A stretch of DNA of 64,000 bases from Caecitellus pseudoparvulus (taxonomy: Eukaryota > Protista > Bigyra: Bicosoecida), in NCBI GenBank assembly GCA_965644315.1, contig CBFFRQ010000042.1, positions 558,001 through 622,000 on the forward strand, given 5' to 3'. Below are positions 1 through 64,000 of this stretch, one piece after another. Numbering within the stretch: position 1 is the stretch's first letter; the number at the start of each line of letters is the position of its first letter. The position numbers and the translations under genes are program-made. The notes beneath the pieces are model-generated. The model did not search any database. It was given only the letters and a program-made list of their open reading frames with translations, and was not told the DNA's origin.

Positions 1-139
1 GCGGGAGGATTTATCCGCCTGGCGAGTCGCCAAGGATGCCAACGGGCGCAAGTACTACTGGCACGCAGAGACGCGCGAGACGCGCTGGACGCGCCCTGGC
101 AGTGCGTCTGCTGCCCGGGCGTAAGGGCTCTCTGTGTGC

Positions 140-1529
140 CTAGGCCCGGGCGGGCGCCTCCTGCTGGGAGGATTCCACGCCTGGCTCGCCGGCAGGCACC
201 GGCTCCGGGCGGAACACCTCAGCAGGCAGGGTGATGGTGGGGAGGGTGACACCGCCGCCAGCACTGCCCAGCTCTGCGTCTCCTGTGGGCGTGGAGGGTG
301 CCCCCCCAGCCAGGGGGCCTTCCACCCACCGCACGAGGGGCGTGAAGCAGGAGGGGCGCGCGGTGCCCTCCAGGCAAGGCAGGTGCAGGCGGGTGGTGTC
401 GTTGAGGGGTGCCAGGCGCGTGCCGGGCACGTTCACGATGACGAAGCCCGCGCAGACGAGGAGGGAGGCGGCGATGGTGGGCACGTCTGGCGCCTTGTGC
501 AGGACGATCCAGTCCCCCAGCATGGCCATGGGGATGGTGAGGGCGATGCCGACAGTGCTGGCCGTCGCGCCGATGAACTGGATGGCGCCCGCCCACAGGA
601 GGTCGGACAGGACGTTGTCCCCCAAGCCCTTCAGCACCAACCAGCCAAAGACGCTGGCGCTGAGGTGGTGCAGGGGCAGGGAGCCGGTCCAGTGCAGTGC
701 CAGCAGCACGGGCAGCAGTGCGATGGCGTTGATGAGGCCAATGTACCCAAACACCCGCCGCAGGCTGACCGGCCCATCCACAGGCACCCAGGCATTGAAC
801 ATGTTGGCGTACACGCCGTACATGCCTGCTGACACGAGGTTCAGCAGGAACCCCAGGGCAGAGGAGGAGCCTGAGCCCTGGGACGCCACGCCCAGCACGA
901 CAGCCCCCACCACCTGCGCCGCCACGCCCAGCAGATGCAGGCCGTGCAAGGGTTTGCGCAGGACAGACACAGCCAGCGACAGGGTGAAGATGGAGGAGAG
1001 GTTGCTGAGGATGGTGCTGGTGGCGACACTGGACTCCCCCAGCGCCCAGTTGTACGAGCCCTGCGCCGCGAACCACACGCCAGCAATGAGCAGCGCCACC
1101 TTGGCCGTGTACAGCTCGCTGCCGGCGGGATGCTGCAGGCGGCTGGGTGTCGGGGCCAGCAGACCCCGGGTGTCCTCGGGTATCCCAGCGGAGGGCGTGG
1201 CTACGGGGGTTGCGGCGGCAGGCGGCGCAGGTGCCTTGCCGCTCCAAGCCCGCTCCACTGCCAGCCAGGGCAACCACAGCATGAAGAGGGAGTTGGAGAC
1301 GTACGTGAGGAAGAAGGGAGAGTTGAAGTGCAAGTCATCCTGTGGGAAGCGTGTGTGTGCAGTCACTGCCCAGCAGGGCACGCGGCAGCACCGGCGCTGC
1401 ACCCACGTAGATGAACTGCACGAGGTAGCTCGCAGCCGTCCACAGAAGCGCCACAGCCAGGACACACAGGGAGCCCACGACACGCCGCACGGCAGGAGTG
1501 TCGTGCAGCCCACACAGCAGCTTGGACAT
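140..1529 (-). CDS. SLC35F/DMT (EamA-like) membrane transporter, 2 exons
   Basis: Exon 1 MSKLLCG...AASYLVQFIY joins DDLHFNSPFFLTYVSNSLF across a GT-AG intron at 1340-1406 (67 nt). Multiple TM segments and the motifs STILSNLSSIFTL and NVLSDLLWA...TVGIALTIPMAM resemble SLC35F5/THI74. Confidence 0.85.
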
Positions 1530-1747
1530 GGTAGCGAGTTCGCCCCTCCTTGCCCTCGTCCAACTCACTGGGGTGGACTGGTGGGGGTACAGAAGAGTGG
1601 GGACGTGGAGGAGTCGATTTCCGCAGGGTGAATTCTGCGCTGCAGGCAAATCTCACGACCTGTGACGCAGTCCGCATTTCACCCACAATAGCCCACACAA
1701 GTGCGTTGTAGTGCGAGCGTGGTTGTGTTGAGCACGTGCTTTTGCCC

Positions 1748-3061
1748 ATGGCTGCGCGGGAGGGCGTGCCTGCCGAGGAGGGTGTCCCATCGGAAGGGTC
1801 GGCGCCGCCTGCCTTCAACTTCAAGAAAGCCAAGACGTATGCCCGGCTAGTGGCTCAAATGCTGCCACCTGAGGGTGCCAAGGGGGATTGCGCACGCATG
1901 TCCATCGTGAGCTCCCGCCCTGGCAGCTCAGCCGCTCCCAACCACGACGATGCAAGGCGAAGGTCGCGCCCCCCCCAATCACAGGCACTGTGGGCCTTGG
2001 CATCCATGGCCTTGTTGGAAGCACGTGAGGAGCAAGCTGCATCGCAGAGCGGTGCCCCTGCTGCGCCAAGGGACCCTGCCCTGCAGGCCCAGCTCGACGC
2101 GTTGTCTGCTGCGGAAGTTGACTGGATCTACCTGAACCAAACCCCCCGAGCTGACGCCAGTGCGGCAGATGGCGGCTTTGCCGGCTTCGAGGGGGGCACA
2201 TACAGTGGTCCACACAGTGCTGGTGTGCCTCCCGAACTGCGGTCGCCTTCCCTGCCCATGACCTTCGCGGCTCTGGCGCTGCTCGTACTGAAAGGCGACG
2301 ACCTGTCCCGCGTGGACACGCCTGGCATCCTGAACTTCATCAGGCGCTGTGGGCCAGGCTCTGGAAAGGGGGCCACCTGGGACGGCTCCTTCTGCGGCTG
2401 CCTGCTGTGCCCCGAGGAGCGAGACCTGCGCATGGGCTTCAGCGCTGTGGCTACCTGCCACCTGCTGCGCGCAACCCTGCCCGTGCCAGCAGGCCCCATT
2501 GCCGACTTTGCCTGGAGCTGCCAGGCATGGGATGGTGCATTCGGCCTCAGTCCAGCCCGGGAGGGGCACGGCGGCTCCACACACTGCGCTGTCGCGACGC
2601 TGTTCCTGCTGGGCGGCCTGCCTAGCAGCCCACACCCACGGGCAGAGGGTGTGCCGGATGCTGCGCCAGACGCCTTGGCCAGTCTGACAGGCTGGCTGGC
2701 ACAGCGGTTCCAGAACCTGGCTGATGGCGGGGGTGTCAATGGGCGCCCTGGCAAGCCGGCGGACGTGTGCTACTCCTGGTGGGTGAGCGCGTCCCTGATG
2801 CTGCTGGGGCGGGGCGAGTGGGTGGCGGAGGCGGGCGAGGCCGTGTCTGGGTACGTCAAGCGCAGCCAGCACCCGCTTCTGGGTGGCGTGGGGAAGGACC
2901 ACACGTGTGCGCCGGACCCCATGCATGCGTACTACGCGCTGGCGGGCATGGCCCTCGCAGACACCGACGCCTTGCCCGACATGGACCCCGCCCTTCACCT
3001 GCCCGCCAGCGCCACACAGGCCGCCGGCGTTGGCTCCGGCTGCCCCATTGCACAGGGCTGA
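1748..3061 (+). CDS. PGGT1B: Geranylgeranyltransferase type I beta subunit (prenyltransferase repeats)
   Basis: Motifs GDDLSRVD, ERDLRMGFSA, CQAWDGAFG, EGHGGSTHCAVA, GVNGRPGKPADVCYSWWV and DPMHAYYALAG. Confidence 0.9.
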   Translation: MAAREGVPAEEGVPSEGSAPPAFNFKKAKTYARLVAQMLPPEGAKGDCARMSIVSSRPGSSAAPNHDDARRRSRPPQSQALWALASMALLEAREEQAASQSGAPAAPRDPALQAQLDALSAAEVDWIYLNQTPRADASAADGGFAGFEGGTYSGPHSAGVPPELRSPSLPMTFAALALLVLKGDDLSRVDTPGILNFIRRCGPGSGKGATWDGSFCGCLLCPEERDLRMGFSAVATCHLLRATLPVPAGPIADFAWSCQAWDGAFGLSPAREGHGGSTHCAVATLFLLGGLPSSPHPRAEGVPDAAPDALASLTGWLAQRFQNLADGGGVNGRPGKPADVCYSWWVSASLMLLGRGEWVAEAGEAVSGYVKRSQHPLLGGVGKDHTCAPDPMHAYYALAGMALADTDALPDMDPALHLPASATQAAGVGSGCPIAQG

Positions 3062-3091
3062 AGGAGGGCAACTGTCGCCTGCGCGCCCTGC

Positions 3092-4399
3092 TCACGTGTG
3101 CACGGCGGTGGCGGGGTGGATGGGGCCCCGCAGGGTGTCCAAGCGGGAGTTGTACTCCTTCAAGATGGCCTCCATGAACAGCAGGCTCAATACCGTGTGG
3201 GGTGCGATGCGCACGAAGAAGGTGGGCAAGCCCGTCCACAGCGCCAGCGGCCCCTCCCGCTGCACGATGAGGGCGCCACACTGCAGCATGTTGCGGTAGG
3301 GCAGCTTGCCGTCGGGGCCAGGTGTCTGCTTCATCATGCGCGTCTTGATCATGTCCACAGGCAGCCCCATGACGCTGGCAGCGGCGGCCGAGACGCAGGC
3401 GGCGAAGATGCGCACGGGCCAGGCCTCCTTGTCGCCGCCGCCCAGCATGCCCGCCGTCGTCTCCTTGGCCGTGTCGTACGTGACCAGTTGGCCGGAGGTG
3501 ACGGCGCAGGCGCGCACGACGGAGGGGGACACGCCCTTCCACAGACTCAGCACGCCCTCCTCCTTTGCGATGCGCCGGACGGCGTCAAAGACGCCCTTGT
3601 AGTTGCGGCGGGACTCGGGCGGCAAGGTGGCGTCGCTCTGCTGCCGGGTGAGGGCCAAGTCGGCGGGGTTGCCCATGATGGCGCCAACTGCGCCGGCAGT
3701 CAATCCACACAATGCCTTGTGCAAGAAAGGTAGGCTGTCTGCGGGGGGTTTGCGTGAGGGCATGTGTGGAGGCTGCTGTGCGTGCGCGTAGGGGGCGAGT
3801 CACCACGTACCCTGCCCAGGTTGCCGGAGAGAGTTGGACATTGACCGGTACAGGCCCAGTCGGGTGGCACCGTACAGCAGCTGGCGGACCCAAGCAGCTT
3901 GCAGGCTGAGCCGGGGAGGGAGGGGGGGCCCGGTCCTGTTCCTGCACCGCACGGAGGGGGAATTCCCTGCACCACTCACCCAGAGTACAGCGCAAAGACC
4001 CCTTCCTTGGCCACGACGTTGCGCAGCACAGTGAAGGGAGACGGCACCTTGCCTGGCTGCGCTTCGCCCGCAACTTGCAATCGCACCTGTGCCAGGCCGG
4101 AGGAGAGGGCGTGAACATCGAGCACCGCAACTTGCCGAATTGTGTGCGGAAATCGGGGCTCTGCCCCACGCACCTTTACCGTGTCAATGGGCTGGATCTG
4201 CGGGCCAGGCAGTTGAGCGGGGCGTGCAGGGAGTGTGATCACTCTGTGGCGACACGGAGGCCTTCCTGCTGGGCCCTCATGGCCACAGCAGACGACGCAA
4301 GGCACGCACAATGGTGGTTGCCATGCAGCCGGCCAAACCCCCCGCAAAGAAGGGCCTGACGGTCTCCAATCCCCGAACGAGGAGACTACCATCACTCAT
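3092..4399 (-). CDS. SLC25A11: Mitochondrial 2-oxoglutarate/malate (dicarboxylate) carrier, 5 exons
   Basis: Carrier motifs QPIDTVKVRLQ, GNPADLALTRQQSD and PVDMIKTRM, plus RQLLYGATRLG and RIAPHTV. Introns at 4198-4309, 4087-4173, 3906-3979 and 3739-3810 splice in frame; includes a 24-nt microexon (4174-4197). Confidence 0.88.
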
Positions 4400-4913
4400 G
4401 ATGTCCAGACGAAGTCCGAGTTGGCAGCAGGCGTGCGTGCCTTCGCTGAAGGGCTCTTGCTCAGCCCCTTGTCGCTCCGCGCGCAAACGGTGGCACTTCC
4501 CTTGGCGGGGTCAGCATGCGCAAGCAAGCAGAGGCGGAAGGCAAAGCATCCACGTACTGAGCTCTGCGGGAGACTTGAAAGTGGACATGACGTTTGCGAT
4601 GCCGGAACTTTACAGCCCCTGCCGCTCCCGGCAGGCCCTGTGTCGGCACTACCAGGCAGGGCCTGGCCCCACACCACGCACTTCCTTTGAATGGACCAGC
4701 GCAGCCCCCCTCGCGTCCGCGCCCAGTGTGGCGTGGACTCACATAGCACCCCACGCTCAAAACACAACACCACCCAGACCTACTCGCTCGGCACTTGCAG
4801 GCCGCAGCTCGCTGCACCGTGTGCGAGCCGCCCCTTGCGAGACACAGCCGGCTCTCCTGTTCCCACTCACGCCTGCGTGTGTCCAGCTCTCTCCGACGGC
4901 CTGCAGAAGCAAG

Positions 4914-7900
4914 ATGGCGAAGGTTGTCTTTGGCAACAGGGTGCTGTCCCAAGCCGACATCGTCGCAGTCGCCGTGGACAGGCGCCCTGTGGAGGTGGAC
5001 TTGGCCATCTTTGACAAGGTGCGGAAGTCGGAAGGAGACCGCCCCACCCGCTGCCATCGCACACACCTCACGCCGTCCGCGCAGGCGCCCGATGCTGGGG
5101 AAGCTGAACCAGTGGCCCCAATCGACGCCTCTGAGCCAGCCCTGTCGGCCCCTGCAAGCCTGGCCATCCTCGCCGCCTGCCTGGGCGTGCTGACACAAGT
5201 GTGTGCTGGTGCTGACGCTGCACCCTGGCGCGCTGCTGCTCACCGCCGCTGCTCCCGCGCTGCAGGAGAAGACGCTTGCTCGCAAGGCGGTGCTGCAGCA
5301 CTTGGTTGACACGCTGAATGCGGAGGATGCCCCAGCCTTGAGCAGCTCCAGCGTCACCGACGGCGTGCTGGCCACAGTTGGCGCAGCCAGCGGCCTGACA
5401 GCCAAGGAGCGCGCCGCTCTGTCCACTAGCACTGCTCCCGCGGCGGGTATGCTGGCGCTGGTGGCTGCTTCCACGACCGCCCTGGCCGTCGTCACTGACG
5501 CTGTCGCTGCCTTGAGCGTCGAGGCGGCGGCGGCGCCTGTGGCTCCCTACGACTCTGCCTGGTTCGACACCGCCCGCCCCCACCCCTCCACAGTGCTGTC
5601 CGCTGGCACACTGCGCGTCATGCTCATGAACTCCAAGCTCGCGGCCGCCAGCGGCAAGAAGGACAAGGGTGCCCTGCCGTCGGGCCCATGGACCCATGCC
5701 GCCTTCGCGTCGGCGCCCGACCTCCACGCCCCTGCCCGCACTGCGGGGGCGCTGGCCAAGCGTGCAGCCAGGGTGGAGCTCAACGCTGCCGCCCTGCCGC
5801 GTGCACCCACCTGCACTGCCGCATACGAGTTGGTGCAGCAGTGCCAGCGGGGCCTGTCAGCACTGGCCGGCGCGGCGGTTGCCCGCACCCACATCGTGGC
5901 GGGGGCCCAGCCCCCCTCCCTGCCACCTGCCCCGCCAGCGGACGCCCTGGTGCCCACTGCAGCTGATGTCGTGCAGCTGGGCAGCGCGACCCTGGCTGCT
6001 GCCCAGCGCCTCGTGTCTGCCCTGGTGTCAGAGTACCAGGCTGCTGAGACCGTCCTGCGAGGCTGTGAAGCGGAGGCCGCTACCAAGGCCGCCGCCAAGG
6101 CTGCCAAGCGCGCCGAGGCGATCGCCAAGCAACAGGCCAAGGAGGAGGCGGCAGCCGCCAAGCGCGCCGCTGAGCTGGCAGCCATGGACCCCGAGGCCCG
6201 TGCCAAGGCAGAGGCTGCCGACGCCGCCAAAGCAGCCAAGGCCGCCGCAAAGGCTGCCAAGCGAGCCGCGAAGGATGCCAACACCACCACTGTGCTGCCG
6301 GGTGACAGCGGCTTGCTGTCCTTGGGGGACGGCACCCGGCGCCTGCTGGCCCTTCTTCGTCTGCGTGGCGGCGTCGCTTGCTCCGAGCAGGGCAGCGCCC
6401 CCGAGCCTGTGCCTGCTGCTGCCCTGACTGCAGCCTTCGACCCACACACTCCCGAGGGAGCCTTCGCCACGGCTGCCGCCATCGTGGCTGCAGTGGAGGA
6501 CATCGCGTCCGGGGGTGGCAAGCGCCGCCCCAAGATCCCCAAGGGCTCCCGGGACTTCGGCCCGGAGCAGATGGCTGTGCGGGAGCGCGCCTTCACCACC
6601 ATCCGGTCCGTCTTCAAGCGCCACGGCGCCGCTGAAATCGACACGCCTGTCTTTGAGCTGCGCGAGACGCTGCTGGGCAAGTACGGCGAGGAGGGCGGCA
6701 AGCTCATCTACGACCTGGCCGACCAGGGCGGCGAGCTCCTGTCCCTGCGGTACGACCTCACAGTGCCCTTCGCCCGGTACTGTGCCCAGCACGGCGTCGC
6801 GTCCATGAAGCGCTTCCACATCTCCAAGGTGTACCGCCGCGACAACGTGAACATCTCGCGTGGGCGGTACAGGGAGTTCTACCAGTGTGACTATGACGTT
6901 GCCGGCACCTACGCCGCCATGATGCCAGACGCAGAGGTGCTGGCTGTCGCGTGTGACATCCTGCGCAGCCTGCCCATCGGCCCCTTCACCGTCAAGTTCA
7001 ACCACCGGGGCTTGCTGGACGGCATGCTGGAGCTGGCGGGCGTGCCCCCTGCCAAGTTCCGCACCATTTGCAGCTCCATCGACAAGCTGGACAAGGAGCC
7101 CTGGACCAGCGTCAGGGAGGAAATGGTACGTGAAGAGTGCACGCGTGCGCTCACCCCGCGAGGACCAGCAGCTGCCTGATTCCCATGAAGAGCATGTCCT
7201 AGAATCCCCGCAAGAACGTCACCCCCGGCGCACATTCGCTTTACCTCGTGTGCCGGGCGGCTTCTCTGTATCGGTGACGCCAGCGTGACGCCATCGAAGT
7301 TAGAAATCGAACAATTCCCCCCCCTCCCCCACTTCACAGGTTGCAGAGAAGGGCCTGGAAGGCGCCGTGGCGGACCGCATCGGGGAGCTCGTGCAAGTGG
7401 CAGGGCAGCCGGAGGAGGTACTCAGCCGACTACAGTCGGATGAATTCCCCTTCTCTGGGCACGCCGGCGCTGCGGCAGCTCTCAAAGACTGTGGTCTGCT
7501 CTTCACCTACCTCAAGGCCATGGGTGTGCTGGAGCACCTGTCCTTCGACCTGTCCCTTGCGCGCGGGCTGGACTACTACACGGGCGTCATCTACGAGGCC
7601 GTGCTGACGCCACCACCTCAGACGGCTGCGTCAGGCTCGGGTGCGGCGGTGGCGGACCCCGCCCTGTCTGTTGGCAGCATTGCTGCTGGCGGCCGGTACG
7701 ACGGACTCGTGGGCATGTTCAGCCCCACTGGCACACAAGTGCCCTGTGTCGGCGTCTCCATCGGCATTGAGCGTGTATTCACCATTATGGAGGCCCGCGC
7801 CAAGGCAGCTGGCACCCTGCGCCAGGACCCCGTCACAGTGCTGGTTGCATCCGTGGGCAAGGGCATGGTGCCTGCCCGCCTGGCCCTCTGTGCTGAGCTG

Positions 7901-8206
7901 TGGGAGGCTGGCTTCTCTGCCGAGACACTGTACGCCGCCAACCCGAACATGCGCGCGCAGCTGAACAACAAAGCCCTGCCTGAAGGCATCCCGTTCATGG
8001 TGACGGTGGGGGAAGACGAGCTGGCCAGCGGCACTGTCAAGGTGAAGGACTTGGCGTCAGAAGTGGAAGAGGTGGTGCAGCGAGGGCAGTTGCCGGCCAA
8101 GCTCAAGGCTTGGGGCGCCAAGACGGTGGCAGGGGCACCTCCTCCGCCCCCTCCCGCCGCCGCCGCTGCGGAGACGGTGCCGGCCCCTGCTGTCCCGGCT
8201 GAGTAA
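4914..8206 (+). CDS. HARS1: Histidyl-tRNA synthetase with N-terminal degenerate HAL/PAL-like domain, 4 exons
   Basis: HisRS motifs [55 protein letters not shown] and GVSIGIERV. Introns at 5019-5084, 5199-5265 and 7126-7339 (EEM|VAEKGL). Confidence 0.95.
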
Positions 8207-8236
8207 AGAATGCAATGCGCTGTTGACTGGAGCACG

Positions 8237-9412
8237 CTAGTTTGCACCCAGCAGGCTGCAGAAGACTTCGTAGGCCAGGAACTGGATGCCTGCCCCCGGG
8301 ATGCAGCGAATGATGTTGGTGCCAACACCCTGGAAGAAGCCAGCCACGCCCTCCTTGGCCATGATGTCCGTGCAGCAGTGCCAGGTGCCGCGGTACTGTG
8401 CGGCGCGGCCCCCCGCCCCATCCGTCTGCAGGCGGCGGCGGACAGTGTCTCCAGGGTACGTGATGGTCTGAGCCACCACGCCAGCCAGCGTGCCCGGGAA
8501 GAGAGTGGCCAGTACCCACTGTGGCCCGCTCTCAGGGGTAGGCGTGTGCCGCTTGACGATCTCGTAGAAGGACATCTGCATGCCGACATAGGGGGCACCA
8601 GACAGAATGGTGGGCACCACGCCCTTGTAGCTGTAACAGGGGGGCGGGGAGGGCGCGTGTGCAGGCGCACCGCGTGATGCAGGCTGGCTCTTCGCCCACA
8701 CCAGCCACTCACAAGGCCAGGGCGCCCTCCTTCTGCACCAGGTCCTTGCCGCACTCCCAGATACTCCTGTACTTCAGGCCCAAGCCCTCGCCCACAGACA
8801 ACCGCGTGCGCACAGTCTCCAGTGGGTACGTCACCAGCTGCTGGAAGAGGCCCTGCGCGCGTGACCAGTGACAGCCGGCGGGTGTGTGCGCGTGGTTGCT
8901 GGTGTGCTCCACAGGGCGCAAGCACGCACTGCGAGGGTGCCTGACATCATCAACTGGGTGAAGGTCAGCTTTTCAGTGGACTTCCCCGCTACCATGCTTT
9001 TGAACGTGTCGTTAAACGAGAACTTCAGCGCGTACACTGGCATAACACGCAGCACATTGGCGAAGTTCCCCTTCCACAGTCCGAGCACGCCCTCCTCCAC
9101 GAACACAGTGCGCATGGTGCCAACTGTGCCCCGGTACTTTCGCACGGGGTCTCCTCGCATGGCCTGCGTTGGAGGGTGGCCGCTGCACTGACGAGGTGGC
9201 GCCCAGAGCCGCACCAGGCACATGGCGTGTCTGGCTGTGCGGAACTTGAACCCAGGATGCCTGCACCGTACCTGGATTTGCAGGAGGATCTTGGCTCGCT
9301 CAAGGGGGGCGATGCATGTCTTGGTGATGATGCCTGCGCCTGCACCAGCCACCAGGCGTCTTGCCATGAAGTCAGCGGGCTTGGCCGCTTCCGCGCCATC
9401 TGAGCTGGACAT
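8237..9412 (-). CDS. Mitochondrial carrier (ADNT1/SLC25A42/Graves-like CoA or adenine nucleotide carrier), 4 exons
   Basis: Motifs APLERAKILLQ, YPLETVRTRL, YPGDTVRRRLQ and LWKGNFANVLRVMP. Introns at 9164-9271, 8853-8929 and 8631-8712 splice in frame. Confidence 0.88.
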
Positions 9413-9513
9413 GTCTGCCACAGTACACTGCGCAGCCGCCTGCACCACCACGACGCTTGTGTTCACCTCAAAGTTCCTTGCAGCTCAAACAGCAGCATGG
9501 AGAGCCAAGTTTA

Positions 9514-12063
9514 TTATGTCTCAGCTGCCAAGGTGCGGAGCGCTGAGCCAAACGGTGGCGTGTCTTCTGCGTCACCCCCACCAGGGTCAGCCAGGAAGCC
9601 AAGCTTGCCAACAACACTGGCATGCACCAGGGCAGGCTGCCCGAGGAGTGTAACTGCCGCACCTTGGCTTGTCGGGAGCAGCGACAAGGGGCAGCGGTGG
9701 CTCGCTTCCTCTCCGCCCTCCCCTGTCGCCGAGCTCGTGTGCATGCACGGCCAAGCCGTGGCCAGTGACTCCACTTGCCATGTTGCATCGCTGGGCGCCG
9801 CACCAGCGGCACCGCTGCCCTCCCCGCCGCTCCCTGCCTCTTGCACCTGCAAACCCTCCAGAGCAGCCAGTGTAAACTCAACTGGAAGCTCTGCTGAGTC
9901 GCGCAGCAACGCAGGCAACTCCGCCATGTCAGGTGCCTGCTCGGAGGCTGCCCTCGCAGCAGCGCCCAGCCAAGACACGTGGCGAGCGGCGCCCGGTGCA
10001 GATGGTGCTGCCTGTAATACCAGACAGTGCAAGCATGTGTAGGCCAGCAACCGAGCCCGTCTGAGGCGCAGCAGGTGCAGGCGCGCGTGAACTTGCAGCA
10101 CGGCAGCCACGTGCGCAGTTGCCTCCAGTACGCTGAAGCCGGGTGGCAAGCGAGCAGCCTGCCGTGCGACAGCCATGCTGGCCTGCGTGAAGCAGTCCAC
10201 TGCTGCCTGCAGCAGCGGGATGACGTGCACCAGGACCACAAGGGCATGGGCAGATGGTCTGCCGCCTGGCGGTGCCAGCTCACCATCCACCTCAAGCAGC
10301 AGCGGCAACATGCCCGTGTGGACGTCCAGACACCCAACGGCAGTGGTGAGGGGCCAAGCCTTGCCTGCATCTGGTGTGTGCAGGGTGTCCACGAGCACGT
10401 CGCGCTGCCCTGCGTCTGCCGTGGCCTCGCCGACCCCACACGCGTCCTGCAGTGCCCTGTGGCACACCAACGACAGAGCAGCCGGCAGTGCCTGTGCCAG
10501 GGGGGCGACGCTGGGCGTGAGAGGGCGCAAAGCCGCACCAAGTGGCAGCTGGCAGCATGCAGACATCCACCCCGCGCTGTGCAGGTCGCTGGCCGGCAGC
10601 AGGGCGCTGAGGCTGAGAGAGGGTCCCTTTGCCTCTGGCGTGCTGGGGGGGGTGGCCACCACCACCACCATGCTGCGCCCGCAGGGCAGAGGCGCGGCAG
10701 CCTGTGCTTGGCCCTTTGTGGCTGCTTGCCAGGGGATGACGGAGCGACCCCACTCGTCCACTGGTGCGACCGACTTCGCATCCAGCACGGCTCGCAGCAA
10801 GGGCTCGCCACGCCACAGCTGCACTCGACGGTGGGAGGTGCCCACCAGCACCCCACCGCCAGCGTGGCTACTGGCTACATGCATGCAGGGCGCAGGCACT
10901 GGTGCCAGGCACGTGATCACGCCATCCACACCCGCCACAACCCCCTGCACTTCAACGTGCACACCCACACGCGCCGGCTGGCAGCTCAGCGCCCAGCCAG
11001 AGCCGGACAGTTCGCCAGGCACATTCGGGGCGGGCTGCTCCTCCGCGGTGTGTCGCCACCACCAACTCAGACTTTGGCGCTTGGCAGACACAATGCAGGT
11101 GTCTTGGAGCATGTCCTGGGCGCAAGACACTCGCCAGGGGGCATCCAGGCTGGGCGCGCTGGGACCCACCGGCAACATGCACAGGTGCTCCAACGTACCT
11201 GCAGCCGCACCCTGACCATGAAGGGCCTGCAGGTCCAAAGCTAGAGAACCTTCATCTGATACCGTGCAGTACAGCGCCAGGACTTCGCCGGAGGACAAAC
11301 CCACGATCCAAGCTCGCACACTGCCGTGGGCGGTCTCGTCCACCACCCTGCACACAGGGAGCAGTGCACACACCTGGCCCTGCGATGTTTCCGGCAGCTG
11401 GGCACTGGCTGATGGAGAGGAGGGCACCCCTCCCGCCTGTGGGGGCGGGACGTGCAGGTTGACCACGTCCAGGCTCCGCCCGGATGCCGTGGCCAGCAAA
11501 ACACCGCCACTGGGCAGGACACAGGACCAACTTGCGGCACGGACACGGGGCAGGCTGCCAGCGAAGGGCTGCGAACCTCCCGACCAGTGAGAGTCGTGGC
11601 ATGAGGGCAGTAGCAGAGCAGCGCCGTCTGGCAGCACCGCTAGCACCAGCCGCGCAGCGTGCAAAGGAGAGGCAGCTTTGCAGCCTGCCTGCTGGACAGG
11701 CAGGGCAGGGGACACGCACACCAGAGGCGGATGGTGGGCCCGGCCAATGTTGAGGGCTGCATCTGGAGCAGCTTCCCTTTTCTCTTTCAGCAGAGCTGCC
11801 CATGTCTTGCTGGTTGGCGCCTGCAAACAAGAGTGGCATCAAAATCCGCAGACAGCTCGGGTGGCATTGAAGCCGCCCACTCGACGCACCTCGGTGGTTG
11901 GCCACCCAAGCAGCGACCCCACGTCCGTACTAACTAAACACTCAGTGGTGGCCAGCACCACTTGCCCGTCTGTGGACACATGGAAGCGCTGGTGGCCGCT
12001 GGTGCGAGCCTGGCCCAGTGCTCGGTCCAAGCTGTCCAAGCGGCAGGCTACCAACCCCGCCAT
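9514..12063 (-). CDS. Hypothetical protein, possibly a divergent beta-propeller followed by a helical region
   Basis: 770-aa ORF plus an upstream exon (ATG 12063, intron 11821-11934, in frame). WD40-like fragments WIVGLSSGEV and VLVGTSHRRVQLW. Confidence 0.55.
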
Positions 12064-12334
12064 AAACGGCTGTGGCCGCGCCACCGAGCGTAAAGCGTGT
12101 CACTGGGAGATGTACGAATGACTTGGCATAGCCGCTGGCGTGTTCAATGTGCAATTTTTCGTCAAGTGTGCGAAGAATGCAACTTGAAAGGAAAGCCTGA
12201 CGAGGCGGACTGCGCCAACAAAGAAAGAATGGTGTGTTTGTCAGGTAGAAACATTGTAAAGAGATGCATTCTGAAGAGCACGAGTAAACGCACAAATCTT
12301 GCTGATCTCGCTGCATTCTGCCCCCATACACCTG

Positions 12335-14254
12335 TCAAACCTTGCGAGGGGGAGATGTTGGCGATCCCCACTCCGAGACGAGGGACACATCGTCTTGGAT
12401 GTGCGGCGCATCGTCTGCCAGGGCCTTGGGCCCGAAGCCTAGCGCGGTGCGGAGGCGCCTGCGCTGGTCATGGCGCATGCCCTCCTCCAGCGCGGCTGGC
12501 AGGGCCAACATGTCACGCCGCGTCTCCGGCGGAAGATGTGCCCACTCTTCTTCAGGCGGCGCCTGCCGCAGGCGAGCATGGGCCAGCGCCAAGGCCTGAA
12601 CCAGCGCTGCGTCGGCAAGGGCAGCGTGCTGGTCCTGGCTGGGTAGAGGGGCGCTGGCATAGAAAAGACTTGCATACGCGGCGCGCGTCAGAGCACTGCC
12701 CCGCAGCACCATGCGCACAGCGGAGGCGAACAGCTCCGCGGCTGTGCCTTGGTCAGGGCCTGGAGCTGGCGCAGGCAGGGGGCAGTCGTTGTGGAAGCGG
12801 ACGGGGACACAAGTGACGCTGCCTGCAGGGCTGTGGGCAGCCAGCACGCTTGAGCCTTTCACCGTGGCCGTGGTGCGAATGCCAGGCGCCGCTGCCACGT
12901 CGCAGTGCGTGTGCACGAGCGGCAGCTCGTTGAAGCGGCGCGGGTCTGCATGGGCAGGCAAAGGGTGCAGCATGTCGGCTGCTTCCTCAAGACACGCCAC
13001 GAGGAAGGAGTCATCGGAAAGCAGCACGGCTGTGCTGGTCCTGCCCGCCACAACACGCCGCACCGCAACGGAGCCGGCTGCCGAGTTGTCCAGGTGGGCC
13101 AGGGACAGCGCGAGGACAGGCAGGCCGGCATCCTCCGTTGCGCCCAAGGCCTCTGCCGCGCCTGCCATCCACAGGCGGCGCCTGGTGTCCACAAAGACGG
13201 TGTGGTGGGCACCCGCCGCGACATGTGTGACTTGAGGCGGGGGAAGCTCAGGGGTGTCCGGCGCCGGGAGGGACACCAGGAGGGGGGTGGAGGCGAAGCC
13301 GCCAACGTGGCCCAGGCCCAGCTGCCCCCGGGAATTGTCCCCCACCACGACGGCGGATCCCTTGGCGGTGCAGCACACGAGGTGGTTTGCCCCTGCGCTC
13401 AGTCTCACAACGGTGCAGCCGTGCAGGCCAGGCACTGGGGAGATGCTGTGCACGGGAGGAGCGGAAGCCGACGGCACACACTGCCCGGCCATGAACAGCG
13501 CTCCGCCCACAAGCACAACTGTACTGTCTTGCGTGGCGGCCACGGCGCTAGCGCGCCGCAGTGGCAGGCGACTGGGCAGGGCTGCCGAGGCAACTGTGTC
13601 CCCCAACCCCAAAGCACCCGTGAGGCTGGTGCCCCAGGTGTACACTTCCCCCTTGGCCCCCAGCAGGACGGCATGGGAGGCGCCACACGCCAGGTCGGTG
13701 ATTGGCACACTGGGGTGCCAGGTGCGTGGCGAAGGCCGCCGGGCACCCAGCAGCTTGCGAGGCGTGTCCCGGTGCGCCACCTCGTCCTCGTGGTCCCACT
13801 GCCCGAAACGCCACACGCGCCCTTTCGTGTCACACGCGAGGAAGCCGTCACTGCTAAGGCCAAGGCCGGTGAGGCACACGCCTTTCCTTGCCAGGGCTTG
13901 CAGCATGGAAGCGCAGTGCTCCGTGGACCAGCTGGTGTTGGTGCTGGTGATGATGGCAGGTATCGTCCGCACCGTGCTGGCATGTGGCATAAGAGACGAG
14001 GCCACCTGATCGCCGATGGCGTGCAGGCACGAGCGGCAGGCACCCTGCGGCGCGGTGGCTCCTCCGCGTGCTTCAGCAGCGCAGGGGTTTGGCATCGATT
14101 TCCGCGCGGGGGGAGTGCTCCGCGAAGCCTGGGACTGGAATGCGCAATGCAGGGTGCGCTTGGCTGAGTGCTGTGGGGAACAGGCTGCCCTCCACTGCCT
14201 CAGCGCTGCGCTGGCCTGGGGTGTGTGCTTGGATGTGCTGGTGGCCGCCGCCAT
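12335..14254 (-). CDS. RCC1-repeat (RLD) beta-propeller protein
   Basis: RCC1 repeats LACGASHAVLLGAKGEVYTWG...GALGLG, LSAGANHLV...GDNSRGQLGLG and VAAGAHHTVFV. Start codon and a possible 5' intron are uncertain. Confidence 0.8.
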   Translation of the reverse strand: MAAATSTSKHTPQASAALRQWRAACSPQHSAKRTLHCAFQSQASRSTPPARKSMPNPCAAEARGGATAPQGACRSCLHAIGDQVASSLMPHASTVRTIPAIITSTNTSWSTEHCASMLQALARKGVCLTGLGLSSDGFLACDTKGRVWRFGQWDHEDEVAHRDTPRKLLGARRPSPRTWHPSVPITDLACGASHAVLLGAKGEVYTWGTSLTGALGLGDTVASAALPSRLPLRRASAVAATQDSTVVLVGGALFMAGQCVPSASAPPVHSISPVPGLHGCTVVRLSAGANHLVCCTAKGSAVVVGDNSRGQLGLGHVGGFASTPLLVSLPAPDTPELPPPQVTHVAAGAHHTVFVDTRRRLWMAGAAEALGATEDAGLPVLALSLAHLDNSAAGSVAVRRVVAGRTSTAVLLSDDSFLVACLEEAADMLHPLPAHADPRRFNELPLVHTHCDVAAAPGIRTTATVKGSSVLAAHSPAGSVTCVPVRFHNDCPLPAPAPGPDQGTAAELFASAVRMVLRGSALTRAAYASLFYASAPLPSQDQHAALADAALVQALALAHARLRQAPPEEEWAHLPPETRRDMLALPAALEEGMRHDQRRRLRTALGFGPKALADDAPHIQDDVSLVSEWGSPTSPPRKV

Positions 14255-14382
14255 GCCGCGTGTTGTGACTTGCAGCGCCGCACCGCAAAGGGTGGAGCGC
14301 ACGACTCGCAGCGCACGGCTGCAGCGGGGTAGAAAGCAACACATTGCAGTACATTGTGATGCAATTTTACGGCCTGGCCTGC

Positions 14383-17300
14383 TCACGCAGATGGCGCAGG
14401 GGGCCTGCGTGTCAGGCCCAGCTCTGCCCGAGCATGGGTGGTGGCGTTCTTGACTGCCTTGGCGACGGCCCGTCGCATGGCTTCCTTCAGCCCAGCAGTG
14501 CGCGGCGTGGTGTCCCCATCGCCGCTCGACCGCGCGGCCCGGCGAGACGTGCGGCGGGTGGCAGGCACCGCGCTGGCGGCCTCCGAGCCCTGCGCAGAGG
14601 GGGGCTGCAGGGACAATCTGACCCCCCCTCCCGCTTCCTGCCTGGCCCGCTTGGCGGCCGACTGCATGGCAGCAGCGAGGGACTGGCGCAGGGCGGTGGC
14701 AGGCACTGGATCCGGCACCTCCTCCACGGAGCCCCCCCCGGAGCTGGCGCTGTCCACACTGCTGCCTCGCCCGCGCTTGCGCCCCCCCCTCGGCAGCGGG
14801 CTGGCAGCGCTGCTGGCGACGTCATCGCCCACGCCAGCCGCCAGCGCGGCGCTGATGGCAGCTGTGCCTGTGCACACGAGGCTGTGCAGGGGGGACGTCT
14901 GCGGCACGGAGCTACGGAGGCGTGCCAGGGCCAGGGGCACTTCCTCCCGCCCCAGCTGCCCCACCGCCTCCCGTGTCATGGCGTCCATGTCCACCTGCTG
15001 CCGCACTGCCGCCGCCAGCAACTCGGGGTCCTGCAGGATGTCCGCGGCCTTCACGAAGCGCCCCTTCACTCGTAGTCGGTTGTTGGCCAGTTTCTGCCGG
15101 TGGTCGTACTTGATCTGCTTCACGCGGTCCCACACGCGCCGGCGCCGGGCGTAGTACCAATTTGCTACCCGCGCCACGCGCTGGACGAGGGTGTAGGCGC
15201 CCCGCCACACAATGGCCCGGCTTCGGGCACTGCTGCCACCGTAGTGGGCCGTGTGCAGCTGGCGCTGCAGCTGCTGCACTGAGATGCGCGTGGCCCTGTC
15301 CGGGGGGATCTCGTACATGGACCGCGGGTCGCGCAGCATCCCCCCTGTGACGGAAGTGAGGATGCCCACTGCGATGGCGGGCAGGGTGGCAAAGGTGGGG
15401 CGGTACCCGCCCGGCACGCGCCGCAGCCCCACCCGGAAACGGCCGTCAATGGTGAAGTGCGCTGGGCCCCCGCCGCCGCCGCCGCCAGTGCGGGCCCTGC
15501 CAGGCGAGCGCAGGGCCAGGCGGCCAGGGGATGCGCCCCACGCTTCACGTGCCCCGCCTGCACTGCTGCCACCTGCCCGGCGCTGGGCGGGGGTGGGGGT
15601 GCGGTGTGAGGAGGAGCCCCCCCCCCCTCCACCACTGCGCTTCCGGGAGGGCGTGGGGGCTGGTGCCGACGCCTTGGCCGAAGCTCCCTGGCGCTGCCCA
15701 GCCAAGGGCAGTCCAGCCGACGCCGTGAGCGGCACTGCCAGCGGTGCCATGATTTCGGCGCCGTAGGAGGAGCGGGGTGCAGGCGTGGTGGTGGCAGCGG
15801 CGGCGGCGGCGCCCCACCCTGCAGCACCGGGGGCTGCGCCACTGCCCCCCTCGCCAGACTGCCCCGCCCCCGCCGTGAGCTGCCCCATGAGGGGCGTCTG
15901 GGGCCCCAGAGCACTGTCCACCGAGGCCAGGCTGAAGGAGCGGTGGCGCCCGCCACGTGCCTTGGGGGGAGCGGACCCCGGGGCGGCGAGGCTGGGCAGG
16001 GCATGTCCGCCGTGCCCGCCGGGCGAGCCTGCGCCGGGCCTGGCCTGGGCACTGCCGGTATCTGGGGGCTGGCGGGGGTATGCCGTGAAGGCCACCACCA
16101 TGTCCCCCCCCGGCTCCGACTCGTCGTCGTCGTCCTCCACCAGCAGGCCGCCCTCCCCCCCCAGCAGGGCCAAGTCAGCCACGTCGTCGTCGTCCTCCAC
16201 CAACAGCGCCTCGTCGTCCCCCTCCCCGCTGTCCGAGTCCTCCTCCTCATCCAGGGCGGGGCCCCCCGTGTCTGCGATGTGAGCGGCCATGGCCTCCAGC
16301 AGCTGGTGCAGGTGGGCGCTGCCGCTGTCCCAGCTGCCCACTGTGTTGTGGGTGGGTGGCCCCGTGCTGCCGTGGTCCAGCAGGCTGTCTGCGTCTCCCA
16401 GCGGCAGCAGCAGCATCAGCTCAGCCAAGCTGCCCGTGCTGTTGGCTCGTTCGCGGCCCCCGGAGGCAGGCCCGGGTGCAGCGTGGGGTGCGGGGGGGCC
16501 TGCAGCACTGCCTCCATCTCCCTCTGTCGGCTGCTCAGCGCTGCGTGCTGCGACGCTGGCAGCAAGGCCAGCCGCGAGAGTGGCGGCAGGCGGCGGCGCA
16601 GTCACGTCCCCCAGCCCACGAGGCGTGCCGACCGCTGGCCGGGCAGCAGTGGTGGAGTCCAGCGTGCCAGCCCGCAGCCTGCCCACGCTGGTGCCTTCGC
16701 TGCTGAGGGAGACGGCGCTGCCGACTCGCCTGCGGGGAGGGTGGGCACTGGGCGGGCCGGCGTCCCCCCCTCGCACGCCGCTTGACACCCCCCCTCCCGA
16801 CGACGTGCTGCCCCCCTTGCTTTCCGGTGAGGCATGCAGGGTGTGGCCTTGCGTCTGGCTCAGCTCCAGCAGGGCTGACCCCAGGGCCTCCCCGCCGCCC
16901 TCCCCCACACTCTCTGCCCGCGCACGGCTGGCCGGTGCCAGGAACCGGGCTGCAACAGAGTCCACAGCCGGGGGGGCGCTGCTGCAGCGACGCAGGGAGG
17001 GCTCTGTAGTCGTCAGAGACGCGGGTGTGTGGCTGGGCGCAGGGAAGGTGAGGGGCTGGCCTTCCCCGCTGGGCGACGCAAGAGCCACAGGCGCGCTGCG
17101 TGCTGCCAGCGCCACTGGGTCACCCATGGCAGGCGGTGCAAGGCTCCCGAGGCCTGTCCCACCCAGCCCAGCGATATCTCCAAGTCCCAGGCGCTGGGGG
17201 TTGCTCGGTGGCACCAGCCCGAGGCGCTCCTGCTCTGCATCACCCTGCAACGTGTTCTGTGCGGCGCTGCCTGAAACGCCGGCCCGTGCAAACGCCGCAT

Positions 17301-17616
17301 GGGACAAGTCCATGCTGTTGCCCCGGGACCGCCCGGGAATTTCAAGACTCAAATGCTCCAGCCTGCTCTGTGCGTCAGGCTGGGAGCTGGCGGGCCCCTT
17401 GCGCGCTGCTCGGGGTGGTCGCCCTTGCACGCGCCGAGCACCTGTGCTGGGTTTGGTTTTCCGCGCACTCGGTGCAGCTGATCCTATCATGGCCATCATG
17501 TCCATGTCGCTGGGCGTGCGGGGGCGCCGGGGAGGCCGAGACCCTTCCAGCCTCCCACTTTCGTCCCCCTCCCCCTCGAACGCCGAGGCGATGCTCATGC
17601 CGCGGTCACGCTGCAT
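14383..17616 (-). CDS. CCT (CONSTANS/CO-like/TOC1) domain protein with long disordered N-terminus
   Basis: GAYTLVQRVARVANW...RRRRVWDRVKQIKYDHRQKLANNRLRVKGRFVK matches the CCT consensus (Y..RK..A..R.RVKGRF.K). The ORF is open upstream to 17856, so the start is uncertain. Confidence 0.85.
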   Translation of the reverse strand: MQRDRGMSIASAFEGEGDESGRLEGSRPPRRPRTPSDMDMMAMIGSAAPSARKTKPSTGARRVQGRPPRAARKGPASSQPDAQSRLEHLSLEIPGRSRGNSMDLSHAAFARAGVSGSAAQNTLQGDAEQERLGLVPPSNPQRLGLGDIAGLGGTGLGSLAPPAMGDPVALAARSAPVALASPSGEGQPLTFPAPSHTPASLTTTEPSLRRCSSAPPAVDSVAARFLAPASRARAESVGEGGGEALGSALLELSQTQGHTLHASPESKGGSTSSGGGVSSGVRGGDAGPPSAHPPRRRVGSAVSLSSEGTSVGRLRAGTLDSTTAARPAVGTPRGLGDVTAPPPAATLAAGLAASVAARSAEQPTEGDGGSAAGPPAPHAAPGPASGGRERANSTGSLAELMLLLPLGDADSLLDHGSTGPPTHNTVGSWDSGSAHLHQLLEAMAAHIADTGGPALDEEEDSDSGEGDDEALLVEDDDDVADLALLGGEGGLLVEDDDDESEPGGDMVVAFTAYPRQPPDTGSAQARPGAGSPGGHGGHALPSLAAPGSAPPKARGGRHRSFSLASVDSALGPQTPLMGQLTAGAGQSGEGGSGAAPGAAGWGAAAAAATTTPAPRSSYGAEIMAPLAVPLTASAGLPLAGQRQGASAKASAPAPTPSRKRSGGGGGGSSSHRTPTPAQRRAGGSSAGGAREAWGASPGRLALRSPGRARTGGGGGGGPAHFTIDGRFRVGLRRVPGGYRPTFATLPAIAVGILTSVTGGMLRDPRSMYEIPPDRATRISVQQLQRQLHTAHYGGSSARSRAIVWRGAYTLVQRVARVANWYYARRRRVWDRVKQIKYDHRQKLANNRLRVKGRFVKAADILQDPELLAAAVRQQVDMDAMTREAVGQLGREEVPLALARLRSSVPQTSPLHSLVCTGTAAISAALAAGVGDDVASSAASPLPRGGRKRGRGSSVDSASSGGGSVEEVPDPVPATALRQSLAAAMQSAAKRARQEAGGGVRLSLQPPSAQGSEAASAVPATRRTSRRAARSSGDGDTTPRTAGLKEAMRRAVAKAVKNATTHARAELGLTRRPPAPSA

Positions 17617-18003
17617 GTTGAAGGCGCTGCCAAGGCGGCCTGCGGAATTTGCTTCCCGAACCCACAACACGCCAACACCTCTGCGTTTCAGGCGCGCCGC
17701 TCCCTTCCTGGAGCAGCGCTGGCTGGCCTGGAGTGACTGTGTGTGGGTGTTGATTTGAACTGCGCGAGCCTGGCGACGGATGCTGTCTGCAGAGCTCACT
17801 CGGGGGGTCGCCCCTGAACCTGCGTGCCGCTCAAAGTTGTCCTGCTGCCAGCTCATCGCGAATCAACTGCCTGGTCGAGAAGGGCCCCCGTGCAGCAGGC
17901 AAATCGCACACGACTTAGTCCACCCCGGCACCTGGCTTGGCTGTGCACCCTCTCAGCGTGCCTTGCACGCCTGTGCTGCTGCCTTTGAGCCCTTTGGCGC
18001 ACC

Positions 18004-18014
18004 TGCGGAAATCG
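18004..18014. promoter_or_regulatory. Example of the recurrent C[GA]ATTTCCGC element, 5 nt upstream of the hisD ATG
   Basis: TGCGGAAATCG; one of at least 14 copies in the window (see findings). Confidence 0.6.
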
Positions 18015-18019
18015 GCGCC

Positions 18020-19472
18020 ATGGCTGCTGCACCTGTCACCTTCACCGGGTTGAAGCGTGTGGCGCCGTCCGAGGTCGCAGCGCTGCAGCTGGACCCCATC
18101 GACGACAAAACACGGCAGCAGGCCCTGGACATTGTGCAGAAAGTCAAGAGTGGCGGCGAGGAGGCCCTCTTGGAGCTGGCAACTCAATTCAAGGATCTGC
18201 CGGAAGGTGCGCAGTGACGAATGCGTGCTGCACTGCGAGGCTCAGCTCACAGCTCCTGCGTTGCCCTGTTCAGGAGCGAAGCACCTGCTGTCACCCGAGG
18301 ACCTGAAAGCGGCGTATGATGCCCTGCCACTGGTCAGTGACGGCCCGCAGGCCCGCTCATGAAGCCCTGCCGTCAGTGGTGCACTGCCTCTCGCCATGCC
18401 TCCCCCCCCGCAGAGCCAGCAAGAGCTGTTGCAGCGCGTGGCAGGGCGCATCCGCGCCTTTGCCCAAGCACAAGTGGATTCTCTGAAGCCCATGGAGATG
18501 GCGGTGCCAGGCGGCCGGGCCGGGCACACCATCGCGCCTGTCGCTGCTGCTGGCTGCTACGCGCCGGGCGGCCGGTACCCCCTGCCCTCCTCCGTGCTCA
18601 TGACGGCCATCACGGCGCGCGTGGCGGGGGTCAAGGCGGTGTATGTGGCCTCCCCTCGCCCCCACCCCATCACTCTCGGCGCCGCCCACGTCGCTGGCGC
18701 AGACGGCCTCCTCGCCATCGGCGGTGCACAGGCCATCGCAGCCATGGCCTACGGCATCGGGGGCTTGCCCCCCGCTGACGTCATCGCCGGCCCCGGCAAC
18801 CGCTGGGTGACCGCCGCCAAGGCCTTCGTGGCCAGCAGTGGTGTCTGCGCCATCGACATGCTGGCTGGCCCCTCGGAGTGCCTGGTGCTGGCAGACGAGA
18901 CGGCCGACCCGGCGGTCGTGGCAGCGGACCTGCTGGCGCAGGCGGAACACGACACGGACGCCCTCCCCGTGCTTGTCACGACACACGAGCCCCTGGCGCA
19001 GGCTGTGGATGAGGAGCTGCAGAAACAGCTGGCGCAGCTGCCCACGGCGCCTGTCGCGGCAGCAGCGGCTGCCAAGGGCCTCGCCGTCGTGGCGGGCAGC
19101 CTGGAGGAAGCCATCGCAGTCAGCGACCGCATCGCGCCGGAGCACCTAGAGGTCATGACTGCCGACGCCGAGGGCGTGGGGCAGCGCCTGAGCAACTACG
19201 GCGCACTGTTTGTCGGCACCGCCGCCGCGGAGGTCTTTGGCGACTACGGCGCTGGGCCAAACCACGTCTTGCCCACCAGTGGCACGGCGCGCTTCACGGG
19301 GGGCCTCTCCGTCTTCACCTTCCTCCGCGTCCGCACGCACATCGTGGCAAGCACGGGGGCGGACCCTGCTGGCCTGCAGCAGCTGGTGCAGGACAGCGCT
19401 GCCCTGGCTGAGCTAGAGGGGCTCATCGGGCACCAACGCAGCGCCCTGGCGCGTGGCACTGCTTCTGAATGA
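18020..19472 (+). CDS. hisD: Histidinol dehydrogenase (monofunctional), 3 exons
   Basis: Motifs GCYAPGGRYPLPSSVLM, IGGAQAIAAMAYG, GPGNRWV, IDMLAGPSE, DLLAQAEHD, APEHLEV and GDYGAGPNHVLPT. Introns at 18207-18273 and 18333-18413. Confidence 0.95.
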
Positions 19473-19522
19473 CGCGCTCAATGCATGCACCCGGCCCTGC
19501 GCGTCGCCGTCGTCCTTGCACC

Positions 19523-20359
19523 CTACGAGCGAGTGAGCATGGCTGCAGCCCACTTGCCCACTCGCCTGCGACGGGCCAGGTGCACGGTGGCTGAGCTGCC
19601 CCAGGACATGGGCAGCTTGCTCTCCCACGTGCTGTGTGTGAACAGCTTGCTGGGCAGCCGGGTGGTGGTGGTGATGACGAGGGAGTCCCCAGGCAAGCTC
19701 TCCAGGCTTCGCCCCAGCGCCTGCATCTGCGCGATGTTCAGGGCTGTGCTGTTGCAGAACACGACCAGAGGTTGCCTGGCGCTGGAGCTGGGCTGGGCAG
19801 CTTGCAGCCAGCAGTCTGTGTCGAACATGCTGCCTTCCAGCAGCAGGATGTCACGGCTCACCCCGTTATGCTCAGTGCGGAGCGGGGCGAGGGACGGGCG
19901 AACACCCTCTGCAGCCGCCTCAGCAGCAGGCGGAAAGGCAGCCTGCAAGGCAACCGCTCTCTCCGAGGCAGCCTGGGCCCGTGCTGGGTCCACCTCAACG
20001 CCGACGCACGTCGTGAAGCGGCAGCTGCACCACGCTGCCGCAACCGCCACACCTGCGCCGCTGCCCAGGTCGACGAAGACACTGCCCGCAGCAGGGAGCG
20101 GGAGGCTGCTCAAAAAATCGGCAAAGGGCCCTAGCAGCACCTCGCCATACACGTGGGATAGGTCCAAGTGCCCCCCCTGCTCACTTGGTGGTCTGCAGGC
20201 TGAGGGTGTGACTGCGCAAGTTGCCTGCACACCACCTTCTGTGGAGTGAGGTTCTTGGGCGGAGAAAGCAGGCCACAACTTATCTACTTCACGGACAAGG
20301 TCGGCATCTGGCGCTTCCCTGCCTTGGTCGCTGGCGGCTGCTTGCTTCGCCTCCGCCAT
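19523..20359 (-). CDS. Class I SAM-dependent methyltransferase, DOT1-like
   Basis: Motifs VYGEV, FVDLGSGAG, CVGVEVDPAR, VVFCNST and PMSWG. Confidence 0.75.
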   Translation of the reverse strand: MAEAKQAAASDQGREAPDADLVREVDKLWPAFSAQEPHSTEGGVQATCAVTPSACRPPSEQGGHLDLSHVYGEVLLGPFADFLSSLPLPAAGSVFVDLGSGAGVAVAAAWCSCRFTTCVGVEVDPARAQAASERAVALQAAFPPAAEAAAEGVRPSLAPLRTEHNGVSRDILLLEGSMFDTDCWLQAAQPSSSARQPLVVFCNSTALNIAQMQALGRSLESLPGDSLVITTTTRLPSKLFTHSTWESKLPMSWGSSATVHLARRRRVGKWAAAMLTRS

Positions 20360-20569
20360 GTCCGCCAACTGTGTGCGCCACGGAAACCTTGCCGACACCC
20401 TGGTGGGCGACAGAGCAGTGTTGGGGTCCGGGAAAAACGAAAACAACCCCACCCATTTAAGCTAGAAAAGTATTTTCACGCTATTTCTCATAGTTCAGGT
20501 TGTGTATGCTCTGTAGCAGCTTCAAGTAGGAGCTTGTGCGGCCTCCGCCCAAATCGCGGAAATTGAAAC

Positions 20570-22758
20570 ATGACCAGCCCTGCCTCCAGGCGCAGAAGGT
20601 GCGCAGCATTGTTCTGAGCGCGGTACTACTGGCAAAATTCATGAGAGACAGCGCAAATATCATTGCCATACCTGCCCCCGTTCGCAGGCGGGCTGCTAGG
20701 AGTCAAGAGCCGGCGCGCACTCCAGCAGCTTTCAGCCCGATCACATCATCGCGGCAAGGTGAGTCCCTCTCACCGTCCACGCGGAAATGGCACACCTTGT
20801 CACCCCAGGCCACCTTACCCTACCCAGACGAGGAATCATTCGCCAGAGCCCTGGACTCTGCAAGCGAGCTGCGCTTGGGGCCAGCTGCCGACACGATCTC
20901 CACAGCCGCCAGCCCAGACAGGCCAGAGTGGATCCAGCCACAAACTCCTCCCCAGGGCAGCTCAGGGCGCAGGGGAATCCGAAGACCCAAGCAATCGCAC
21001 CATTTGCCTTCCTCTACCACCCCCTCCTTTCGGATGGCCCAGCGCAGCACGCCGATGCACTCTTCGCCGCTCGTGCCGCGCACCGTGCACCACGGGGAGG
21101 CCAGCAGTGACTGGGGGGGCGGGGACGACGAGGTGGGGGCTCCAGTGCCCCCGGGGATCACCCCGCAGCTCAGCACTGTGCCGGAGGTCAGCAACGATGG
21201 TGCAGCACCCCTCCCTGCTGCCCCCTCTGTCACTGGACCTGCGCAGCGCCCGGCAAGGCCACAACATGCAGGCACTGCTGCGTTGTTGGACGGGGCCGTG
21301 CGGCCCATTCCCAGCCCAGGGCGTGCCACGCTCGTGCAGGACATGACTGCTCACTTGCTTGCGCAGTGTGGCCCTGACCCCCCCGCTGCTCCCCGAAGCG
21401 CACCCTCGTCGCCCGGACTGGCGTGTGCCTCAGCAGTGCAGCACGAGCAACTCCGCACCAGTGCGCAACTGCGCCAGTTGGAGGTGGTAGGGCCAGGCGC
21501 CCCATTGCCCGCTGTGCAAGCCACCAAGCAGGGCCTTGCAGAAGGCGCGGCAATAGTTGCAGCACAGCGTGAAGCAGAGAGGCAGGAAGCAGAGAGACTG
21601 GAAGCAGAGCAGCGTGAAGCAGAGCAGCGTGAAGCAGAGAGGCAGGAAGCAGAGAGACTGGAAGCAGAGAGGCAGGAAGCAGAGAGACTGGAAGCAGAGA
21701 GGCAGGAAGCAGAGAGGCGGGAAGCAGGGGCTGCTGCCGCAACTCCCGCATCATCTTCGCAAACTGCCTCCACGGCCACAGCGCCAGAGTTCGACTTGGC
21801 TGCCTTGCGAAGTGCCTACCTTGAGCAAAAAGCCACCACCAAGCGCCATTTTGGCAGTGAGTTTGACACGGGGTATGCTGACGAAGACACCTACCCGCGC
21901 GAGGAGCGGCTGTTTGAGCAGGCCACCTTGGCTCGAAACGCGTTGACGTCCGAAGCTGCAAGCGTGGATGACTACGTGCGCAAGATGAAGCGTGCATACG
22001 AAGAGCTGGGCAGCTGCTACAGCTCTGACCCGGGGGTGGTAGCTGCTGCCCGCAACGCCCTACTGGGCAGCATCGTGGATGCGATGGTGGTTGGTCGGTC
22101 CCCCGTGGGTGACACGTACAGCATCGCACAGGACTTCGCCAAAGACGCCGCCAGCGCCAGGGTCATCATGCGTCTGGCAGATGACGTGCCTGGGGTCCTG
22201 GACATGGCTCTTGGCTGCATCGTGGACCTGGTGCCTGAGCTGGCAGGAGCGCCCCGACGCGCTGACCAAGCGCTGCCCTGCACCACCCCCCAAGGCGAAA
22301 CTGACCACCTTTTCCTCCAAGTTGGTGCGCTGGCTGTGCTGGGGTCTATGGTGGGAGCTGCAGACCGCAGCAAGCCTCCTCAGGAAGCCCTCGTCACGAT
22401 GGCGTGGAAGCTCGCTGTGCGGTGCACGAAGTCCAGCTTCCAGTGCAGCATCGGGGACGGCGTGGTGCTGTTTGCGCCACTGCTGTGGATGCTGTGGTCC
22501 CGTGCTGGGATCAAGCTGCGTGAGCGCTTCCCGCGATCCGCACCCCGGCTGTGGGCGGCCCTGCACGAGCAGTGGCTTGCGCCAGCCTCAGCCACAGACG
22601 CCTCGTGTCGCCTTCTGCATGCGATTCCTCAAGATCGCCACCCACAGGCAGTATTTTTCCTGCACAAACTGCAGGGCAAGTTGTTAGCTGATAGAGCACA
22701 TGGGTATGCCCATGCTGCTCCATGCCAGGAGCAAGACGGGGGTGCGCACTCTGCGTGA
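20570..22758 (+). CDS. GLE1-like mRNA export factor (disordered N-terminus, charged coiled coil, helical C-domain)
   Basis: Proposed ATG 20570 with introns 20599-20687 and 20759-20827. The C-terminal segment MAWKLAVR...LWSRAGIKLRERF...LWAALHEQWL follows the GLE1 pattern (AW.WL.R...FL..AG..L...Y..QF.KLL). Recognised by eye only. Confidence 0.5.
21571..21720 (+). repeat. 15-bp tandem repeat x10 encoding EAE[R/Q][Q/L/R]
   Basis: GAAGCAGAG recurs every 15 nt. Confidence 0.95.
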
Positions 22759-23124
22759 GCACCAAGGTGCGCACTTTTGCACGCTTTGCCGCGTCGCCCC
22801 CGGACAACCATCCCGGTGCCTGTTTAAAATGCACTCGACAGGCGTTTTGCATGTCCGCTTGTACTTCTGTTTTGCCCCAATGCAGCTGCTGGGGCTCCCT
22901 CCTGTGCTGCCATGCACATGGTCACCCCAGCGTTTCGTCCACGTGCAAGCACTACGCGTACTTTCAGCTCCGTGAGGCTGTGCTGTGCTCAGCGCAAACT
23001 CAGCAACCTCATCGATCAGCGAAGAACTGAAGCATTACATCATTTAGCCAGGTTTGTCCGTTGACCAGGGCCCAGGTCATTCAGGTGGGGTGCACCGATA
23101 GGGGCAGCGTTTCACTTGATCCAC

Positions 23125-25533
23125 ATGTCCAGGCCAGAGCAGGCTTCGCCCAGGCGGCGCCTGGCGGAACAAACCCGTCGGCAGGTGCAAGCAGGAAGAG
23201 AGGCAGCCAACGTTAGGAGGGTTCCGAACCCTAACTCTCGTCTTTCTCAAGCACCGGGTGCCCAGCAAGCCCCAAGCCGGGGGAAGGCGATCCTGGGCTG
23301 GTTCTCCAGCATCGGGGAGAACTTCAAACGAGGCGCACAAACTCTCAGGAGGAGTGGTGGGAGGCCGACAGAAGCGGACGAAACTTGGTACGAGCCCCCT
23401 CCAGACGACGGGGAGGAGGCTGACTTCGGGATCCACCGGTCAACTGGCTCAACGTTGCGTCGGCCGCCTCCCGGCGGACGCCCGACACAGCCACCCCAGG
23501 AAGCCACTCACCAGACAGAGCACACACTTGACAGTGAAGGTGCATGGCCTCAGCCCTTCAGGGGGAACCCCTTTCTGGCCCCAGATCAGGCTCGCTCAAG
23601 ACCTGAGCAGGCCATGTCAGCACCCGCCAGCGGACTCGGGCAGAGGTCCAGCCCGCAGCCGGGTAGCGCAACGGAGGCACCGCCCCCAGGCCCAGCGCCC
23701 CCCCCTTCAGCCGGCTTTCGTGCACCTCTCCCTCATTCGCACGAGTCCTCTGACACTGACGGTGACGGCGCCAGGGGGGGTGCTCCGCCGACCAGGCAGC
23801 AGCCGCCGGCTGTGGACACCGCGCATGGTCTCCACGGGACGGTGAATCCCCTTTCCCGGAAGACCACTGCACCTGTGGATGAGCCTACCCCCATGTCAAC
23901 GCAAGGTTCAACTTCCACCCCTGGCCAGCACAAGGAGGAGGGCCCAGCGCCGCAGGGCCCACCCACTCCCGAGCCTCCCGTTGCAGCCCGGCGATCCCGG
24001 CCAGAAAGGGGTCACTCAGGTCGTAGACGGCGCCCCCAAGGTCCGCGGCAGACTGCCGACGACTATTTTGCTGATGACCAGATCGACAGCGATTACAGTG
24101 ATGCTGGCGCGCCTGTGCAGCCAGCAGCGCGAAGTGACCTCCATGACCAGCTCAGCGTCCTCTCGGATGACTTCGAGAGGCTGCAAGCCAAGGTGGAAGA
24201 CTTGGAAGCCACCGCAGAAACCGTGGAACAAGAGCTGTTTGCCAACCTGCAGTACCTGGAGGCAGCTGTTGAGCGGCGGGAAGACATGGTCATGGCTCAC
24301 GTTGGGCAGACGGCCGACCTGGGGCGCCTGCGTGGTGAACTGCTGGCAGAAGTGCGGGAGGAGGTCGCGGCGACAGTGGAGAGCCAGGGCAAACTCATCA
24401 TGGATTTGGCCATGGGCCAGGTCAGCCAACTAGCACACCAAGTGCGGCGGGCGGAGGATGAGACCCTGCTGTCCACACTGGCTGACATCCGCGGCAGCCT
24501 GGTGCACTTCCTGCTGACAGGCACTGTGAAGGTGGCCAGCGCCGCACAGCCAGCCGTGGAGCCCGTATGGAGTACTTTGTACGGGCTCCTGGGCTGGATC
24601 GGCACGTCAGTGGGCGTGTCCAACGAGCAGTGTGGCCGACTGTGGCGGTGCTGCTGCTCCCGGACGCGGGCTGAGGACTTGCAGGGCGCCCCCACGCCTG
24701 GCGCCGCGCCTGCTCCCCACCCCATGGCAGCGGGACAGCTGGAACAAACCGGCAGGCTGCATTCCCACCACACAGAGGCGCAAGGTCGACAGTACGCTGA
24801 CATGGGCCAAGCACCCCGCCAGGTTGCCGGGTGGGATGCAGGACCCGCCACCCCTGACCAGGCCCCGATGCCACGACGCGTGGGCCACAGGTACACCCCC
24901 CCTCCACCACCTGACGCCCTGCCCCCCGCCACACACGACCCCCGTGGACACTGGTACGTACCTGGGCCAGAGCCTGGGAGGTATCCACCGGCGCTCCCAG
25001 GCGCAGGTGGCCTGCCCACAGCGTACCCCCCCGTTGCCCGTGACAGGCGCCTGGAGCGATCTCCCCCTCTCCGCTCGCGGGCATGGCAAGGCCAAGAGGC
25101 GGCGCGTGCGGCTGATGGTGCCATCTCCGCACGGCAGCGGCACGATGCTCGGCCAGGGCGCTCCTTCCGGCAGGCGCCCACTGCCCATCGCCATGCTTCC
25201 AGCAGCCCCCCCTTCGACACCAGCTCAGCGGAGCGGGGTAGCCAGGGCCGCTACAGCGCACAGTACGGCTATGACGGCCGCCCGGAGTTCAGCCTTCCCG
25301 CGGCCCAGCTGCCTCGCGGTGGGGACACGAGCATGCTTCACCGTGAGCCCAGGCAAGATGCATGGGAGGGGGCAGGCGCCTACCGCCGACTGCCACGCGG
25401 TGCAGGAAGCATGAGGGATGTGGGCCAGGCGTACGCGCCTCGGCGGGATGTCGCTGGCAGGGGAGGCGGCCCCGATGCCCGCAGCACCAGCAGCTACGAC
25501 TCCCGTGCCCACGACTTTGATGGGTTGGAGTGA
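23125..25533 (+). CDS. Hypothetical protein: disordered ends with a central coiled coil and hydrophobic segment
   Basis: About 800-aa ORF. Heptad-like LSDDFERLQAKVEDLE region, hydrophobic VWSTLYGLLGWIG segment and a WRCCC cluster. Confidence 0.65.
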   Translation: MSRPEQASPRRRLAEQTRRQVQAGREAANVRRVPNPNSRLSQAPGAQQAPSRGKAILGWFSSIGENFKRGAQTLRRSGGRPTEADETWYEPPPDDGEEADFGIHRSTGSTLRRPPPGGRPTQPPQEATHQTEHTLDSEGAWPQPFRGNPFLAPDQARSRPEQAMSAPASGLGQRSSPQPGSATEAPPPGPAPPPSAGFRAPLPHSHESSDTDGDGARGGAPPTRQQPPAVDTAHGLHGTVNPLSRKTTAPVDEPTPMSTQGSTSTPGQHKEEGPAPQGPPTPEPPVAARRSRPERGHSGRRRRPQGPRQTADDYFADDQIDSDYSDAGAPVQPAARSDLHDQLSVLSDDFERLQAKVEDLEATAETVEQELFANLQYLEAAVERREDMVMAHVGQTADLGRLRGELLAEVREEVAATVESQGKLIMDLAMGQVSQLAHQVRRAEDETLLSTLADIRGSLVHFLLTGTVKVASAAQPAVEPVWSTLYGLLGWIGTSVGVSNEQCGRLWRCCCSRTRAEDLQGAPTPGAAPAPHPMAAGQLEQTGRLHSHHTEAQGRQYADMGQAPRQVAGWDAGPATPDQAPMPRRVGHRYTPPPPPDALPPATHDPRGHWYVPGPEPGRYPPALPGAGGLPTAYPPVARDRRLERSPPLRSRAWQGQEAARAADGAISARQRHDARPGRSFRQAPTAHRHASSSPPFDTSSAERGSQGRYSAQYGYDGRPEFSLPAAQLPRGGDTSMLHREPRQDAWEGAGAYRRLPRGAGSMRDVGQAYAPRRDVAGRGGGPDARSTSSYDSRAHDFDGLE

Positions 25534-26852
25534 TCACCCTGCTCTCTGGCGGCGCCCAGGCGTCAGAGCACAGCACAAGGCAGCAGCTACACGACGCAGT
25601 GCATGTGCCATCCCACACTGAGCGCGTTGCTGCGCAGGTACTGGCCGTTGCCGGGCTGACCACGAGCCACAGGCTGCGTGGCGGCAGGCCGTGCCGGCAG
25701 CACTGGCAACGGTCGAGGCATTGGACACCTGGCACAGCATGGACAGGACAGCGGAGGCCAAGCCCTCGTTTAGGCGAGGGTGGCGGTCTGCTAAGTGCGA
25801 CATACGCACGCGGGCGACGCCGCCAGCCAGCCATCCGCTGAGGGCCGGGCACAGCCAGTCCATGTACAGGAACGCGAGCACGGGGTGCGTGGAGATCCAG
25901 CTCTCAGGCAGCCCTGCCGCCGTCGCGGCACAGGCAAGCTCCACACAGCGGCGTGTTGGCATCTTGTCTGACTCGTCCACGGCGTGCCCCTCGTCGGCAA
26001 AGGTCCCTCCCCGAGGCAGCAGGGCGGCAGCGCTGCCCTCTGACTTGACAGGGCCAGGGCAGACAACTGTCACAGACACCTCTGGCGCACCGGCGCGCAG
26101 AGTTTGTCCCCTTGCCTCGGCCGCGAAGGCCCTGAAAAACGCCCGCAGACCAGCTTTTGCCGCTGCGTACGAGGAAGCCGCAGGCACAGGCAGGTGGCCC
26201 GCCACGCTGCTCATGACCATGACGGCTCCTCCTTGACCACTCTCGCCCTGCATGTGCCGCAGGAGTGGACCAGCCAGGGAAATGTGCCCCAGCAAGTTCA
26301 CCTGCAGAATGCGGCGGTGCACATCCGGTGGCGTCTCCACCACCGTGCCCCGCAAATCCACGCCAGCGTTCAGCACGACCACCTGTAGGTTGCCAAAGTG
26401 ACCCGCAGCCGCGCGAATGACTTCTTCGGCACATCCTATGCTTGTCACGTCAAGGGTCTGCACGGCAGCGACCTGGCATCCATCGTGAGGGCTCAGTTCA
26501 CGACACTGCGCCGCAACCGCCTCCAGACGCCGCACCCTCCGGCCAGAGAGCACGACTCTCGCTCCCCACGACGCCACTTGCAACGCAAGATCAGATCCGA
26601 CTGAGAGAGGCATGCATAGTTGTGCTGGTGCTGGCATGCGTTGCGCCACGTGCACTCACTTCCGGACGAGGCGCCCACAATCCACACGACTTTGCCGTTG
26701 AAAAAGCCAGGCGCAATGTCGCATGCAAGGGCATCCAGTGTTGCGGCGTCTGCATCTGCAAGAACAAAGGCCCTTGCACGCCAGCAACACCACATAAGCC
26801 CGGCCAGTAAGAGAAGGCCCCAACCAAACTCCACTTGCGCAAAGGAATCCAT
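25534..26852 (-). CDS. Short-chain dehydrogenase/reductase, DHRS7-like, with N-terminal membrane anchor
   Basis: GKVVWIVGASSG|IG across intron 26601-26659, VLNAG, SSVAG, catalytic YAAAK, VCPGPV and KMPTRRC. The 3' end is uncertain. Confidence 0.88.
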
Positions 26853-27228
26853 ATCCCCGGTTGTGGAGTTTCAGCCTGAAACTCTAAGCATGTCCGCCTC
26901 GCTAAGCACCACAACAGTCTCAATCTACCATGCATGTCTTGACCTTCATGAAGCCTTAAATTTGGGATTTGCTTGCCCGGTGTACTTGTCGCTGCCACGG
27001 CTGTATTCTGAGCAGGGAGACCCGTCGTGGAAGCCTTGACATCAGTCCAGCGAGGGCACAAATTCGAATGCACTCCGCGTAGGACACCAACCCCACCTTG
27101 TCGGCAGAAGTTGCGGACAAGTGTGAGGCTGTGTCGTCATCTCCACTCGCACAAGTTGCGAGTGTTTGCAAGTGCGGCGTTCCAGTGCCGTCCTATGCCT
27201 GGGCAGCTCAGCCTGCATTCCCAGTGAC

Positions 27229-30200
27229 ATGGCTGCAGCCCAACATACAGTGAAGGTGTATGAGGAGGTTGAGGACGAGGACTGCAATGGCGACTTTGCA
27301 GTGGGGAGTCCAGTTGACGTCTCTACTGCGGCCTTGCTGGGCGGACAAAGCCACACCCTGAGAAATGGCTCGGACACTGTGCCTGTCACTCAGCCTGCGC
27401 AGCAGCCGGGTCTGAACATCGCAGTAGGCGATACGTACGGTGTAGTGTTTTTCATGCTGGACGGGGGTAAGTGTCGTGCCCTCCTTGCACTGCAGACACG
27501 ACCCCCACCTTCACTGCGGAAAATGCCACAGGTTTTGCACTTGCGCGCACCAGCGCCGTGGCAACTGCAGCTTCACAAGCTGCCAGCAAGGCCGAGGAGG
27601 AAGGAGATCCCCATGAAGAGGCGGTGGCCGGCGTTGTGAGGCTCAAGGGTGGTGCTTCCTCGCAAACGGTTGGCTTGCTGCTGTCTGCCGATCAGCAGAC
27701 GTTGGCTGTGGCGAGCGAGGCTGGCGGAGTGGCGACCGTGGCGTTGTTTAGGGCCGAAGACCTTGCCGCCATGGCTTTATCTTCTAGGAGCTCTGAAGTG
27801 ACACTCCCCGCCCCGGTACAGGCCTGCGACTTCGACGGCTCCGTGACCTGCATGCAGTGGATTGAAGGTGGCGAGGCGGTCATGGTCCTCTGCCAGGAGC
27901 GCACTGCTGGCAGTCAGACGCGGGTCGTAGCGTCTCTGGGCACACTGTCTGTGACGAGCGGGGCAGTGGCGAGCACAGAGTGCCCAGGCCTGACTGCTGC
28001 CGCTTGGATTCCAGCTGAGGGCAGCGGGGAAGCGGAGCTGCTCTTCGGCACTGCCAGCGGCGAGATCCGCAGCTGCGCCTGGTCAGCTCACAGCGAGATC
28101 CTTGGGTGTGACGGAGGAGCCCTTGCAACCCATGCTAGGAGTGGTGACATTGTACATGTTGGCAGGGCACTGGGTTCCTCGGAAGCGTATTCCGTGGCTC
28201 GTGTGGCGGTGCAGGAGGCTGCTCGTGGGTGGCTTGCCCTGGCCTTGGTGTGTGCCTCTGACTCGGGCCAAGTTCTGCCGGTTGTCCTGGCTAAAGGCCA
28301 GCAGGGCCGCGGTGCATGGACCGTGCACATCTTGGGCAGTGACGTCGGACCCCCACAAGTGCCCCTGTCACAGGGGCCAGCTACGTGGAGCATTGCGAAC
28401 ATCCCCGAGTGGAACATGTTCATCCTGGGGCACTCTCACAGCAGTGACCTCGACTTTGTGTTTCTGGGATGCACAGATGACTCGGGGGAAGAAGAGTGGC
28501 ACGCTTTGAGGTTCATGGAGACGGACTACGCGTTGCGGCCCCAGGTGTTCAGTTTGTCACAAGGCATCCCCATCTCCGGCGTGGCCGTGGACAGGAGCAC
28601 GGAAGTTTCAGGTCCTGATTCCGGCTCCGGGCCCGCTCTGCTCGTCCTCACCGGTATAGCAAGCGTTCTGCAAGGGTGCCTACTGCCGTACGACGACGCG
28701 ATGGACTTGGGGTTCAACGATGAAGACAGCCACCTTCCTGATGCATTGCCTTGGCTGGACGTGACTGTGCCTCGCTCCCCACGGCCGGGCCCTGCCAGCA
28801 GCAACCCAACAGTGCCAGCCGCAGCACCAGCAGCAGCACCCTCGCCAGCGCCTGTGGCAGCACCCCCACAGGCAACACCGAGTTTTGGGCTAGGACGACC
28901 TGAAAGCAGCTCCCGACCGACGCTGGCCGCAACAGGCAACGCTTTCTCGGGCGGGCGTCCCCACTCTTCGCCTGCGGCTCCCGCAGGTGCCTCGACCTCG
29001 CACAGACGTGCAAGTGGCGGGGCAGTGGGGTCTACAGCTGACACAAGCTCTTCACCAAGCTCGCACGTGCCACGGCAGGCAGCAAGCCGTGTTTCTGAGT
29101 GGCGTGCGCAGCGCAGTGAGCGCCAAGTTCAGCCAGAGCACAGAGCAGACCAGCTCGCCCAGCAACTCCAAGATGCGATGGACGACTCCCTCCAAGACCT
29201 GGTGGTCATGGCGCAGGAAGACGTGCAAGCGGGGTCGGAGTCCATGCCACTGGCTGACGCCTGCCGCGACGTGGTGGCTGCCTTGGATGCCGTGTCGGGG
29301 TCCCCCGACCAAGAAGCAAGCGGGCTGAGGGGCACGGCTCGGACCCTTCAGCGCGTCAACGCATTGGCGAACTCTGTTTACCAGCTCCAAACACAGCTGC
29401 TCTTTGTGATGGGGGACGTCACTGCCCTGCACAAGCAAGCCGAAGCGCAAGTGCAGCTTCACTCTTCGCCAAACTTTGATCGCCATGCTGCCACCGCCCC
29501 CTTGGACCCCTCCAGTGCAACCCTGCGCAGTTCCAACCAGCGCAGGCAGCGTTTGCTGGAAGTGCGCGTGGAAGCAGCCAGGTGCAGCTTGAAGGACATC
29601 ATTGAAGCGAGGAATAGCGGCGCGTCAGATGGGCATGGCTCCTCGCGCACTGCATTGCACTTGTTGCAGCGAACCGTGAACAGCCTGCTGGCAATGTGCG
29701 AGCGTGTTGGCAGCGACACAGATGCTCTGCAGAGCAGGCTACACTCCATGCGTGATAGCGTGGGGCAGGCATCGATGCGAACTGGGCAATCGTTCGAACC
29801 ACCCGTCGCTCCGAGGCATGGCTCCGCAGTCGCTGAGCGCGCTCCATTCATGCCCGGCCGGCGTGGAGCTGCGGGCCCACACTCAGCCTTTCCAGGTGCC
29901 TTTGAGCACGTTGCCTCGCCTTCTAGCGACCTGGCCCGCATTCATGAGCGGGCTACTGCTTCCCAGGCAAGTACTGGCTCTCAGGAAGCGATAGACGCCA
30001 CTCGGCAACACGACGCTACGCAAATTCTGGACATGTTGTGGGGGCAGCCAGCAACCGGGGCTGCCCACTGTGCTGTCTTGGACCACTTGGCATCCCTGCC
30101 CGATTCGGTGGAGGCTGGTTCACTGGCAGGCGAAGCTCCAAGCGACGAGGTGGCTTCGATGCAGCAGCGAGTCTTGGGCTTCGAGCGGGCCTTCCAGTCC

Positions 30201-32243
30201 GCGGAAGCCTTCAATACCGCCGTGGAGGCCACCCTGCAAGCCCTCATTCCAGACTTCCCAGAGCCACAAGTAGCGCCAGAGGTGCCTTCCGTCGCGCCAC
30301 GCAGGCCGCGGATTGTGGCTGCCCCGGCCCCATCTCAAGTTGACAGCAGCTCGCCTGCTGTGGCCGATTCCATCGTGCCCCCCGAAGCACCTCCACGTGT
30401 GTTTCCTGATGGGGATGGTGGGGAAGAGTCAGCCAGGGCGCTGGCGCCGTTGCCGCAAGCACCACCATCGCCAGCTCCAGCGCCAGTGGCTGCGTCAACC
30501 CCATCTCTGAGCATTCGAGAGCCAAGGACAGCCACTAGTGCCCCCGTTTTGACCCCAGCAAGTGAGGCCACCCCCACCATCATTTCCGCATATCCTGCAA
30601 CATCCTCGTCCATCGCCCCAACAAGCGCCGGCATCAGCAGTGGGGGTGGCGGTGGGCTGTTGGGCACATCAGGTGGTGCGGGCACATCCAGCGGCTTGGG
30701 CGGCGGTGCGCCCAGCATCAGTACGAGTGCCGGGGGCGCCACGGGCGGGGGCCTGGGTCTGGGTCTGAGCGGGAGCAGCAGTGGGGGTGGCGGCGGGCTG
30801 TTGGGCACATCAGGTGGTGCGGGCACATCCAGCGGCTTGGGCGGCGGTGCGCCCAGCATCAGTACGAGTGCCGGGGGCGCCACGAGCGGGGGCCTGGGTC
30901 TGGGTCTGAGCGGGAGCAGCAGTGGGGGTGGCGGCGGGCTGTTGGGCACATCAGGTGGTGCGGGCACATCCAGCGGCTTGGGCGGCGGTGCGCCCAGCAT
31001 CAGTACGAGTGCCGGGGGCGCCACGAGCGGGGGCCTGGGTCTGGGTCTGAGCGGGAGCAGCAGTGGGGGTGGCGGCGGGCTGTTGGGCACATCAGGTGGT
31101 GCGGGCACATCCAGCGGCTTGGGCGGCGGTGCGCCCAGCATCAGTACGAGTGCCGGGGGCGCCACGAGCGGGGGCCTGGGTCTGGGTCTGAGCGGGAGCA
31201 GCAGTGGGGGTGGCGGCGGGCTGTTGGGCACATCAGGTGGTGCGGGCACATCCAGCGGCTTGGGCGGCGGTGCGCCCAGCATCAGTACGGGTGCCGGGGG
31301 CGCCACGAGCGGGGGCCTGGGTCTGGGTCTGAGCGGGAGCAGCAGTGGGGGTGGCGGTGGGCTGTTGGGCACATCAGGTGGTGCGGGCACATCCAGCGGC
31401 TTGGGCGGCGGTGCGCCCAGCATCAGTACGAGTGCCGGGGGCGCCACGGGCGGGGGCCTGGGTCTGGGTCTGAGCGGGAGCAGCAGTGGGGGTGGCGGCG
31501 GGCTGTTGGGCACATCAGGTGGTGCGGGCACATCCAGCGGCTTGGGCGGCGGTGCACTTGGAGGGGGACTCGCTTCGGGTGGACTTGGGGCAGCTACCTC
31601 AGCCGTCGGGCTTGGTGCTGGCCCTGGCGGAGCCATTCAGTCTGCTGCCCAGCCGGCCACAGATGAGCAGCACACCCAAGCGCTGCTTTTGTTTTTCCAG
31701 AAGAATTTCCCAGAGAAAGCCAAGCCTGCCAACGTGGTCAAGCAGTTCAACAAGTACAAGGCCGGCGTGTGGGGCAAGCTGCTGGGAAAGTACCCGCAGC
31801 TTGCGGCAAGCATTCGGCAGCATGCACCTGCAGGTTCGCTGCCAGCAGGGGGAGGCTTGCAAGGGGGGCTTGGGCAAGTTGCGAGTGGTGGCGTGCCAGC
31901 TTCAGGCATGGCTGCGATGACACAAGCGACTTTCGGCAGCAGTGGTGTTGGTCTTGGTGGGCCACTTGCTGGCGGGGCTCTGGCGGGTGGAGGGGGTCTT
32001 GGGTCAAGCACTCTTGGAATGGCGACGAATCCTGCCGGCGCCTCCTCCACCTTGACGCCAGGATTCATGTCAGCAGGAGCTGCACCAGCAGGTGCCTCAA
32101 CCTTTGGAAGCGCCCTGGGTGCCACCAGCGCCCCTGCTGGTGGTGGGCTAGGTTTGATGAGCGGCGGGGGCGGGGGGGGGCTTTTGGGAGGGTCCATGGC
32201 TCAATCAGGGGGTGCGCTGTCTGTCCTTCAGCCGCGGCGCTGA
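27229..32243 (+). CDS. NUP214: Nucleoporin Nup214/Nup159-like (beta-propeller, coiled coil, Gly-rich repeat domain)
   Basis: After intron 27467-27531 the N-terminus reads IAVGDTYGVVFF..GFALART...LLLSADQQTLAV...IPEWNMFILG, paralleling the Nup214 propeller (plant LAISERHAVLF..GFFVGRT..LSLSADDSILAV). A central coiled coil and a low-complexity G/S/T C-terminus follow. Confidence 0.75.
30636..31555 (+). repeat. 141-bp (47-aa) near-perfect coding tandem repeat, about 6.5 copies
   Basis: TTGGGCACATCAGG recurs at 30660, 30801, 30942, 31083, 31224, 31365 and 31506. Confidence 0.97.
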
Positions 32244-32451
32244 CACAAGCAGCGTTGCTGCCTTGGCACATCTGCTGGCCAGTTCAAGAAGCGACATACA
32301 ATCCGCACACTAAATTCACCAAACAGGGTGACCTTTTTTGCTGCTGTTGGCACGTCCAAGTGGCTTGCCAGGTGCCTCGCGTCGGCAGTCAGTGTGCGCT
32401 GAGGCGCTGTGTGCGCAGATCGCGCGTTTCACGTTTCGGCTGCCGTTAGCC

Positions 32452-35400
32452 ATGGCAGCAGTTGAGGCAGCGGCGGCTCCAGCCGACCGGCTGATGATCT
32501 CCAAGATCGAGACGGAAAACTTCAAATCTTACGGTGGCGTGAAGGTTCTTGGTCCGTTTCACAAGCGCATGACGTGCATTGTGGGTCCTAACGGCAGCGG
32601 AAAAAGCAACAGCCTTGATGCTCTTGTCTTCGCTTTCGGCAAGCGTGCATCCAAGTTGCGGCTCAAGAAGCTCTCTGAACTCATTCACAAGTCTGAAGCG
32701 TACCCAGACTGCACTTTCTGCCGTGTCTCTGTCACGTTCCAGCGCATCGTGGACACAGGGCCAGGTGACGAGGACTTCGATGTGGTGCCTGGCTCACAGT
32801 TCGTAGTCACGCGGGAGGCGTACAAGCCGAGCGGCAGCAAGTACCTGGTCAATGGCAAGGGTGCATCATTTACCGAAGTGAACGAGCTTCTTGTCTCCCA
32901 TGGCGTGGACTTGGTGAACAATCGCTTCCTCATCCTGCAAGGAGAGGTGGAGGCCATTTCCATGATGAAGCCCAAGGGCTCGGACAAGGGAGATGAGGGG
33001 CTGCTTGAGTACCTGGAGGAGATCATTGGCAGCAACAAGTACATTGCCCCAATTGCTGAGGCCGGAGAGAAGTTGGCCCAGTTCGATGAGCTGCGTTCAG
33101 AGAAGCTGGCCCGGGTGCGGGTAGCTGAGAAGGAAAAGGGCGGCCTGGAATCCGCCAAGGTGGAGGCAGAGGAGTACTTGGACAAGCAGAGGGGAATGCT
33201 CACCGCCCAGTCCGCGCTGCTGCAAGTGCACGTAAAGGAAAGCAGCGAGGCTGTCGCCGCAGCCAAGTCCAAGCGTGCTGGCTTGGCCGAGCGCTTGGAG
33301 ACGGAGCGCGAGCGCCTGGCCGCAGCGGAGCAGCAAGTGGGGGAACTGGCGGAAGAGCACGGCTCAGTGACATCAGCCTTGTCTGCGGCCCGGAAAGAGG
33401 CCGAGGCGCACCGCAAAGCCTACACTGACTGTGAGAAGCAAGACATCAAGCTGCGGGCCGAGGTCAAGGCAGCCAAGGCCAAGGCCAAGAAGGCTGAGAA
33501 GGCGCTTGCCTCCCATGCAGAGAAGGCTGAAGCTGCCGCGAAAGAAGGAGATGCGCTGTCTAGCAAGCTTCCTGAGTTGGAGCTTCGCGTGGAGGAAGCG
33601 ACAGAGCGCAAGGCTGCTGCCGAGGCTGAGCTTCAGGCTGTGTACGATGGCCTGAAGGACAAGTCCAGCGGCCTGCGGGAAGCGCTTGAAGCAGCGCAGG
33701 CAGATCTCGCTCCTTGGGCTGAGCAGGTCACGCAGGCCAGCGCAGAGAAAGCGCAAGCGGAGACCGCTCTGTCTATTTTGAGGGAGCAGACGCAGGGAGC
33801 AGCGGCCGAGCTTGCAAAGGTCCAAGACACGATCAAGGCGCTCACCCAAGAGCTGTCTGCAAGTCAGCAGCGGCTGGAAAAGGCTGAGGCAGCTGCCGAA
33901 GCTGCAGCGGCGTCCCTGCAAGCAGCCAAGGCTCGTCTGCAGGAGGCTGAAGCTGCCTATGCCCAGGCAGAGGCCGCGGCCAAGGCTGCTCGGGGCATTT
34001 TCGAGGATAAGAAGGAAGCTTTGTCAGCAACTTCATCTCGAGGCGCCCTGCTCAGTGGCCTCATGTCGGCGACGGCGCCTGGCAAGCCCCTCGCCAGTGC
34101 TGGCCTGGCTGGGCGCCTGGGTGACCTGGGCACCATTGATCCAAAGTACGACGTCGCAGTCTCCACAGCTTGTGGGGCCTTGAACTGGCTGGTGGTGGAC
34201 ACAGTGGAGGGGGGTCAAGCTTGCGTGGAGTACCTGCGGTCCCGTCGCCTTGGTCGCGCGAAGTTCATCATGCTTGACAAAATCGGCTGGGCAGCGGAAG
34301 GCATGGCGAAGTCTGCAGGTCTGCGTACACCTGAGGGGGTGCCCCGCCTGTTTGACTTGATCACGCCCGTCGATGAGAAGTACTCCACAGCCTTCTACTA
34401 CGGCTTGCGGAACACGCTGGTGGCTGAGGATTTGGACCAGGCAGTGCGCATTGCGTACGTGAACGGCAAGTGCAGGTGGCGCGTTGTGACGCTGGCCGGC
34501 GAGATGATTGACACCTCTGGCACGATGTCGGGGGGTGGCAAGACAGTCCGAAAGGGTTTCATGCGGACGGCAGCACCAGCAGGAGCTGCCGCTGCACGGG
34601 GCTCAGCTTCTGCCCCCCTCCCCGCCGCGGCATCCATTGTGACCCCGCAGGATGTCGCAGAAGCAGAGCAGCAGCTGAGCGTTGCCATGGCAGCCTTGAC
34701 TGCAGCGCGAACTGAGCGGGACGAGGCGACCACCGCGCTGGCAAGCGCAGAGGAGGCGGCCTCGAGCGCCACCCTGCAGGAGCTGCGGCAAGTTGTGTCA
34801 ACACTGACAGTGAAGCTGCAGGCCGCAGAGAGAGAGGCTGCCACCCTCGAGCAGGAAGCGGCCGCTGCTGGTGACTTGTCTGCGGCAGACGAGGCTGCCT
34901 TGGCTGACGCAGAAGCGGCACTCGAGGCGGCCACGAAGGCCCACGCCAAGGCCTGTGCCCACGCTGCCAAGTACGAGACCAAGGTGGCTGCCTTAGAGGC
35001 AAAGCTTGCAGGTGTAGGGGGTGACTCTGTGGCAGGCGCGAAGAAGGCGGTGTCAGCTGCCACGGCAGCTTTGGATGCGTCTCGACGCGCGGTGGCCAAG
35101 GCCAAAGCAGAGTTTAAGCAGAGCGCCAAGGCAGCAGAGAAAGCTGCAGCTGCGATTGCAAAGTGTGAGGCTGATGCAGAGGCGTCGAGGGCAAAGGTTG
35201 CCGAGCTGAAAGCTGCACAGGATGCCCTCGTGGAGGATGCAACAGCGGCCCTGGCAGCCCGAGACACGGCGGCAGCTGCAGAGGAGGAAGCACGCGGGGC
35301 GGCCGCTGACGTCGGGAAGCGTCTGGATGCAGTTCGCAGCACTCTGCAGGGCATTCGGGACACAGAGCTGGACATTGCCACTGCTATGCAGGAAGTGGAC

Positions 35401-36387
35401 ACGGTGCTGTCGGCCGCCACCGCCACAGTGGCAAAGTACGAGAAGCAACTCAGCGATGTGCACCGCAAGTACGAAACATGCCTAGACATGTGCCCAGCGG
35501 AGGAGGACGAGGAAGACGCGGAGGCAGCCGACGGTGCGGCAGCTGCAGATGTGGGTGGCGCAGCCACTGCCGTGCCCCGCAAACCGCCCACTCTCAGCGA
35601 GGAAGAGCTGGCGAGCGCCAGCAAAGATCAGATGCGAGCCACCATTGCTGTGTTGGAGTCGGAGATGAAAGCTCTGGAGGGTGATGTCAACTTGGCAGCC
35701 ATCGCCGAGTACCGTGCGAAGGAGCGGGAGTGGATCCGGCGTGTCGGCGAGCTGGAGGGGGTGTCGCAGGCCCGGGACAAGTCTAAGCGCGAGTTCGACG
35801 CGCTGCGCTCCAAGCGGCTGGACGATTTCATGGCAGGCTTCCGCGTCATCACGCTGAAGCTGAAGGAGATGTACCAGATGATCACCCTGGGTGGTGACGC
35901 GGAGCTGGAGCTGGTGGACTCCCTGGACCCGTTCAGTGAGGGGATTGTGTTCAGCGTGCGCCCGCCCAAGAAGTCCTGGAAAAACATTTCCAACTTGTCG
36001 GGCGGCGAGAAGACGCTGTCGTCCCTGGCTCTCGTCTTCGCGCTGCACCACTACAAGCCCACACCCCTGTACGTCATGGACGAGATCGACGCTGCGCTGG
36101 ACTTCCGCAACGTCTCTATCGTCGCAAACTACATCAAGGAGCGCACTCAGGACGCCCAGTTCATCATCATTTCCCTGCGGAACAACATGTTTGAGCTGGC
36201 AGACAGGCTGGTCGGAATCTACAAGACGCACGACGTCACCAAGAACGTCACCATCAACCCCAAGGCGTTCGCGGCCACAGCAGGCAGTGAGAACCCTGCT
36301 GCCTCAGCGGCTGGTGGGGGCAAGCTCGCTGCCCGGGCGCCCGCCGCCCCTGCTGAGGCCCTCGGGGACAGCACCAATGTCGCGTGA
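32452..36387 (+). CDS. SMC4: Condensin subunit SMC4, intronless
   Basis: ENFKSYGG, Walker A GPNGSGKSN, NNRFLILQGEVEAISMMKPK, hinge GRLGDLGTID, DSLDPFSEGI, signature NLSGGEKT and Walker B YVMDEIDAALD. Confidence 0.97.
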   Translation: MAAVEAAAAPADRLMISKIETENFKSYGGVKVLGPFHKRMTCIVGPNGSGKSNSLDALVFAFGKRASKLRLKKLSELIHKSEAYPDCTFCRVSVTFQRIVDTGPGDEDFDVVPGSQFVVTREAYKPSGSKYLVNGKGASFTEVNELLVSHGVDLVNNRFLILQGEVEAISMMKPKGSDKGDEGLLEYLEEIIGSNKYIAPIAEAGEKLAQFDELRSEKLARVRVAEKEKGGLESAKVEAEEYLDKQRGMLTAQSALLQVHVKESSEAVAAAKSKRAGLAERLETERERLAAAEQQVGELAEEHGSVTSALSAARKEAEAHRKAYTDCEKQDIKLRAEVKAAKAKAKKAEKALASHAEKAEAAAKEGDALSSKLPELELRVEEATERKAAAEAELQAVYDGLKDKSSGLREALEAAQADLAPWAEQVTQASAEKAQAETALSILREQTQGAAAELAKVQDTIKALTQELSASQQRLEKAEAAAEAAAASLQAAKARLQEAEAAYAQAEAAAKAARGIFEDKKEALSATSSRGALLSGLMSATAPGKPLASAGLAGRLGDLGTIDPKYDVAVSTACGALNWLVVDTVEGGQACVEYLRSRRLGRAKFIMLDKIGWAAEGMAKSAGLRTPEGVPRLFDLITPVDEKYSTAFYYGLRNTLVAEDLDQAVRIAYVNGKCRWRVVTLAGEMIDTSGTMSGGGKTVRKGFMRTAAPAGAAAARGSASAPLPAAASIVTPQDVAEAEQQLSVAMAALTAARTERDEATTALASAEEAASSATLQELRQVVSTLTVKLQAAEREAATLEQEAAAAGDLSAADEAALADAEAALEAATKAHAKACAHAAKYETKVAALEAKLAGVGGDSVAGAKKAVSAATAALDASRRAVAKAKAEFKQSAKAAEKAAAAIAKCEADAEASRAKVAELKAAQDALVEDATAALAARDTAAAAEEEARGAAADVGKRLDAVRSTLQGIRDTELDIATAMQEVDTVLSAATATVAKYEKQLSDVHRKYETCLDMCPAEEDEEDAEAADGAAAADVGGAATAVPRKPPTLSEEELASASKDQMRATIAVLESEMKALEGDVNLAAIAEYRAKEREWIRRVGELEGVSQARDKSKREFDALRSKRLDDFMAGFRVITLKLKEMYQMITLGGDAELELVDSLDPFSEGIVFSVRPPKKSWKNISNLSGGEKTLSSLALVFALHHYKPTPLYVMDEIDAALDFRNVSIVANYIKERTQDAQFIIISLRNNMFELADRLVGIYKTHDVTKNVTINPKAFAATAGSENPAASAAGGGKLAARAPAAPAEALGDSTNVA

Positions 36388-36462
36388 TTGTGAGCGCTTG
36401 CTGCGCCACAACCGTATGCCATGAAGGCTTTGTATTGCAATGCAGCACCGCGTGCCACCGTA

Positions 36463-38844
36463 TCATGCTTGTGGTTTCGCGTCAGCGCCAGCATCTGTGA
36501 CGTGCCCAGGGGTAGCTGACGGCACCTCCAGGGAGATGGTGGTGGGCGGCGACCTTGGCCCCTGCAAGTCAATGTGCTGGATGGTGCCGGGCGGGCCCAG
36601 CGATCCCGCAGTCGAGACTTGGCGGGTGGTGGCCGAGCTGGAGTCTATTGGGCGTGGGGCGCCACTGGCAGCTTGCAGAGAGCCATCGGGGGCATCCGCC
36701 CCGGTGCTGCGGGCTGCGCCTGCAGGCACACCGCCCAAGTTCGTCTCAGCAGCCGCTTCCGTGAGGGACCTCGCCCCGGTTGTGATGATGCGCACCCCGC
36801 CCAGGGCATTGAGCTTGAACGGAAACTGCGCATCTGGGCAGGAGATGAACATCATGTTGGGCTCCACGCCAAACTGTGCAGACACCTCCTCGATGGCATG
36901 AGGACCGAAATCTCCCTTGACCAGCACCAAGTCCACGCGAAGCTTGGGGTACAGCTGGTCCAAGAGGGCGATGTTCCGGCGCAGCCCCTCCGGTTCAGGG
37001 CGCTCGTCCGAGTAGCAGTGCACCATGAGCAAGGTGCTGGTCTGTTCGTTTGAGCGCACGTACAGGATGGCCTTGTTCATGGTGACAAGGTCGTCATCTT
37101 TGGTGAAGAAGACGATTTTTGAGGCGTTCACTTCCGTGATGCTCTTCTCCAGCCGGCTCTGGCAGGTGTTGTGGCAGCCCAGCACCCACGAGAGCACTGA
37201 CCTTGTGGAGGCGAGCAGCAAGCGGAGGAGGAAGGTGCGCTGGAACATGACGGCGACAATGGCGACAGTGCAGCCAAAGTAAATCATGAAGTACTGCGGC
37301 ACAGTGGGGTTGCGCAGGATGTTCCCGACCAAGCCCGCCACGACGAGGGCCAGGGCGAGGAACAGCACAGCCCAGTTGCTCTCCACATCCCTGGGGAGGT
37401 GCGGGCGCTTCCACTTGAGGAGCATGGTGCCCACTGCGAAGAGGGCCATGACAGAGAGGAAGGAGAGGTTGTACACGCCTGACAGCGTCTCCACATTGCC
37501 GTTCAGCAGCAAGTAGAGGGATGAGGCGACCCCAAAGAAGCCCAAGATGATCCAGTGGTTGGTGCCTCGGCAGGAGTTCACGGAGAGGAGGAAGTCTGGC
37601 AGGCAGCGATCCAGGGCCATGCGCCGGATGAGGCCCGTGACCCCCACGTACGCGGTGAGGACAGCCCCCGACAGGACGATGACTGCGTCCACAACCACCC
37701 ATGTCTTGAGCCACTGCCCACCAACCACGTGGGCCATCTCAGCCAGCAGGTGGGTGTTGTTCTCACGGATGGACTTCATGGGCATGACTGCCAGGGACAG
37801 GAACGACAGCAGCGGGTTGAAGAAGCTCACTGCAATCCACATGTTGCGCAGGGTGAGCACGAACACGCCAGGTGCCTGGTCCTCCACATAGTTGGCTGAG
37901 GATTCGAAGCCTGAAATGCCCAGCAGAGCGGCTGAGGTGCCAAAGAACAAGGCCCCCGCGGCACCCCCCTTAGAGATGGTGTCTTGCTCGAACTTGATCT
38001 CTGGAAAGGGCTCCGCAAAGTTCCTGTTCCAGGTGTCAGGGCCGTGCTTGGCAGCGAAGATGATAGCGACGACGACCAGCACGAGCAGCGTGATGAGGTG
38101 CCCGATGAAAATGGCCAGCGCCACAACGGCCGACTCGCCGATGCCCCAAATCGTCAAGGCGGCGAAGATGGCCAGGACGACGATCGTGGCAGCCTCCACC
38201 GGCAGGTCCGACCAGAGGGTCTTGAGGTACAGCATCGCGTCTGCGCCAGACACGACGCCCGTCGCGATGTAGCTGAGCATGGTCAAGCATGCGGCCAGAG
38301 CAGCGACCTGTTTGCTGGTGGTGTTCAGGAGGATGTTGTAGGCCCCCCCGTTGACAGGCAGGGCGGTGACAGCTTCGCCGTAGATGCTTCGAAAGCAGAG
38401 CAGGATGAAGGCGACAACAAGCAGGCAGAACGGGGCCATTTGCCCTGCTGTCGCAGCACACAGTCCAGAGACATACAGGCAAGATGACGTGATGTCGTTC
38501 CCGCAGATGGCGGTGGCCAGGAACTGATTCAGCTGCACATGTCTGCGCCAGGGTCAGCGCGAAAACGACCAGGGTGGTCATGGCTGCCACTCTGCCGCGC
38601 GCACGGCGACTTACGGCTTGAATTTCCCTGAGCCATGAACACTGGAGCTTTCTGACAACTTGAACTTTTTCACCTTGCCCCATCCTGGAAATTGCCACCT
38701 TTCAAGGTGCTCTGCACCGGCCAGGGGGAGAGTGCCAGGGGTGAAGCCATTCGATTTCCGCATGCATCACGCACTGGGGGCTGCGCCGCCTTGACCATGG
38801 GAGGTAGGGCTCAGCAGTGGTGCTTCAGCGGTGTCTTGCGACAT
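36463..38844 (-). CDS. APC-superfamily amino acid permease with cytosolic C-terminal domain, 3 exons
   Basis: ATAICGNDITSSCLYVSG, GISGFESSANY, about 12 TMs and NKAILYVRSNE. Introns 38712-38774 and 38543-38614 give MSQDTAEAPLL...WQFPGWG in frame. Confidence 0.88.
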
Positions 38845-39075
38845 GGTTGACGATAGCACCAGGAGGGTTTCCAGTCAATGTCCTGGGCTCTAGGCAAGCG
38901 GGGCCCCCGTTCTGAGCTACGGTCTTCGCTGGAGGCCAGGGCTGAGGGGCACCGCAAGGTGGCGGTGCGGCAGTGTCAATCACGTGGTACAATTCTGTTG
39001 ACGTTCCACTCACGCAAGTGATACTTGGCTTACTGTCTTTTTGTAATTGCCACGTGCCTCTTCCCTCCCTGCACC

Positions 39076-39873
39076 ATGGCCCTGATGCTTGCCTCTGCCC
39101 GGCGTGGCGTGGCGAGTTTGGCTGCCATGCCAGCAAGCCGCTCCATGAGCACCGTGGTGTACGCAAACTACGCCTGTTACGATGGTAACACAGTCATGAG
39201 CATGCGCCCTTCCCTTCCCAAGTTCCGGAGCAAGTCCTACGGCTGGTCTCTCTCTCGACGTGTGAGGGCGTGTGGGCCTGAAACGGCGTGGCGAAACTCT
39301 GTGAACCGCCCCCCCCTCCCGTTCTTGCTCAGGGCGCCGTGGCTCTGGAGTTCAATGAGCGAACCGAGGAGGAAGGCCGCTTTGTAAGCGAGAACCAGAC
39401 CACGTTCCAGCTGGACCTCGCGGAGATCGGTGAAATCGCGGTGGACACCACCGGCCACGTGAGAGGCGGCGCCACAGCGCCAGCTGCTGCCCAGCCCCGC
39501 CCGCACTCCACCACGTCTGCCCGCACAGCTCAAGTTCGTGCACCAAGTCAAACGCGAGGAGTCCCAACCTATTGTGAAGGAGCTGGTCGTGCAGCATGAC
39601 CCCACGAAGCGGAAGGTGACTTTCACTCTGACCGTGAACAACGAAGGCGACGCAGTGACTCGCAGTGTCAGTGTTACTGAGGGCAACTTCTTCTCCATGA
39701 AGTCCATCATGGTCAGCGCACTGCCCCATTTGGCTGGATGGGAGATGATCATGGACCCAAGGTAAGTTCCGCCGCTGCCCCATCTCGGAGCCTGTCATGC
39801 ACGCGTGCCTCCACCCTGACGCCACAGCAAGGTGACCGAGCAACACTACGCTGACCAAGGCGAGCGGGCCTGA
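39076..39873 (+). CDS. Mitochondria-targeted Whirly-family ssDNA/RNA-binding protein, 4 exons
   Basis: Introns 39262-39332, 39459-39528 and 39762-39827. The spliced protein VYANYACYDG..MSMRPSLPKF..RRGAVALEF..FQLDLAEIG..FVH..TLTVNN..VTEGNF..ALPHLAGW aligns with plant WHY2 (RRGS.M.F...FALS.TEVG...FFH...LSVNN...VTKAEF...ALPHIMGW). Arg/Ser/Ala presequence present. Confidence 0.8.
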
Positions 39874-39925
39874 GCCCAAGCAGCTGCCCGTCCACAAAGG
39901 GCTGCCTGGTGACAATGCAATGCAT

Positions 39926-42274
39926 TCACGCTCGTGGCTCCACTTGCTGTAGCTCTTTGAGCAGGTGCTGCGGGTCAGGGTCTTGCCCGGCGAAGGCCTT
40001 GAATACTTCAGCTGGGTGCTGTCCGCCGCCTTGTGCCAAGACAGTGTCTCGGAAACGCCGCAGCACTTCCGAGACTGGGCCGTGGCCACCTTCCTGCTTC
40101 AGCACGGTGTACAGGTTGTCCTTCAGCTGCGGGACCTCTGGGAGGGGAGGGGTGAAGGAGGCCCCCTCCGCTGCCTCCTCCAGCACGTGAAAGGCGTGTG
40201 CCGCCATGACCTCAGCCCACTTGTAACTGTAGTACCCCGCAGCGTAGCCACCGCCGAAGATGTGCCCGAACTGGCACAGGAAGCGGTCGTGGGGCAGGTG
40301 GGGCACCACGGTGTGTGCCTTTGCCACGCCTTGCTGCAACAGCAGCGGGTCGAAGCCCGCAGACCAGGTGGCTGTGTCTGCAGGGTCTGGCGCACCCCCG
40401 CCGCTGGCCAGGTGCAGGTCCATGTCCAGCTGGCCAAAGTACACCTGTCGCAGGGAAGCATACCCTGCCATGTGGTTCTTGGCGGCCTTCAGCTTGGCCA
40501 AGACATCCCCCGGCAAGAACCGCAACACGCCGGCCTGGTACGCCCACCCCTCCATCCACTGTGACGGCACCTCCACAGCATCCCACTCAATGCCTGCGAT
40601 GCCGGCGACACGCACATCCGACTGACGCGTGAGCATGTGCTGCAGGCCATGCCCCAGCTCATGCAACAGCGTGACAACGTCGGAAAAGCCCAGCAGGGTC
40701 GGCTGGTCTTTGCCAGGGGCGGGCGCGTTGAGCACGACGTGCGCCACAGGCAGGCGCTCGCCATCCACGACAAGGTTCACGCCGTCAACAGGACTGTCTT
40801 GCAGCCCTTCTGCCAGCACAACACTGTTGGCTCGTTGGGTGACGACAGACACCCACGCCCCCGCCCGCTTCTCACCCGGCCGGGCGATGGTGTCCAGGTA
40901 GAAGCCGGCCAGCGGCTTCTGCGACTCGGCGTCGTGCACCATGAAGAAGCGAACTTCGGGGTCCCACACTGACACAGCAGAGACATCCCCTGGCTGCGTC
41001 GTGACTTGCACAGGCTTGATATCGACGCCGAAGAGGCGCGTGAGGAGGGCGAAGACATCCTCCAGCACTGGCTGCAGGGGCAAGTACTGCCGCACAGCCT
41101 CCTCGTCCAGGTCGAAGTGGTGCATGGCATACTGGCGCGACCAGTACAGCACGTCCCACGCCTGCAAGGATTCATCTGCCGGGAAGCCCCGGCTGTGGGC
41201 AAACTCTGTCAGCTTGCGCATGTCCTCCTGTGCGGCGGTGTGGGACTTACCGTGCAGCATGGCCAGCATGTCCAGCACGACGCTGGGCTTCCCTGTCATC
41301 TTGCGATCCGTGCTAACGTGGGCGTAGGATTTGTACCCCAGTGCCGTGGCCAGGGCCTGGCGCCCACCCAAAATGCGACTCAGGATGGGGCCATTGTCAT
41401 GCGGAGCGGGCGCCTCAGCCTCTGCCACGAGCGGCTCGGGGGCGGTGCTGTGCAGACCCCAAGACGAGGGGACAGGCACCCGGGCAAGCTCCGAGGCACG
41501 CGTGATGCTAGCTGTGTGCACAATTTGTCGTAGCTCCCGGTTGTGCAGCTGGGTCAACAGCTGTCGTGCCAGCGCCGGGTGCGCTGCCACTTTCCAGCTG
41601 CCGTCGTCGGTGGCCATTTGCTGCAGCAGTGAGTCACTAGCGCCATCCAAGTCCCGTGCATCATCCAAGACCAAGCTCCACTCCTTTGTGGATGAAATGG
41701 TGTTGTTGGAGAATGTCGTGCTGAGGCCCGCCAGCCCCTGCCTCAGTGCTGCCACGGCTGCTTTCTCAGCCTCCGGCAGGCCAATGCCAGCTTGCCGTGC
41801 AGCGAGGAGCAGAGCTTTCACGGCCCTTAACTCCGCTGGAGTCAACTCGCGCTCCGCATCTGCGCCGTCCTCGAGCCACTGGCTTAGCGTCTTCATCAGC
41901 TCCTCGTGCTGGCCAAGGGCGGTGGCCGCCGCGGTGCTGGCCTCCCGCGCGCGCTCGTACTCTGCCGTGACCGCATCAGAGTTGCACGTGGCGTTCAGGT
42001 GCGCAAGGACACTTGTAGACATGTCAAGTTCATCTTCCAGGCGCGTCAGTGCGCTTTGCAGCTCGTCGTACGTCCTGAAGGCGGGTCGTTCCCCCGAGGA
42101 CAGCTGCGCCAGGACGCTCTGCAGCTCACTGGCCTTGGCCAGGGCTTGCTCCGCGACCAGGGCTGGGTTGGCCCGTGCAGCAGCCCACTGTGGAAGGACG
42201 CTCTGGACGTGAAAGGAGCGCGCACTCCTGGCGCTGTGCGTGACCACGGCACGCCTGACCGATGTGCCGAGCAT
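39926..42274 (-). CDS. Oligopeptidase A (M3A family, PrlC/OOP-like), probable organellar presequence
   Basis: Zn motif TLLHELGHGLQHML, IEWDAVEVPSQWME, RPGEKRAGAW and FGHIFGGGYAAGYYSYKWAEV. Confidence 0.95.
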   Translation of the reverse strand: MLGTSVRRAVVTHSARSARSFHVQSVLPQWAAARANPALVAEQALAKASELQSVLAQLSSGERPAFRTYDELQSALTRLEDELDMSTSVLAHLNATCNSDAVTAEYERAREASTAAATALGQHEELMKTLSQWLEDGADAERELTPAELRAVKALLLAARQAGIGLPEAEKAAVAALRQGLAGLSTTFSNNTISSTKEWSLVLDDARDLDGASDSLLQQMATDDGSWKVAAHPALARQLLTQLHNRELRQIVHTASITRASELARVPVPSSWGLHSTAPEPLVAEAEAPAPHDNGPILSRILGGRQALATALGYKSYAHVSTDRKMTGKPSVVLDMLAMLHGKSHTAAQEDMRKLTEFAHSRGFPADESLQAWDVLYWSRQYAMHHFDLDEEAVRQYLPLQPVLEDVFALLTRLFGVDIKPVQVTTQPGDVSAVSVWDPEVRFFMVHDAESQKPLAGFYLDTIARPGEKRAGAWVSVVTQRANSVVLAEGLQDSPVDGVNLVVDGERLPVAHVVLNAPAPGKDQPTLLGFSDVVTLLHELGHGLQHMLTRQSDVRVAGIAGIEWDAVEVPSQWMEGWAYQAGVLRFLPGDVLAKLKAAKNHMAGYASLRQVYFGQLDMDLHLASGGGAPDPADTATWSAGFDPLLLQQGVAKAHTVVPHLPHDRFLCQFGHIFGGGYAAGYYSYKWAEVMAAHAFHVLEEAAEGASFTPPLPEVPQLKDNLYTVLKQEGGHGPVSEVLRRFRDTVLAQGGGQHPAEVFKAFAGQDPDPQHLLKELQQVEPRA

Positions 42275-42388
42275 TGCGTTTCACAGGCGTTGCGCTGGGC
42301 CAAATTCGTTGCAGGCGGATGCCAGGCGGACAGCTGTGGAAAGAGGAAGGCCGCAAGTGTGAGTTGATCAGTGGCGAGCTACAGCAAT

Positions 42389-43072
42389 ATGGCTGCAGGT
42401 GAGTCGGGACAGGCGCCTGAACTCCTCATTTGCATGCGGCACGGGGACAGGGCTGACATGGGCACCTGCCCTGACTCACTGAAGTCCTGGCACGATGTCG
42501 CCACGCGCCCGTTTGACACACCCTTCGTCGCAAACGGACTGGCCCAAGAGCAGGTGGATGCCATGAAGAAGGGCGGCGTGGAATTCCAGGCAGTGGTCTG
42601 CAGTCCCTTTCGGCGCTGCATTCAGACAGCTGTTGCAGCTGCCCAGCACGCAGGCATTGCGCGCATCTCCATTGACAACCGGCTTGGGGAGTTCATGCCG
42701 CACGTGTGCACAGCGCTGAAAGGGGCAGGGCTGCAGGCGTCGTCCTTTGCGTATGTTTCCGAGGAAGAGGCTCAGGCGCTGGCTGGGGACTTGACTGTGT
42801 GTTGGGAGCGCGACGCCAACGTGCCGCGTGTGGATGAGCAAGCGCCAGAGCTGCTTTCACGGGTGCAGGAGGTGGAAACGCTAGCTAGGGACTGTGGCGG
42901 TGCACAGCGCGCCAAAGGCGTCCTTGTGGTCACCCACGGCGATATAGTCAGCATGGCCCGGCGGCTGTGGGAGCCACAGGAAATCCACGCAGTGGATACG
43001 TGTGGCTGGTTCGCTGTGGACCTGGCAAGCCAGGCGATTGTGGGGGGCGGGCGCCTGGAGCGGATCATGTAG
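42389..43072 (+). CDS. Histidine phosphatase / phosphoglycerate mutase family
   Basis: MRHGDRAD, CSPFRRCIQTA, LGE and VLVVTHG. Confidence 0.88.
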   Translation: MAAGESGQAPELLICMRHGDRADMGTCPDSLKSWHDVATRPFDTPFVANGLAQEQVDAMKKGGVEFQAVVCSPFRRCIQTAVAAAQHAGIARISIDNRLGEFMPHVCTALKGAGLQASSFAYVSEEEAQALAGDLTVCWERDANVPRVDEQAPELLSRVQEVETLARDCGGAQRAKGVLVVTHGDIVSMARRLWEPQEIHAVDTCGWFAVDLASQAIVGGGRLERIM

Positions 43073-44145
43073 TGGGCACGATCTGATGGGCTCGGCAGGG
43101 GGCAACCCGGCCCACGCCTGCAACTGCCACGGCAGCAGTGCCCCATGTCCACCGCAGCTGGCGCTGGATGTGCAGGTAGTGTGGCATGGCGGTGGCTAGG
43201 TCTTGCACTTGACCGCTGCCGCCCAGTGGCCCACCCTCGCGGCGCTGGCTGCTGGCCCAGGCACTTGCAGGCGCCTGGGCCATGGGAACAGCCCACTCAT
43301 CTCCAGGTGCGTGGGCTCGGGAGGCAGCAGCCGCGGCAGAGATGCCGGCGAGGCGGCGCTGTGCAGCTGAAGCATGGTTCGCTCGCAGCTGCTGCAAACG
43401 GTGCTTCCCTCGTGCCTTCCACCGCAGCAATGCGAGGAGGCGGGCGCAGAGGCAGGCAGGCACCCCATACATCAGCAGACGGAACACAATGAACAATATT
43501 TTGGTCTGCGTGGAGGCAGCGGCGTCTGTTGCGATGCTGAGGAGGTTGAGCGTGAGGTCCGTGACCAGCCACAGCATGTACAGCACAATCAGCCACGACT
43601 GGCCGAAGCGAACGCCCAGGTACCCTGCAACAGAGCACAGCCCCACCAAGCTCAAGAGTCTGTGTACGGGGGCATGCAGGGGGGGTACAGGTTGCAAGGG
43701 GAGCGCGCTCCGTTCGCTTCTGCTGCGCACCTTCCGCGCAGAGTCTCCAATGCCGCAATGAGGAAGTGAAAGACAGAGAACATAGCCAGTGTGCGTGAGA
43801 CCTGCTGCACCCTACTGTCCCAGTTGGCGCCTTCGCGTAGAAGGCTTGTGATCTGTCGGGCAATGTCGTCGACTTCGGAGGCGCCACCAGTCTCATCGGA
43901 GCTGCCTTCCCAGTGCTGCTTCAGCTGGGCAACGGCGGCGCGGTCTGCGGACTTGAGGCCAAGGCGGGATTCAAACGTGACAGCAAGGATACTTCCGCAG
44001 CAACCCACCTGCGGTGTTCACTGCAATGGCTAGTCGATTCCCGGGGGCCTGCGCAAACGCCACCAACGCGTGCGTGGCGTGGTGGAGAAGGATGCCTTTT
44101 CTCTCCACTGCGCTGACGCACGACAATGAGGGCAGGGCGTGCCAT
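43065..44145 (-). CDS. Hypothetical multi-pass membrane protein, 3 exons
   Basis: Introns 44009-44121 and 43660-43730 join ORF pieces in frame; about 4 hydrophobic segments. Confidence 0.55.
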
Positions 44146-44636
44146 CAGCTCGTGGCTGACGCGGCTTATTAAATCTGGCCGTGCAGCACGCTGCCTGTGT
44201 TGACTGTATCCGTCGTTCACGCGCAGCTGTTGCTGGGGCAACGCCATGGCGTGTGATGCAATTTCCGCAGAGCTGCAGGCGACCCTTGAATGCAGAAGCC
44301 TGTACGTTGGTTTCCGTGAAGCGCCGGCATGTCCAGCGCAGAGGATGCCAACATTGTGGATTTCTTTTGATAGCGTGCACCGGGGGTTGTTTCGTTCAGA
44401 CGTTTTGTGTGCACAGCCAGCTTGCCCAAGTAGCTGCCGGCACAGGGTGCCTTCGTCTGAAGGGGGGCTGCCTCACGTGCAACAGAAAGCAAGCACCCTT
44501 TGCCTGCACTTTCCAGTTCAACACACACCGTCCATCGAGGCGGAGGCGTGCCGTTGTGGCCGGAGCTGTTCCACTGCGCTCCGGAGGGCTCACCAACTGC
44601 AAGCAAACTGTGGGGAAGCGAGGACCAGCAGCAAGC

Positions 44637-47477
44637 ATGGCCTCAGCTGGAGCGGACCACAGCCATGACGAGGATGGGGCGATATCCTCGGAGACGTCTC
44701 GCTTCGTGAAAGTGAACCACCGATTCTTCAACGAGACCCCCCCCGACACCTCCTGGGACACAGACCGCGCGTGCCAGTTGGTGCGGCGTTTTTTCTCTTT
44801 CTCGTGAGCCACTGCAGCTGACTGCCCCTGCTCACAGCCGAGCACGAGTGAGCACGCCACTTTGCACAGGATTTATGACCTCCCCATTGTTACCTGGCTG
44901 CCTGCGTACAACCGCGCAACCCTACTTTCTGACCTCTTGGCAGGCTTGAGCGTGGGCGTACTCCTCATCCCGCAGAGCCTGGCTTACGCAGTGCTGGCTG
45001 GCTTGCCGCCGGTGTATGGGCTGTACACCTCCACCCTGCCGCTGTTCATCTATGCCACCCTGGCAAGCTCCACAAAGGTGCAGCCAGGTCCCGTCGGCCC
45101 CACCGCCATTCTCATCAACTCAGCCTTGAACGCCGTCGTGACCAACGTGGTGGAGGAAGACCCAGCCACCGGGGAAGACGTGCCGTCTGCAGAGTACATC
45201 AACACTGCCGTGGCCCTCAGCTTCATTGTTGGCGTCGTGCAGATGCTGCTGGGCTTCTTCCGCTTCGGCTTCATCGCCAACTTGCTGTCCTGGCCTGTCA
45301 TGAGTGGCTACACGAGTGCCGCTGCCTTCATCATCATTGCCTCGCAGCTGAAAGATCTGCTGGGACTGGATGCCGCCTCCGCGTCGGGCTTCGTGGAGCG
45401 CCTGGGGGCGGCGTTCTCTGCCCTGCCAACTGCGCACTGGCAGACCGCCCTTCTGGGCGTGCTGGCCACCACCTTGCTCATGACGTACAAGATGGTGCCG
45501 CTGCCAGGCGGGCGCAAGGTGCCTGCCTGGTTCCCCATGCAGCTCTTGGTGGTGTTGCTGTGCCTGGGCCTGTCAGCTGGACTGGACTGGGAAAGCACCG
45601 GCATGCCAGTGGTGGGGCAAGTGCCCAGTGACATCCCCACGCCAGCCTTCCCTCTCAACAGTGCTGAGCAGTTCGTGCGCTTGCTACCGGGGGCCATTGT
45701 CCTGGCGGTGGTGTCATACGTGGGCAGCATCTCCCTGGCTGTCGTCTTCGGCAAGGACGTGGGGGAGGAGGTGGATGCCAACATGGAGTTGGTGGCGGCT
45801 GGCGCAGCCTGCTTCGGCGGCTCCTTCTTCCGCTCCTTCGTCATCTCCGGCTCCTTCACCCGCACGGCGGTGAACGCAGACCTGGGCGCCAAGACACCCA
45901 TGGCCGTGGTCTTCACGGGCTGCCTCATGGTGCTGTGCCTCCTGCTCCTGGCGCCGCTCTTCAGCCCCCTGCCCAAGACCGTCCTGGCTGCCATGATCAC
46001 AGCCTCGGCCAAGTCCCTGGTCAAGCTGGCAGATGCCCGCCTCCTGTACCGCTCCTCGCCCCTGGACTTCATGCAGATGGCGGCCACCTTCATCCTCACC
46101 CTGGCCCTGGGCATTGACAACGGCATCATCGCCGCCGTGGGCCTGTCCCTGCTCCTGCTCCTGTACCGCTCCTTCCAGCCCCGTGTCAGCGAGTTGGGTC
46201 GCTTCCCCGGCACTGACGTCTTCATTGACCTGTCCCGCTTCCCAGACGCCGTCAAGGTGCGCGGCCTGCACGTCCTGCGCGTGGACGGCGAGCTGCACTT
46301 TGGCAACATCAAGCTGCTCACCAACCACCTGCGTGCGTTGCACACTCGGGCACTGAAGGTGCGCCGAGTTGCAGGGCTGCCCCCCCACGGCCTGGAGCCG
46401 TCGCCCCCTGACGCTGCCAGTGTGGGCAGTGCGCCCAGCACGGCGAGCGGGGAGGGCCTGGACGTGGAGCTGGCGGGGGAGGGGGGGCGGGAGGAGGACA
46501 TGGCCGGCGCCGCCTCCACGGCGCCAGCCTCCTCCATCCGACGTCGTGGCGCTGGCAGTGACTCCGAGGCTGGCGCCAGCACGCCAGCTGGGGCAGCGTC
46601 CGTAGCAGAGCCTGGCAGTGCGCGCACGTCGCCCAAGGCTGCCGCCGCTGTGGACACGGGGGAGGAGGCGGTTTTGATTCTGGGCGCTCCCTTTGGGGGG
46701 GTGCCGGGGCAAGAGGAGGGGGGGGGCGCTTCTGCGCCTCTGCGTGCCAGCAGCCCCCCCGTCACTGCCGCCAAGTCACGCCGAGCCCTGGTGCGTGCGT
46801 TGTCAGCATACGACCGCACCCTGCGCCAGGAGTCAGCGAGCTTGTCCGCACAGGATGCAGTGAGCGAGGCCACTGCCCACGCGGATGCGCTGGCAGCGTC
46901 GCACACCCCCGCCCCGTCACTGCCTGCGTTGTCGGGGCAAGACTGGCATGCGCCTCTGCAAGCCGCCATTACAGCGGGGCAGCTGGGCGACATGACCATG
47001 GAGGAGGCCGTTGAATTGGTGCACTTGCGGGGGGTGGTGCTGGATGCCGTGCGCATCCTCAACATCGACGCCCACGCTGCGAAGGAGCTGAACGCGACGG
47101 CAGACCTGTTCAAGTCGGGGGACACTGGCTTGCGGCTGGTGCTGGCGTCTGTCCCAGGCCCCGTGCGGGACAAGCTGCACAGCCTGGGCATCCTGACCGC
47201 CATCGGCCCACAGAACGTGCACCAGACAGTGGGCGCGGCAGTGTCTGCCCTGGTGGGGCAGGCTGAGTACGCCGCCTGGACTGCCAGCCTGGCTTCCTAC
47301 GGCCAGCTGCTGGACGTCCTGCTGCCTCACCACCACGTCACGCTGGCGCGCAGCACGCGAATGGGTGAGCCTGGCGGCGACATCGAGCTGGCGCCGGCGC
47401 CGGCGCCGCTGGAGGGTGGGCCGTCCCCGTCTGCTCTCCAGGCACGCGCCGCCACCACCCTGGCAGCCATGGAGTAA
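44637..47477 (+). CDS. SulP/SLC26 anion (sulfate) transporter with split STAS domain
   Basis: DLLAGLSVGVLLIPQSLAYAVLAGLPPVYGLY, GSFTRTAVN, and STAS parts RVDGELHFGN and VVLDAVRILNID. Intron 44804-44869. Confidence 0.95.
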
Positions 47478-47486
47478 GCCCTGGGC

Positions 47487-48518
47487 TCACTCTGGTGTGC
47501 CCTCAGCGGACGGCGCACCGCCTTCTGCACCCTCGCGCAGGCTGCGGCACAGGCCCTGCAGCGCCGTCAGCTGCTTGCCCTGCTTGGCGATGGTGGCGTT
47601 GGCTTGTGCAAGCTCTTGCGTCAGGGTGTGCCGGCGCGTGGCCTCTTGGATGAGGGCCTCCTCTGAGGCCTGCTTGGCGGTTTTCACCTGGGCCAGCTCC
47701 TTGGCCATAGCAGTCATGCGCTTCAGCTCACGCTGCGCCACCATCACCGCCTCGGTGGCCTGCTGGGACTGCTCCTTGTACGCCTCCGCCGTGGCGCGAG
47801 CATCTCGCTCCCCCTGGTGCGCCTTTGTCAGCATGTCGCTCAGCTTATCCACCATGCTCTGTCGCCCGGCGCTGTCACTGGCATGTGCCGCCAGGCGAGC
47901 CTGGGCCGCCTCCACCATGGCGTCCTTGGCGCGCATCTGCTCGTCGTACACGTCCTTCCCCTTCTGGAAGGACTCGTACGCCTCCAGCAGCTTCGTGCGC
48001 AGCTGCTTGTTCTCCTCCTGCAGCGCGTCGTTGGCGGCTTGCGCGCGGGAGATGGCTGCCGTGATGCCGTCCAGACGCTCCTGCTGGGAGGCCATGTCAG
48101 CTGTGGCTTCGTCCACTCGGCTCTGCGCCTCCTTGGCTCGCTGTGCCTGCAAGTCACGCAAGGCCGCCGCCAGCTTCTCCTTGGCGGCCACAGCGCCCTG
48201 GAAGTCACGATTCACTGCACAGGAGTGTCACGGCGCAGGGTGGCTGTGCCTTGCTGCCGGGAGCGCGCCGGGAGCGCAGGCACAACGCACGGCGATCGTT
48301 GACGGACATGAGATTCTCGATCTTCCTCGTCTTGGTGGCCAGGTCAGAATGCAGCTGCTTGTTTTGCTTCAACTGTGCTCGGCGGGGCAGGCGCCAGGTG
48401 AGCTGCGCCGCACCAGGGCCATAGGACACTCGTTGGAGCCCGAGGCACGCACGCAATCCATGTACTTTGACTTCATGATTACCAGACGGTCCTCTGTGGA
48501 CTTGGAAGCGGACGCCAT
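47487..48518 (-). CDS. Taxilin-like coiled-coil protein, 3 exons
   Basis: AKEKLAAALRDLQ, LQEENKQLRTKL and LQGLCRSLR match taxilin hallmarks (KLE.LCRELQ / LE.LCRALQ). Introns 48373-48452 and 48215-48290. Confidence 0.7.
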
Positions 48519-48741
48519 GGTCACGTGGGAAGGCGCAGGCTGTTGCTTTACTACTGCCGACAGCGCTGCCGTCAAAAGCCGCAGCAACACAGGGCTTGTC
48601 CGTGCGTGGTGCAGATGAGTTAATGCCCTTTGAAAAGGACGTGGCTCAGTGAACAGTGATCAGAAGCAGCGTATTTATTGGTAGACTGGCGTGGATTGTG
48701 TTGCTGTGCCGAATGTGGTGAGGGTTGGCGTGGGCCCCTGT

Positions 48742-49276
48742 CTATGCCGTTGCTGCCCAGAGCAGAGGAGGCTGCAGTGGCGTAGCGAGCAACGGAACCG
48801 CAAGGGAAGGGGGTGGGTGGAAAGCATGCACTAACTGCACAGCCGTCTCGTCAAGTGTGTGCTCAGCATGGTCGCTTGGAGAGGGGGTCCAAGTCGTCCG
48901 CCTGTGCTGCGTGGCTCCCACGTGCTGCAGCCATGGGCATGCCTCGCTTGCCCTGTGTGCGGAGAGCCCTGTGAATGGTTCGATTTTGAGATGCGTGTTT
49001 GCATGAACCAACGCTGCGGCAGCAGAACTTGGCTGCACAGTGGCCAGCATGCTGACAGTGAGGGAGCCAGGGCGGTTGCAGGCAGAGCTTGCTGTGACAG
49101 CACGCAGCAGACCTGCAGCCTGAGCTGGGAATATGGTGGCATCCCATGGACTGCCTTGCAATATTGCACGTGCCATCTTCGCCGCTGCCGTGGGATCAGC
49201 AGCGGCGTCTGCCTGGCTGTGCTGGTGCTCCAGCTGCGATTTCCGCAGACTCACGCTTGGAGGGGAGGGGGCGCAT
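48742..49276 (-). CDS. Small hypothetical protein (weak resemblance to Mediator Med20 C-terminus)
   Basis: A good intron at 49185-49254 (GTGAGT...GCTGAT...CAG) joins ATG 49276 to the ORF. GSLTVSM, LKIEP and HTLDETAVQLV loosely echo Med20. Confidence 0.35.
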
Positions 49277-49559
49277 TATGCAGGCAGTGCGCCAGACGAG
49301 GACGGGGGCAGGTCTTGAGAGGGCTCCATTATCCTAGGCTGGGGTGCCTTGGCGGGGGACCTGTCCACCCAGTGATGTAGGCATTCCGGAAGTAGGGCCC
49401 GGGGAGCTCACGGGCTAATCGAAACCACGTGCCACTCAATCCATTCTCAAATCCGAAAAATAATAAACCCAAACCAAGTGAATTCCTCATGCGGGTTCGG
49501 GTGACGTTGTCGGGTTCGCATTGGTTGTAGGGGGCTCGTCGATTTGTGAGCGGCTTTGC

Positions 49560-50672
49560 ATGGCGCAGCAGGAGCCTGCAGACACTGTGCACGGCGCAGG
49601 GTTCGGCACCACCGAAGAGCCAGGAGAGGCAGGAATCCCATTCGCCGGTGACGAGGGGTCTGCTCCGCCTGCAGCTGCGCCTGCGTGGCCTTGGCTGGAG
49701 GATGCCGACCTGACGTACGGCATCGCGGCCTGTGCCGTGGCGGTGATTCTGGCCCTGTACTTGCTGTACCGCTCACAGCAGGAGGCGGATGCGAGACGCA
49801 AAGCGGCCAGCTACGACAGGCTTGCCGCGTTGGCTGCAGCCAGGGCGAAGGCTGCAGACTCCAAGCAAGCCGAAGTGCGGCGCCTGGCGGCTGAGGCCAG
49901 AGAAGCGCAAGCTGCGGCGGCAGCTGCTGCGCGGGCCGAAGCAAAGGCAAAGGCCCAAGCGGACCGTATTCTGGCGGAAGAAGTTGGTGTCACGAATGCT
50001 GCGGGGGACGTCATCGGCAGGAGGCTGGGGCAGGGCCAAGGTGCTGGCCAAGCTTCGATTTCCGCAGAGACACGTGCACCACGCCAAAGTGCTGCCCAGG
50101 CAGCGGTGGCCAGCCGTGCCGCAGAGCGCCAGGAAATCCGCGCTGCTTATGAAGCGGCAGTGACGAAGGACACTGTGCGAGCCATCGATGATGCGGAGAT
50201 GCGGGAGGCAGTGGCGGCTTCCCTGGCAACGCAGGCCGCGGAGCAGGCTCGAGAAGCCGAGGCATCCGCTGCAGTGCTGCGGTCAGCCCAGGATGCTGTG
50301 GCCGCGTTGGGCATGAAGGTTACCTGCATTCCACCCACTGCCGCACGCGGGGAGGTGCCAGACCCGCCTGACGTGCCGCAGGGCCTGGTGGTGGTGCGCC
50401 TTGCGTCAGTGGCCAGCTCTGGCCTGCGGCATGTGAAGGTGCAGTACCCGCTCGGCAGCACGTCCGTTAAGGCACTGCTGCAGGCGCTGGAGGTTGTCGT
50501 GCCTGGGGGCGTCAAAGGCCGGGTGCTCATGTCTTCCCATCCGCGGGCTGTTGTTGGGGATGGAGATGCACTGCACGCGGGCAGTGCCGACGCTGCGTTG
50601 GAGTCAAGCGTGGAGGAGGCAGGCGTGGCGCCACGCTCAGCGCTGCTGCTGCGGCTGAAAGCCGACGCCTAA
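49560..50672 (+). CDS. Membrane-anchored UBX-domain protein (UBXN8/SelS-like p97 adaptor)
   Basis: One TM (GIAACAVAVILALYLLY), a coiled coil, and a C-terminal VVVRL...LMSSHPR...SVEEAGVAPRSALLL UBX pattern. Confidence 0.7.
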   Translation: MAQQEPADTVHGAGFGTTEEPGEAGIPFAGDEGSAPPAAAPAWPWLEDADLTYGIAACAVAVILALYLLYRSQQEADARRKAASYDRLAALAAARAKAADSKQAEVRRLAAEAREAQAAAAAAARAEAKAKAQADRILAEEVGVTNAAGDVIGRRLGQGQGAGQASISAETRAPRQSAAQAAVASRAAERQEIRAAYEAAVTKDTVRAIDDAEMREAVAASLATQAAEQAREAEASAAVLRSAQDAVAALGMKVTCIPPTAARGEVPDPPDVPQGLVVVRLASVASSGLRHVKVQYPLGSTSVKALLQALEVVVPGGVKGRVLMSSHPRAVVGDGDALHAGSADAALESSVEEAGVAPRSALLLRLKADA

Positions 50673-50684
50673 TGCAGCTGCATT
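50671..50684. terminator. Palindromic AATGCAGCTGCATT between convergent stop codons; candidate bidirectional 3'-end/poly(A) signal
   Basis: Perfect 14-bp palindrome starting in the UBX stop codon and ending a few nt from the TFIIB-like stop. AATGCA recurs at many gene ends. Confidence 0.45.
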
Positions 50685-50688
50685 CCCC

Positions 50689-52362
50689 TCACCGCCTTGG
50701 TTTCTTGGCCGGCCGCCCAATGCGCATGAACTTGGGCTTGTTCAGGCGGCGGCTGACGCGTGCTGCACGCAGCTGCCGCTCACGTGCCGCAGCCCACGCC
50801 GGCATGACGACGTCACGCATGAAGGCGTCTTCCCGCGCCATGTCCTCACGCTCTGCTTGGGCTGTGAAGGTGTCCAGGGCCGCCTCAGCCTGGTCGTGTG
50901 CCAGCTGTGCCCGGCTCACGGCGTCCTGCGCCGCCTGCAGGCGTGCCTCTGCCGCTTCCAGTTTCTGCTGCGCCAAGCCGCCCCCTGCCGCCGTGGTGAC
51001 ACCCGAATCACTCTTGAGCGCAGCACTGGCACGTGCTGCCGCCGTCTGTGCCGTGAGATTGACGCGCGCCGCCTGCTCTGCAGCGTGTGCCTGCCGCACT
51101 GCGTCAGCGGCCTGCCTCAAGCGGCCTTGCAGCACGCCCCGCTGGGAGGTGGGCACCGCCGTCAACGTACCGCCTGCTGCAGCAGCTGGCGGCACGGGTG
51201 GGCCACTGCCTTCCTCCTCCTCCGAGTCATCGCCCAGCAACGCAGCGACGTCGAATGCGCCCTGCTCAGCCGCCTCCGGTGCTGGGCGGGCACCCTCCGC
51301 GGCGATGGACGCGAAGGCTGCCCGCTGGGAGTCCTTGCCCATGACAGCGTCTTCGAAGGCGCAAACGAGGCTGGCGGCGATGACTTTGTCTTCGTCGTGC
51401 AGGTTCTCGCGTGAATCACGCATGGCGGCGAAGTAGTCCTTGGACCGCTCGCAGACGCCGCTGTTCACGCCCAGCTTGTCGGCCACGTTCTCCAGCCGCT
51501 CGAAGGCCTTGTGCTTGCGGCGGTCCTTGTACGAGTCGCGCGTGCGGCCGGTGGCGTCGCCCCGCCCCACCGCCACCGAGTGCTGCTTCTCCGCCACGAA
51601 GGCGGACGTCTCCACCAGCTGCTTCAGGAGCTTGGTGGACACGTCCTTGCCGCCGGTGATGACGGTGCCCAGGTTGTGCGAGTCGGAGTAGCGCTTGCTG
51701 GGCGCGTCGCCCATGGAAGACATGAGCTCGCCCTTGTCGCTGCGCTGGATGCGGGCCCAGTCCCGGTCAGCCATCTGGGCGGCCCGCACCACGTGCCCGC
51801 ACGCCATGCACACCAGATCTGCGTTCCACCCGTCAGTCGTGAACTTGCCCTGGTCCGTGTTCCGGCATTTGGAACACGTCACCAGCGTCCGCTGCACGAG
51901 GGAGGCGCTGCTGCTGCTGGTGACGCGGTGGGCGGCGTGGCGCTGGCGCTTCTCCCGCTCCGCACGTGCGGCCCCTGCGCCCTGACGGGGCACCTTGCGT
52001 TGATTCAGCGCCCCGAACAGCGCCTCCCGCAGCTTCTGCTTGTGCTCCTTCAAGTCCCTGGCAGTGGACTGCCGAAGCCTCGCGGCCTGGCGTGCCGCAA
52101 TCGCCCGCAGGCCCGCCACGTCACCGCTCCCACTCCCAGCTGCGATGGCGTCTCGCACTGCTTGCTGGGCAGCTTCCACAGCATCCCGGTCGGCATCGCG
52201 GCCAAACTTTACCCCCATGGCGAGGACAATCCGGTCGGTCATGGCCTTCACGGCGCCTTGCCTGCTTTGCCCCCTCACCTCCACCGAGGCGTCTGTCAGC
52301 ACGGCATCGGCCACCGTTGACAGAGGGTGCTTGCTGCTGCCATCCGAGCCCTCGCTCGCCAT
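50689..52362 (-). CDS. TFIIB-related protein (Zn ribbon plus one cyclin fold)
   Basis: CSKC...ADLVCMACGHVV, DWAR, LGTVI and AFERLENVADKLGV...IAASL. Confidence 0.75.
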   Translation of the reverse strand: MASEGSDGSSKHPLSTVADAVLTDASVEVRGQSRQGAVKAMTDRIVLAMGVKFGRDADRDAVEAAQQAVRDAIAAGSGSGDVAGLRAIAARQAARLRQSTARDLKEHKQKLREALFGALNQRKVPRQGAGAARAEREKRQRHAAHRVTSSSSASLVQRTLVTCSKCRNTDQGKFTTDGWNADLVCMACGHVVRAAQMADRDWARIQRSDKGELMSSMGDAPSKRYSDSHNLGTVITGGKDVSTKLLKQLVETSAFVAEKQHSVAVGRGDATGRTRDSYKDRRKHKAFERLENVADKLGVNSGVCERSKDYFAAMRDSRENLHDEDKVIAASLVCAFEDAVMGKDSQRAAFASIAAEGARPAPEAAEQGAFDVAALLGDDSEEEEGSGPPVPPAAAAGGTLTAVPTSQRGVLQGRLRQAADAVRQAHAAEQAARVNLTAQTAAARASAALKSDSGVTTAAGGGLAQQKLEAAEARLQAAQDAVSRAQLAHDQAEAALDTFTAQAEREDMAREDAFMRDVVMPAWAAARERQLRAARVSRRLNKPKFMRIGRPAKKPRR

Positions 52363-52692
52363 GGCTCGGGGCGATTCAATGCAGCGGGCTGGCCAAGCAG
52401 ACCTCGCGGAAATTGACACTCACAGACTGGGGAAGCACGTGACAGCGCTGCCCAGTAGGGCAGGGCAGGGCGGCACTCAACTGTCCTACACACCCAGCCT
52501 GTACGTGCGTGCACACTTGGGAGTATGTTTTATTGCAGTCGTTTGAGTTGTGTCCAGGGGTCGCAAAACTGTCCGGCTACGCTTGACTGTTTGATTGGAA
52601 CTGGCTTTTGCCTTCCGGCAGACGACGACTTCTGCCGACAGCGACCTTGCCTTCCGAACACGCACTCTCGCACTAATACTACCATGCAAGCT

Positions 52693-53400
52693 TCACTGAA
52701 TTTCGCAACCACCTTCGCACAGCGCGCTCTCGGCACTCTCCAGATGAGCGGGGTCCCTTGACTCCTCACTGATCGGCACTGCCTCCCAGTGAAGGTCGAT
52801 CATGAGAAGGGCACAGCGCGAGCGCATGACCCTGAAGCGGGCATAGTCTTCTCGAAATTTATGCGCACCACGATCAAGGTCGCTATCTCCCTCCACATCC
52901 GCTTCCTTGCCCCAGCTCACACTCATTTCCCTCTCGGGTAGCTCGAGGTACAGCAGCGGAGTGCCCAGCATGGCTGTTTTCATGGAAAATGGCGTCCGCT
53001 TCAGCCACTCGTCCACCCCATACCAGCTCATCACGTCCGTGAACATGCTGTCAGGATTCCCAGCAGTGCTCCGCGGAATGTCCCTCCCCAGGCTGATCTC
53101 GCGGGTTGCGACGTTAACGCGGCGGTTGTCAGACCGTTCCCACAGCACATGCACCAGCGCACTTGATGGCCGGATCTTGTACTCGCTCGGGTGCTGCACC
53201 GCCCAGTTCAGTGGAAGGCGTGGCAGTCGAAGCGCCTCCCGCAGAGCAAGTCTGGGAGATGCATGTGCCTATGCTCCCCGCATGCTGCGTCCATCAGTTG
53301 CCGGAACCACAGCACCTCGTACTTATCCGAGTGCTGCACCACATCATCTGCAATGCACTCCAGGTCTCCTTGCCTCCAAACTGGCTGGGGTAATAGCGCT
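52693..53400 (-). other. Unassigned, interrupted coding-like segment fused to the SMU1 remnant
   Basis: 168-aa ORF (52693-53199) plus an out-of-frame upstream piece; visibly less GC-rich than neighbouring genes. Confidence 0.3.
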
Positions 53401-54160
53401 TCGCCCTCCCCTGCCACCTGGTACAGCAGGCGGGTGTCAAGCTTGTGATTTAGGGCGTCCTGCACCTCCACGAGGCCCCCGTTGCTTCCCGTCACCAGGC
53501 GGCTGCCGTCTGGCGCGAATGCCACGGCAAGTGCGTGGGCGCCGCCGAGGTGCAGCTTGCCAGCGGTTTCCACGGCAGGCTTGTCCACCAGCTGGTGCAG
53601 GCACGATGCCTCGAAAGGCGTCGAAGCGGCCACCAGGCGGCAGCACCCCCACGTGCTGCTGCCACTTCAGTGCCTGGCCCGCCAGGCTGAGCAGCTGGGA
53701 AGGCGGGGCGGCTGACACGTCCAGCGCTGGGAGTGCCACGTTCCGCGATCGTTCAGCAGCCAGTGATGTCGAGGCGTACACCTTTGACAGGTTTACCTTT
53801 CCCCCACTCAGCAAGGACTTCAGCGCCTGGTGCCGCTGCTGCTGCAGCTTCATGAGCTTGCCAGCCAGAGTGAAGCGAAGGGTTGCCTGGGGGGTGGGTC
53901 CACGGGAAGGGGACACCCCCCTCCTTACGATGGGGTGTCCGGCATCTCGACAGCAAATGCGCAGAAGCAGCTTCCCGGACACCCCTGTGATCCCGGATTG
54001 CGTCCCAGCTGCGACCGCAAGACCGTAGTCTGGCGCTCGCCCCAAAATGTTGCTTCCACAGCAATACCCTGTTGAGGGATGAGCTGTCTAACTTAATTAC
54101 CAAGAACACCAATGCCAGGGTGTCCTCCCCATGCCTCCTGGAGAGCCTTCGTCGGCCGTG
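53400..54160 (-). pseudogene. SMU1: SMU1 (WD40 spliceosomal protein) pseudogene fragment
   Basis: [26 protein letters not shown]..DAFRG, then a frameshift near 53590, then FAPDGSRLVTGSNGGLVEV...LLYQ (human [49 protein letters not shown]). The N-terminus is scrambled and the copy is truncated after the first WD repeat. Confidence 0.8.
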
Positions 54161-54271
54161 CCTCCCTGCTCCAGCTGTCGCCAGCCTCGCTGCCACAGCT
54201 TGAGGGGCGCACAGACCCGTCCGCTGGCCAGCCAGGCGCCTGCCGGGAGAGCTGAGAGTCGAGGCAGCGGC

Positions 54272-55006
54272 TCACGAGTCCACTGCCGTGCCCCGCACAG
54301 TGTCCCTGGCGAGGCCCTGCTGGCGCGCACGCATGGTCTGGATAATGCCCAGCTGTGCCGCCGCGCCAGGTGGCGGTGAGGAGGCAGCGGGGGCCGGCGA
54401 GCCCTGGGGCTCGTCAGGAGCGCCGTGCATGGAGCGGCGCAAGGCGGCCAGGGCGCCTGTGGCAGAGGCCAGGTCCCGCTCCACTGCCTGGATGCGGCGC
54501 CGGACGTCGGCCGCCTTGCTCTGCAGCTCGGCGATGCGGGCGGCAGCGACGCGGCAGGCCTCGGCAGGCGTCAGCTCAGCCAGGAAACCCAGGCCGATGT
54601 TCACCAGCAAGCAGCTCGTGTCTGTGATGGTGCCCTGCATGTGGTAGCCACTGCCGACGTCGGCCCAGACGTGCTGCCCCTCCAGCGGCACCACGGTGGT
54701 GGCAGGGGCCGCTGGCGCCCCAGCCGTGCTGGAGCTGGGGCTGCCACGGTCGCCCATGGTCTCTGCTCGCCGCTGCACTTTCTGCCACTCCACGATGTCG
54801 CGCTCCATGGACTTGACGAGCGAGACGAGCTGGCCCAACAGCGGCAGCAGCTTGAAGCGCACCATGTCCTTGTACCTGTCCGGGCAGCAGATTTTCGGAG
54901 TATGTGACCACGCAAGGGCACTGAAGTAGGGGCACAGTGTGGAGGCTTACGGTCTCAGTTGAGCAGGGTGCACTTCTGGGGCCTCCTGGGGCTGCGAAGT
55001 GGCCAT
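54272..55006 (-). CDS. UXT: Prefoldin alpha-type UXT homologue, 2 exons
   Basis: ADVGSGYHMQG.I.DTS.LLVNIGLGFLAELT..EA flanked by coiled coils. Intron 54876-54950. Confidence 0.85.
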
Positions 55007-55371
55007 GGTGCTGTGCGATTTCCGCACTCACACGCGGCGAGGAGGAGTGCCAGACAAAGGCAGGCAGGGAGGCTGCACCAGTGGCTGGCAGTAATCCTGT
55101 TCGACAGCATGCATATCTTGACACTGCCTTGGTTTTAAGCGGTGTTGAGTTTGAATTGGCACCTTGCCGCCTCCGTCTCGCTGAGCACGGCAGGCATTCA
55201 ATCTGTCACCTCCCCATGGCACAAAGTTAGGGCAGGAGTTAAAACTCAACTGGAGCAGCACCGCGACAAGCTAGCCATTGCATGTTTTCCCCCCTCAGCA
55301 GCCAGTCCGCTCGCACTCAATGCCACGCTGAAGTGCCGTGCACCGGGCGCAGGGCTCCGATTTCCGCAATC

Positions 55372-57978
55372 ATGGCGGTCGCTGCTTTGGCTCGATGGCG
55401 CAGCAGCGCAGGCCTGGCACGGCGCACAGTACACGTTCGGGGACTGATGACCAGCTTAGCGTCACCATGCGTCGCCTTGGTGAGGGCGGCTCCCCTCTCT
55501 ACAGCTGCCTTGGCCTACCACGAGCTGCCTGAGGACCTGGCTGGCTTGCTGCAGCAAGCCTCCACGCAGGGCCCTGCCTTGGAGGACGTGCACACCATCG
55601 AAGGCGTGCTGCAGGAGCTCAGCAGCTCCTGCCTGCACATCGACCGTGTGGTGCAGCACATCCAGGCCACAGCGCCGTTCGTGCCAGAGTACGCCTTGGC
55701 GGCGCGGGGCCGCTTCGCGCAGCTGGCCTTGCACCGGTATGCTGTGCGACGCATGGCAGCCCTGGCCAGTGCAGGGGGGGGGCTGTCGCCGCGCCTGCAC
55801 GACTCCATCGCCTCTTGCCTGACTCAAGCCGCCCACCTGCTGAGGCAGGCGGCGCCGGAACACATGACAGCCTCCTTGCCGCTGTTCCTGCTGCACCACT
55901 CTGTGAGCCTGGTGCCTGCCCACGTCGAGCAGGGCCCTCTGCAGGGCGCCTTGCAGGACCTCGTGGCTGCCTGTGTGCCGCACTTCACGGAGGAGGTGCT
56001 GACGGGGCTGGCGACGCACGAGGTAGCCAGGCTGGCTGCCACGCTGCCCCACACGGCTCTGGCGCCACACCGCGGTGAGCTGGGAGAGGCACTGCTGCTG
56101 CAGTACGCAGACCGGCTGCAGGGAGTGGCGGGCAGCGCTGCTCCCTTCGCTGGCACCCTGCGCCTGCCCGATGACGCAGAGCACATCATCGTGACGTTGC
56201 GGAATTTGGTGCAGCCCGGAACACCGGCTCCGCCTGCACTGGAGACAATCGTGCAGGCGTTGTTGCAGGGGGGTGGCGCAGGCGGAACAGTGCTGGCAGC
56301 TGTTCCTGCCCGCTGTGTCGCCATGCTGGCCTCCACGCTGGCTGTGGCCGGCCTGCCGCAAAACGCCCTGCACGGCAGCATGGGCGCCTTGCTGCAGGGG
56401 GTGCTGCAGCACGACGTGTTCCGCATCGGAACAGCATCAGGGCAACGGCGAGGGGCGGCGGCCCGCGCTGCCGCCCCAGCACCCCGCCAGGCCCACCCGC
56501 ACAAGCACCTGCCTCTGCTTCTGCACGCCGTCACACGGTCCGGCCTCCGGTCACCCGCCCTGCGCACTGCTCTGTGCCGGGCCCTCACGCGCGGCAGGCC
56601 CCTGGCCCGCACCGCCGTGTTCAAGTGGCACACCTCCCACGTCGTCACGGCCCTGTTGTTCTTGGCAGAGCAGGGGGAGTCCCTGGCCGGCCTGCGCCAC
56701 CACATGGCGGCGTCCCCCGGCCCCCTGCCCCGCCCCTCCTCCGCCGCTCGTGCCGCCCAGCAACGGGAGGGCCTGCGGGGGCTGCAGCACACCAACACAT
56801 GCCCCGTGCAGCCGTTGCTGGACGCCTTGGCGCGCAACGCAGCAGACGTACTGCCCAGGTCTGCCCTGACCAGCCTGCACGCATTGGCTGCGCTGGGCAT
56901 GACACCGGCTGAGGCGGCGTCACAGCCGGCGCTGCCGCACCTTGCCCAGCTGGTCAGCCAGGAGGTGGACTGCGTGCCCATGCCAGAGGGCGGCTGCAAC
57001 GCCTTGCCCCTGCTGCAGGGGCACTTGCCTGCTGCCGTGTTTGCAGCCCAAGCGCTTGTGGCTCTGACACAGGCCGCCCCTGAGGGGGGGGACAGGGGGG
57101 GTGGCAGCGGTGTGGAGGGCGGGCATGACAGCCTGCCCTACGATGCCATGTTCATGCACAGCGGCACGGGCGCCGTCACGTGTGGTGATGACGTGGAGGT
57201 GCGGGACATGGGCGGCGTGGGGCTGGCAGCCCCCCTGCACCACACCCTGGCCACCGCTGGGGTGTTGTACACGGCAGCTAGCCGGGCGGCGGGCCCTGCA
57301 GACACCCCCAGCCAAGGCCCGCTGCAGGTGGTGCACGGGAACATCCCCGCAGCGTGGCCACCGGTGGGCCCATGTGTGGGGCAGGTGGCGCCACCAACCC
57401 GCCTGCCCGCCAAGGCCGACGACAGGTGGGCAGCGCAGATGCGTCAGGGCAGTGTGTGCAGCATCCCCATGGAGGGGTGGCAGGGGGGGGTGCCACCTGC
57501 ACTTTTACGCCCCGGGCACCATGCGGGGGATGGGCCCACCCCTGACTCGGCTTTCCTAGAAACCGTCCTGGAAGGCCTGTCTGCCTGGTGCCTGCTGCAC
57601 GGCATTGTGAGGCCGGTGCTGCCCCACCTAGGCGTGCAGCCCGAAGTGCTCTTCCCCGTGCAGCCCCAGGGGCAGGAGCCGTCCTTGGTGGCGCTGCGTG
57701 TCGTGCCGTGGGGGGACACAGTGCCCACCCGCCGTCGGGGGGCGGCGGCTTGCTCTGCCGCCCACCACGCCGCTGCCGGGCACGTTGGGGAGGGACTGCC
57801 AGGCAGTGTGTACGCCTGCTCCCGCATCAGCGTGGAGAACGCGCTCCTGCGCAGTGCAGGTGTGCGGGTGGTGACTGTGAGCCAGGCGCACTGGGAGTCC
57901 TGGCGGCACCCCCCTTCCGCCCTTGCCCGAGCCTTGGCGCAAGTGGGTGTCGAGCCATGCCGCGTGCATTCACTGTGA
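55372..57978 (+). CDS. Mitochondrial helical-repeat RNA-binding protein with C-terminal RAP domain (FASTK/OPR-like)
   Basis: Arg-rich presequence, Leu/Ala helical repeats, and C-terminal ENALLRSAGVRVVTVSQAHWE (RAP pattern LL...G..VV.V...EW). Confidence 0.65.
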   Translation: MAVAALARWRSSAGLARRTVHVRGLMTSLASPCVALVRAAPLSTAALAYHELPEDLAGLLQQASTQGPALEDVHTIEGVLQELSSSCLHIDRVVQHIQATAPFVPEYALAARGRFAQLALHRYAVRRMAALASAGGGLSPRLHDSIASCLTQAAHLLRQAAPEHMTASLPLFLLHHSVSLVPAHVEQGPLQGALQDLVAACVPHFTEEVLTGLATHEVARLAATLPHTALAPHRGELGEALLLQYADRLQGVAGSAAPFAGTLRLPDDAEHIIVTLRNLVQPGTPAPPALETIVQALLQGGGAGGTVLAAVPARCVAMLASTLAVAGLPQNALHGSMGALLQGVLQHDVFRIGTASGQRRGAAARAAAPAPRQAHPHKHLPLLLHAVTRSGLRSPALRTALCRALTRGRPLARTAVFKWHTSHVVTALLFLAEQGESLAGLRHHMAASPGPLPRPSSAARAAQQREGLRGLQHTNTCPVQPLLDALARNAADVLPRSALTSLHALAALGMTPAEAASQPALPHLAQLVSQEVDCVPMPEGGCNALPLLQGHLPAAVFAAQALVALTQAAPEGGDRGGGSGVEGGHDSLPYDAMFMHSGTGAVTCGDDVEVRDMGGVGLAAPLHHTLATAGVLYTAASRAAGPADTPSQGPLQVVHGNIPAAWPPVGPCVGQVAPPTRLPAKADDRWAAQMRQGSVCSIPMEGWQGGVPPALLRPGHHAGDGPTPDSAFLETVLEGLSAWCLLHGIVRPVLPHLGVQPEVLFPVQPQGQEPSLVALRVVPWGDTVPTRRRGAAACSAAHHAAAGHVGEGLPGSVYACSRISVENALLRSAGVRVVTVSQAHWESWRHPPSALARALAQVGVEPCRVHSL

Positions 57979-59264
57979 CGGCGTCTGCAGCGCACGTGCC
58001 AGGTCTGACAGGATGCCCTGCACCTGCGCGTCCCCTGCAGCGGGGTAGCTAGCCTGCGTGCCCCGGGCTGTGACGCTGATGGAGGCAATGCGTGCGGCGG
58101 CGGAGGTGGCGGCGGTGAGGGCGTGCAAGTCCACCGTGTCCCCCCCAAACACCACCTGCCCCAGCGTCGTGCCTGTGGCTGTGCGCGGAGCCGGGCCTGC
58201 CAGGATGGCGCCCAGCGCCCCCATGAAGCAGTCCCCTGCGCCTGACGTGTCCACCACCGCCGGCACCTTTGGGGCGGGCACGAGGGCGGAGGTGAGGGCC
58301 CCCCCCGGACCCCGTGCCATGAGCAGGACACCCTGTGCGCCCAGCGTCACCAGTAGCACCCGGGGGGATGCCACCTCGAACAGGGCCGCCCCCGCATCCA
58401 GCAGGGACTGCGGGCTGGCCGCATCCACCTTGCGCCCCAGCAGGTTCTCCAGCTCCGTCTCGTTGGGGGAGAAGATGTCAGCGGCACTGGCCGCGGCACG
58501 GAGGCTGGCACTGGTGGCAGGGGTTACGCCAGGGCCTGGGGAGGCGTGCTGCCACCGTGTCTCTGGGGCGGGCGCCGGGTTGAAGATGCGCACAGGCGCG
58601 GCGGCAGTGCCTGCGCCAAGGCGGGGGCATGCCTGCAGCGCCGTCAAGGTGGCGGGCAGCGGCACCTCCAGCTGTGTCAGCAAGGCACCAGCCTGGCACA
58701 GGGCAGGCGCCGCCTCCTGCACTTGCTCCTCGTCCACACGGGCGTTGGCGCCGGCTACGATGATGATGGAGTTGGCGCCAGAGTCCGTGACGGTGATGGG
58801 CGCCACGCCAGTGGGCACGCCAGAATGCACCGCCACATGCTGGGTGTCCACGCCCACCTCTGCGAAATTCGCCAGCGTCTGCTGCCCGAAGCCGTCTGCC
58901 CCCACGGCGCTGACCATTGTGGTGTCGGCACCCATCTTGGCGGCCATGACGGCTTGGTTGGCGCCCTTGCCGCCGAAGCCCTGGTGGAAGTCACGGCCGT
59001 GCAGGGTCTCGCCAGGGCGAGGGCTTCGAGGCACGTATGCGATGAGGTCCATGTTGCTGTGCAGGGGGCGCTGGGGCGGTGGGTGAGGCGCAATGGGGCA
59101 GACACGCCCAGCTGCGGAAGTTGGTCGCACCAAGACCCCACCACAGCAACTTTGGCCTGCCGAGGCGCGCCAGGGGCATCACACTGCGCCCTGGAGGCAC
59201 AGCACATGGCTCCTGCCAAGCCCACTGGGCCCAGCGCCCGAATGCCCCGGCCCAGTGCAGCCAT
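57970..59264 (-). CDS. RBKS: Ribokinase (PfkB family), 2 exons
   Basis: VAVVGS|CNMDL across intron 59057-59130, GFGGKGANQAV, FNPAPA, PNETE and VDTSGAGDCFMG. Confidence 0.95.
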
Positions 59265-59510
59265 GGGGCACAGTTGAGGAAGGTAAGATTGCGGTGCACC
59301 ACGCCTGGCGGCTGGGCACAGTCGGGCAACGGTGCAGGGAGGACAAATCTTCCGTGAGAAAGTCGAGGCGCGCGCTTTGAGCAAGTTTAGCCCGTCACTG
59401 TGCATTTGGCCCCGCCCATCTGCTGCTCAGCTCGCCTTCCCTGCAGCGCCAGCTGTTCACGCCTGTTCGGCCACTGCTCGTCCAGAGGCGCCAGCATTCC
59501 AAGCGGAGAC

Positions 59511-60740
59511 ATGGCAGCTGCGTCCGGCTCCCCCGTGTCCATTGCCGAGCAAGGCAAGCTCAACCCCGAGGCTGTGCGTGGCTAGCTGTGTCTGTGGGCC
59601 AGCTGCCCAGGGGCTCACACGCCCGTGCCGATTTCCGCTGCAGGTTGCCAAGGCTGCTGCTGCGCTGCTGAAGTGGGCGGCGCAGCAGGATGGCGACGCC
59701 CAAGCCAAGAAGTTGTTCGATGACGACGAGCAGACGTTCAGCATTCAGATCAACCTGCGCCGCATCCCCGAGAACAAGCGCCACAAGCCCATTATGATGT
59801 GCGTGCGGGAACTGTCTCAATTTCCGCACGCCCACACGTGCGCTGCGCCACAGCCAGGACACTCTGCTGCGCCTGCCCTCCCGCTTGCAGCCCCCTCCCC
59901 CACTCACTGTACGACCCTGAAGCGGGCACTCGGCTGTGTTTGTTTGTGAAGGACCCCGTGAAGGCCACCGCCGACAAGCTGGCCGAACGCCCTGTGCCTG
60001 GGTTCGTGGAGGTGATGGGGTACACCCGCCTGAGCCGGGAGTTCAAGCAGTACGCCGCCCGGCGTGAGCTGTTGAAGTCGTACGATGGATTCTTCGTGGA
60101 CGACAGCATCCTGCCCATGATGCCCCGTGTGCTGGGCAAGGTGTTCTACGCACGCAAGAAGCAGCCGTGGCCGGTGAAGATGGGCGGTGCCCGCAGCCTG
60201 GAGAACGCCCTCGTGAAGGCCCGCGACAGCACGCCGCTGTACCTGGGCGCGGGGCAGTGCGTGGCTGTGAAGGTGGGCACGACGGCTCACTCCCCCGCCC
60301 AGGTGGCAGAGAACGTGGCTGCGGTGGTCACTGCCGCTGTGGACGCCATCCCCAAGAAGTGGCGCAACGTCGCCGGCATCTCCCTCAAGCTGCCAGCTTC
60401 CCTGGCCCTGCCCATCTACGCCTCCCTGCCCGGCGACGAGGCCAGCGCGGCGGCGGGGGCCACGACAGCCGCTGGCGCCCAGGCCCCAGCACATGAGTCC
60501 CCTGCCTCTGGCACCGCTGGTGGCGGCTCAGCGTTTGAGGACAGCATCACATGGGACGAGGAGGGGGGTGAGGGGGCCGCACCTGCCTCCACCCCCGCCT
60601 CCACCAAGCCCACTCGCAGCAAGGGTGCCAAGCGCACCCGCAGCAGTGTCAAGGCGCCTGCGGCCAGTGGAGAGGTGGTGGGCAGCGCCAAGCGCCCCAA
60701 GCGCAGGGCGGCTGCGCCCAAGCGCTTCTTCGGCAAGTGA
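59511..60740 (+). CDS. RSL1D1: Ribosomal L1 domain-containing protein (RSL1D1/UTP30/CIC1), 3 exons
   Basis: KPIMI|PLPHSL, CLFVKDP, EFKQY..RRELL.SYDGF.VD, LGKVFY.RKKQP, and KKWRNV...LK...SLALPIY. Introns 59574-59643 and 59799-59890. Confidence 0.9.
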
Positions 60741-60780
60741 CGTGCAATGCAAGGCGCGGCGGAAGTGAGGGGGTGCAGGC

Positions 60781-61271
60781 CTAGCCGCTTGGCGCGGCGG
60801 CGTCCGCCACGTCCGTGTCCAGGAACTGCCTCTGTGATGCAATGCACTCCGTGGCGCACCAGTCCTTGTGGGTGACCCTGTCAGCGAGGAACGTCAAGCG
60901 GTCAGCCAGCACGGACAGCGGCGGGCCTTGGGTTGGGATGTCCCGCCGGCAGGCCTTGAGCGCCTCAAGAGCCTGCTGCATCGCGAAATTTGGCAGCACT
61001 GCCCGGTTCATGGGCTTACCAGTCATGGGCGACAGCCTCTGCTTTCGGCCTGCGCAGGGGCGACTCGTGGGAGGTGCGGGCTCAGCCGGGGAAAGCATGG
61101 TGAGAAGGTGCCCAGCGCACCGAGCAACCAAGCCTCGATCGCGAGGCGCTCGTAGGTATAGCCGTCACTCCCCAAGACTGCCTCATTGATCAAGTACCCT
61201 GTGATTGGGCACGTCATCCCGTCGGGGACGTCTTCTCCTGCAGCGCATCGACCTGGATCGGCACCAGCCAT
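60781..61271 (-). CDS. Small U-box domain protein, 2 exons
   Basis: CPITG.LINEAV..SDGYTYERLAIEAWL|..SPMTG.PM...VLPNFAM. Intron 61050-61120. Confidence 0.88.
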
Positions 61272-61572
61272 GCTGAAACGTGGGTGAAACGGGCACCGAC
61301 GCGTGAAGTGGAAGCCTCGGGCAAAAACGCGAAACACACACGCCTCTGCACGGATGAGAAGGATACCTTAACTTTGGTTTTTTGCCCTTTAACTCCTGGT
61401 GTCCCGTGCGTGCATCTGCACAGCGGCTGCTGGTCGTTGCAGTTGACTACCACCAGCACTTCCGGCAACCACTGACAAGTGCTACCCTGCGCCTTCTTCC
61501 TCTACCAGCGCAACTTCCAGCCCACCCAGCGGCTTTGAAGCAAGCTGTTAATTTAAGCTTCCTATCCACGGC

Positions 61573-63597
61573 ATGTCTGGCTCAGGAACGAGGTTTCAAC
61601 GGCCACGCGCCAACTCCCGCTCGCGTCGGACTCGAACTGTGGAGGAGAGGAAGCAGCACGACGCGGCCTGCAGCAAGCTTATCCACTGCGAATGGGCCAA
61701 AGCCCACGAGGCCAGATTATCTGAGCTTTGGTCAGATTCGTGCGGTACCTCTAGTGGCGGAAACGCGGTCGGCCCTACAACATCAAGCCAAATTGCGTCG
61801 CTCATGCGGCGCAAGGGAGCGACGACAGATCACATCGAACGCGCGTGGGTGTACCTGCAGCACTTGGTGGACAGACTGGGCGGCCTGCAGATCTTATCAT
61901 CGGTGTTTAAGGGGGAGTTCTTTGGCTTCGTGCTGTGTTTGTCGGCAGTTATTGCTGCTCGCGATCACGGCGAGCTGGAGGATCTTATGCAAGACCGCTC
62001 ATTTGGCTTGACCCTGCAGTCTGAGAAGTCCTCCACTGCAGGAAAGGACATTGGCGGCAGTGAAGCACAGCCGCTTGGTGCTGCCGGCACGTCCACTGCC
62101 GACGCAGCTGCCGCTCACAGGCCATTCGCAAAGCCCGTCGTGGCAGGGGGTGAGGCCAGGTTTGCCGCTCGGCTGCAGGCCCGGCCACACACCACAAGGC
62201 ACCGCTCCTCAAGTGATGCGCAGGCCACCCCGCCCACGTCAGTGCGTACTGGCCGCGACGACTGGGCGGGCAGCGGACAATCGAACGTGCCACCCACTTC
62301 GCCATCTCCTCTCAGCCGCCCGACGCTGGGACGAGGTGACAGCGGCAGTGGGCCCATGTTTGCGTCAACGAAAGCGAAACACTATCGCAGCGCCTCTGAT
62401 GGCAGCTTTAGCACTGGTTCCCTGTACGGAGGTGCTGGCGCCACACATTCGCCTGAGCCAGCCTGGCATGGTGGCGGTGAGTGGCAACAGACACGAGGCG
62501 GGCCTAACTTCGTTTCGGAAGATGACGGGACTTCGCGAAGCACAGCACTGGGGTACGCCTCTGAGAGGTATGGCAGCCAAGGAACCACTGTACAAGAGGA
62601 CGGACACCACGGCACTGGTTACGGTGGTCGCGGGTATGCTGGGCATGACCAGGGCGGAGATGGGTATGCAGAGCATGTCCAGGGCGGTGATGGGTATGCA
62701 GAGCATGACCAGGGCGGTGATGGGTATGCTGAGCATGGTCAGGGCGGTGATGGGTATGCTGGGCATGACCAGTGCGATGATGGGTATGCTGGGCATGACC
62801 AGGGTGGTGATGGGTATGCGGAGCATGGTCAGGGCGGTGATGGGTATGCGGAGCATGGTCAGGGTGGTGATGGGTATGCTGGGCATGACCAGGGTGGTGA
62901 TGGGTATGCTGGGCATGACCAGGGCGGTGATGGGTATGCTGGGCATGAGCAGGGCGGTGATGGGTATGCTGGGCATGACCAGGGCGGTGATGGGTATGCT
63001 GGGCATGACCAGGGTGACGCTGGGTATGCTGAGCATGACCAGGGTGACGCTGGCCAGGTGCAGCGTCGGGAAGATCTAGGGCAGGCGGAGCGCACTCATG
63101 TAGACCAAGGCTCGGGCAGGAAACACCAGGAAAGTGGTGATCAAGTGAAGGATGGAGGGTGGGCTGAAGCAAAGTTGTTGGTGACTTGGCCGAAGACATA
63201 CAGTGAGGATGAATCCTCGCCAGGTGCCGAAGACAGTCACTATGGTCATGCAGCCAAGGGGGCATCGTTGAAAGCTGGTGGCGCAGCTCATCCGACAGAG
63301 GAGGCAACTGCTATGCCAGAATTGCCCCCCCATGCAGCAGGGACTGTCGGAACTGGGGGTGCGGATGGTGCTGGAGGGCTTCTTGGAAAGGCACCTGCGA
63401 TGGCAAAAGCTTTGGCAATCTTGGCAGCCCAGCTTGGCAGCCAAGCAGGAGCCATCAAAAGACTGGGAAAAGCAGGTTTGAAGGTTGAGCTGAAAGAAGC
63501 GGAGCAAGTCAAGAGTGACTTGCTTGCAGCCGCTGCACACGTGATGCAGCACATTGCAACCCTCAAAGTCGTGCACGACAACTCTTCCATGCATTGA
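61573..63597 (+). CDS. Hypothetical intronless protein with a Gly/Tyr/His/Asp decapeptide repeat
   Basis: 674-aa ORF with helical N- and C-terminal segments flanking a repeat; less GC-rich than neighbours. Confidence 0.6.
   Translation: MSGSGTRFQRPRANSRSRRTRTVEERKQHDAACSKLIHCEWAKAHEARLSELWSDSCGTSSGGNAVGPTTSSQIASLMRRKGATTDHIERAWVYLQHLVDRLGGLQILSSVFKGEFFGFVLCLSAVIAARDHGELEDLMQDRSFGLTLQSEKSSTAGKDIGGSEAQPLGAAGTSTADAAAAHRPFAKPVVAGGEARFAARLQARPHTTRHRSSSDAQATPPTSVRTGRDDWAGSGQSNVPPTSPSPLSRPTLGRGDSGSGPMFASTKAKHYRSASDGSFSTGSLYGGAGATHSPEPAWHGGGEWQQTRGGPNFVSEDDGTSRSTALGYASERYGSQGTTVQEDGHHGTGYGGRGYAGHDQGGDGYAEHVQGGDGYAEHDQGGDGYAEHGQGGDGYAGHDQCDDGYAGHDQGGDGYAEHGQGGDGYAEHGQGGDGYAGHDQGGDGYAGHDQGGDGYAGHEQGGDGYAGHDQGGDGYAGHDQGDAGYAEHDQGDAGQVQRREDLGQAERTHVDQGSGRKHQESGDQVKDGGWAEAKLLVTWPKTYSEDESSPGAEDSHYGHAAKGASLKAGGAAHPTEEATAMPELPPHAAGTVGTGGADGAGGLLGKAPAMAKALAILAAQLGSQAGAIKRLGKAGLKVELKEAEQVKSDLLAAAAHVMQHIATLKVVHDNSSMH
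62632..63051 (+). repeat. 30-bp tandem repeat x14 encoding GYA[G/E]H[D/G/V/E]QGGD
   Basis: GGGTATGC recurs every 30 nt. Confidence 0.97.
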
Positions 63598-64000
63598 ACT
63601 GTTCTCAAGAAATGCACAGTGTCGTTGTGATGCTAGATGCATAAAGTGGTTTGCGCTTGTCCGCTGCGCTTCTGGTGAGAGGGTGGTGCTGCTCGCGCCG
63701 TGGGCGGAATTTGCACTGGGCTGTGTCGCGGGAATTGAGCACCTTGCACTTAATGGCGGCTGTGGAAGACACACGCAGTGGGAGGCAGCATAGCGTTGAA
63801 GAGATGCGAACAGTGGAGGATGGCTGCCATCACTGTCGAAGCAGCCGTGAACAGCTGGAGGCAGTGACTCGGGTGAGTTGGAGCCCGTGCAGCTATGGCA
63901 ACGCAACTCTGCCTTTTGCACGGGATCCGCGGTCTTCCCACCTACAGGAGCTGGAGAGCAAAGACTCCGAGTGCACTACGCTCCAGAGGCTGCTGTCAGA

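Follow-up and report, generated by a model that had tools for sequence, protein, structure and literature searches.

Phe-Gly (FG) motifs are considered a universal, and the operative, element of nuclear pores, providing both the cohesion of the barrier and the grip for transport receptors. Among the proteins that carry them are animal and plant Nup214 (CAN) and yeast Nup159, nucleoporins of the cytoplasmic face in which a seven-bladed, PF16755-type propeller that docks the DEAD-box helicase Dbp5/DDX19 is combined with a helical, coiled-coil anchor, which assembles with Nup88/Nup82 and Nup62/Nsp1, and a long, uncharged, disordered repeat domain, C-terminal in the animal and plant proteins. In human Nup214, eight FG motifs are taken up by pockets of CRM1 (PMC5898484). 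Departures from the canonical motif have been described both in nature and in the laboratory. In Tetrahymena, MicNup98A/B and MicNup214 carry NIFN repeats, and each cell also possesses paralogues with the canonical GLFG/FG motifs (PMC5450191). To ask why Phe is used, the GLFG 12-mer of Nup98 was re-engineered as GLLG (52x12), which did not phase-separate; a GLLG//L variant formed a phase that kept out importin-beta, transportin and Xpo1 in their native forms and reduced the entry of NTF2 50-fold. From this behavior the authors infer co-evolution of repeats and receptor pockets, and their work also shows that Phe-free repeats can give a selective phase when total hydrophobicity is maintained (Ng et al. 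2023, PMC9918544).

Here, we describe a gene from the free-living marine stramenopile flagellate Caecitellus pseudoparvulus, located within a 64,000-nucleotide stretch of genomic DNA (the window), the product of which (hereafter, the LG protein) ends in a long domain of Leu-Gly (LG) repeats at the place where the relatives described so far all carry FG. We consider it likely, with a probability of roughly 0.6, that the gene encodes a Nup214/Nup159-type nucleoporin of the cytoplasmic face with Leu, and some Ile, as the hydrophobic stickers. The Nup98-96, Nup62 and Nup54-like proteins of the same organism likewise have Leu or Met in place of Phe.

Gene structure and expression

The ORF at 27471-32243 (+ strand) was borne out as real and belongs to a two-exon gene (27229-32243, +) with a TGA stop codon at 32241-32243 and a product of 1649 aa (Table 1). 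The splice joint, 27465/27466 to 27531/27532, was found in a contig from a seawater metatranscriptome (X20 record 10), and because this contig lacks the 65-nt GT..AG intron, the gene is both expressed and spliced. The intron is retained in DNA runs X1 and X5, and its removal shifts the frame by 2, matching the need of both exon frames. Exon 1 probably encodes the first part of the N-terminal, beta-rich domain; the two exons were searched and folded separately rather than as one joined protein. The linker that follows the N-terminal domain contains two lone FG-type motifs (PSFG and NAFSGG), and the small charged module within the repeat domain yielded no fold match. A Pro-rich ORF of 433 aa on the antisense strand (30335-31636) merely mirrors the Gly-rich frame and was rejected.

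Table 1. Features of the LG gene, in window coordinates
Feature	Coordinates	Strand	Evidence and remarks
Exon 1	27229..27466	+	ATG at 27229; 79 codons + 1 base; MAAAQHTVKVYEE...GVVFFMLDG; sequence read
Intron, 65 nt, GT..AG	27467..27531	+	skipped in X20 (cut +1; side 145)
Beta-rich N-terminal domain, exon-2 residues 1-400; probable Nup159/Nup214-type propeller	27532..28733	+	ESM Atlas features, AF2 single-sequence model
Pro/Ala/Ser-rich linker, exon-2 residues 401-514	28734..29075	+	translation
Helical, coiled-coil-like middle, exon-2 residues 515-909	29076..30260	+	translation
Pro/Ala/Ser/Thr-rich linker preceding the repeats	30261..30634	+	translation
Tandem array, 141-bp (47-aa) unit x 6.5, 99% identical; unit SSGGGGGLLGTSGGAGTSSGLGGGAPSISTSAGGATSGGLGLGLSGS	30635..31555	+	Tandem Repeats Finder
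Degenerate non-repeated LG stretch, running into the charged module	31556..31661	+	translation
Small charged module, four helices (...ALLLFFQKNFPEKAKPANVVKQFNKYKAGVWGKLLGKYPQLAASIRQH), within the repeat domain	31662..31823	+	
Non-repeated C-terminal tail, 137 aa: 7 LG, 2 FG, 31% Gly, 21% hydrophobic	31830..32243	+	

Relationship to Nup214 and Nup159

In its predicted propeller, helical, coiled-coil-like middle and uncharged, C-terminal disordered repeats, arranged in the animal and plant order, the LG protein resembles Nup214 and Nup159, but HMMER finds it to have no sequence similarity to them. A Pfam search (E<=10) with four pieces of the protein returned no match, PF16755 included, and none to PF13634 or PF18617, and a scan of the genome with the PF16755 profile did not pick the LG gene locus; the matches of this profile elsewhere in the 30.6-Mb genome are weak and fall on EML-like, IFT-like and WD40 proteins. 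Against the PDB, phmmer with the N-terminus and the middle region gave only chance matches to guanine deaminase, with E values of 1 or more, and with 960 aa against 1.84 billion representatives its sole match was a 98%-identical fragment of 115 aa. No homologous protein was found with residues 1-1040, and nothing was found in two metagenome locus scans for relatives.

Features from a protein language model (ESM Atlas) were compared as well. Among the clusters nearest to residues 1-440, the first three (0.94, 0.92 and 0.91) all carry PF16755, the highest-scoring of them has 209 of 256 features in common with the query, and the best family-bearing matches agree in 10 of 10 cases; scores of at least 0.9 also arise with 4-10% of shuffled proteins. 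The AF2 single-sequence model of the N-terminus is all-beta, with approximately 24 strands, at a pLDDT of 41, which is too low for a fold search. The clusters closest to residues 500-1000 (0.89-0.91) have neither a name nor a Pfam family, and the best named ones, Nup58/p45 (0.85), Nup214 (0.83) and FG-nucleoporin clusters (0.81-0.83), serve as leads only. The proposal in the preliminary description that the protein is Nup214 finds backing in the ESM features and the architecture, whereas the HMM check, one of two routes suggested there for verifying it, came back empty.

From the language-model features, the all-beta N-terminus, the helical middle and the failure to find a second candidate, we infer that the LG protein is a probable Nup214/Nup159 orthologue. 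The alternative to be taken most seriously, although we regard it as unlikely, is an LG-repeat pore protein of other descent, either a lineage-specific nucleoporin or a Nup88/Nup82-like combination of propeller and coiled coil that acquired a repeat tail. It would fit the blank outcome of every homology search and the presence of GGLLGG repeats in an ankyrin protein of the genome; moreover, PF10168 (Nup88) had no match anywhere and so brought up no separate Nup88, although this result is in itself uninformative. However, the ESM features favor the Nup159/Nup214 propeller family over Nup88 or a generic WD40 protein, Nup214 of animals and plants likewise runs from propeller through coiled coil to repeats, and the genome yielded no second candidate: the other repeat-rich ORFs encode LTD, ankyrin, ArfGAP-like and ECM29-like proteins, none of which combines a propeller with a coiled coil. 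Nor was a canonical FG-rich Nup214, the finding that the preliminary description had named as telling against it, found elsewhere in the 30.6-Mb genome.

The Leu-Gly repeat domain

The region from 30636 to the end of the ORF (535 aa) is composed largely of Gly (36.1%), Ser (16.6%), Ala (12.3%), Leu (12.1%) and Thr (6.9%), with 1.3% Phe and 2.6% charged residues (D+E+K+R). It had been described as having the composition of an FG nucleoporin with Leu or Ile in place of Phe, and the counts agree: there are 37 LG, 8 GLLG and 25 GLG vs 2 FG (ATFG and STFG), the hydrophobic motifs being GLLG, SGLG and GLGLGL, plus Ile in PSIS, and four of the 7 Phe among the 535 residues lie within the helical module. 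The position, composition and low charge of the domain are those of an FG domain. As is typical of the FG-nucleoporin class, which has disordered domains with G/S/T/A/N/Q spacers, the domain is uncharged and has regular hydrophobic motifs adjoining Gly; the motif residue itself is not Phe, and the long FG-repeat domain of Nup214 and Nup159 would have its counterpart in LG repeats. The LG protein further differs from Nup214 and Nup159 in the helical module placed inside the repeats and in the near-perfect 47-aa array. Because Phe makes up 2.3% of the folded part of the protein and 2.15% of SMC4, there is no general avoidance of this amino acid.

The 47-aa repeat with four LG, likewise noticed earlier, was recovered by Tandem Repeats Finder with 99% matches and zero indels. 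Across its 307 aa, the array has neither Phe nor any charged residue; Gly accounts for 44%, Leu or Ile recurs every 6-12 residues, and the hydrophobic content is 14.7%. The near identity of the units implies that the array expanded recently, and since 26 of the 37 LG come from a single unit that was multiplied very recently, only about 15 LG motifs (4 in the unit and 11 in the non-repeated part) are independent. Given that the hydrophobic content of the array is below the 2/12 of the engineered GLLG 12-mer that did not phase-separate, the LG domain alone may not be cohesive.

The association of Leu with Gly exceeds that expected from composition. When the residues of the 535-aa domain were shuffled, the mean number of LG was 23.4, and 37 was attained in 0 of 5000 shuffles; Leu is flanked on both sides by Gly or Leu in 43 of 65 cases in the repeat domain, whereas over the N-terminal 1047 aa this holds for 3 of 84.

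Other nucleoporins of the genome

A count of FG and LG in other nucleoporins, as suggested in the preliminary description, revealed the same pattern. The 543-aa repeat domain of Nup98-96 (PF04096, E 2.9e-9) contains 0 FG, 21 LG and 30 MG; Nup62 (Nsp1_C, E 2.9e-12) contains 1 FG and 21 LG; and a Nup54-like gene encodes 0 FG and 20 LG. The use of Leu or Met where Phe would be expected is genome-wide, encompassing Nup98-96, Nup62, the Nup54-like protein and the LG protein, and a search of the genome brought up no paralogues of Nup98, Nup62 or Nup214 that are rich in FG. All four proteins have GLLG/SLLG/GLMG-class motifs, Gly-rich uncharged spacers and near-identical tandem units, although the first three are placed by their Pfam domains whereas the LG protein has none, and the motifs of Nup98 are Met-heavy whereas those of the LG protein contain Leu plus the Ile of PSIS. 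The hydrophobic content of Nup98 and Nup54 is approximately 21-25%. Some SLFG is kept in Nup50 and in a nucleoporin with a lamin-tail domain (LTD), and an ECM29-like protein contains GLFGQ. A homologue search with the Nup98-96 core retrieved nothing but an identical protein deposited as 'Symbiodinium sp. KB8', and one with the Nup62 C-terminus found none. A scan of the genome for NTF2 (PF02136) gave no match, from which we do not claim its absence.

These counts bear on the possibility, which we consider quite improbable, that the Gly/Leu tail is a fast-evolving low-complexity region devoid of FG-like function, produced by slippage and GC-biased substitution in a genome of 65% GC, with receptors binding the nucleoporins that retain Phe. 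Such an origin would be in keeping with the recent expansion of the 99%-identical units, the low hydrophobic density of the array, the SLFG retained in Nup50 and the LTD nucleoporin, the T-to-C changes (TTY to CTY) that GC pressure would favor, and the behavior of engineered GLLG, which is non-cohesive and shuts out native receptors in the GLLG//L form (PMC9918544). It sits poorly, however, with the LG/MG motifs occupying the positions of the GLFG/FG domains in Nup98 (where they flank the Rae1-binding segment), Nup62 and Nup54, with the non-random adjacency of Leu and Gly and with the exclusion of charge from the array. Furthermore, the Met of GLMG, encoded by ATG, is not GC-driven, and to our knowledge other GC-rich eukaryotes retain FG.

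Leucine codons and the genetic code

The leucines of the LG motifs are encoded by TTG (15), CTG (14), CTT (7) and CTA (1). By hand tally, each unit of the array has about 2 TTG and 2 CTG, and the 7 CTT are found among the 11 non-repeated LG, in accord with the earlier remarks that the tail LG are mostly CTT and that each repeat has two TTG. The most frequent Leu codon of the domain is CTG (32 of 65), which would need two substitutions, rather than one, to become a Phe codon. The SMC4 signature NLSGGEK is encoded as AAC TTG TCG GGC GGC GAG AAG. Because TTG specifies Leu in this signature, the genetic code is standard and a code change, previously judged unlikely, is excluded. That the protein carries Phe where the DNA reads Leu, be it by editing of the RNA, by a reassigned codon or by mistranslation, is hardly credible: nothing favors it except that the CTT and CTC codons, just 13 of 65, lie one C-to-U step from Phe, whereas the other 52 (CTG, TTG or CTA) are beyond the reach of such editing, TTG encodes a Leu that is invariant in the SMC4 signature, Nup98 has ATG (Met) at the equivalent motif position, and the differences between the metatranscriptome contigs and the window, compared over 27100-30630, upstream of the tandem array, are substitutions of mixed types, some in common with DNA run X5, and resemble strain variation.

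Discussion

As a Nup214-type protein, the LG protein would belong to the cytoplasmic face of the pore and have an N-terminal beta-propeller, and the helical middle would anchor or bundle it into the pore via Nup62- and Nup88-type partners. The disordered, uncharged, Gly-rich C-terminal domain would stand in for the FG domain, with Leu and some Ile serving as stickers in GLLG, SGLG and GLGLGL, such that the barrier and receptor docking would depend chiefly on aliphatic and thioether rather than aromatic contacts; transport receptors are presumably co-adapted to the Leu/Met motifs. Both the localization at the pore and the binding of receptors are predictions from these resemblances, and the change presumably proceeded from Phe to Leu. 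The array represents a recent amplification or homogenization of one 47-aa unit, a process by which a change in a single unit can spread domain-wide.

Like the NIFN repeats of Tetrahymena, which a single type of pore has in its Nup98 and its Nup214 paralogues alike, the motifs of the flagellate would constitute a natural, functionally relevant departure from FG/GLFG that extends over both Nup98 and Nup214; however, NIFN alters Gly and keeps Phe, whereas in the flagellate Phe itself is replaced. The GLLG motif is identical to the engineered one, but the flagellate domains are natural and have Gly-only spacers, with a hydrophobic content that is higher in Nup98 and Nup54 than in the array. We found no description of natural Phe-free repeats in the literature. 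It is a tentative proposition, which we place slightly short of even odds, that the barrier and receptor docking of the pore of this stramenopile flagellate were rebuilt on LG/MG motifs in Nup98, Nup62, Nup54 and the Nup214-like protein, with Phe left only in basket-side nucleoporins and with importins and exportins co-evolved to read aliphatic motifs.

For annotation, the consequence is that FG-based nucleoporin screens will overlook such genes in this lineage. If Nup98, Nup62, Nup54 and the Nup214-like protein are naturally LG/MG-based, they would offer a matched natural pair of repeat and receptor that is testable with recombinant proteins. If the reading presented here is correct, this cell may run nuclear transport nearly without the phenylalanines thought to be essential and would provide a natural counter-example to the presumption that, ever since the last eukaryotic common ancestor, FG repeats have universally used Phe.

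Gene model and the Leu-Gly repeat domain

The Nup214-like gene lies in a genome (G000) of 30.6 Mb, 215 contigs and ~65% GC (window, G000:C42:558001-622000), where a plus-strand open frame of 1590 codons (27471-32243) was recognized. In a seawater metatranscriptome contig (X20, record 10), 27465/27466 is directly followed by 27531/27532; the 65 nt skipped have GT..AG ends and are retained in the DNA runs X1 and X5. This shows a genuine, spliced gene that is expressed in the sea, and its model totals 1649 codons (Table).

Table. Features of the Nup214-like gene (window positions) and other nucleoporins of the genome, with motif counts
Feature	Location	Strand	Basis or description	FG	LG	MG
Start codon ATG	27229	+	bases read			
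Exon 1	27229-27466	+	splice joint in X20, bases read			
Intron, 65 nt, GT..AG	27467-27531	+	skipped in X20, kept in X1/X5			
Exon 2	27532-32243	+	splice joint in X20, bases read			
Tandem array	30635-31555	+	141-bp unit x 6.5, 99% identity, no indels		26	
Degenerate LG stretch, short	directly after array, before helical module	+				
Charged helical module	31662-31823	+	~55 residues			
C-terminal tail	after helical module	+	137 residues; the domain's only FG	2	7	
Stop TGA	32241-32243	+	bases read			
Nup98-96	C20; L011:3899-9904	-	2002-codon frame; PF04096, E 2.9e-9	0	21	30
Nup62	C13		Nsp1_C, E 2.9e-12; 351 residues, SLLG/GLLG	1	21	0
Nup54-like	C30		PF13874, E 1.5e-4, below cut-off	0	20	0
Nup50	L020, G000:C50:96824-99994	-	PF08911, E 7.3e-6; counts for whole 571-aa frame	5	5	0
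LTD-Nup	L028:3988-8313, G000:C68	-	LTD + Nucleoporin_FG; counts for whole 1442-aa frame	11	16	3

The 535 residues from position 30636 to the protein end comprise 36% Gly, 17% Ser, 12% Ala, 12% Leu and 7% Thr, with 1.3% Phe and 2.6% charged residues. As noted in the preliminary description, LG far outnumbers FG in this Gly-rich C-terminal domain, with 37 LG, 8 GLLG and 25 GLG versus 2 FG; residue shuffles gave a mean of 23.4 LG, and 37 was reached in none of 5000 trials. Leu is flanked on both sides by Gly or Leu at 43 of 65 positions in this domain versus 3 of 84 elsewhere in the protein. Because the LG motifs of the tandem array are copies of only 4, about 15 motifs can be counted as independent. 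The array (307 residues) is devoid of Phe, of any aromatic and of charged residues. A 433-aa Pro-rich frame on the opposite strand (30335-31636; PPPKPLDVPAPPDVPNSPPPPP...) is not a gene but a mirror of the Gly-rich repeats, resulting from GGN/NCC complementarity.

Relationship to Nup214

Homology searches and structure predictions each took one exon as the query, exons 1 and 2 never being combined. When residues 1-440 were used for an ESM Atlas feature search, the top three clusters (0.94, 0.92 and 0.91) carry the Nup159/Nup214 propeller family, as do all 10 of the 10 best family-bearing matches, and the best cluster has 209 of 256 features in common with the query; judged by the calibration of the search itself, this favours, short of proof, true membership in the family. 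The single-sequence AlphaFold model of the N-terminus is all-beta, with ~24 strands, at a pLDDT (41) too low for a fold search. For the middle region, the highest-scoring clusters (0.89-0.91) have neither a name nor a family; the best of those with names (Nup58/p45, Nup214 and FG-Nup, 0.81-0.85) are leads only. As in animal and plant Nup214, the predicted propeller comes first, followed by a helical anchor and then by the uncharged repeat tail.

Pfam searches with the whole protein and its pieces (E<=10), a PF16755 profile search of the genome, a word-based homologue search and a metagenome locus scan yielded no match to or relative of the protein; phmmer found no relative in the PDB and, in a full pass over 1.84 billion representatives, only a 115-aa fragment, 98% identical. 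The genome offers no rival Nup214 candidate: three weak PF16755 matches look EML-like, IFT-like and WD40, and the repeat-rich frames recovered with PF13634, namely, ArfGAP-like (with DPFG motifs), ECM29-like, ankyrin and LTD proteins, do not fit Nup214. We estimate a probability of about 0.6-0.7 for orthology to Nup214/Nup159, and a somewhat higher one for assignment to pore proteins of the FG class. The evidence for the LG domain and for the genome-wide pattern around it is firm, whereas we infer the Nup214 label and the function.

The upstream 740-aa frame (20536-22758), which contains an (EAERQ/EAERL)n repeat and had been labelled GLE1-like, matched no Pfam domain, GLE1 included, at E<=0.01.

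Other nucleoporins and repeats of the genome

Other nucleoporins were identified with Pfam models within the same genome, and the comparison of FG with LG suggested in the preliminary description could thus be made (Table). The repeat domain of Nup98-96 (543 residues; 47% Gly, 24.5% hydrophobic) is built of GGLMGG/GGLLGG motifs and flanks a stretch read as the Rae1-binding (GLEBS) segment; the Nup54-like repeats occupy a separate upstream open frame, which we regard as another exon of that gene. The counts in Nup98-96, Nup62 and the Nup54-like protein show that aliphatic motifs in place of Phe are not confined to the Nup214-like gene; the apparent Phe-to-aliphatic shift is thus a trait of the channel and cytoplasmic-side nucleoporins of this organism. 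Nup50 keeps five SLFG-type GGGSLFGGSLLSGSS units beside SLLS, suggesting that Phe was retained on the nuclear-basket side while being lost from channel nucleoporins. The LTD-Nup, with an NLS-like N-terminus, a lamin-tail domain match (PF00932, E 6.3e-6, below cut-off), a Nucleoporin_FG match and ~13 repeats in which SGGSLLGTS alternates with SGGSLFGSVG, is possibly a basket or lamina-linked nucleoporin with mixed LG/FG repeats.

LG repeats of the nucleoporin type are carried by a non-nucleoporin scaffold as well, namely, an ankyrin-repeat protein (L029:910-4623, plus strand, G000:C40; Ank_2, E 2e-17) with ~14 SGGLLGG repeats. An ECM29-like large HEAT-type protein (L008, G000:C43:130672-133821) has an insert with five true GLFGQ-type motifs, so that Phe-containing GLFG is present in the genome outside channel nucleoporins. 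NTF2 binds FG; a profile search of the genome with the Pfam NTF2 model (PF02136) gave no match at E<=10.

Nup98-96 matches, at 100% identity, an NCBI record of 1228 aa labelled Symbiodinium sp. KB8 ('unnamed protein product, partial') over an alignment covering 85% of the 761-residue query region. Marine metagenomes also contain the DNA of the window, as do runs bearing the names of six other organisms. The flagellate is probably often present in marine algal cultures as a guest or contaminant.

Possible origin and consequences of the shift

The repeat units are near-identical in every one of these LG/MG genes, which shows rapid array turnover, whereby a single variant unit could take over an entire domain. 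TTY-to-CTY changes may be favoured by GC pressure, but this accounts neither for Met nor for the Phe kept elsewhere. That Leu codons are instead read as, or edited to, Phe is highly improbable, given that TTG specifies the invariant Leu in NLSGGEK, the SMC4 signature located 4 kb downstream, that Phe (mostly TTC) is used at normal levels in the folded part of the Nup214-like protein (2.3%) and in SMC4 (2.15%), and that just 13 Leu codons out of 65, those reading CTT or CTC, could be converted to Phe by C-to-U editing. The earlier view that a code change is unlikely is therefore borne out; the accompanying codon arguments hold generally, with one correction: CTG, which is the most frequent Leu codon in this domain, needs two substitutions to become a Phe codon.

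FG motifs mediate both cohesion between repeats and capture by transport-receptor pockets; in human Nup214, eight such motifs are bound in pockets of CRM1 (PMC5898484). Engineered GLLG 12-mers phase-separate only after extra Leu restores hydrophobicity, and the Phe-free phase is selective, yet native importin-beta, transportin and Xpo1 are kept out of it and NTF2 entry drops 50-fold, from which co-evolution of motifs and receptor pockets was inferred (PMC9918544). For GLLG, GLMG, LG-repeat or Cafeteria nucleoporins, the full-text literature, with subscription journals mostly outside the scope, gave only engineering papers. Among natural cases, the NIFN repeats of Tetrahymena micronuclear Nup98 and Nup214 come closest, but they keep Phe and coexist with GLFG paralogues (PMC5450191). 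The Nup98 and Nup54 domains described here, with a Leu-Leu or Leu-Met pair per 7-9 residues, pure Gly spacers and 21-25% hydrophobic residues, show the kind of compensation predicted from the engineered repeats (PMC9918544). The Nup214-like array is sparser (14.7% hydrophobic) and, judging from this value, may serve as a docking surface instead of a cohesive barrier.
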